Assembly: GCA_010405405.1 (NCBI GenBank)
Contig: MU004240.1
Location: forward strand, 1,436,814 to 1,500,813
Length of the DNA stretch: 64,000 nt
Reading direction: 5' to 3'
Source of the DNA: Microthyrium microscopicum
Lineage: Eukaryota
The translations under genes were made by a program, and so were the position numbers. Positions 1 to 64,000 of this stretch are shown here, in pieces. How positions within the stretch are numbered: position 1 is the stretch's first letter; every line of letters starts with the position of its first letter. The notes beneath the pieces are model-generated. The model was not told the origin of the DNA. It saw nothing but the letters and a program-made list of their open reading frames with translations, and made no database searches.

Positions 1-3000
1 AGAAGCAACGTCGAGATCATCAATAGTCAAACCCCATGTTGCGAGGGCTCCACGTAGAGGAGCAATGCGAGGATCACTCTTCCAGAAATTGTTTCCAAGA
101 GTGTAAAGAGCATCCTTTTCTTGTCGCTTAGCTTCCTCTCCAATGTGTGTAGCGCGCTCTTGCATGAAGGCCTCTTCGTCGAAAGCTTCACCTTCAGTCT
201 TCATAGCGGCAAGCTCTTCTTGAAGATATAACAGCTCTGACTCTTGCCATTGCTTGATCTGTTTGCGTCGGAGATCAAGTTGTCGCTTTCGGTACTTGAT
301 GTCAAGAAGAGGAGATGGGAATTTGCTTGCATCTTCACGGGCGGTGGTGAGAATACCTTGGCCTGGAGCAGGCACAGAGCGCCCAATTTTGTCAGTGGCA
401 GTGGCAGTGAAGCCAATGACACCATAAATTGGTACACCCATATCAAGAGCCAGCTGGGCATCCATGATGACTTGCATACCACAGCCTTGAGATTCCATGA
501 AACCACTACGAGTAGTGGTATTTGGACGTGACATCTCTGCTGGAGTTCGGCCATGAGCAATTTCGTCCTCAGCATTAGATGTGGCTTTCATGTTGGCAAA
601 CTCGTATGAGCCTTCCTCCTGGAAATCATCAAAGCCACCAACTAAGCAGATACGAGCCTTGCCTTCGACAATGGTGTCGTAACCAATGTCGACTGATTCA
701 ACAGACGTGGCGCAAGCACCAACTGGGGTCTTGATAGGTCCAGTGGAGGAGAGTAGAAGCATGTTGACCCAAGCACTCATGGTGTTGATGAAGGACTCTT
801 GCAGGATATCCTTCTGGAGGGGCTTGTCGAGGAAACGATCCTTGTACATACCACGGAGTGCACTTGTTCCACCGATACCAGAACCGATACAGTTACCGAC
901 CTGGGAGATGTGAACATATTGGTAGAACTCATAAGGATCCGTGATACCAGATGAGAGAAGAGTCTCAGCAGTGGAGACAAGGACAAACAAGGTAACGGGG
1001 TCGACTTGAGAAATGATATCTTCTGGGACACCGTAGCGGCGAGCGTCCCAACCTGTCGGAATCTGTCCAGCCACGAGGCGGTCAAAGCGGAGAGCCTTTG
1101 GAATGAGAAGGGTAGCGCCTCGCTTGATGCGAACGGTATACTCACCAGTCTCAAGCTCGAAGATCTCGGCCTTGTCACCATGCTCACGGCGGAACTCTTC
1201 AGCGTTCTCCTTGGAGGCCTCAAATGGATCCAGATCCTCCTCGATTTGAACTTCGTGAAGCATTTGCTTCTTCTTTGGGTCGTATCCGTTGAACAACTCG
1301 GGCTCAATGAGACGGATACCACTGTGCTCCAAGATTTGCTTCTCGTACTTGGGCTTGATGTCCTTGTCATCAACGGGTGTGCCAGTCTTGGCATCAACCC
1401 AACCGCAGTAAGCACGGCTTTTGATCATTCCATCAAAGTTCTTGATATAACCCATGACCCAGGCCATTTCGATGCAGCCCTCCAAGCTGAACTCGCCAAA
1501 GGCTTCCATTTCCCAACGGGTTCTTGAGTTACCCCATGGTCCGACTTCAGCGAAACCAGTGACAACAACAACCTTTTCAAGATCAACCATGCCCTTGAGA
1601 TTTTCATTGAGAGGCTTGACTTCCTTCTCCCAGTCTGGGACGTTGGGGAAGTCAAACTTAATGTTGGCACGGCGTTGAACAGTCACAGGCTTGTACATCT
1701 GCTCGTACCGTGGACCGTGGACGATGTTGTTCTCAATAGCGGTTTCCTTGACGACCGCCTTGCGAATCTCGCTGGTCTCGGTGTACTTCTTGCGAAGATC
1801 ACCCATGAGATCCTTGAGATTTGGAAGATATTGGAAACCTCCGTTGAGGTCAGCCCATACAGGCTCCATCTGGCACAAGTTGACAATAGGTCCGTCCATG
1901 AGACCAAGAATGTTGAATGCCATTTCTTGTTGCGAGAAAGTACGGACACCATGGGCTTCAATGCCTTCTGCAACAATGTTGTTTGCACTCATGAGACCGG
2001 TTCCTCGAGTCCAGCCAATGACAGCTCCACAGATGGTGAGGAAATTGCCCCAGTGCTCAGAATGCCATCGAGTGAAGAGGGTCTCGAGACCAATCTTGGA
2101 CTCGGGGTATAGACCATCGTTTCCGAATGTGCCGTGGTTAGGCGACAGTGGGAGAATGACTTGTGCAGGGCGAGTCTCAAAGCCACGCTCAACCTTCTGA
2201 GCCTTGACAGCACCCAGTAGGCGAATGACATTGGTCAACATGATACGATGGGCGAGCTCTGATTTAGAATCAATACCATCGATTTCACGACCATTTTCGG
2301 AGATGGCAGCGAAAGGTAGGATGTAATCAAGATCCCATCCAAGACCCTTCTTCTCGTCGTAGATGTAATCGACCAATGCCTCGACATCTTGCTTGCTGCC
2401 TTGATTGAAAGGTACAAGAATGAGTTGCGATCCCTTGGCACCGAAGCGAGTATACATAGATTGGTAATACTCGTTGACTTCTCGAGAAAAGCGGCTTGTG
2501 GTAACGATGACTCGAGCACCACCGCTAATAAGGCCCTTGAGGACGTCTGCGCCAATTGATCCTGCACCAGCACCAGTCATGAGAGCATTGCGGCCAGCAA
2601 AAGTGATGCCATCACGGGAAGCTTGCTCCAAGCAATCGAGGTAAACACCAGTGAGCTTTTTGCTGTACTCCCAGTTTTGGGTGTGCTTGCGCTTGAGATG
2701 CAAGAATGGAATGGTTTCTGTCTTTCCTTGACGGAGGGTAGGAGATCGACCATTGCGGGCAGCCTTCCGGCGACCAGGTCCGTGGTTGTTGCTCTCAGCG
2801 GGGATAATTTGGCCCTCATTCATGGACAGAGATCGAACGACGTTGGAATATAGTGCCTTGATCTGGAGTTGGGAGGATTTCGAAAGCTTGTGTTGCTGCT
2901 TGATGAGTTTATAGATGCGTTGAAGGTCATTTTGAACCTTGGTGCGGTTGTCGTACTCTGAGAGTTTTCCACCCTCAGCCATCTCGCTCACGTAGTGCTC

Positions 3001-4595
3001 GAGCTTTCTAATACTCGAGCGTGGCACTTCAGCGTAGTTCATATTTCCACGCTCATCAATCTTGAGCGAAGGCGCTGTGGGAATGGAAACATCCTTGTAA
3101 ACGGGACTTGCTGCCAACACTTCTTTGCAGTTGTCGATGAGCTGTTGACCAAGAGCTTTGGCAAGCTCGTATGTCTCTCCACGCTCGGTAGGGCAGTGAT
3201 CTATGTGATATTGCATAAAGTCCAGGAGGCGAGGATTTGATCGATTCATGATCGAGATACAGCGGCTGACAATCTCGCGGTCGACGGCCTTTAAGCGACC
3301 AAAGATAATATCAAAGTACATGGTAAGCGCATCTTGGCGAGCCCAATTCCATGCAGAGTCGTATGCACGAGCTTTAAGCGGGCTGAAAGATGGCTCCATG
3401 CCAGAAGCATAAATATCACCGTGCTCTATGTTCCACAGATCTAACTGGGCTTGTAAAGCAACGGTATGCTCTTGTGATGCCAGGTTTGCCTTGTCTCCAG
3501 CGCGAAGATCCATTTTGAGATATCTGGCAAATAGCTCAAGCTGTTGTTTGAAGAGAGCACGTTGATCCTTGGTCAAGGCGTCCAAAGCAGCTGGATCCAC
3601 CATCATTCCAGCACCAGCACCTCCAGCATCTGCACTAGCAGTTGGAGCAGCGAGGCTGATGCCAGCAGCAGCAGCATATTTATTGGAGACATCGTCGAGC
3701 CAAGCCTTTGCATCGGCTTCAGATCCTAGACGTGCAGCCGGCTCAGCGGTAAGTGCAAATAGAAGAACACCGTCCTGTCGTCCAGATTGAAGACCCCACC
3801 GTGTTTCCAGGTATTTGCGAACTGATGTGAGGTTGAATCCACCGGGCATCTTGGACGAAACCATTCTTGCAATCAACGATTGTGATTGTTTGCCGATTTG
3901 ACCGCTGAATGTGGATTGAATGGCAGCTCCTAATTCTTCTAGAGGAGTATCTTCAGGCTTTTCTGGCGTAGAGCCAAACTCCTTTCCAAGATCTCCGAGA
4001 ATTTCATTTTGAAGCGTCGATTTTCCTGAAATTGTTAGTTGGGGATTCATATGCAGTAGATGAAGAACTTACCTCCAACGAGATCTTTGATAGCTTTGCT
4101 GAGGGGAATTTCAGCAAACGGTTTCTTCAGCTTTTGAGCAACAAGAGCGCGAATGATTTCAGTGGCATTCACAGGAGCGTCGGCCACAGCAGCAGCTGGG
4201 CCGGCACCTGGAGCTGGTGCAGAAGTTGGTGGAGCAAGGGGAACTGCCGCGGTGGCGCCAGCACTTGGAGCCGAGCTTGGAGCGGATGCCTCTGCTTCTG
4301 GTTCCTCTTCTACCGGATCCACATCATAGTATATGTCTTTTGCGTCCTTGTTGTAGCAAAGAATTTGGCGTTGTAGAGAAAGTGCAGCATCGTGGGCTTC
4401 GTATTTGGTCGCTAATGTGCGCTTTGCCATGCCGGCCAGAGTATCGGCAGGGCCAATCTCTACGATCCGCTCGGTAGATTTCTCCCCAAGCACAACATCC
4501 TGGGTTTCGATCCATCTCACGGGTGAAGCGAACTGATAAGCTAGAAGCTCAACGAGCAAAGTGTGTGCGAGCTCTTGCTCGACTTCGGGTCGCAT
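1..4595 (-). CDS. FAS2: Fatty acid synthase subunit alpha (ACP, ketoreductase, ketosynthase); 3' end lies outside the window
   Basis: Starts [33 protein letters not shown] (ATG 4595; an in-frame upstream ATG lies at 4604). Intron 4026-4072 (GTAAGT...CTAAC...CAG) joins [21 protein letters not shown], the ACP phosphopantetheine motif. Also seen are the KR motif [10 protein letters not shown] and the KS motif [12 protein letters not shown]. The frame is still open at position 1 ([20 protein letters not shown]). Confidence 0.97.
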
Positions 4596-6246
4596 GTTTG
4601 GCATTTTGGTAGTTTTAAGGGGTGTGACAAAGTGACGAAAGTGATGCCTTAGGATTGCTCAATGAAGACAAAAGATGCTCATACGAGGAGAAGAGGCTAT
4701 AGTAGGTCTGCGGGTGAGATCCGATAGCAGATGAGAAATTAAGAAAGGAAAAGGGTTGGGAGATAGGCAAACTGAGGAAGGTGCAAGGCGGATAGGTATT
4801 GGCAGTGGGAGAGAAAAGGAAGGCGAAGCCAATGGCGTGGGGAATGAGAAGGAAGTGACGATGGGCGACAAATGCCAAACTTCAGACCTCAGAATTGACC
4901 CTCAACCTCGAGTTCACGATGTAATAGAGAGTTGCACAGTTGGAGGAGGATGTGGAAACTGTAATAAGATGAGAGGAAACACAACTTTTGTTGTCTAGAA
5001 AAAAAAAGAGGTGCAACTGGATCTGGAAAGGGAACTGGAGACAATGGGCCGAGCTTGCAGAAAAAGGCTTGCAGCGTTCTGGGAAGCTTGCTAGTGGCTA
5101 CAGCGGTCAGATTTGGGGACGACAAGAACGCAGACTGTCCTGGTCAACGAGTCCTGCGAGTCTTTGGCAAAGTCAAAGGCCAATTAAAAATGAAAGTATT
5201 GTCGGTGAAGGGGCAACGAAGCCACTGTTGCCATCAAAGCCAAAGTGGGATTGCAAGCGAGTCTAACCATTCATCCACAGTGCACTCTGCACACCAGTTC
5301 CAGGCACCTCTCATCTCTCGCACCAATTGGCAATGCTTCAATTGAGCTTTTTGGATGGCATTTCCGACGGGCCCGACACCGCCAATTCCTTGCCGAAGAT
5401 CCATGGAACATTTTCGAGAATCGACCTCTTCTCAACTTCTCAATGATTCCGCAACAACCAGCCACTTCCCTGTCTGCTCCGTCAATCCATCAATTGGTCC
5501 GGGCTTAGACCAATTCTTACAGATTACTGATATCAACTCTACATCTCGGCTCATTTTAATCTTCTTACCGCTTTATTTAATGGCAGCCTAGATCTTCAGC
5601 TTCCAAATGCACAAATCTGTCCTTTACAATCAGTTATCGTTACCTAAAAACCAAGATATTCTTTGCTGCACTGCAAAAAACAACCTTTCTTAGCTTGCCA
5701 CTTTGTTTGCGACCCTTCACCACCCGGAAGTAAGTTACAGCTCTAAGCTCTCAGGGTTCAGAATTCCATCCGACCTTCTCCGTTGTCCTGATAGAGATAC
5801 CTTACAAGTTCAATGCAAACCTGATCCTGAACCACATCAATGATCCCCTTCCAGTATCTGATAAACCCACTCTTAACATCTAAAACCCTTCAAAGATTTC
5901 TCTTCTCGGCGAGCTTCGGGATGATATTGCTTGCATCCAAGGAACTCCAAGCATCTTCAAGCAATATGTATGCACGTAATTCCTGCTGCATGGTTAGGAA
6001 AGGGTCAAACAAGCCCGAATCGAAAACAATTTGTCGTATCGATTGCGTGTTGTAGTTGAAAGATTTCTCTACACTCGGGACCGATAACACGCGATTCTCC
6101 GCTATAATGATTGAACTGACGTCTGAGGTCTCCCAACCTGGAGCTTGAAGCTTTTAGCCAACCGTTCGCGTTGAAAGGCCATGTGGAAGAGAGACCGGGG
6201 TATCTCTCGATTGTGGACGCGGGCGCAGAGTTTAGCCACGTAGGAT

Positions 6247-6656
6247 CAGTGTTGGCACTCGAGTAAGTACTAAAACTAGTCTAGTCTAGTATACTAGTAC
6301 TCAAGTACTAGTAGTCTAGTATTTTAAAAGCTCTAACTAGTCTAGTACGAGTACTAGTATTCATATTTTTTAAGACTAGTCTAGTAGAGTAAGTACTTAG
6401 TACTTTAAGACTAGTACTAATCTAGTACTAATACTGCTAAGCTTTATTCTTTTACTAATAAAATACTAAAGAATACTAGTACTAGACTAGTACTAGAGTA
6501 CTAGTAGTCTAGTATTTTAAATAATCTAACTAGTCTAGTACTAGTACTAGTACTAGAAATTTCGTTGACTAGTCTAGTAGAGTACTCATTTTTAAAACGC
6601 CATACTAGCCGTACTAGTACTAGTACTCGACTAGACTAACTCGAGTTCCAACACTG
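6247..6656. mobile_element. 410-bp non-autonomous TIR element (MITE-like), RIP-like mutated
   Basis: 18-bp terminal inverted repeats CAGTGTTGG(C/A)ACTCGAGT with 1 mismatch. The interior is very AT/TpA-rich and built from repeated ACTAGT/AGTACT/CTAGTCTAG units. Flanks CACGTAGGAT (6237-6246) and CACGGTAGGAT (6657-6667) form an imperfect target-site duplication. Confidence 0.85.
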
Positions 6657-8040
6657 CACGGTAGGATGAAGCAGCGAACCACGGTTGGAATCGATAAGGC
6701 TGATAAGCCCACACCTTCAGCCTCGCATTGGATGCAAATTGTTACATCTCCACTTTATGAATTTAAATGTTCATCAAAACCTGCTGGATGGGTGGATATT
6801 TCATGCGGAATCATTCTCTTCACTGATAAGGCTGTGATAGTCTCAAAACAGCTATGAGGACCTGTCGTATCAGTATAGGCATTGTATGATCAAGGTCAGG
6901 GATGCAGCTAGAGGCCTGGAGCTTGTTGGATAGCCCATTCTGACAGCTAGTTTAGATCGGTGATTTACACTACTATTAAATTGATGCGAACAAGCCAGGG
7001 ATGCGATTGCAAGAATTTGGATTGGCTAGTCGGGTAAGGAACATCAATTGAAAGGTGTCATTAAATAGATATATTAAATTACAGCTTAGAGATACAATGT
7101 ACAAATTAGTCCGCAGGCACAGATAGAGCATCGGGATATACGAGGATGAGGGGAAAGTCATGCTGGGTAATGGATAGAGTGAGTATCAGAGCAGATATAG
7201 TGTAAAGTTTGTGGAAGCTGAAGAAACAGTGTGCAAGACTTGGTTGAAACTGTGGATGGATTGAAGGATGACGAATATAAATAGGAAGTCGATGTGGAGA
7301 TAATAGGCATCAAGATATCGCCGCCATCACAATTGGTGTGTTTGAGCCACTTCTCGGGAACACTTTGGATCAAGATGTCAAGTTTGGAGTTTTGGAGCTC
7401 TCTCTACTCGAGGGTAAACCTCCCTTGTTGAGAACTTGAGAGAGGGGAGCTACGGAGCGTTGGACAGGGGGAGCTGCAATCTGCAAGAACCCTGGTCTTA
7501 GCAACATTCAATCGGCAGGCACCGGTTTGCGTGCCGTGCAGTCCCTGCTTCCCTGTCAGGGTTGCCACCGTGCATCGTGCCTTCCGCGACTACAGGACGC
7601 CTAGGTCGTTCCTGCCTCAAAGAGCACGCCTACAATGCCATCTTGTATCGTAGCTTCCCTAAGTTCCCTTTCTACTCGGCAACCATCCCTGGCGCTTTCT
7701 AGAAAAAAAGTTACCACACTGCCCATTGTCTCGACAATCTCCATCCTCCTCCCTCTCATATCACCGTACACTCTTCATTCATTCTCCAGAGTGCAAAGTG
7801 CAATCTTGATACTATTTGCTCTTATTCTACAATCTCCCTATTCTCCCGTTCCGACATCCTCATCCCTCTTGATTGAGAACAGCAAACAAACTCCTTGCTG
7901 TTCTGCTTCTGTACTTCAGACACGGAAGCCTTGCGCTTCTCCTATTCACCACGATCAATTGACGAGCTCTTGATTGAGCTGCATTGATCTTTTCTTCAAA
8001 CTCGACTCACCTATCTCAATCTCAACTTCCAACCACAATC

Positions 8041-11000
8041 ATGTACGGAGGTTCTGGCGCTCAAACCGGCATTAATACTCCTCGGACTGCTGCGTCCTTC
8101 CGCCCTCTCATTCTCTCTCATGGCTCTCTCGAACACACCTTTCATATCACTTCTGACCTTCACTTCACTGCCGTTCGCCTAAAGGATGACTTTGTCGCCA
8201 CTCTTCCTGAGCCAACAGACGAGCTTGCTCTAGACGACGAGCCTTCTTCGACCGCTGAATTGGTTGCCCGCTACCTCGGCTTCATTGCCAATGAAGTCAA
8301 GGAAGCTGCAGAAGACATTCCCACTCTCACACATCTGCTCGTTGTTCTTGTTACCGAGTTTGAACGAGTGTTTTTGCAAGGCAATGATATTCATGCTGTC
8401 TCTGCCTCTTTACCAGGCATTCCCTCCAAAAAGCTCATCACCGTTGAATCCTACTACAATGCGCGCAAGTCCGCCAATAGGCCATTGAAAACTTACGAGT
8501 CTGCTCTTTTCAGAGAGGCCAAGGACGGAAATGCTGGTCTATATGCTATTTTCGGCGGACAGGGCAACATTGAAGAGTACTTCGAGGAGCTTCGCGAAAT
8601 TTATACCACATATTCGATCTTCGTCGAAGACTTTATCCGAGAATCTGCAGCACACTTGCTATCCCTGTCTCTAAATGAACAAGCAAAAAAGTCCTATTCC
8701 AAGGGCTTGGATGTCGTTCGATGGCTTCATAACAAAGATGCTCAGCCAGATGTAGACTACTTGGTGTCGGCTCCCGTCAGTCTCCCACTCATCGGCTTAA
8801 CTCAACTCGCACATTACATGGTGACATGCAAAACTTTGGGTGTCGATCCAGGCTACGTTCGGTCCCTCTTGAAGGGTACAACTGGCCACTCTCAGGGTGT
8901 TGTGACCGCTGCAGCCATTGCAACAGCTCACGATTGGCCATCTTTCACCAAAGCTGCTAAGGATGCTATTACAATTCTATTCTGGATTGGCTGCCGCAGT
9001 CAACAGGTCTACCCCAGAACCTCAATCCAACCAAATGTCATACAAGATTCCATCGAGAACGGAGAAGGTGATCCTACTCCTATGCTTTCAATTCGGGATC
9101 TTACTCTTTCTACTGTCCAAACATACATTGATCAAACCAATGAACATTTGGCAGACGACAAGCAAATTGCCATCTCCTTGGTCAACAGTGCCAGAAATGT
9201 TGTGGTTACTGGCCCCATGCTCTCACTTTACGGCTTAAACCTGACTCTTCGCAAAGTCAAGGCTCCCACTGGCCTCGATCAAGGCAGAGTTCCACATTCG
9301 CAGCGCAAAATCCGGTTTACGAATCGATTCCTGCCCATTACAGCTCCCTTCCACAGTCCATATCTTGCTGAAACCGCACGACTACTAGAGGAAGATCTCA
9401 AGGATATTACAATTCCAGCCAAGTCTCTTGGTATTGCAATGTATCATACCGACACTGGCAAAGATATTCGAGACGATGGTGCTTCCAACATTGTCCCAAC
9501 TTTGGTTCAAATGATCACTCGCGACCCCGTCAACTGGGAGAAAGCCACTGTTTTCCCTAATGCCACTCACATTATTGACTTTGGTCCTGGTGGAATCTCT
9601 GGTCTTGGTGTTCTAACCAACCGCAACAAAGATGGCTCTGGTGTTCGTGTTATTCTTGCTGGTTCCATTGACGGTACCAACGCTGAGGTTGGATACAAGC
9701 CTGAGCTCTTTGACCGTGATCAGGAGACTGCTGTGAAGTATGCTGCCGATTGGGTGAAAGAACATGGCCCAAAACTCGTCAAAACTTCCTCAGGCCGGAC
9801 GTACGTCGACACCAAATTCAGCAGACTGCTTGGTCTCCCACCTATCATGGTCGCTGGCATGACCCCCTGCACAGTAGCACCAGAATTCATTGCCGATACC
9901 ATGAATGCGGGCTACGAAATTGAGCTTGCTGGTGGTGGATACTTTATTCGACCTATGATGACAGATGCCATCAAGAAAGTTGAAGCCCACATTCCCCCGG
10001 GCCGTGGTATTTCAATCAACTTGATTTACGTCAACCCTCGAGCTATGTCGTGGCAAGTTCCCATGATCGGCGATCTACGAGCTGAAGGCATCCCAATTGT
10101 CAATATGACGATCGGTGCTGGTGTGCCATCACTCGAGGTTGCCAACGAGTACATCGAGACGCTTGGGTTGAAGCGTATGGCTTTCAAGCCCGGTTCACTA
10201 GATGCCATACAGGCAGTTGTCAACATCGCCAGAGCGAACCCAACGTTCCCTGTTGTACTTCAGTGGACTGGTGGTCGCGGTGGTGGTCATCATTCTTTCG
10301 AGGATTTCCATCAACCTATTCTCACCATGTATAGCCGCATACGAAAATGCCCCAACTTGGTTCTGGTTGCAGGGTCTGGTTTTGGTGGCGCTGAAGACAC
10401 TTATCCATATCTTACTGGAGCGTGGTCAGCCAAATATGGTTACCCTCCTATGCCATTCGATGGTTGTTTGTTCGGCAGTCGTATGATGGTCGCAAAAGAG
10501 GCCTGGACTTCTCCAGCTGCCAAACAAGCTATTGTCGACGCCCCAGGTGTGGAGGATGTTGAGTGGGAGCGAACATACACAGAACCTACTGGCGGAGTCC
10601 TCACTGTTCTCTCTGAAATGGGAGAACCAATCCACAAGCTTGCAACTCGCGGTGTCAGATTTTGGGCCGAGATGGACCAGAAGATCTTCAAGCTAGACAA
10701 AGCCAAGCGTGTTCCAGAACTAAAGAAGAACCGGGATTACATCATCAAGCATCTCAATGAGGACTTCCAGAAACCGTGGTTCGGAAAGAATAGCTCTGGA
10801 CCTTGTGATCTCGAAGAGATGACTTATGGCGAGATCGTTCGTCGCTGTGTCGAGTTGATGTACATCAAGCACCAGTCCCGCTGGGTCGATGTCAGCTTGC
10901 GAGCATTCACCGTCACCATTTTCCGCAGAGTCGAAGAGCGCTTTGCAACCTCTTCAGGAGCCAAGTCGGTTGTTCAAAACCCCAACGACTTGAACGATCC

Positions 11001-14000
11001 TTTCCCAATTATCGACAAGCTCCTCGCAGCCTATCCAGAAGCTGAAAAGCAACTGATCAGTGCCCAAGACGTACAGTTCTTCCTTCAATGCTGTATGAAC
11101 CCTCTCCAGAAGCCGGTTACCTTTGTTCCTTGTTTCGATGACAACTTCGACTTTTACTTCAAGAAGGACTCTCTTTGGCAATCTGAAGATGTTGAAGCAG
11201 TTATGGATCAAGATGTACAACGTGTTTGCATTCTCCAAGGTCCAATGGCCGCCAAGTACTCTACCAAAGTGGACGAGCCAATCAAGGATATTCTAGACGG
11301 TATCCACGAAGGTCATATCAAGATGCTGTTAAAGGATCTCTACAACAACGATGAAAGCAAGATCCCAGTTACAGACTACTTCGGTGGCAAACTAGTAGAG
11401 GCATCTGATGAGAGACACAGTTTGGATGGGCTTACTGTCAAGGAGGAGGCAGACAAGCTCACTTTCAAGCTCTCGGCTGCCCCCAATGCCACCCTTCCTC
11501 AACTTGACAACTGGCTAGAGCTGCTTGCTGGCAAAACCTTCTCTTGGCGCCACGCTTTCTTCCAGTCCGATGTCCTTGTTCAAGACGTCAAGTATCACAG
11601 TAATCCTATGGAGCGAGTATTCAGCCCAGCTCCCGGTATGCGTGTTGAGATTGCCAACCCAAACACACCAGCCAAGACGACCATCAAAGTCTTCGAACTT
11701 TCTCGCGCTTCAGGGAAACATGAGCAAACAGTCGAAGTGTCTATCTCAGGCAATCGCATCTCGTGCAACCTCATCGAGTATCGAACGGCATCTGGAAAGC
11801 CAGCGAGCCTCCCATTCCTGTTCGACTACCACTCAGACCGTGGATATGCTCCAATTCATGAAGTCATGAGCGACCGCAATGACAGAATCAAGGAATTCTA
11901 CTATCGTGTCTGGTTCGGTGACAACGAGAAGGTTCCCTTTGATGCCCTTCTTGATGAGAAATTCGACGGAGGTCGAGCCACTGTTACCAGCGAAGCCATC
12001 AATGATTTTGTTCATGCCGTTGGCAACAACGGTGAAGCCTTCGTTGACCGTCCAGGCAAAGAAGTCTTTGCACCAATGGATTTCGCCATTGTGGTTGGCT
12101 GGAAGGCCATCACCAAACCAATCTTCCCACGCAAGATTGATGGCGATCTTCTCAAGCTTGTGCATCTTTCCAATGGTTTCCGCATGTTGCCCGGTGCCTC
12201 TCCCTTGAAGAAAGGAGATGTCCTCGATACTACTGCTCAGGTTAACGCCGTCATCAATCAAGAATCCGGCAAGATGGTGGAAGTTTGCGGCACAATCACA
12301 CGAAATGGCGAGCCCATTATGGAAGTCGTGAGCCAATTCCTTTACCGGGGTGACTACACCGATTTCGAGAATACCTTCCAGCGCAAGTCTGAGACTCCTA
12401 TGCAGTTGACCTTGTCTTCCGCTAAGGACATTGCCATTCTTCAATCCAAAGAGTGGTTCCAAATTGGCGACAACGAGATGGATCTGCTCAATCAAACTTT
12501 GACGTTCCGACTACACAGCTTGGTCAAGTTCAAGAACCGGACTGTTTTTAGTGAGGTGCACACTTACGGTGAAGTCCTTCTTGAGCTTCCATCAAAAGAA
12601 ATCGTTCAGATCGCTTCTGTCGATTACCAAGCCGGTGACTCTCATGGCAACCCAGTCCTTGACTATCTTTCCCGCAACGGCCAGCCCACTGATCAACCAG
12701 TGCACTTTGAGAATGCCATTCCTCTGCACGGAAAGAAACCACTGGCTCTCAAGGCTCCTGCATCAAATGACACTTATGCACAAGTGTCAGGCGATTTCAA
12801 CCCTATCCACGTTTCTCGTGTGTTTGCCAAGCATGCTGGCTTACCAGGTACTATTACGCATGGCATGTATACCAGTGCTGCCGTCCGCAGTTTGGTAGAA
12901 ACTTGGGCTGCAGAGAACCACGTTGGCCGAGTTCGTAGCTATCATGCCTCGCTTGTCGGTATGGTTCTTCCTGATGATGAACTTGACATCAAACTCTCGC
13001 ATACCGGCATGGTGTCTGGTCGCAAGATCATCAAGGTGGAAGTGAGCAACAAGGAAACCGAGGAGAAGGTTCTCCTTGGCGAGGCAGAGGTTGAACAGCC
13101 CTCGACTGCTTATGTCTTTACTGGTCAAGGTTCTCAAGAACAAGGCATGGGTATGGAACTCTACGATACCAGCAAGGTCGCGAAGGAGGTCTGGGATCGC
13201 GCTGATAAGCATTTCATGGACAACTATGGTAAGAATCTTCTTTGCTATTTTGCACAATCATTCTAACAATATGCAGGATTTTCAATCGTCAATATTGTCA
13301 AGAACAATCCAAAGGAGCTCACCATTCATTTTGGTGGTCCACGTGGTAAAGCCATTCGTCAAAACTACATGGCCATGACCTTCGAGACTGTTGGGGCTGA
13401 TGGTCAACTGAAGTCTGAGAAGATTTTCAAGGAGGTTGACGAAAAGACAACTTCTTACACATACCGGTCACCAAATGGCTTGCTTTCTTCGACTCAATTC
13501 ACTCAGCCAGCCTTGACGCTCATGGAGAAGGCTTCGTTCGAAGACATGCGATCCAAGGGCCTTGTTCAAGACGACAGCAGCTTTGCTGGCCACTCTTTGG
13601 GCGAGTACTCCGCCCTTGCATCTCTCGCAGAGGTCATGCCCATCGAGTCCCTGGTTTCCGTCGTCTTCTACCGTGGTCTAACCATGCAAGTCGCCGTCGA
13701 ACGTGACGAACAAGGTCGCTCCAACTACGCCATGTGCGCCGTTAACCCCTCACGTATCAGCAAGACCTTCAACGAGCAGGCCCTGCAATACGTCGTGGAG
13801 AATATTGCCGCCGAGACCACCTGGCTCCTCGAAATCGTCAATCTCAATGTTGCCAACATGCAGTATGTCTGTGCCGGTGACCTCCGGGCCCTCGACTGCC
13901 TCACCAACGTTCTCAACTTCCTCAAGCAACAAAAGATTGACATTGAGCACTTGATGGGCACTATGAGCATTGAGGATGTCAAGGAGCACTTGCGCAGCAT

Positions 14001-25620: not shown

Positions 25621-28274
25621 AATATTTGAACTCAATAGCTTGACGAGAGAGAGAACTTGTTCTTGGAAACGGGGCGAATATCGTCTTTGATCAACAATTG
25701 CATGTTGCAGTACGGACAATGGAACATTTGTTGTTGGGACTCTCTATGCTCTTTTGTGCATGTGAAGACTCCAATGATAAGTGACCAATGTAGTGGGTTA
25801 GTATCAATCAGGCAATCCTCGCTGGTATCTGTCCATATCTATCAACAATCTTAGGCCCAATGTTCAAAAATTTGAATTTATGATTGCTACATAGTAATTA
25901 TGAACCCTCAGTTGCCAGTGTTTGAGTTTATAATAGGTCATAGAGTAGTTGTTTGCTAATTGAATAGTAACTACCTGGTAATACCTACAATTCACTTTCT
26001 GTTCTACCTGTGCTTGTACATGGATCTTCTTAGAAAACGTAAAGGATGTTAGACGATTCCGGGATGATGTGGAGAGTTGAGAGCGGGGCTACTACTTTGT
26101 TGAGAAAAGCTTCGCAAACCACGGATTGCTCATATGAGGTGGGGAGTGGCAAGTTCGTGGAAGACCCTGGCTTTGTTTTCCTATGCTCAGTGATGTGAAG
26201 CGGAGAAGTACATGATGCATAAATTTAGGCAAGTCGAGAGGAAGAGGTTGGGAGCTCTTTCTGGGACCGATACCATCCGTTACTGCGAGGTACAACAAAT
26301 TTGTGGAGATATTGTTAAGCAGCTCGTGGCACGGAGAAGACTCCGCCTTTGATACGGGGAACGGCGTGAACGGGTAGACTATGCAGGCTGAATTGGGTGT
26401 AAAAGTTTGATATTCGAACCAGCAAGCATGAAAGGATTTCATGGTTCAAGCTTTAACAGTGCACAATCTCGGAGAAAGTATGAGATACTGCCGATGCTGG
26501 GAATGCGCCGTTGTAGGTAATGCGGCACGTTTGACGGGTTGACGAACTTATTTGACTGGCCAATTCATTCTATGCAAACCAGGACCCTTGAGTGTTTTTA
26601 CTGGCAAGGTAGCTCTCGAAGTGGTGGGGCTGGAAATGATAATGAAAATCTGGGAGTTAGTTAAAGGCCTACATGGATTTACCATGCAAGAGTCGATCAG
26701 ATTTGTACTACCGTGGGGTGCGAGTTGTGCCCGAGGCCGTCCTTTCGTATCTCTTAATTATTTCCATAAGGACTCATGATGGTGCAAAGACTGAATCGTT
26801 AAACCGTATGGACAATCGACTGCCATGGATGGAGGAGGTCGTCCTGAAGTGGAGGCGAAAAGAACTGAAGGGACTTGCCGATGTAATGTGGCGAGGTCCG
26901 TTTCCCAACCGCGCAGAGCATGGACGGCTTGAATGAAAAACTAGCAGCGGCGAATAAGAGTTTGCGCTCGCTGGATAGTCCCGGAGTTTGAACGTGTGCT
27001 AAGCCAGAAATGCAAGGCCTTTGCGAGAGGATATTCCCCGTTTGTAGATTCTTAGCCACACAAAAACGGGTGCCCCAAAGATATTGCCGCAGCTCATGTC
27101 ATCTGGTCCAGACTCAAAGCAATCAAGTCAACAACTCCCTCTTGTTTGCCTGTCACCTGCAACGCAACACTGCAGTATCAATTGAACCGCAAAGTCTGGG
27201 GTGTTGTCGTGCTTTGACGTCCGGTGGTATGCGATCTGGGTGTTGGGAGGAATCGTGATTGCCGGCATGTCTTTTCCAAAAGCAGTTGATGTTCAACACT
27301 TATGCGGAGTAACACCGCAGTGAACGCAGCAGTGGCGTTCAATTGAAGCACAACCTTGGAACTTTGCAAGCGGCCAGTTGAATTGTAGGAGCCACAAAGG
27401 CTGAATTACATGACGGCATTATGGTCGTGTGCTTGGCTTGGCTGGCAGTTTAGCTTCGTCAGGTACAGATAGCATTGGCGCAATTTCGAGGACTTGGTAA
27501 CTTGGTTGTAGGTTGAAACTTGATTCCAACTGATCAGACATCTTGTACTTCTTGTCATATCAGCTTCAATTCACAAGTAAATGCCTGGTTACCGGCGTAG
27601 TAGGGTGTCAGGGAGTTTCACGGATGCATTGTATTGGTGTGGTTAGAGTACTTGTACAGAGAGTGTCGCCATGGGGGGTTGATTTCTTCATCTCCACGCG
27701 TGCTTCAAGGAATCAGACGCATCAATGGGTTATCCATCTTATCCTTGCTAGTTCCGATTACGCTGCAGGGAATATTCAACTCTTGCTCTAGCCTCCTCTC
27801 ACGTCTTTTCAACTCCAACCTTCAACCAACTCTCTTCCCATCTCTCCAATCTCTCCAATCTCCCCTCTTACCTTCCAACACTCTACAAATTCCTGCTATT
27901 TCTACCCTCATAGATTCACTAATCTAGGCAACAATTTCTTTCCCCTAAGTGTGACCTTCTCCTTACTTCACATTTCTTTCCCGAACAGCCCTTCTTATCC
28001 CCACTACTTGCAGCACTTGTCAGTAGTTAGTACCTCTGTTGTGACTTGCGGTTTCTACTTTATGAACTGCTACTTTCCCTAACATTTAACCCCATCTCGC
28101 CATCTCTTATCAGAGAGCCAATTGTCCCAGCACGTTTGTTACTCCAACCTTTTCACTACCTAAAATCTCGTCCATTGATATCGTCGAGCCTTGAAGGCCT
28201 ATCACCCAATCCCGACTCTCTCTTGCCTTTTAAACTTTACTGCATTATTTGCATATGCACCCCATTCATAGCTC

Positions 28275-31112
28275 ATGAAATACGGCGAAACCCTCCGTCA
28301 ACGGTCTGTCCCGCAGTGGGCATATCGTGAGTCACCTATCCCACTTCCAACCTCATGCAACTGGACTAACTCGTCATTTTAGAAAATGTTGCCTACGACA
28401 GTATTAAAAAGCTCATCAAGGAGCACACTACTCCCAATCGGATAAAAGCTGTCTCCATTCCTGGACAGGGTGACGCTGTCGAGGAATTGTTCGAAAATCA
28501 GCTATTTGACCTACTCGTTGAACAACATGGAAATATCAATCTCTTTGTCCGGAGCAAGTCCGGGGAAATTGACCGACGCCTTGGTTAGTTCCTTTCTTCA
28601 TGCGCTCTGCATACCGTTTCCGCAAAGATCGCGTGCTAATTACTTGGGATACAGATCATTTGGGCAATCAACTGCACAATATACAGTTAGCCAGCTGGCC
28701 ACCGTCAATAGTTCCTGCTCGAGTCCCTCCTTCTAGGCTAGCAAAATATGGTAGGATTGAAGAGCAAGCCTCACAGTAAGAATTCTCACAATTTAACCTT
28801 TGGTTGCTAATCTGTCATAGGGCCGGAGAAGAAATCAAACTTCTCTCGCGGTTTGTCACTGTTCAGAAGACTGCTTTCGTTAAGCTCCTGAAGAAGTATA
28901 AAAAGTGGTCTAGACGTTCATCACTTGAATACAGATGGAGCTCTGAAGTCGTCAGTCAACCAGACAGCTTTACCAACCTGGACCTGGGCCCATTCTTTGA
29001 TCATTGGGCAACTTTACTTCAGGAGATCCGCTTTGCTATGGGCTTTGGTCAGGGTAGAAGCAATGCCACATCTGCCTCGCAGAGTCCAGCAATCAATCCA
29101 ATGATTCCCAAGGAGAGCTCCATTTCAGTAGCTCGACGCCTACACGAGGTGACTTCAAACGGTGTTGACGTTGATTTTGATGCTGCCATATCTTCGGTGC
29201 CAATTGGAACAAGAGGCTCCCGCGCTGTTTATTGGGTACATCCTGACCAACTAGTTGAGTTGCAAGTACTTCTTCTTCAATATACTCGACTAGCATTTCC
29301 AAAATCCCGCCCTGGTAGTTCCAACGATGGAAGTTCCCCAGTTACTAGACGCAGTTCTCTTTCGATAGCCAGGCGGGATGATGGCTCCCACGAAATAACA
29401 AACGGCATGATTGTTTTGGACGAGCCCAATGAGTTTGCGCTATTACAAAACTCGATTCCAATCAGCGATACTGAAGATGCACATTCACCTATTCCCACAC
29501 AGGCGGCGATGACATTGAGGTGGACTTCGGGGACGGATTTGGCAGTATGCTTGCGAGCTGAAGCTTCCATAGACTCGAATATGTCAATCAGATCGCCTGG
29601 AAAGATCAAGTTCAAGCGTGCTGCGGACTTTTTAGACTTGACCAAAAATTATGTCCCATCAGGGATTACAGATCCGGACAGCAACAACCTGTCTAGGACT
29701 CCCGACAACCCAGAAAAAGTACTCACAGCCCGAAAGTGGCTCGAAGATCACACCCAAACCAAGCCGTTGGTTAGCGTTCTCTCAAAAAGATCTCGATTCA
29801 TCAACTTGCCCAATGGTAGAGACAGTGGGCTATGGTGTGTACTCGACACGAATGTCGTCTTCAGAAGTGTGGCTTTAAAAGATCTGGAAGGGAAGGATTG
29901 GCCTCAAACATTAAGTCAAGATGGCTTGCGATTTCCCTACGCCGTTTTACAAGTCAGACAAGAGGGTAAAACTGCTTTTGATCTGATCAGACTGCTAGAT
30001 GAAAGCCACCTGGTAAAAACTATTCTGTACAGTATATAATTCTCAACTAACGGTTTCTCTAGACAGAAAGAGTTCGAGGCTTCTCATTATCTGCGCATGC
30101 CGTGTGGTCTTGCGCAAGACCGCGGGTCATGACACCTCCTTTTTGGGTAAGCAGTTCGTTCTCTTTTGACAGTCACATCTAACCCGTATAGCTTCCCGTA
30201 TTGTCAGGAGATATTCGAAAGCTACCTTCAGCGAACAACGGGCGTCGAAAACGCAAGACAGCATCCAACAAGATAGCAAGTTCTGGAGGAGAAGACATCG
30301 GCTCTAGCTCAACAGCAGCTGATACCGGAGAAGAGTCTTCATCTATAGCGGGAAATCGAGGAGACTACAAGCGAGGACGAAGCTCGAAATACGCCAATTT
30401 GCGAAAGAAACAGGACTTGTCTCAGACGGAATCAGTACGATACTGGAGCGAATACGACCAACCCGAGGATGACCCAGAGGAGGGTTATTTTATATACGTC
30501 AATCCAGACGATGACGACGACGATGATTCGTGGATTCCCTTTAGAGACTCTGCACGCACAGCATACAAACGGCTGCGCAGTATGCTTTCTCGCTCCAACA
30601 GCTCCGTTACGGCCGTTGGCGATGAGGAGAGCTCGCCTCTTCTCCAGTCATCGATGCTACCAAAGCCTGGCTTTCCGGAATCCATCACTGAAGAAACCTC
30701 ATCCAGCTCGTCCTCTTCTGACGAAGACGAGACTGATGACTATCTCCACCCTCGCACGCGCTACGGCACCCTCGCCGCCTCTCGTCCCGTTGACGTCCAG
30801 ACAGAGAACGACGCAATTGGCATCCTCCTAGCGTCTATGATATCCCTCTTCTTCGCTGCAACACTCAGTATCGTCCTTCTCGTGCTCTCCTCAGTCGGCC
30901 GCAAGCGCGCCCGCGGAGAAATCGACATTGTGGTCCTAGCCGGCTCGTTTATAAGTTTAGCGTTTGCCGTCATAGGTCTCTGGGGCATGTTGCGGCGCGA
31001 TGCTGGAGTGACGCGATGGATGATTGGCATCTCAATCTTCGCTGGCGTGGTGATCATTGACGGGGTGCTGGCAGGCACGCTGGTACGAGAGATACTCTTG
31101 GCTGTCAAGTGA
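28275..31112 (+). CDS. SPX domain protein with VTC-like central region and C-terminal transmembrane helices
   Basis: SPX N-terminus MKYGETLRQRSVPQWAYQNVAYDSIKKLIK and Q.TAF.KLLKKYKKW. VTC-like motifs YWVHPDQLVELQVLL, FPYAVLQVR and L.ERVRGFSL, then YWSEYD.PED and hydrophobic helices. Five frame-preserving introns: 28327-28382, 28584-28654, 28776-28820, 30013-30062 and 30147-30191. Confidence 0.88.
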
Positions 31113-31727
31113 ATTCGCCATTGCTATGTGTTTCTGAGCCACGGAGGGTGGCTGCTATTCTGTCTTTTTGATGTTTTTTTGATGAGCATTATTGATTGCG
31201 GGTGGGCATTGCATTGCATGGATATGAGATGATGATAACGGATATCAAGAGCTACAAGGCTATTCTTAGATTCTTACATTACTATTACCTTAGAGCCGAC
31301 CTGGCCAAAGTAAATCGTTACTTTGAGCCTTGGTGTAGTATATAGATATATGCAGGCCGATTACACTGAATGCTTCCAATAATTCCGTGAATCTGAGGTC
31401 CGAAACGGGGTTCACTTCGTAGTGTACCTAGGCCTAGCCTGGAGAAATTGCCCCTTTTCAAGTGGGTTGAGTACGTAATTAGCCTATGATGGTCTTCAGG
31501 ATAGGTTGTATGGGAGTTGAGCCAGTCAAATATTTGAAACCCGCCAGAACTGCACGGGTTAACCCGCTGTTAACCCGTCAGATGCCGCTGTTCAATAGTA
31601 TCATAGCATGCTAAGATACTTTTCGTATGGTCTTGAGGTCCAGTGGATGCAACTGTGTTCGACCTGTGGGTTCTCTGCCTCGATCATGCTTGATTTATCG
31701 TGTTCAGATCAGTTTTTGATCATAGAC

Positions 31728-32935
31728 TCATGTCCTTCGAAGTCTCAAAATATCAGACAACTTCAAATCGCCCTTCGCTCCCCATCCATGCACACCATCT
31801 GCGACACTCGGCCGCACTTGCACATACCACTGCCAGGCTTTGGCATCCAATTGCTCAGCGCTAACGTGCGGACTCCACGATTGGAATAATAGCTCCAGTG
31901 CGCCCAGTAATAGGGCAACCACCTCTTCACCATCCGAGGATTTGAGCTTGGTAGCTTTCTTAGAAGCAACCTCGGTCCTTGAGGGAGCAGCTTTCTTACT
32001 AAACGCCCGCATCAGATATGCCCTCGCAGATTGTGGTGTATATATCGGCAGCCCAGTGTCCGCCAACCCAACACCCGTCCCGTCATTCTCGCCTCCTTGC
32101 GCTTTTTTCAGTGCTTCCACATCCAGTGCCCACAGCGCAGGTTTTTCGTCCGCTGGGGTTGGCTTGATCGTGGCATCAGTGTCTTGTGTGCTTGTCTCCT
32201 GCTTGACCCCATCCGGGTCATGCTTCATCTCTTCCGGCTCATGCTTAACCTCATTCGGCAGATCTGCCCACCCCGAACGCTTCATAGTCCTTACACTCCG
32301 CCCCATGACCTTCACAACCGCCTGCCCCTGTCCCCATCCCTCCTCATCTGCACTTTTCCCCTGTTCGATACCCAAACTAACCGCCTTACTCCGACTATTC
32401 ATGCTAACCGCCGCCTGCGCTAGACTCAATCTGCTGGAAAGAGGCTGTTCAGGCATAGTATATTTAAGCGCCACCACTCCAAAAGCCAACACAAGCGGCG
32501 CTCTATTCGTAACCAGCACCGTATCCGCAATTCGTTCTTCATCCAGTATCGGCATAGGCAGATCTAATGACTCTTCGGTAGGCCCACCTGGCTGAGGCAG
32601 TTCGAATTGGGAAGGCCGAGCTTTCTTTGCAGGAGGTGAGAGTGTATCATCGCCAGCGACACGTTTCTTGCTGAGTCGTTTGGCGGCGTTGAGGACTTGT
32701 TTTGCGGTTTTGCCGTCTTCGAAAAAGGGTGCTAGGGTGACGGGGTTGGAGGCTGCTATTGCGGTGGGGCTAAGTCGCGGTTAGATGCTAGATGCCGAGT
32801 TTGGGATTGGGAGTTTTACGTTGTTAGATTGGCTTTTTGGAGGTTTTTGATGGTGCCCATTGCTTTGGCGATGGGGACCTTCGCGTCTTGGGATAGGAAG
32901 CGGAGGAGGGCTTGGATTTCGCTTGCTGATGACAT
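31728..32935 (-). CDS. Conserved hypothetical fungal protein
   Basis: ATG 32935 (MSSASEIQALLRFLSQDAKVP). Intron 32770-32819 joins it in frame to the 275-aa ORF containing TNRAPLVLAF, EQPLSSRLSLAQA and AWQWYVQVRP..GWGAKG. Confidence 0.85.
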
Positions 32936-33235
32936 GGTGGATGGAGTGAGTCTGTCTGCAGCTTTTGGAAACGGGATTTGGTGATATAACTCAGATATTT
33001 GGTGATCTAACTTGGATATTCGGAGGAAGCTGAAAAAAAAGATTTGGCGATGGCTGTGGTGTTGACTCTTGAGCGTCATAGAACGCGTCTCTCCGCGTGT
33101 TCACATGATCGGTCAAAAGTCAATTAACAATTACGGTATGTTGCTTAGGCTGAGTTCAATTCCCTCAAAAACACAATGCCAACAAAAAAAAAATCCAGAC
33201 CAGACATCGAGTTGAACAGATCTGGTAGTCCTTAT

Positions 33236-33545
33236 GGGGAGGGTTAGCAAACGAAATCGTGCAACATTTGTTTGCTCGTGTTCTAACCAAAAGCAGGTCT
33301 GCTAGGCTTTTATAGCTCTAGCACATAACCTTATTTAATCCACAATCTATTTAGCTAAAGCCAGTCTCAACGGACAAACCAATGATAAGCTATGAATTTC
33401 GGCGCTATACCTTTTCGAGGAGAAGTTTTTGAGAAGTTGCCGCTAGACCTCAGGTCTAGCGGCAACTGCTCGAATTCGTTTACTAGCTATCTTGGGTGAA
33501 GATCTGCAAATGAATATTGCAGAATTTCGTTTGCTAACCCTCCCC
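33236..33545. mobile_element. 310-bp MITE-like element, probably PIF/Harbinger-type
   Basis: TIR GGGGAGGGTTAGCAAACGAAAT is perfect for 22 bp and extends to 33 bp with 3 mismatches. Flanks are TAT and AAT (imperfect 3-bp TSD). No coding capacity. Confidence 0.85.
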
Positions 33546-36500
33546 AATCCAACGATCCTCCCGACCTTTCGCCCCTTCTGCTCTGCTTTCCGGTGTGGTT
33601 GATCGGATGCGACCAAAAGGTAGCACAGATCGGAAGAACTGGAACAGAGTGCCGTCAGGCAGCCATGCAGCAGGTCTCACTGTAATTGGATGCTAAGGCG
33701 AGACATGCTTCCTGTGTACTAAAGAAATCTGGGCAGTCAGCCTTGCGACAAGTAGGAACTATCGCAGCAGTCACGGCTTTGCCTGGCACGACCTCGGAAC
33801 AAGATCCTGATGGACTGGCTTATCTCTCTGCTTTAAGAACAAGCAACCTTGTAGGCAGAGCAGAATCGGCGCAGCAAGAGATTTTCGGCCTAGTCTCTTT
33901 CGCCCTGGCATGCACTGCGTTATTTTTTCAAGGTTTGGGCAAGTTTGAGGACCAGAAGCTGCTGTTAGCGTCCAGTGGTGCTTACTGCTTTGCTTGCCTC
34001 ACTATTTTTTTTAGGAGGTGTATTGTTTTTATTGGCAAAGAGTTACAGGGGGATGTTGATCCCAAAACGGACTAAGAGATGAGTAACTAACAACCAACTA
34101 AGCTAGACCATCCCACAGCCAATTTTGAGTCCCCAAGTGATCCTGTGAAGCCCTCTTTGTAGAGGAAATCACCCTCGAAAGGGCCTCCTAAATCCCTCTC
34201 TCTGTCGCTCTCTTTGTTGTAATTGATTGTCGGACGAATAAGCGTCAAGGAAGGTAAAGAGGGTCCAATCCGTTTAGTATCCTTTGTAACCCGCTGTCGC
34301 CCATCACTATCATTCAAAGTCTCTCCGTCTCATAGAAATCATTGTTCTCTTGTTTGACTCAGGCCCAGAAAGGCTTCTGGCTAGAATCACGTTGCGGATG
34401 CCACTAATACTATCGGATCCGTCGAGGATTTTCGTCGATAGCTGGGTAAGTCGTTGTTTTGTCTTGGTTGGACGACGGCGATAGAGGTTCCTGATGGAAG
34501 GTCGATAGTTGGTTATTCGTAATCCTTCCTTAACAAACAAGGTCGTCCATCAATAACACGGTGGCCTTTGTTATTGAATCGTGGTGGCGTGGCAATTTAT
34601 TCTCTTGCGCAGAGCGAGCAGTTTTACCTCATCCTCAGGAGGGCTCACTATTTTTTTTTCCTTCGGTGAAGTGAGGTATGCGACTTGTTTTCCCTGCACC
34701 TCCGGCCAAATCTGTTTATCCTGCGCCTCCTACATTTGTTGGGTACGCCATTGGTCCTTGATTTAAAGTTTGTTGCGAAACTGTGTGGGTACTGTGCAGG
34801 AGAGCTGGACCATCTCGTGCCCGCACATGTCGGCATGGGATAGGGTACGTAACTCGGAGGCGGTAATTATGTTCTGGGTCTGCGGAAACTTCATGATGCT
34901 TCAACCACTTAGATTTGGCTTATCAAGTCATCAATCTCATCTTCATGGGATCGAATATGCACGCCAGTCGGTCCCATCAATCACACAACAGTGGAACATT
35001 GTATCTGAGGTCGCCATCACGAGCCAGCGCCACTTGGAGTGGTAAATGGATAAGCCGTCGCATAAGTTCTCGATTCATTGGACGCTTATGTCTTGATCAA
35101 CGATGCTTGATATGACAGAGATAGGAAATCAAACGGAGGTTTGAGGTATCATGCCATGTTGATCTGTATGCCCAACGGCGTCCTGACAGGCCTCTCCACA
35201 ATCATAAGCTAAGAAAAGCAAATATGTGACGTCTTATCTTGAGCGACTTTGAGTGAGAACCTTATTTCTGTACCTATCTGGGGAAAGCTGGATCTCAGTT
35301 CGCCAAAGGCCGGGCTTACAGAAAGGTTGGTTCCATGTCGAATGCATGCGCATCCAAGGTCTCCATGTCAAGACGACATCGGGTACCAGCTGGGCCTGGA
35401 CGAAGATGGATAATCTCCTGCATGGTGCTTGTATAAGTTCAGCATATGCTGATATTCCACATCATTAGCGAAGCCGGCTACAGAGCACTGGGAAGCAGTT
35501 CGCTGACGGCGTCGAACTAACATATCAAAAACTGCAACAGCCATAATTCAGGTCCTCCCGTTGGATTATTGACCGGGAGGCAAAGATAGAAAACCTGTCA
35601 CTTGTTAAATGCACCTACAATCAGCCCACCATGCCTATCTTGGTCTTCCTGCAGGACCAGCCTTTAATATTTCTGGGCGTCTGATAGGTAGAGCGAGTCT
35701 TGGTGTACAGTCTGCAGAGTGCTGCAAGCTGTCGCAAGGTCGGCGAATCGCTGGACGACATTCCCCACACATATGCAGTAACTTGCAAGAAGCGTGCTGC
35801 AACCGCTGCTGCAGGAGATCGAGAATAGCGAGCAAATCAACTAATGGCTTTCTTCAAGGTGTCCATTGGATGCTTGTACCTTTAGCTACAGAACAGTGAG
35901 CGATATTTGGCAGCGTAAGAACTTTGGCGTGTGCGAAAGTGCAACATGAGCATTAATTGGGGGCTGCATTCTGCAGCACAAAACTCATAGAACAGACCGG
36001 AACATCGTGGATGAAGAGAATTAGTGATCACGACGCATGTTTCTTTTGATGCTCATAGCGGCCTGTACGACAATTGCACTACGGCTTGACTACCTACCTA
36101 TCTTCAACTCAATGCTAGGCAATCTCGGTGCACTCCTGTCTTCACGGCTGTGGTTTAGGCTTTGGGAACCATTAAACAAAGCAAAACGGACTTCGCCTTC
36201 GTTTCTTCCAATCAAACGGCTTTGCAAAACATAGCATTCAACTATTTCTAGCCCTCAGAGGCTTGGCTGCTTGTTGATGCTCCAGACACTTAAACATTGG
36301 TGGCGGAGGCTGCCGATGCGCTCCGCCTTGTGCGCACTTTATTGATGAATGAGTCTGGATCATGATTCAATATTGTGTTAGGAAAACAATATGTGAAAAC
36401 TTTTTTGCAATACCTGCCTTGAATGGAAATATCATGCATGTGTATAGTCTTCAAACTTCACGATGCTCCCAGTAGTCGTATCCGCTTCTCCTCAGTGCGT

Positions 36501-38820
36501 ATCCGATCCATTGATTCGGATAGAAACGTGCAGGTGCTAACGATGATGTGATCAATCTAAACTAGCCAAAATATGATAGTCATGTAGCCGCTTATTCAAC
36601 CCCTAGCAGCTCAATAATTTGGTCGATTTCCACGGGGATTATGGAAAGTCTGGTGTTGCAGTTCCGACAAAGTGCTACTTGCCTTTAGGAGTGAGGGCAT
36701 GAGAGCATATTTTCTACGAACCAGATCTTACATACTATATTGATGAGACCAAACTTATGGCGAAGTATCAACATGAGCATGAATCAAGGGCAAGACATAC
36801 GAGTGCCAACAAAAACGCTACATCACAAGTAATCTTCCATATATTGTTTGATCTCCATGGTAACAAAGTCGACATCATATATCGTCAATCTTGACCACTC
36901 GTAGGCTCACCGTGCTATAAGATATGACACCTAAGTTTCGAAACAGCGGGCTACTGTATTTCCTGGAATCTTAGGTTATTCGATAATCCGGATAAACTTC
37001 TCGGGAGAAGTGATCTAGAAAACGCTATACCTTGTCGTCGATCGCGATAGCATAGAGAGATACAAGCCTATAACTTTATTCCCATGGCCTTGCGCTTGGT
37101 TGTGCACTGACACCTACCATATCCAGCTGTATAGTATAGCCACCTATTTACCGCCTTGTGTCATTTCATGGCCCTAGCTAAATGAAAGAGGCAGTGAGGC
37201 GTAGGTATCCATGGCTACTGCTATAGGTAGGGATAACCGACTCAAGTTGAGGATCGACTCCAGGGATATAGCTGCCAGTTGGAATTGCAGGCAGCGCAGT
37301 GTTCTATCGACACCGCCTCATTCGCAAAATAGCCTACTAGCAAGGGCTGGTAAACAATATAACGAAAAGCCTTATAGCAGGGTGCGTTTGTGACTAGGTG
37401 GCTGGTCAAATAGCAACGGACTCCGTTGCCAAATCCGGCGCCAGCTGGGGTTGCTGTTGGTTTGCGAAACAAACCCATGTGGCCCAACAATTTAACAGGC
37501 AGGATCTGCGTAGCCTTGCGTATGTCGTTATTATTGTCTTTTGACATTGGGAAATTCTTAAATTGAACTTCAGGCTCCATGAATATATGCCCATGCTTGT
37601 CTGCGTTTGGTGAGCAAGTTGGCCGGTTGGTGACCCGGGTGGCACCCAAGACTACTTATCGCAGAACTGAAATTGGACGGGCTTGGTAAAACTGACTTCC
37701 CGCTCAATAACAGTGGGACATCCGTGGGCAAAGAGATAGTCGGTGCTTGGGTGTCGCAAATTATGACGTGGGATGAGTGGTTCATGGCCATGTAAGGATG
37801 CGTTCGCGACAAACACTTTGCGTTGCCTCGCATACAGTAGAGCAATGAGCCTTGAAGGATTTTCCATGGCTCCCTACACGGTGGGTTGAGAATAAAACAT
37901 GCAGCTTGTCTCTCTGACTGGCTCGTTAATCTATCAAGGATTATAACATTAGCCTCATATCCTAGATCTTGATGTCACGTCGGTGCTGGGGGACGGTACT
38001 ACTAACATACTGCTGAATGTAGTAATTAGTTTCACGGATTGAGAAAGTATGCAATGAATCTGAGAGTGTTTGGTGGGTGCAGTACGAAGACTGCTAGTTT
38101 GAATTGAAATCTGAATTCCTGGCGACTTCGCCGGTGACAAAAACAGGAGATGGTATCTTGCGAGCGAAAGACAATGGCTGTAAACAAAGCAAATAAGACA
38201 CATGTGCCACGAGCAATTTTCTTCCAAAATTGCTGTTCCCATTCCCAGTTTAAACTCAGGGATATATCCTCCACAAAGACAGATCGCTCTACAGTTGCGT
38301 ACTGTGACACATGACGTTAAACCTGAACAAACAACGCCTTCAAATGCGAAACGGCAGCGATTAGGTGCCATGAACCAGAGACGCCGGAAAATAAAAACGG
38401 TTGGAGGATTTTGGTAGTAATATCGCACATGGACTACTTCATGGGTGTATCCTTCAAAAAGTAGAAGTCCTTTCAAAATGGTATGGAAATAATGGACAAG
38501 AATTGAAAATTGCATCCGTGTCCGCAAGGCGTGATATCGAACTTTTGGCAGGCCAAGCAAAGAAAAAGGCCGTGCCCTAATCAAGTCGAATTCAAAGAGT
38601 CTATAATTCGTCGGGAAAAGTCGCTTGAGATAATGTCGAAAGAATGAAGCAATTAAGATCTGATAAGAGAAGCCCTGGTGCCTTCGTGCGCGTCGTAATT
38701 GGTTCGTGGATTCCGCTCCATAGGAAAAAAAGATGTTGAAAACTGTGAAATACAGTATTTGAAAGAGAGGTAACGATTTGTCGGTTCCATTGCTGGATAT
38801 AGTGTAACAGTGCGTATCCC

Positions 38821-40152
38821 TCAGCATACCTGAAGCTGGGTGAACGGATGATGCTGTTGGAAGCCGGGAAGGTATCCAGCAGCCATTCGTTGTAGGTGCG
38901 CAGGGATTGCATACCAAATCCCTGGCGACGAAACGTATTGTGGTTGAGTAAAAGGAACAATTTTTTGGGGCGGCATATTGTTAACAGAAACATATGAATT
39001 TGATGAGTGAGATGAAACGGTTGACATGTCGGAAAACACCGATGCGTTGTCCGAGTCCGTGCTTCCAGACGAATTGGACAATTGTGATAAACGAGGCGGG
39101 AGAGCTTGGCCAGTCCAGGGTAATTGAACCGGGGAACAGTTTGGTGGTGTAGTGGGAGGGGTAAGAATTTGCATTGGTTGCACAGGCTGGACTGCCTCTG
39201 GAATGCATACGTTTTCGAAGAAGATATCCCGCGGGCTTGGAGGTGGGCTCGGGGGTAGCGTATGTTTGGTAAATGAGCCACATGATAGAATGGCCTCTCG
39301 CAGATCAGCCAGACTGATCCGTTGGCTTGCATCCGGTTCGAAGATGCAACTCAAGATGTTATTGAGCTCATCGGAAATGGGGAGGATCGTCTGGAGGAAT
39401 GCACGATCGCGCATGTAGGCGCGGAATGTTGAGTCGTCAAAACAAGCTCGTTTCCAAGGGTTGCGTCCACATGCTAGGTTCACGAGGATAACTCCAAGTG
39501 ACCAGATATCGTTGGGTGCAGATGCATAGCTCGCAAAGGGCCTAGGAGTCGCTTGTTGGCATTCCGGTGACATGTAGAAGGTTGATCCGCATCCGTAGTC
39601 CGATGTGATGCTCTCAGTAGTTGCAAGACCAAAGTCGGCAAGCTTGACAGTGTTGCCGCCATTAGTAACAAGAATGTTCTCCGGCTTAAGATCGCGATGA
39701 TATATTCCAATCGTATGACAAAAATGAACGGCATCCAGTATTTGGAGGAAAATGGATTTGACCATATGGTCATTTCCAACGTATTGGCCCTTTTCCGTGA
39801 TGTTGGAGAAGAGGTCGCCCTCAGGGCAGTATTCTAGCACAACATATGTGCAATCGTATGTCTCCAGGATTTTGACTAAAGAAACCACGTTCTCATGAAA
39901 GCTAGCCTGGTAGTGAAGTTGAATTTCGCGCTGTTGAAACTTTTGTTGCCTTGGCTCCAGTCCAAGTTTATTCAAGGCCTTGACGGCGTATGGGATACCT
40001 GTCCGTAGGTCTTCGGCAACATAAACCACGCCATAAGCTCCATAACCCAGTACTCCAGTTATCCTGAGCCAGTCGGCCAGAATGTCGCCAATGCGCTTCT
40101 CGGGTGTGCAAAACTCATTGGGCCTAGGAGATTGTGGAGGGGTCGGCAACAT
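38821..40152 (-). CDS. Ser/Thr protein kinase, Ran1/Pat1 (Sks1/Vhs1) family
   Basis: Single-exon 443-aa ORF with GYGAYG, AVK, HRDLKPEN, DFG, YGCGSTFYMSPE, the family motif DIWSLGVILVNLACGRNPWKRA and a Pro/Ser-rich tail. Confidence 0.93.
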   Translation of the reverse strand: MLPTPPQSPRPNEFCTPEKRIGDILADWLRITGVLGYGAYGVVYVAEDLRTGIPYAVKALNKLGLEPRQQKFQQREIQLHYQASFHENVVSLVKILETYDCTYVVLEYCPEGDLFSNITEKGQYVGNDHMVKSIFLQILDAVHFCHTIGIYHRDLKPENILVTNGGNTVKLADFGLATTESITSDYGCGSTFYMSPECQQATPRPFASYASAPNDIWSLGVILVNLACGRNPWKRACFDDSTFRAYMRDRAFLQTILPISDELNNILSCIFEPDASQRISLADLREAILSCGSFTKHTLPPSPPPSPRDIFFENVCIPEAVQPVQPMQILTPPTTPPNCSPVQLPWTGQALPPRLSQLSNSSGSTDSDNASVFSDMSTVSSHSSNSYVSVNNMPPQKIVPFTQPQYVSSPGIWYAIPAHLQRMAAGYLPGFQQHHPFTQLQVC

Positions 40153-43100
40153 AATGGGGAGAGGAGAGAAGGATGGAGTTGGAAAGTCCGTTGGCTCAGC
40201 AAGACATCAGAGAGATGGAGTAGAGCAAAAGTCGAGGTTTTGGCGCAAGGTAGACAACAAACAACAACAGACTAGAAGAACCAAAAGGATGATCTGGCGG
40301 ATTAAAGAGTATGTAAGGAGAGTGGTAGTGGTAAAGGATGAGGCGGAGGGGGGAGAAGGAAGAAGATGTATTGGATGAAGTAGTGGAAGTTGAATGTATG
40401 GGAGGTACTAGCAGATGTGGAGAGACGATGATGAGGCGAAAGGAAGGCTGAAGTATGCTTGGTATGATGCCCAGCGGGCTGAATGAATGGCGCAAGGCTA
40501 GCAGATGCGAGAGTCCTCGGGCAGCGTGCGCCAAATTGAAAGTAGCCCAGCAGACTCAAGTGGCCAATGAGCCAACGACGGGGCGGCAGAGCACAGGATG
40601 GAGTGGAGGGCAGCGCCGACAGGCATCATCTCAGCATGGAGCATGGAAATGGAGCATGGAGCATGGCCCATCAGTGTTTTCTTTGATCAAAACGGAGCCA
40701 GCGTTCGTTGAGGCGTGCCAGGACTCCTGGACCTGGCCACTACTCACTGCTCTCTGGCGCCGCACTGGCACACTGGTTGCATCCCGTTGCCTGTCTATCG
40801 CCTGTAGTCTGCTGGTCCTGTTGCAAACGACTGGCTTGACTTTTACCAAGCCTTCTCAAAGTATCCAGAGTTGCAAAACACTCACACCCTTCCCGAAGAA
40901 GACATGGGACTCATCATCGGAAGGCTGATGATGGATGGCTGGTTCCATCTTCCTTCGCCTTCCTGGCTACCAGTTACCAAATCTGTCACCGGCGATTCGC
41001 TGGCTGTGTGAGTTTAGACAGTGGCACTGCCAGACGCCCAGAGCAGTCTAGGACACCATGCGCGGATACACACCCTTCTCTCTGAAGTCAAGGTCGGCCG
41101 TAGATAGCTTCGCTCTACACACTTTCACATCTCGTACCCTACGGGCTCTACGAGAGAGATGGGCAGGATCAGGCTAGCTGCAGAACTAAGCCCACGGCGG
41201 TATCGTACCGACTTGGATTGCGCATGGCGGCTTAGCGCTCAAAGGCCATGAGCCATGAACAAGCAGTCAAGCACTGAAGCAGGCAAGCAAATGCATAAAC
41301 AGCGATCCTACAAGGCCAAGACTGGGGTGGCCTGCACAGTCTGTGGTGCCACTTTAGTCGCTGTCATTAATGATTATCATTGCTGCGCTTCAACTGCCTG
41401 CAGTTCTGTCTGAGCCAGTGTGAGCCTGGCGACGCATCCAAGGGCCCATTCGCATCTCTAAAATCTGCGAAACAGGGTTCAATGTTCGCCCAGCATCAGA
41501 CTTCCGCAAGACAATGCTGCTGTCGATGTTCCATCTGCATGTCTGCGAATGTCTTGACTGGTCCGCTGCAATCTGTCGATATCTTGCTACCGTGAGGCCA
41601 TGAACGCACTTCTGGAACTTTTGCCAACGGGCAAATTTCTTTACACGAGAGCCGGCCAATAGTGTCGCATGCTGGCTTCTTAGTGTCTGGTGGTGGTCGT
41701 GAATCGTGCTGCTAGGCGGCGTTTTGCCCATCAGACTGTGAAGTCACCGGCCCAATCCCGTTTAGCTGACCCGCAGCCTTGGACCAAAAGTGGCAGAGTG
41801 GTACCCAAAGACCCACACAACTCGTGTCCTAGCCATTAAGCTTGCGTTGCCATCTGCAGGCTGCGAAAATAAGGATGCGGCCGAGCAGGGTTACTAACCA
41901 CCAGCTCGCTCCAGGCTCCATGATAGTCGCTACAGCTCCACACACCAAGTTTGACTTTCTCAACACATGGTCGTTCATGCTCTCCCGCCGCGATCATCCT
42001 ATTTTGGTCGTACATTCCTGCTTGTCACAGGAGGGCATATATTTGCCTCACAATCTTTATCGGGTCAGATCAGCTCTGTAAACGCTGACCCAGACGGCCG
42101 CTTGGGGTCTGTTTCGAGTAATCTTGTGCAAGTGGACACGGTGGATAAGCAGTCGTGGACTCGTGGCAGTTTAAGGTGGTCTCCTACGTAATTTGTTTTG
42201 TGCTCGTTGCCATTTGATCATTCCTAAAATGCCAAATCTTTTGTCGTTTGTTTCGCCCCAAGCCCGTCGCCTGGTCGTATTACCAAATTTCACTCATGAG
42301 GCATAAGCCAATCAGGGCCAGCGCCAAATGCATAACTTTTGGCAGCGCTCGTGGCTTGATGCAGATGCTGTCGAACAAAACAATTGTCCCACCATCTTGC
42401 CACCAGTTGGCGCGCAAAAACCACCAACTGTGTCCAAGACTCTGACCGGCCGGACTAAACAAAAAATAATTAGATATTTTCGAACCTTTGGTTGCCAGAT
42501 TCAGCCAATATCGGAAGGTGTACCAGTCACACTTCCGATCCTTACCTGCAACCAGCCTTCCATTAACAGCCGCCAGTCTTGGAATGCTAAGACTGGGATG
42601 ACGAGGCCGGGCATAATAATATTCTACCATGAGACAATCACAGGCTGTAGATTGCAATAGTGTTCCAATGCTGGGCTTTAGCAAAATCATTAGCAGCGTT
42701 CACCCTGAGCCAGAAACGGCGCTAGAAGTCTTGACTGTTCTGTCGAAGCCACTGAACGGGTGGTCGTGCGGCGATCGGTAACAGCGTTGAGAATTGCCAT
42801 GCCCGTCAATCGTCCCTCATGCCGATCTGTAAATTAAAGCGTAAATTGAGGGCTGACTCTTTTCGGCATGGACAGCATGGCTGGCCTGACACGCCTGATT
42901 TGACTGGATGGTTGAAAATCTCAAGGTATGGGGGCGTTTCTCACCGTCTAAACTTGGCAAGCTTTTGGGTTGCGGTTGACTCCGAGCGCGCAGCAGCTTG
43001 AGCGCTGACTGGCAGGGTTCACCCAATCATTAACCTTCCTCGGCTAAAGTAAGCCCAAAGGGATGAAAGATAACCAACACGGTCGATTGACCGCTTCACT

Positions 43101-44199
43101 TTAACGATATGATGTATTCTTTTGCTTGTTTCTGCCTTACGACGTTTCGTACAACGAAAATTCTTGCCTGATCTCTATCCAGTCGGAGCCGAACGCTTCG
43201 TATGAGGTACCGTACATCCATCAGGCTATCCGCCAAGGTACCAATAACTTAATAATGGCTCATATCTAATGCACGATGATACAAAGACATTCTGACTTTT
43301 CATATAAACTATTGTCAACTATCTTTTCTGCATTGCGTTAACTCGCCGCGCGTTAGTGAGATTGCCCTCTTGCAACAACTTTTTCAAGTTTGATACCGAC
43401 CATTATTGCCTCCAATTCACAAACTACTCGGCATAATTTGCTGATTTGCTAATTACGACGTTCTTGTGGCTCTGTTTCGAGATGATGTTGTGTCCCTCAA
43501 AGCCGCCACATTGGCTATCGCCTCCACATGCCGTTTTTGTACTTTCATAGTGGCCAAAAAAACCAAATGGGCAGCGTTAGCAGTTCAATTCCTGCTACCC
43601 ATCGGTTAGGAACACGATCGCCGAAGGCGATCGGGGACAGCTTAACGCTAAGGACAGCTCAACGCTAGATCTATTACTATTATTTAGTTACTTACTAGCT
43701 ATTTATTCATTATGCAATATTTAAAGCTAAAATTAAAGAGGTATATAATTTAGGTTTAGTTCTAAATCCTATATTAGTTTTAGCTTTATAACTTATTAAA
43801 TAAGTCTTTACTATTAATTTCTAGTTAAGTAGTTTTAGACTTAATTAGACTAAAATATATAGAATTTTAAGTATTTCTTTAGGCTACTTACTAACTTTAC
43901 TAGTTATATTTTTCAAAATTTAACTAGAGTATAAATAGATATAATAGAATACTCTATCTAATTTTTATATAATATAATTAATAAGAGAGTTTATTATTAT
44001 ATATGAATATATAAATCTCTTTATTGTCTAGTTTGTTTAGTCCCTATAGGGGTTCCAAACACGCTACTCTAATAGGCGTATATAGACTATACTAACTATT
44101 TATAATAGAAACTCTTAGGAGAATAAAACTACACTATTTGCCCTAGTAGGGCGCTATAGGCGCTCTAGCGTCTATTTATCTATTATAGAACGTTAACCT

Positions 44200-45766
44200 T
44201 GCGGCTATTAATAGGCTATTCTATAAAATGCTTCTACTTCATTTAATCTCCTTCCTACCTATCTAACTCTATCTAAACCTCTTTATCTACTTCCTTAAAC
44301 TCTACTAGGGTTACTAGAACTACTTTAGCAGCCTTATAAATACTTGCTAAAATAGCTATAATAATCTTCCCTCCTAACGCTACTATAGGCACAGCTACGC
44401 CTAAAGGTCTTAGGCAAGTAGGCATAAAGCTAAGGAATTACTATCCTAGAGTAAATCCTACTATAGCTAAGGCTAGAGGCCTTCTAAGGCCTTTTATAGG
44501 GCTAGCTTTTAGTATAGTAACTAGTGTATATTTATCCTTTAGTAATAGGTTTATATTACTATAATCCTATTAAGCTATGCTATTCTATAAGTTAATAATA
44601 CGTTTAAATAGGGTTACTTAGAGGGCGTTTACTACTAAAGCAATACTTTTATAAATATTATAGAATTTGTCCTAATAATTATATTTATAATTATAATTTA
44701 AGTACTATTTATTTTTACCTTTTGTTTTACAATCTCGTATATTATACTTACTTAAATAGTATTTATAGTAAGCTTCTACTAAATAGGAAGACTATATATA
44801 ACCCTAGGTACTATACTAGTAGTAATAGGTACTTACTAGTATTATAGTCTAGAGTTTATAACTATACTATACGCTTTTAATTATTAGCCCTTAGGCTATA
44901 ATAGTCTCTTAGAGACTCTTCGTAAGAAGATATATAATAAAAGATAATCTCTTCTTTCCTAAGATTAACGTCTTATTACTATAAATCTAGCTTACTCTAG
45001 TAATAGTAAGAACGTGCTAGTTATCTTTATTTAGAGCCTTAATAAACTCTAAGTTATAATTATTTACTTTCTTATTATAATAAACTCTATTGCTAATACT
45101 CTTTAAGAGTATGCTAGCTACTTTAATAGAATAATCTTACTAAAGTACTTATATACCTTTAACAGTTAGGTACTAGGCCTAATCCTTCTATTTAGCATCT
45201 TTAAAGATAACTTAAAGATTACTACTCTATAGAAGGTATACGCCTATAGTACCTATAAATATCTTTTTAAGTTCCTTAAGGACCTCTAGAGGAGTTCCTA
45301 TATATTATCTTACCTTAGGTTATAAAATAATAGAATAACCTTTTAGTTTACTTACATATAGTTTAGTATAAGAAGTAATTATTACCTAGGAGTATAGCTT
45401 TAGAGCTAGTATAGTAAAATAACGTTAAATTATTACTTTAATCTTATTAAGCTAATTAAGGATAGTTTTAAGGGAAGTAGGTTTAGGAGTAGGGTATTTA
45501 GCTATTAGAGGCTTTTCTTCTTAATAGAGGACGTAGTCCTTTAGCTTAATAAGCTCCTCTATAGTATTATAGAGGACTTATTTTAAGATAATTATTTCTA
45601 ATCCTTTTTGTATGCCTTTTTATATTCTAGATAAGGATATCCCTACTACGTTAACTATACTAAGTAGTTCTAAAGAGCTATTATTAAGCAAGCTTTCATA
45701 GCTCTTAAAATTAGAGTCTTATTCTTCTATATTTTGGTCGTTTAGTTCTACTATACTTTTAGCTAT
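44200..45766 (-). pseudogene. RIP-inactivated gag/ORF1-like gene (Tad1 LINE-type) with three CCHC zinc knuckles; 3' end approximate
   Basis: One frame runs from 45766 without frameshifts, and all stops are TAA/TAG. Reversing transitions gives K.YSQV, LLRSGDLRV, LRQDYPIEVASVP, ITRVSWIH...GKKRSSFIVYL, GLIIEG, CYQCGTWGHTQSSC (44783-44824), CEYCSGKHDTRDC, CSNC...H..W...C and KGPGRP. Confidence 0.72.
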
Positions 45767-46067
45767 AATAATACTATAGCGTATATAGGCGTCTTACTAA
45801 AAATTTGTAAATATAATCTCTAAGCCTTAGCGAAGGGATTCCGATGGTTTATTTAGATTAAATTGATAAAGTAGTGTAAATTAAGCCGTGTGGGAGCTAA
45901 AGAAGGTCTTAAAGTAAATTAGTTTATTATTATAATAACTAGAAATTCTTAGATATTCTTAAGCTTTAGCCTTCTTAGTAGCCTCTTAGCATCTTAACTA
46001 CTCTCCTATCGATTTACTACTTCTACTATTAACTACTACCTACTTAATAATTTTTATCTCTACTATT

Positions 46068-48540
46068 ATAGCTTCAAAATCGTAATTAAAGAAGTAGAAA
46101 CACTCTAAATTTCTAGCTAAAGAAGCCCTACTTAAAGATACTATTAAATTTTATTAAAAATACCTTAAAATAATATAGAATCAACTTATAAAGAAATTTA
46201 CACCCCTAGGGCTTAATTAGATATATTGTTGCTATCTATAAATATAGATATTATACTTTAAGCATACCCTTACTAATTAAAAGCTCTCTAATAACTAGGA
46301 GGTATTTCTTATAGAATATCTTAATTTAATAACAAAGATTAGTATACCGCTTTATATTAAACTTATTTAGGATATTACTAATAAGATTCTATAATAAGAT
46401 ATTAAAGATTTAGATACAATTCTTTTTAAAAAACAACCTTACGTTAGATCTAAATAGGCTACTTACTAGCTTAAACGTAGTTAATTTACTCTACGCTTTT
46501 AACCTACTATTAAAGCTATAAGAAAGTAAGCTATAGAAAGAGATACTATTAAGTATTTCTATAGAAAGTATAAAAATATTACTACTACTTATAATATCTA
46601 AATTAAAGACTAGTAGAATATAAATAAAATAGGCGTTTAAATTAGTATCAAAAGAGGCTAAATAGTAGTTATACTTAATAATTATAAGTTCTTTAGCTAC
46701 TACTATAACTATATTAAATCTCTTAGTAATTAAGAATTACTTATGTCTATTAAAGCTTATTTTGCTACTAGAAGAACTATTAATCCCTTACTTATTACTA
46801 AAGGGAAGATTATATAGTAATCTTAGTTTAATAGTATTAAATTAGGAAATCTTATAATTAGTAAGTTAATAGGCCTAAAACTAGTAAATCTAAAGTACTA
46901 ATCTTACTATAGTAGTATCTAATACTAGCTATTTAAATAATTATCTAGGATTTATCTAGATATAGTATTTTTAACGTCTTTTAAAGTAATATTAGCTAAA
47001 GGATTACCTATACTAGAAGGCTTGCTAGTAACTCTTAATAATTAATAGATATATAAGCTATCTTACTATATAGTTTATATTATATTATAAGCTTTATAAG
47101 ATAAAGATATTACTTCTTCTACTATATTTAATATACTTCTTATAACTATTAGATATTAGTATCTTTTAACCTTAGAAATACTAGTATATAGAAGAAATTA
47201 ACGTATATATATATTAAGGAATTATTAATTTTAATAGGCTATATCTTCTTAAAGTAATTAAATATATTAGATTAAAAGCTTTTACTAAAAATAATATTAG
47301 ATTAGTATAGAGGTATATAGGAATAGTTCCCTTTAATCTAAAGTTAGTACTAAGTTAAATTCCTATTATAGATCCTTTAAAAGGGCTTAATCTATATAAA
47401 GATTAGAATCCTACTACTAAGTAATTTAGGAAGCGCCCTTAAATACTTAAAGATAAGGAATTACTTATAGTATAGACTACTCTAGAATATCTAAAGTAAT
47501 TTAAATAGCAAACTAGATAAATTAAGCATTATCTTTAATTATTAGTATCTCTAGCACCTCCTATAGTTCGTAAGCAATAATAAGCTAATCTTAAGGTCTT
47601 CCTAGATTATATTACTACGTGTAATAATCTTACTATAATGCTAATTAATTACTACTTTAATTCTTATTTAGCAAGACTTTATAATAAGTTATTAAAGGAT
47701 AAATCTTATAAATAGGTTTAAAAGGGAGAATTTATTTATACTAGTAATGTTAGAGATCGTAATATTATTAATTTAGTAGATATCCTATAGTACTAGCGCT
47801 AAATTAGGCCTTACTTTAGTAATAAATAGCTTCTCTATTAACTCTATCTTTATAACTTTATCTTTCCTTAGTTCTTCCTATATCCTATAATCTAAATAAT
47901 TACTAAAATTGTAAATACTAAGGCTACTATACGCCTATAGAAGTTTACTAAATATAAGAATACTACCCTTTAAAAGGCTTCTTAATAAACTATTACTAAT
48001 AACGAGATTTAGGTTATTAAAGCTATAGTAGTAAAGTAATCTTAGCCTATAGTAGCAAAGGGCTCTTAACCTAAAAAGAGGTATATAAAAGTAAAGAAGA
48101 AAGCAATTCCTAATATTCTAGGGTAGGCTAAATATAATATTTATATTATATAGAAATAGAATAAAGAACTACTTTATCTTAAAGAATCTTAGAAAAGACT
48201 ATAGTAAGATTACTAGGAGAACTATACTAATATTACTAAATTTCCTTACCCTAAGTATAATTATAAGTAAGATATAGCTCTATAGTACTTAGAAACACGC
48301 CTATTATAGTTTAAATTTATACCTATTAACCTATAAATCTCTACTACTAATTCTCTATTAGTATATATATTATATACTAATAATAATAGTAAAGATACTA
48401 TTAATAAGCCTATTAATAGTAAAGATATATTAGAAGATAAAGAACTACTAATAATAGAAGAGTAGATTACTAAAGTAGCTACCTAAACTACTAAGATCTA
48501 TAAAGCTAAAGCTTACGTGCTTTAAATGTAAGAATTTTAG
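46068..48540 (+). pseudogene. RIP-inactivated DDE (pogo/Fot1) transposase; 3' end approximate
   Basis: De-RIP reading gives WNMDETGVRIG at 46614, in frame with a relic start at 46068. A 52-nt intron 46861-46912 (GTAAGT...CTAAT...TAG) restores frame to SDTGYSND..W.QHF, WRLLIIDGH.SH (47026) and LPPHSTHFLQPLDVGIFQP. VQKGG lies near 47716. Confidence 0.88.
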
Positions 48541-49206
48541 TAAAATTTAAAGTCTATTTAATATAGATATTCCTATTTTAGTATTAAAATATAGAGATTT
48601 AACTATTTTATAGTATTTAACTTATAATTATAACTATAGAAGATTACCTCCTAAAATATAATATTAATTACTAAAAATAATACTATAAGTATATTAATAC
48701 TATTAAAATACTTTATAGAAGTTATATTAAATTATATTAACTAGTTATTAAGATATTAATTAATTACTAGTTAAGTAGTAATAAATCTAGCGTTGAGCTA
48801 TCCTTAGCGTTAAGCTGTCCCCAATTGCCTTTGGCGATCGTATTCTTAACCGATGGGTACCTTGGAATACTCCGTTGGAACTAATCCCTTCCTAAAGAGG
48901 TTAACTAGTTCAAATCCTATTTAAGGCCCTTGAACTCAGTTTAAGGACCTTAAACTTGAATTAAATTGACAGGAGGAGCGTTCTTTAACGCTATTAAGCC
49001 TAGCGTTGTCTATCTCTCTTAGCTAAAGAATATTATTTATTAATACCTTTTAACTAGCCTAGCGTTACTCTATTCTAAAAAGGATTAAGGCTTAAGCTAG
49101 GCTTATAAGGCTTAAGCTAAGGACTATTATAGTTTAGTTTTTAGCTTTAGATACCATAATTTAAATTAGAAATAGAGCTAGATTTAAACTACTAACGCTC
49201 CCCAAT

Positions 49207-49579
49207 AGGCAGCGTTAGTAGTTTAATTCCTGCTACCTCAGAATACTTCGTTAGAACTAATTGCTTCCTAAAGAGGTTAACTAGTTCAAATCTTGTTTAA
49301 GGCCCTTAAACTTAGTTTAAGGACCTTAAACTCGAATTAAATTAATAGAAGAAGCATTCTTTAATGCTATTAAGCCTAGCGTTGTCTATCTCTCTTAGCT
49401 AAAGAATATTATTTATTAATACTTTTTGACTAGCCTAGCGTCGCTCTGTTCTAAAAAGAATTAAGGCTTAAGCTAGGCTTATGAGGCTTGAGCTAAGGAC
49501 TATTATAGTTTAGCTCTTAGCTTTGGATACTATAATTCAAATCGGAAACAGAGCTGGATTTGAACTGCTAATGCTCCCC
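49207..49579. mobile_element. MITE copy 2 (373 bp, intact), probably PIF/Harbinger-type
   Basis: About 28-bp imperfect TIRs GGG(C/G)AGCGTTAGCAGTTCAA(A/T)TCC(A/T)GCT, flanked by AAT on both sides (49204-49206, 49580-49582). It differs from copy 1 mostly by transitions. Confidence 0.9.
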
Positions 49580-52500
49580 AATAACTTGCCGCGTGATACA
49601 CCTTCACAAACGGATGGCGCTTTACAAATCATTGAAGATAAAAAAAGCAAAATAGGAGTAAAGTTGATGTGTGGTACAACCTTCGTGGCTTTGGCACTTT
49701 CTCCTGACTAGACTATCTTAAGCTTGCAAATAGGCGATGGTGGAATATTCTCCGATATCCAGTTCAGCCTAGCTGTCTGTGGCTTGGGTCAGGCGTAACT
49801 TAACCGACAACTGCAAAGCCGTTTGGTAAGACCTTACCGTACAGGGATCATGAGGCCTTTTCGTAGGACAGGTGTGGATACTCTGGGGTACGGACAAAGC
49901 TTGTAGATCAGTTCTATGCAGGCGTTTTCGCAAAATGCCAAAAATCCGGTAAAGGTGTGCTGTTGTTCAAGGGTAGAGGAAAAAGTAAAGATAACGAAGT
50001 GCCATGTGCAAGTGATGGTGGAGATAACCATGCCCCTGTTTCTCTGGGGTTCTCCTGAAATTTGTTCAGAGATTCCTCGTGGCAGCACTTTCGAAACCGC
50101 TTGAAGATTGAAGCGAACATATCAGGCCTTGATGTGACGTTGTTGTACATACGCACAATACACTATCATTACGACGTGTGATTCGGGTAATGGCCGATAT
50201 ATCTTCATGCGGAATTTTAAGATCATATATCAAATGGTCAAATACTAGGCAAATCAGTAATTTCAATTGACATTTAAAAGGCTTTCTCTGTATTCTATGT
50301 TGTCCAGTGGTTCTGAAGAACTTTGGACAGAGTTTGATATCGTGACATCAATTTTCTTTATCCTTTAGTCTTCAGCGGTAGATGATTGATAGTAGCTTCT
50401 CACTTCACTTAACCAAAAGCAATGAACTGAAAGAACCTAACAGGTAACAGAGAGCTCAAATGGACGGTAAGATGTTGTATGAGATGCATTAATACGAAAT
50501 AAGTTCATGCCCCGAATTGTGCAAGGTGTAAATTTCAAAACTCAAATCAGCTTCGAATTTTCACTTCCATCAGAGCCTAAAAGCAAGCTGCTTGCATTAT
50601 TAATTACGAGTATTGCCTGGGGCACATTTCAATGGACTACGAATTCAGATGAGCTTGTGAGCTATCAAACAAGAGCCTGATCAAGAGGTTGTCAAGGCCA
50701 TTCCACCAGCATCAACGTACAACGGTACAAGTGTACATCAACGTAGCTTGATGTGGTCTCTGAGAACACTGCCAACTATGATAGTCTAGTATTTAGCAAT
50801 TGCATATATAATATACTCAAACTGTGTAACAGGCTAGGAACTTTTTGAAATTCTATAACAAATGATTCAGCGATTTAATAGACGAACGTTCCTATTGTCA
50901 TTGTATGGTGGACATAGATCATGGACTACTCTATCAGAGCATTTCTTAGTCTAGGTCCACGCATGCAACTATCAATTAAAAGTCTATTCAAGTGTTGAAC
51001 ACATAGGACATTAGGGGATGTTACTCTATCATTGCCCTCTTTGGAGTCATACTCGAAGCTGACTTTAAGTTACTTTCTGACTTGTCCTTAATAGCATCTC
51101 CTGAACATGAGCTTTGAAGCGCAGCAATCAGCCATACTATAGAGATACCAGCCATCTCTTGACTCTGGTGGACGAAAGCAAATACGAACGATCGAAAATA
51201 TTGAAACCAAATATGACTTGCTTCTTGTTTTTGTAGGCTTAACATATGAGGTGATAGCGCATCTTGAAATCCGACATGAAGCTGTGAAAGTTGAAAAGAA
51301 TATAAATAGACGACTTACGTTTGGGAATCATGTACCCCGAAAGTCGGAATGAGGTGTGAAAAAGTATTTAAACTTTATTATTTGGTAAAATGCTGTCCAC
51401 ACTCGTGTTCGGTTTTCCGTGTAAACATTCTGATATCGCAGCAAAGCTTATAGACCACCACCATTGTGTCCAAATCTGCCAGAAATTACACTCGTAATCT
51501 TAGCTATGCTGTTGATGTACATTTATTACTCCTTATCGTGTTGAGCGGAATAAAGTTGAAAATGATATGATGCAGTCTCGTAGATGTGTACAAGAGGACG
51601 ATCAGACCTGATAGCTAGAAGCTGAAAAGCTCTTCTTGATGAGATTATGGATTAGAAGAATTGTTGGGGCCATGTCTCTGAGCTTGGTGTCTATTCCCTC
51701 TACTATACTTGTATGTTCATGTGACTTTCAGGACGAAAGGTCACGACAGAGTGTATAGACTTGGGTCTATTTGTATAAAGGAGCATAGGGGTAGACAATG
51801 ATACTGATTGAAGTGAGAAGAAGACTTAAATTGGAGATAGTTGTTAGCCTTCGAAGACGACACGGATGTAGAGAACGGGCTTGTAAGTTCGAAGTAGGTA
51901 CGACTCCGCCTAAAATGTGGGTGGCCTGCGTGATGTAAATGCGTGTCGAATGTCTTCATCACAAGAGGCGCCACACCTACCTAATATACAAGAACTTTCT
52001 TCAGATGCGAGTGAAAACAGACACACATTGACCAAATTGAAGAAAAGGTTCTTAGTGAGTGGAAAAGGCGGAGAGGGCCTTTGTATCGGCAACATATCGC
52101 TCAAGGGACCATTTAGTCCCCGAATCGCCTATCAAACGACTATCAAAGACCCAACTGGTTACTCAAAGAATTACATATCGCTACTCACCGGTATAGCTGC
52201 GTATCTGGTCGTCGTGGCATCTGGAAAGCGCACTAATTGGGACAGGCCACATACCAGGCCGCAAAACCTACCAGGTCGGCCCCAGCTGCTCAACTCTTCC
52301 TGACTTGTATGATCACATCGCCCAACAGCAACTGGTCGCTCCGCACTCGGTTGAAGTCGCTATTGGTGCGGAGGTTTCACTTATGCAATGTTCGCTGGAA
52401 GCATCGCATGATTTGGGGGTAGACCAGGTATCATACGGACACTGCAGGCGTTTATGATCAGATGCAGTTCTAGAATCAGATTGATTCGTCCAACCATGTT

Positions 52501-52740
52501 GAACGTCGGTACATATATGGAGAAAGTCTCTAGGTAACACGATATCACTGAAATACTCCATTCTGATAGGTTTCCTACCAGCAGTGATGAAGAAAGGGCC
52601 CGACTTGTCTTGCGTGATCATGATATTGGCAAAACGCCTCTATTGTGTGTGAAAAGAGAAAATTAGGTAAATATGAAGTGTCCACCAATCCTGTAACTCT
52701 CCCCGTCAACATGAAAACAGCGGAGCAATATCGTTATCCA

Positions 52741-53262
52741 CTATGCCTCAGAGGATCCATGAGACAGCATCTGAGCTCTCATTCTTGTCTCTGCATCCCT
52801 CGCGAGTTTGTGGAGCAACATGAGAGCTGCTACGTCTTTATATCTGTTAGCAAGAACAGCATAATGACTTGAAAGGGGAACTCTACCTGCAGTCAGTACT
52901 CCAGGAGTGGGATTTGTGCGTTCCAAAATTTGAAAACCATTTTCATCGTCTGGCAATGCTATCAACCACGCACAGTACACTTCGGAACGTTCCGGATTAT
53001 CCAGAGTCACCACCGTCATTATCAGTCTAAATCGCTCTGGCTCATAGTTCGGCCACAGGATAGTGGCGTTGTCTATTTGAATGTTAGAAGTCAGGGCCGT
53101 GAAATGGTCCAGCGTCCTAAAGTGAAACGAGAGAATCTTACCTATTATTTGCTGTCTCGCACCGGGCAGATGGAAGGTACCACTGAAGACCCCATCAAGG
53201 TAACGAGATATGCTGGTCGGAAGATACTCGCTTTGGCTCATACTAAACGAAGTCTGATCCAA
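52741..53262 (-). CDS. Possible hypothetical protein; exon structure unresolved
   Basis: 173-codon open frame with protein-like composition (WPNYEPERFRLIMTVVTL...AWLIAL) but no ATG start and no recognisable motif. Splice-like signals are present but I could not join them consistently. Confidence 0.35.
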   Translation of the reverse strand: MDQTSFSMSQSEYLPTSISRYLDGVFSGTFHLPGARQQIIGKILSFHFRTLDHFTALTSNIQIDNATILWPNYEPERFRLIMTVVTLDNPERSEVYCAWLIALPDDENGFQILERTNPTPGVLTAGRVPLSSHYAVLANRYKDVAALMLLHKLARDAETRMRAQMLSHGSSEA

Positions 53263-54396
53263 GTATTAGCGTAGATGCTTACAAATGTCAAGAACAACAA
53301 CCTGGGTATGATGCGCGGCAAACAGATCGCGCCAATCACTTGTGATGACTCTAGAAAATATCAGGTTGTGACGGTTTACCGGAGCTGCAGGATCATATGG
53401 GTAGACACAGATAATGTATGGAGGCTGAGGCATGAAGGATGAAGAAGAGCTTCTGAAGATGTGGCGAGAATCGGAGCAGTTATATGATCATTTCGCATGA
53501 TGGGGGTTCACAGACTACCGGCATATGTGTGCCTCTGAACACGCTACATGACAGCTCTGACATGTCCTATATTCCGACAAGCTGGGAAGGACGGCACATT
53601 GATAGCAGTCGGTGACGAGCCTCAATAAGGGAGGTCTAATGAATACTGAGAAGTGGCATGAACCATGATCGGTGGGTACCTACTGTTGGCGGCGTAGATA
53701 TTGGCTGTGGAATTGCATAAAGTGATCAAAATGAAGGCGCATGCCTAGTGCAGAAGTTCGTGTGTTCTCCCACTCTTCCTACCTTGACGGCAGCGCACAT
53801 AAAAAATTATGTTGCAAGGAACATTAGGTATAAAACCAAAATCATGGTCAAGAGTGGTCAATGCAAATCTGATATCGTGGGGAAATTGGCCAGTTTTTCA
53901 ACATTTGTTCAATAAAATCCGCGATCCTACCATCCTACGGGATGGGATAATGACCAGAGGAGGTCACCAAGCTTCCAATACAGAAGAGATACAGGGTTTT
54001 AACAGAGCGGCGATGTCGACACCGCCACGAATAAAAGATAAAGACGAGATTTGTGCCGCAATTTTCTTGTTTTTGAATTTCGCACAGGATTCTCACAATT
54101 AAGTTGAAGATCTGACTCCTGACTCCCAAGGCTCCCTCAGGAGTCAGCCTGATACTCGCCTCCCTACAGGGGTTTGCAAGCCTGATAGGGGCTCCTGATT
54201 GGCTGGCCCTAACACGCGCCTTTCGCCCGTCAACCTCGTGCTTCGCGACCCTGACAGCGACGTCAACATCTTTTCTGCTCTATCTAAGCGCCAATGCAAG
54301 CCAGTCCGCATGCATATTGAATCATTTGTCTGGCTGTGAAAGCCTCCAAGACCTCGAACTTTATTTATTTACCAGTCATTCTGACGAATCCCTGAG

Positions 54397-55774
54397 ATGC
54401 CACGGTCATCCACTTTTGCTGAGCAGAGACTTCCCTTGCAGCAACATGATTTCTTGTTACCGGTGCTCCCCAGTGCCAATGGGCCTTTTACTTTCTTAAA
54501 TCCAACTAGGCTCGCATTTACTCGAAAGCCTAGTGGTTCTTCTACGGATCAGCCCCAGGTGACCGGGCACTCGGACTATGGGGATCATGACGAACCCGCG
54601 GAGGATGTTGGATTCAAGTGGACATCCCGCAACAACCGAAAAGGCAGACATCAAATTGAATTCACTCCTGCGAAAGATGAAAAGACTGCCAGGTATTCGG
54701 TTCCTCGGCCGACATCCTCGCCTCAAGAAGTATTGAAAAATGCTCTCAAAATGTTCACGGACTATCCTGTGTGGGACATATCGTGGCTCGTGGCTTACAT
54801 CTTCGTATGGGGAAGCATAATTTGGATTATCAATGCATTGTATAATTCCCAGTAGTGCGTTTCGTGTTACAACACCAACTAACTTTATTAGTTTTGTTTG
54901 GCTACCATTACCGCAACCCGGATCAGAATTTCCGAATGAGATTTACGCTGGAGGAGGCATTACTGCTTTCATTGGAGCCACGATTTTTGAAGTAGGCAGC
55001 ATTCTGCTCATACTTGAAGCTGTTAACGAAAATCAAGAGGGATGCTGGGGTTGGGCTGTCGAAGAGCTTTTCGAGGATTCCAAGCCCCATTGGCGCCTCT
55101 CGCCTTCCGACGATGCCTGTACACACCATCATGGCAACCGGCGTAACCTTGTAGGCAAGTATTCAACCAAAGCTTCATCAGCAGGAAATGAGGTCAAAAA
55201 TGGAACAGCGAATGGCGAAGCGGCCGACTCAAAGACCACGACCGGCAAACGGTCTTGGGTTTGGTTTCCCACTTGGAAGGACCTTCGTCAGCATTACTTT
55301 TACGAACTAGGATTTCTCGCATGTTTATGTCAACTTTTTGGCGCATCTATTTTTTGGATCTCTGGATTCACAGCATTGCCAGGCATTTACAACCATCTCA
55401 AAGGCGCTTCCCTCAATGGTGCTTACTGGGCCCCTCAGATAATAGGTGGCTCTGGTTTCATTATTTCTGGTCTTCTATTTATGCTTGAGACGCAAGACAA
55501 ATGGTACAAGCCTGCGTTTGGTGTACTGGGCTGGCATATCGGCTTTTGGAATTGCGTTGGCGGTATAGGCTTCACAATGTGTCCTGCATTCGGACTGGAT
55601 ACAGCATCTTGGGCGGTATATGAGTCTGGACTGGCAACGTTTTGGGGTTCTTGGGCATTTATGATCGCCTCGGTTCTTCAACTTTACGAAAGTTTGCAGA
55701 AGCATCCCGTTGATCTCAAAAGCGATATGAATACGAAGAAAGATGGCCAAATTCACGATACAGAGGCCTCATAA
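54397..55774 (+). CDS. Fungal multi-pass integral membrane protein of unknown function
   Basis: Contains FKWTSRNNRKGRH and YPVWDISWLVAYIFVWGS. Intron 54840-54891 joins INAF/FVWLP. About 6 Gly/Trp-rich hydrophobic helices follow; stop TAA at 55774. Confidence 0.88.
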
Positions 55775-57045
55775 TACATATGGAATTCATCCTTAGCTTC
55801 AGGGGATCTGACACTCCTAATGGTAATGATTTACGAGCTATGCATGCTCTATATACCTAATAAGGAAGCAAGCAAATGTAATATCACGGATATCAGAGGA
55901 ACGAGCTGATGTATTACTATCTTCTTAGAGTAAATGTTAATATTAGTATATATCGCGATGGGATAGTCCTCGCTACATCAATAACGATGTTTCGCAAATC
56001 TCATCTCCCCTACTCCGACATGGAATACCGCCACCACGCTCTGGAGAAATGATGCTCCAACGGTATACGGCGACTGCGCTACTTGATGCTGCAACCCATC
56101 CTTACAATGCCCGGAGCTACTGTCCTTCGAACGCTGCTCAATCAGATCCGCTGAATCCATGAAGAATACCTACCCTACCGCCGGTTTCGAACCCATACTC
56201 TGGGGCAGTTCCATTGCATAGGACCATATATTCACCATACACAGCTCGTACACTGCAGCTCCAAAATATCCAAGTCTGTAGGCGACTCATATGCTTAGAT
56301 TGCTAACCAAACTGCAGAAACTATCGTTTTTGGGCATAAGTACTTCGTCCAAAATTCCAAAGGAAATGCTAGAACTATCATCTCCTGCCATTAAATCAGG
56401 TAACTTTAGAAACAAAAACAAAAAAAAATCCAAAGGAAGAGGTGCGCATTCGAACGTGTGACCTTTGGATTGAGCATTCATCCAAAAAGGGAATCTCACG
56501 ATGTAATAAAAAAAAAAGTGGGCAACAAAAAATACAACTCCCGGCCTATGGCTATGGAAGCTGTAATAAAAGTCTATTACGACTTTTTGGTCAACTGTGT
56601 TGGAGAGGCAGTTATTTACTCCCTACATCATTATCCGTTTGACTTCGATAATGACTGATGTGGTTTGTTTGGTCACTGTGTATAGAGGTCTGCTCCCTTC
56701 ATCATTACCCGTGCCGCGATAATGACTGATCGAACCCTGCATTAGTCATCCACATGTTTGTGGTGTGTAATGCATTGATTGGTCCAGCTGCTGACAAAGA
56801 CGATGAAGAATATGTGCTCAATTATCAGGCTGGACCACCTATTTGTTAGTGAAAGAATATTGCGGTGTTTGAGTATATATAGTGCTTCTCATAAAATAAT
56901 CCTCAATACACTTTCATCTCAGACAATGAAATGGTTTACTAAATTATTGAAATTCAATGCCTACTACTATCTCAAAAAAGCACATCGATATATTTAAAAT
57001 CCAATTAATTATATCTTAAACACGGAAGTAATAGGCCTTCGGCCA

Positions 57046-58302
57046 TCAATCATCATCGTAGTCAATCTCATCTTCAGGGTAGCTTGAATCGACTCCGGTT
57101 TTCACAGGCTCGGCAATAGCTGGTGAAGCAGTCCCGGTGCTCTCTGGGTGTGCTGGTTGCCCAAAAGGAGACTGAGTATGGCTGGGAGTACTTTGTCTGG
57201 AAGCATAACTTCGAGGTTGAGAGTAGGGATGCGACGCAGGCTGTGAATGCGGTGAAATTGCTTGAGCACCATTTACATTGCTCGTAATTGTGGTAGTAGT
57301 TTGTGTCGCTGGGACTACTAGTACTGGCGAATTATGGTCAGAAATTGACGCCTCATCCAGGTTTGAGCCATCAAGGGCATCGAAGTTTGGAGATCCATCG
57401 TCTTCAGGGACTTCTGGAGAAAGTTCCTCGCGAAGCTTCTCCAGTACAATGCCCAAGTGGTTCTGTCCTGAGCCGCTTTGATCTTCATCTGCTGGACCAT
57501 AGCCAGTTCCCCAGAAAGAATCATCTCGATCACACTGGCATGAGTGTTAGTATGTGCAGCTTTCAGTGATAATACCCTTAGTGCCACTTACAAATGCCAG
57601 TGGCCGCCTCGATGTCGCAGTCAGAGCCTCCTTAAGCAGTCCTGATCGTTCACTGTACTTGAATTTGAGCCGATTGGCTTGGAGCATGATATCTAGTGAT
57701 GCTGTAGCAAGTTAGAGTTTGCGTGAATAGTACTCTAGTTCAGTATGTTGTATCTAACCTTGTTCCCATTCGTCCAGCCTTCGATCTTTCTTAATATCAT
57801 CGACGATGGTCTTCATCTTTTTCAATCCATGAATATCATGGAGCAACTGGAGTATCTCTCCCATCTGATCGTGTTCTCCCATGTACTCTGCAAACTTCGC
57901 AGCCATGTACATGTCAACACATGAGTAAGTCCATCCATCCTCTTTGAATGCACTCTTCCATTGTGGGCTCAGAAATCCGCCTATAGGATCGGCAGGCGGC
58001 CAGAATCGAATCTGGGCTGTGTCTTTTTTGTCTCTCGTATCTTTTTCCAAGAGTTTGATGTTTGACTTGAAGGCATCTTCGGGCTTTTCGGATTTGTAGC
58101 TTGCTGGACTATGCCCCAAGTCACGAGGGGGCGGCGTGCATCTGTCAACATTCGCTCCCGCGCCACCCCTTCCTCTTCCCCGTTCGCGAGGTCGTGCTTT
58201 GCTGACCCGTGAGTTCTCTTCGATTCGGTCTCTAATGGACCTTGGCGCATCGCTTCTGTCGTTGTGCCTGCCACCGCCTCGACCGCCTCTTGGTTTGGCC
58301 AT
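57046..58302 (-). CDS. NADAR (YbiA-like) domain protein with RGG-rich N-terminus and disordered C-terminus
   Basis: Introns 57702-57758 and 57535-57591 give GFLSPQWKSAF.EDGWTYSCVDMYMAAKF...IMLQANRLKF...L.AT..RPLAFCDRDDSFWGTG...GQNHLGIVLEKLREEL, which matches the NADAR motif order. Confidence 0.82.
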
Positions 58303-59994
58303 AGTTGTCTTCTTTCAGAAGTTGATCAAAATAATATGGATGAACACCAAAAACCGCATCGAAACCTCTAGGGAGAAGTTTGGTAGCGGATTATGCTAGG
58401 AATGTTTGTAGTAGAATACTTGAGGAATGCAATGTGATCTCCTTGACAACATCATTCCCTTTGTTCGCTTGATCTACGAGCGTCATTGGTCTAGTCAAGA
58501 TCTTTTATTTATTCTAAGTTACATGCAGTCATGGAAGTGCAAAAGTGGTTGATCCATTTTCCTTGATGGACATGGGTATCAGGCTGAGAGCAAGGCTGAG
58601 ATTCTCCATAATAAACTTCGAACACAGCGACTTCAAGCGCAACAATGACGATTTGCATATTCAAGGTTAGACTCCATAGCTTGTGTTATAACAAGCCGGA
58701 AATGGGGCTGCGATCTGTGTCGCAGCGTAGCATTTGACGCTCAGTCTGCCAACTCATTGTGGACGATTCATGCCCACCATGTAGCTGCTTTAATGAGTTA
58801 AAGACAAGCAAACAATTTTGATATACAGATTGCTAAATTGATCCAGGCTATTGGTTGATTGACTGCTGTCAGCAATGAATAATGTCCCTATTTGATTTTG
58901 AACTTCAGCTCTTACTGCAAATTCTCCCAGTCTTGCTTCATTGGGACGCCTTGTCCTCCTTGAATGAGAAGCATCTAACACAGCGATAAGTCATTATTGG
59001 TCCTCAACACGCAAGCAAAGAACTTATGCTTATGTGCTCAATATAGGCAAAAAGGAATTCATGACCAATATTAATAGCAACTTCCAAGATTCTAAGGTCT
59101 TCACACCAATTAGGAATTTAGCGGCTCTCTGCGGAAGTTTATTATTTGATCGACAGTGGCAGTCAAGATCGATCAGCATCAATAATCAGGATTCAAAAAG
59201 AACACGAGAAACACTATCGACTCTAGCCCAGAGCGAGTTAGAGGCAGTAGGTAAGCACCAAAAAGTCAAAGAGATATTTTTAGATATACACGAACTAGTC
59301 CCTTTGAGGGCAATGCAGGGTACTTTGTTACCTTTGCTCCTGTTTCTTTCAGCCTCAACTCCAGCACCGCACTTTCACTGCAACCGCAAGAAGCCATGGC
59401 GTGTATGACCCAAAGCTGCGGGCTCGTAGATTGGATCGTCCCACCACCTGATTGCGGCTTAGCCAATTTCGCTTCAGTTAACTCATTCTGGTAACTGGCT
59501 AAGTCAGGGTATTTCCGACAGCTGGTCAAGTCGCGCCTCCACCGAGTACCTGTGGTGTTGCAGTTGTGGAATGCCATTGTGAGATGTCGCAAGCCGAGGT
59601 CCCATTACTGCTGCGGTACGACTTATGGCAAGATGCGCAGCTGGATGAGCTTGTAAACAAAAAGTACAGGCAATACGATCACACTGAAACCTTCAATTTC
59701 AATTGGGTGTGAATGTATTTTGTCGTGCCTTTTGCGATCGCGCTGTTTTGCAACCTGAATGCATCATACTACATCATGTTCTTCAAGTCCGAAAATAGAA
59801 GCATGCGGTTCTTAGCTTAAACCTTGCAAATGTGCTGGCGAACTTGATCTTGATATTCATATAAAGGTAGGTCAACATCTTGGAATTTTTGTTCATTATT
59901 CAAAACAGCTTCTCCAACAATCAAACGACTCAATACTCCAATCACCATTTCAAGCAATACTCTAAAATTACTTCTTAAAGTAGCCAATATCAAA

Positions 59995-60485
59995 ATGCAA
60001 ATCACCACTCTTCTCATCGCCGCCGCTACCGCCGCTGTCGCCAGCGCACGCATCGATGGCATAGCCGTCCCTCAAACCATCAAACCAGGCGATGGCTTCA
60101 ACGCCCGCATCCTAACAGAAAACTACATCCAATCCGTCTACGATGTTGCAACCGCCTTTGGAGTTGCTCCAGGCTCTGGTTTCGAGGGGTCTCTTGGAAC
60201 AGTCATTGGCAGCTTCTACTTGGGTCCCGGTAAGTGAATATCTCTGCAAGGCTGGAACAAGGCTGACCAATCCTGACAGAACAATCGAATGTGCTTGGTA
60301 ACATCACCAAGTGGGTGACACTGCCCAATAACACACCTGCCGGCAAGGCTGTTATCTCTGCCTCATTCTTCAGCTTGTACGGTGCTGGTGCGGCTCCTAC
60401 TATTGAGACGCATAATGTTACTATCACTGTTGGTGACTCAACTAGCACCACTTATGTCTCTTCTTTTGGTGGTGTTGGATCTTAG
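59995..60485 (+). CDS. NIS1: Small secreted protein, NIS1 (necrosis-inducing secreted protein 1)-like effector
   Basis: Signal peptide MQITTLLIAAATAAVASA followed by RIDGIAVPQTIKPGDGFNARILTENYIQSVYDVATAFG...SLG...SFYLGP/EQSN...SLYGA...NVTITVGDSTS. Intron 60230-60279. Confidence 0.85.
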
Positions 60486-60971
60486 ATGCGGACATTTGGG
60501 CATTGGACATCTTCATTGGCGTGCATGCAAAGCTATTGCTTTGGGTTTTGGGCGTTCTGCTTTGATTTAACTTATTCGGTCCTTAGGTCATTTGGGGGTA
60601 AAGATTCTATTTAGCATCAGCCAGTAATGTAATTCTTATCACTCACTTTAATCAAAGAGCGTTGACGACAAGGCGAGAGAATGAATACTTGTGTGAATGG
60701 GGTAGTGAGAACAGCATATCAAAACATTACATTGAATCTCGACCGCCTAGAAAAGTACTCAAAGTTCGCTAACAACAATTGAGTGTACATGGTAACAGAA
60801 CATACAAAAGGGGTATCTAAATACAAATACAAGCAAAACGCCACTCTAACAAGCTCCGATGAAAGAGAGTGGCCATAATCAAATAGCCAGAGGCACACAG
60901 CCATCGTAGTCCAAAGTAGCGAGACATATCGCAAGTCGTCATTGCCACCGGGAGTGACAGACTGCACTCGC

Positions 60972-63900
60972 CTACTTCATTTCAAGGTCCTGCTGTTCGC
61001 CGTTGGTAGAGGCAGCGCCGTTACCAGCAAATGGAATGTGCCCCGTTGCGCTAAACGTCGGCATCACCTTTTGCATTTTCGCAACCTCGGATGGCTTCAA
61101 GGGCTTTGAAGGCTGAGTTGTTGTGGTCTCTGCATTCGGTGGCATCCAGTGTAGACCGTTGGAGTATGGATTTGGTGGGAACTGTTGTGCTGGGGTGGAC
61201 TGTTCTATGTCTGCGTTCGGTTGTGCCCATTGGATGGTGCTGTAGGGCTGGTCTGGGGAATGTGTGGTAGAAATGGGCATGGGCTCAGGTTGAGCGGGTG
61301 GATCGTTCACAATGTCCATGGCGTCGCGGGACGGCGGGGCTACTGGTATTGGTTCTACGACTGGATTTGGAGCCGGAGTCGGAGCTGGAGCAAGAGTTAC
61401 TTCCTCTGCTTTGATCGGCACAGTCTTGATTGGCCCTGTAGCAGGTACCTTTGCTTTCTCAGTCTCTGCTTTCGCTTTGGCTCGCTCTCGAAGTGGAACA
61501 CGCTTTGCTGCAGCAGTGCCAGGTGCTGCTGGGCGAGACGTCACAGTCTTTTTGATAAATGTCGGTTTGGCACCTGCTGATGTTGCCTTTTCGGGCGCGG
61601 CGGAAGGGGATTTCTTTTGCCGTGAAGAATACTCCTGCTGGGATGGAACCTTGATCGTGATGCGCTTAAGACCAGAAACGAGGTTATCCATATCATCATT
61701 GGCTCCCGTAGTCTGCTTTTTCTCTTCCATTGGTGGCACCGACGCGCTTGATGCTCGTGAGGAGTTCGATCGTTTGATCAGACCAGATGGAATGCGCGGC
61801 ACAGGAGGTGGCTTGACGCTGGGTGCTCTTGAAGTGCTTGGAGCTGGACGTGACTTCTTGATATCCAATCCAGTGCCTAGAGACTGTTAGTTTGCGGTAT
61901 CATCTCGAGAATAAGATAGGAACTTACCAGCAGGTTTAGTTGACCGAGCACGAGGTGCAGCAGTGACAGTACTAGCTGTGTATTGTTAGTTTTAATTCAC
62001 AATAGATTATGTTGAGCAATTGAAGCCACTCACCCATGGATGTTGTCGAAGCAATGCTAGTTCTACGTCGCGGTTCCTTCGGCATATCTTCAATGGATGG
62101 CAGTGGTACATCTGCAATGGTCCGTCGCCGATCAGCAGAAGCTTTGCGCGATGTGTCTACAGCATTCGATACACGCGGTTGTCGTTGACGAAGCGCTCGG
62201 CCATTTGTTGTCGGTGCTGCCATTGGAGCAGTAGGCTCTGCGCTCTTCTCCTTCTTGACGCGAATGTCTTTGGGATTTAGTTCAGCCTGGGTACAGCTGC
62301 CGATTTGACGGTTCTGTGGAACGAGGAGACGACAGAGCTCTGAGGCGGCCGTAGCCCAATCGACATCAGGTGGCGGGGGCGAGGCGGCGCGGGATGTAGC
62401 GACAGATGGTGCTCGTGAATTAAAAGAAGTCGAGCGGTAGACCTTGGTATGATCTACGATCTTCATGGCAGAAGCATGAGTTGGAGATGAGTACGTCGCG
62501 AAGCGAGACTTCTTTGGTGCAGCTTTCTCACCACTTGGAGCTGGGTGTAGTAGATCGACGAGTTCGTCAAGATTGCTGCTCTCCCACCATTCAGTGTTGT
62601 ATTTCATGAGAGTCTGCGTAGGTACGCTGTATGCCGGTGTGAGTCCGCTTAAGCCAACCTTTTCTTGCCCAAATCCATTGGTTTCTTCCTGCTTGACAGA
62701 GATCACATCGTTGTCACAAAGACCGCTGATATGACTCAAGACACCGCTGACCAAGGCCTTATCGCTGTAGCCGCCTTCAAGGACGCTAATCACTCTTCCA
62801 TCAACAGCTGTGCCCTCTTCATTGGCGAGTTCGACAATATCGCGAGTGATTCGTGCGTAAAACTCAGTTAGAACCTTGACGGAATGACGTTGCATGTCGC
62901 CGATTTCATGCTCAGACGCATCGAAACCCGCTGAGATGAAAATAGCAGCCTTGGGCGCAGGTTGATTTTTGCCTGTCCGTAGTTCCTGAGTTCGATGTCG
63001 TAAGAAATTACGTGTCTTCTCGAGGATGACTTTGTACTGTGTTTCGTAAAGATGCCAGAACTCTTCGGGTTGTTGCCACTTTTGGAGATGAACGTTCCAG
63101 ATGGCCTGACCATGCGCGTTATCGACGCAAAGACTTGCCATTTGAGTTTTCTCCCGGTCACCAAGTTCACAAGGAAATGAGTTGATATCGTGCAAACTGA
63201 AATATCCTAGGAAGGACTTTTTCGAGTTGGGAAAGTTCTTAGCTTTGGGAAATTGCATACGCTCATTGTGACCCCATGTAATTTCTTGCGATCCGTCGCC
63301 ATGGTGTAAATCGAAATCGATGATCGCGGCGTGTGTCAAACCGTGGTTCTGGATGGCGTGTTGAATACCCACATGGACATTGTTGAGCCAACAAAATCCG
63401 GATGGCCAGTCGGAGGAGCAGTGATGTCCGGGTGGCCTCACGCAAGCAAATGCCTGCGATGGTCCCTTGCCTGAAGCAGTGCCTTGGAATACTGCATCCA
63501 CAGCGTCACAAACCCCACCCAGCGCACCTTCAAATGCTCTTATAGAGTCTTCAGACAGATACAAGTCTCCGGAGTGGAACTGATCTTTTGATTTTCCATT
63601 GACTGGTGGGCGCAATATTTCCACTGCGGCTGCGGCAATCTTTTGGGCTGTTGTATCACACATTCCTTGAAGCTCCTTCATAAGTTCCTTTCCATGAACT
63701 GCAGTAACAACATCCGAGTGCAGCGGAACTTTGCGCGATGATTTAAGGATCCGGAAGGGAATATCGGTCGTAGGCCCTTTTCTAGGGTGCGGCGCATGAC
63801 GACCTCCAGCATGGCGCTCTCCGAGGCGTACATAAGCTGCCGCTATTCCCATCACTCCAGCTTGTAGTCGCTCGGGCCGTTCGAAGATGGACAGAATTGT

Positions 63901-64000
63901 GTTTTTGGTGTTCAGTCGGGAGAACCGATGTCCATAGCAGTCATCATGAATGATTACAACAGTTTTGCAATCCGTCTCTTGATTTGGATCGGCATGAGTC
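60972..64000 (-). CDS. HOS3: Histone deacetylase HOS3/HosB type; 5' end lies outside the window
   Basis: Motifs ERPERL, RPPGHH, GFCWLNN, IIDFDLHHGDGSQ, SLHDINSFPCE, SAGFDASEHE and VLEGGY, then a long Pro/Ser/Lys-rich tail. Introns 61976-62033 and 61877-61927. Confidence 0.93.

Follow-up and report, generated by a model that had tools for sequence, protein, structure and literature searches.

The forward strand of Microthyrium microscopicum contig MU004240.1 raises the question of how a LINE-type ORF1 (gag) gene came to lie head-to-head with a DNA transposase gene inside a single pair of terminal inverted repeats (TIRs). The original prediction, made on the window (the whole stretch of 64,000 nucleotides analyzed here), was that of a two-gene cut-and-paste element which had captured the ORF1 gene. 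The locus looks rather like an ordinary nesting of mobile elements, and in our opinion it probably consists of a dead pair, an ORF1-only LINE inside a pogo/Fot1-type transposon, all of it mutated by RIP, the fungal repeat-induced point mutation process (C>T and G>A).

Borders and target site of the element

The element occupies positions 43598–48857 (5,260 bp), with terminal inverted repeats of 82–84 nt and a duplicated TA. The left TIR (43598–43679, plus strand) and the right TIR (48776–48857, minus strand) are both bordered by TA (43596–43597 and 48858–48859), and when TA is included the repeat search gives an 84-nt pair (43596–43679 and 48776–48859) showing 92% complementarity. An uninterrupted paralog of the target site, carrying a single TA at 49234–49235, was found by blastn 350 bp downstream of the element, in the next unit of a tandem repeat of about 376 bp (49201–49536, plus strand). 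The left flank (43563–43597) matches 49201–49235 (35 nt, 88.6% identity) and the right flank (48858–49160) matches 49234–49536 (303 nt, 90.4% identity), the two matches overlapping by exactly the TA. Since the TIRs, the TA on both sides and the joining of the two flanks at one TA in the empty-site paralog concur, the ends of the element are fixed, and the single TIR pair and single TA duplication originally described were confirmed. Contigs from the same sample part from the window sequence exactly at 43596 and at 48859.

The interior of the element is strongly RIP-like: its GC content is 0.18–0.34 (0.47 in the unique flank), its TpA/ApT ratio 1.4–2.1 (0.70) and its (CpA+TpG)/(ApC+GpT) ratio 0.08–0.46 (1.34). 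Preservation is best in the TIRs (GC 0.44–0.52), and the left one, in view of its GC content of 0.52, was largely spared by RIP. The left subterminal arm (43680–43987; GC 0.18, RIP indices 1.62 and 0.17) is non-coding and RIP-mutated, and showed no protein homology in any frame.

The probable ORF1-only LINE and its relatives

On the minus strand, an unbroken frame runs from 45766 to about 44234 (about 510 codons) and contains 39 RIP-type stop codons and no frameshift. This relic gave 10 phmmer matches (best E 2.3e-19, against 1.84e9 representatives), is colinear end to end with 14 intact homologues, and reached z=55 in a RIP-tolerant alignment with the ORF1 of locus L007; one of its homologues is a Podosphaera (powdery mildew) protein. 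Reversion of C>T and G>A changes led to the consensus residue in 68 of the 72 conserved columns, as compared with a mean of 14.6 and a maximum of 25 columns in the permuted-codon control. The three CCHC zinc knuckles (44660–44824, minus strand) now consist of Tyr or Cys codons (TAT, TAC or TGT) in 12/12 zinc-ligand columns, all of which revert to Cys or His. The gag motifs invoked in the original prediction occur in the homologues (LRSGDIRVV, LRQDYPVEV, W(I/L)HG, three CCHC knuckles and GRP), and the ORF1p layout comprises a coiled coil and two RRM-like domains in addition to the knuckles. Judging from its sequence, the minus-strand gene is, as was proposed, a LINE ORF1/gag with three zinc knuckles, and its product is predicted to be a nucleic-acid-binding gag-like protein.

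The assignment of this family to the LINE ORF1s is based on its neighbours: in the metagenome loci, the downstream-adjacent ORFs carry Exo_endo_phos and RVT_1 in all 14 cases tested, and ORF2 homology is present in 59 of the 80 loci. The seven loci scoring highest with the window protein are without ORF2 (69–103 bits, versus ≤46 bits in the case of ORF2-linked ORF1s), while the more distant relatives adjoin an endonuclease/RT ORF2 on its upstream side. The sequences of L001 and L002 show 99.5% identity, confined to 1,707 bp, outside which their flanks differ; four contigs share one 5′ end and have four different upstream sequences; and L001, L002, L005, L006, and L007 have tails of the (AAT)n type. 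A clear target duplication was found in one of the two complete metagenome copies, namely L001 (14 bp) and not L002; the 5′UTR of L001 is 149 nt long (it begins at position 117, the ATG being at 266). The 3′UTR box of the ORF1-only elements also occurs in autonomous, ORF2-bearing relatives. A pogo transposase was present in none of the seven ORF1-only loci and in 4 of the 80 loci overall, all of which are ORF2-linked or TE-dense. The nearest relatives of the window gene are thus ORF1-only retroelements, retrotransposing as units of about 1.7 kb with UTRs of their own.

The unit in the window (44002–45920, minus strand) has a comparable anatomy. Its stop-to-end distance is about 233 nt (about 205–240 nt in the ORF1-only family), and its 3′UTR with the TA/TAA-rich 3′ end (44002–44233) aligns with the 3′UTRs of L001, L004, L005, and L006. 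In a transition-tolerant alignment with 16 LINE 3′UTR ends, the summed score was 989, a value reached by none of 300 shuffles (mean 666, sd 48) and none of 354 control windows. This homology emerges only under scoring tolerant of RIP transitions, and a plain nhmmer search with the 3′UTR motif gave no match in the window. The 5′UTR (45767–45920) is 154 nt long, as against 149 nt in L001; since no similarity to the family 5′UTRs was detected, the 5′ border of the unit is set by a direct repeat alone. This 14-nt repeat, AGTTTATTATTATA, flanks the unit in two identical copies (43988–44001 and 45921–45934) and is a candidate LINE target duplication; when 3000 random pairs of 120-nt windows were drawn from this RIP-mutated element as a control, 13 of them shared a run of at least 14 nt. 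The repeat is a low-complexity, AT-rich sequence that overlaps the possible TAA-type tail of the LINE, so that fewer than 14 nt may actually be duplicated. Between the ORF1 stop and the inner TIR edge there are about 554 nt, which bears out the earlier remark that there is no room for an ORF2, and three ORF2 queries in six frames gave nothing above null (positive controls in this test: ORF1, z=55; transposase, z=14).

The transposase relic

On the plus strand, the sequence 45935–46067 (RIP indices 2.08 and 0.08) is, from its position, the putative pogo leader upstream of the proposed transposase start. The relic of a pogo-type DDE_1 transposase is recognizable in its catalytic core (47029–47355), which was detected by tblastn with the DDE_1 ORF of L032 (E 1.6e-4), by RIP-tolerant alignment (z=14.2 with L032 and z=7.6 with L045) and with a profile from 60 pogo transposases (E 5.2e-8, profile positions 273–383 of 621). 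Profile members from Talaromyces and Pyrenophora bear the NCBI name "pogo transposable element" and contain PF03184 and PF03221. The proposed N-terminal half (46068–47028), in which a DNA-binding domain and the first catalytic Asp were tentatively read by eye in frame 0, gave nothing above null in the frame scan, and the frame-0 profile match at 46281–46394 was non-significant (E 0.41, profile positions 56–93). The significant match has a frame coordinate mod 3 of 1, whereas frame 0 holds the by-eye N-terminal motifs and the start proposed at 46068; since the core and the start are in different frames, the relic likely carries at least one frame change. The two frames were originally described as free of frameshifts, which holds for the minus-strand gene and is doubtful for the plus-strand one. 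The identification of the latter as a pogo/Fot1-type DDE transposase is sound as regards the core at 47029–47355, the only part that the tools detected; the stop-masked translations matched no Pfam family in any of five cases (E≤10). In the remaining transposase relic and right subterminal region (47356–48775; GC 0.22), no significant matches were obtained in any frame.

The TIRs, TA duplication and DDE_1-type core resemble those of fungal pogo/Fot1 transposons of the Tc1-mariner group. Fot1 elements typically measure roughly 2 kb, whereas the present element measures about 3.3 kb even without the LINE, and on its right-hand side about 1.1–1.4 kb are unaccounted for. RIP obscures the catalytic triad and the N-terminal domain, and the placement in the Fot1 subfamily is putative.

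Probable nesting of two mobile elements and the alternatives

The proposal that a pogo/Fot1 element acquired the LINE ORF1 as a functional passenger, active in anti-silencing or as a chaperone, and now spreads together with it accounts for the head-to-head arrangement inside one TIR pair and one TA duplication, and ORF1 was indeed intact before RIP (full length, single frame, restorable zinc ligands), but an intact ORF1 would be expected of any young copy in such a family. The segment has a retroelement 5′UTR and a LINE-type 3′UTR followed by a TA/TAA-rich tail, and is flanked by the 14-nt repeat, which argues for the insertion of a whole retroelement and not for gene capture. Its closest relatives are retroelements that stand alone and carry ORF1 only, and none of the seven has a transposase nearby. 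The original argument was that LINE insertions usually lose ORF1 and keep ORF2; since this premise conflicts with the existence of these ORF1-only relatives, capture is not supported. Diverged contigs from the same sample cover 45393–45876 and 45942–46342, near both sides of the LINE/pogo junction, and ends of the element also occur there next to other flanks, so that composite copies elsewhere are conceivable, but a second such copy was not demonstrated, nor was, in the same genome, a pogo copy lacking the LINE or a solitary copy of this LINE. We therefore regard a functional passenger as very unlikely.

The nested composite might also have been mobilised or duplicated as a whole by a transposase supplied in trans, ORF1 being a hitch-hiker with no selected role. 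This would fit the good preservation of the TIRs and the RIP mutation of all the internal parts, including the short arms beside the LINE, RIP requiring duplicated DNA; RIP can, however, extend from duplicated into neighbouring DNA. The same-sample contigs hold diverged copies of every part of the element, and their summed depth in the junction-proximal bins is about 2–5 times that of the unique flank, depth not being equivalent to copy number. None of the contigs bridged or skipped either LINE/pogo junction among the 15 of 25 joints and 24 of 356 loose ends listed, and one contig that links 46269 with 48789, the two lying on opposite strands, suggests shorter or rearranged variants instead of uniform composites. 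Mobilisation of the composite is possible, though on the whole rather unlikely. Lastly, a full two-ORF LINE might have inserted and then lost ORF2 in place by internal deletion, as the 3′UTR motif shared with autonomous relatives would allow; given the higher scores with the ORF1-only lineage, the stop-to-3′-end spacing typical of that family and the failure to find any ORF2 remnant with the queries used, this is highly improbable.

ORF1s of fungal Tad1/CgT1-like LINEs, according to PMC4641428, have a C-terminal Cys-rich zf-CCHC nucleic-acid-binding part and lie upstream of the RT ORF2; in the family studied here, the ORF2s carry endonuclease and RT in 14/14 cases, and membership of the window LINE in the Tad1 clade is putative. 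The same paper describes many copies of ORF1-derived sequence without ORF2, in the Blumeria families Satine, Kryze, and EKA. The EKA genes are truncated ORF1 parts co-opted as effectors, whereas the window copy has a full-length ORF1 and retroelement ends, is RIP-dead, and nothing suggests its co-option. Another parallel is HAL1 (half-L1), the non-autonomous derivative of mammalian LINE-1, which according to PMC5753468 encodes only ORF1p and arose several times; no paper on a fungal equivalent appeared among those listed in the literature search. HAL1 depends on its partner's ORF2p. The metagenome relatives likewise encode ORF1p alone and would need such a partner; they are units of about 1.7 kb that possess UTRs, a tail and a target duplication, and nearly identical copies of them occupy different sites. 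They differ from HAL1 in their fungal host, in their ORF1 (of the RRM and CCHC type, not the L1 type), in their (AAT)n/(TA)n instead of poly(A) tails and in the 3′UTR box shared with autonomous partners. The link with HAL1 is one of analogy, not homology.

In the nesting that we think probable, a pogo/Fot1-type transposon of about 3.3 kb with 82-nt TIRs inserted at a TA inside the tandem repeat, and a complete non-autonomous LINE of 1.9 kb lies antisense in its leader, with the left arm on one side and the start of the transposase on the other. How the half-LINE came in, and which of the elements inserted first, is inferred: target-primed reverse transcription is the most likely route, it would have generated a direct repeat not exceeding 14 nt, and the endonuclease/RT would have been provided in trans by an autonomous partner LINE. 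RIP then hit all the parts, leaving nothing functional at the present time.

Element borders and the two relic genes

The composite element (43598-48857) consists of a pogo-type transposon, with its gene on the plus strand, enclosing an antisense ORF1-only LINE unit (44002-45920, minus strand). A repeat search located its terminal inverted repeats (TIRs) at 43596-43679 and 48776-48859: they measure 84 nt including the TA and are 92% complementary, and TA is present at either edge of the element. The end of the left flank (43563-43597, 35 nt) matches 49201-49235, and the start of the right flank (48858-49160, 303 nt) matches 49234-49536. Since these two matches have precisely the TA in common, the adjacent unit of a tandem repeat of approximately 376 bp corresponds to the empty site, which carries a single TA and gives independent confirmation of the borders. 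The 5,260 bp were inserted at one TA, or derive from an earlier entrant there. The transposon is located at the junction of this tandem repeat (48858-49609, and 43563-43597), two units of which (48858-49233 and 49234-49609) show about 90% similarity to each other and differ in a RIP-like manner. The GC content is lowered (0.38-0.41) in the region extending to about 52000, where further inverted repeats occur (48906-48965 / 49285-49344).

The GC content ranges from 0.18 to 0.34 inside the element, versus about 0.47 outside; the TpA/ApT index amounts to 1.4-2.1 versus 0.70 in the unique flank, and the (CpA+TpG)/(ApC+GpT) index to 0.08-0.46 versus 1.34. These values are the signature of repeat-induced point mutation (RIP; C>T, G>A), by which the TIRs are less affected than the interior. 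No second copy of the element was found within the 64-kb window.

On the minus strand, the frame with the fewest stop codons (39) starts at 45766 and runs for about 510 codons to approximately 44234 without any frameshift, in agreement with the start originally predicted. When the two relic genes were translated with their stop codons masked, Pfam yielded no family at E<=10 for any of the five translations. A phmmer search against 1.84 billion representative proteins gave 10 matches at E<=1e-3, the best of which had E-values of 2.3e-19 and 2.0e-16. These homologues are intact, reaching 445-468 residues; all of them are unnamed or annotated as "hypothetical", two are from Podosphaera aphanis, and none contains a Pfam domain above threshold. 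The motifs described in the original prediction are present in the intact proteins (LRSGDIRVV, LRQDYPVEV, W(I/L)HG, three CCHC knuckles, and GRP), the three knuckles being invariant across the family. The relic is colinear with 14 homologues over the whole span between the initial Met and the C-terminal D-x-M-E-E. In the 72 columns showing at least 80% consensus among the aligned homologues, the window residue is identical to the consensus in 24, and in 68 the consensus residue is restored when C>T or G>A changes are undone, as compared with a mean of 14.6 and a maximum of 25 in a permuted-codon control (1000 trials) and with 24 in an opposite-change control. All 12 zinc-ligand codons are TAT, TAC, or TGT, which revert to Cys or His. 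These reversions imply that the gene was whole before RIP, which accounts for nearly all the visible damage in the relic. The homologues, the colinear alignment, and the ligand reversions bear out the initial identification of this gene as a LINE ORF1/gag gene with zinc knuckles.

Structure modeling and a Foldseek search were performed on the intact homologue P0008 rather than on the RIP-mutated copy. The model (mean pLDDT 67) comprises helices at the N terminus, a pair of beta-alpha-beta domains (pLDDT about 75-89), and a long helix at the C terminus. The best Foldseek matches were tandem-RRM proteins (E 2.5e-5), and the predicted fold of P0008 is of the RRM RNA-binding type.

On the plus strand, the segment 47029-47355 (frame coordinate mod 3 = 1) produced matches with the DDE_1 ORF of the metagenome locus L032 (tblastn E 1.6e-4; RIP-tolerant z=14.2), as well as loci L045, L068, and L033. 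A profile of 60 transposases carrying PF03184 and PF03221, some of which are named "pogo transposable element", matches the same segment with an E-value of 5.2e-8 (profile positions 273-383 of 621). The prediction of a pogo/Fot1 DDE transposase therefore holds for this DDE_1-type core, on which profile, tblastn, and RIP-tolerant alignment agree. The N-terminal half gave nothing significant with four single queries or with the family consensus; a weak, non-significant profile match (E 0.41) occurs at 46281-46394 in frame 0, where motifs of a putative N-terminal CENP-B/Tc5-type helix-turn-helix DNA-binding domain were read by eye only. Since the core and this weak signal are in different frames, a change of frame between approximately 46,800 and 47,029 is likely. 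The catalytic D,D,D/E codons have been altered by RIP, and no close unmutated relative emerged when the transposase relic (P0004) was used as query in a word-indexed search of the longer proteins. About 1.4 kb of further element sequence lies to the right of the core.

ORF1-only relatives in metagenome loci

The family alignment was used to scan metagenome contigs, in which 135 relatives were confirmed and 80 loci kept. In distant relatives (30-41% identity to P0008), the ORF1 homologue is directly followed by an ORF of about 1,120-1,240 codons, and Exo_endo_phos and RVT_1 domains were detected in all 14 of the downstream ORFs tested; ORF2 homology was found in 59 of the 80 loci. The family is therefore a LINE ORF1 family, which we presume, as did the original prediction, to be of the Tad1 type.

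When the window relic was scored against every plus-strand ORF in the 80 loci, the highest-ranking seven were L007, L001, L002, L003, L005, L006, and L004 (69-103 bits), as against 46 bits for the best ORF2-linked ORF1. ORF2 is absent downstream of ORF1 in all seven, where the downstream sequence amounts to 571 (L007), 1248 (L001), 1169 (L002), 307 (L005), and 497 nt (L006), L004 and L003 being uninformative on this point because they extend only 158 nt and 1 nt, respectively. The 3' fragment of ORF2 present upstream in L007 comes from a neighbouring LINE. At this locus (L007:5-1250), the ORF1-only element lies directly 3' of another LINE's 3' end and its trinucleotide-repeat tail, an arrangement which suggests head-to-tail insertion into TAA/TTA-type repeats.

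The identity between L001 and L002 (99.5%) is confined to 1,707 bp, their flanks being unrelated, and one 5' end is common to L001, L002, L003, and L008, which have four different upstream sequences. Runs of (AAT)n/(TA)n form the 3' ends of L001, L002, L005, L006, and L007; a target duplication of 14 bp is present at L001 and none at L002. The last 100 nt or so of the 3'UTR constitute a conserved box, which also precedes a similar tail in autonomous two-ORF elements. The nearest relatives of the window relic are ORF1-only, non-autonomous LINEs.

The 3' box (about 90-100 nt) was observed at L001:1709-1806, L012:5171-5270, L031:5069-5158, and 11 other loci, and consists of GGTTTTCC, GGTTTTTCC, CATGGACC, GGGACCGAA, and TAAATAGA, in that order, with (AAT)n after them. 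The box is a possible recognition signal for the reverse transcriptase; RNAalifold gave no consensus structure for it. Downstream of the L001 element, about 50 nt of GC-rich sequence recur in inverted orientation (L001:2441-2500 / 2790-2842) and may correspond to the ends of a small TIR element.

Nesting or capture

The original prediction was that the minus gene was a passenger captured by a two-gene cut-and-paste element. The segment bears retroelement ends of its own, an outcome that the original prediction had itself named as refuting it, and the capture of a gene is not needed in order to explain it. On the minus strand, 233 nt separate the stop codon (approximately 44234) from a TA/TAA-rich end at 44002, as compared with about 205-240 nt in the family, and this 3'UTR aligns with those of L001, L004, L005, and L006. 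In a RIP-tolerant scoring procedure (C>T and G>A tolerated), the 3'UTRs of L001, L005, L006, L029, and L031 each beat 300/300 shuffles and 354/354 control windows; the score summed over 16 queries was 989 versus 666 +/- 48 in the shuffles, and none of the 354 control windows reached 989. Plain nhmmer with the 3'UTR profile found no match in the window, a blastn comparison between the element and the 80 metagenome loci was limited to short matches at the level of chance, and the comparison of the 5'UTR with the family gave no signal. An exact 14-nt direct repeat, AGTTTATTATTATA, is present at 43988-44001, directly after the 3' end, and at 45921-45934, 154 nt 5' of the start codon (the L001 5'UTR measures 149 nt). 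Among 3000 pairs of 120-nt segments drawn at random from this element, 13 shared a run of at least 14 nt; the repeat is low in complexity and possibly includes part of the tail. It is a candidate target-site duplication flanking the LINE unit. The TA/TAA-rich end resembles the family tails, and since it overlaps the direct repeat, tail and duplication are inseparable. RIP-tolerant alignment of three ORF2 proteins in six frames detected no ORF2 relic above the null, the positive controls reaching z=55 for ORF1 and z=14 for the transposase. The segment has the anatomy of a whole ORF1-only retroelement, with its UTRs, tail-like end, and flanking repeat, oriented antisense to the pogo-type transposon in whose leader it is located.

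Contigs from four sequencing runs of one sample (X1-X4), all four of which contain the stretch, were compared with the window at 80% identity. Every part of the element, the LINE unit among them, is represented in numerous diverged contigs, which show transitions in both directions. Contigs depart from the window precisely at 43596 and 48859 and continue into discordant flanks, which indicates that elements having such ends occupy other sites. Among the contigs listed, none bridges or skips either LINE/pogo junction, and none of the joints listed (15 of 25) skips from 44001 to 45921. In run X1 the unique flank has a depth of 104, whereas ORF1 reaches 500-670 and the interval 45821-46254 reaches 200-270; depth is not a copy number, and nothing is therefore deduced from these differences. 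In the metagenome, a pogo transposase was found in four of the 80 loci (L032, L033, L045, and L068) and in none of the seven ORF1-only loci; none was recognisable in the 4.5 kb upstream of L003. It seems improbable that the composite kept working TIRs after the half-LINE (an ORF1-only, non-autonomous LINE) had landed and spread as a unit. If it did, the genome would hold a cut-and-paste family whose members carry an intact LINE RNA-chaperone gene divergent from the transposase; such natural chimeras of DNA transposon and retroelement could be subject to selection for a passenger function.

The locus is best read as an ordinary nesting of mobile elements in a RIP-mutated island: the half-LINE would have entered the leader of the transposon by retrotransposition in trans, and RIP explains the present state. 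There is nothing functional at the locus now.

Some contigs showed other arrangements. In each run (X1-X4), one contig connects 46269 with 48789, the two sides being on opposite strands, and two contigs with loose ends at 43664 share the outer 67 nt or so of the TIR and are then unlike the window. These contigs may represent either a related element that has identical ends or a copy that was rearranged or shortened. In L045 (483-2444 and 3414-5154) and L032 (3-980 and 1071-5926), a pogo-type transposase ORF lies just upstream of a two-ORF LINE on the same strand, with a gap of only 90 nt in L032. This adjacency may reflect nesting in DNA dense in transposable elements, or a target preference.

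ORF1-only LINEs in fungi

The result at this locus is deflationary, since what looked like the capture of a gag gene by a DNA transposon is most readily explained as plain nesting. A useful by-product is the finding that fungal LINEs of the type seen here possess small ORF1-only derivatives, in which the gene is intact, copies at separate sites are nearly identical, and the 3'UTR box is the one carried by the autonomous partners. By analogy, these are the fungal counterpart of mammalian HAL1, which "encodes only ORF1p" (PMC5753468). A related precedent for ORF1-derived sequences is provided by Blumeria, with its ORF1-derived families originating from the Satine and Kryze LINEs (PMC4641428). 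ORF1-only elements are a plausible source of families such as EKA in powdery mildews (PMC4641428). For annotators, a clean ORF1 without an ORF2 need not imply capture, deletion, or domestication.
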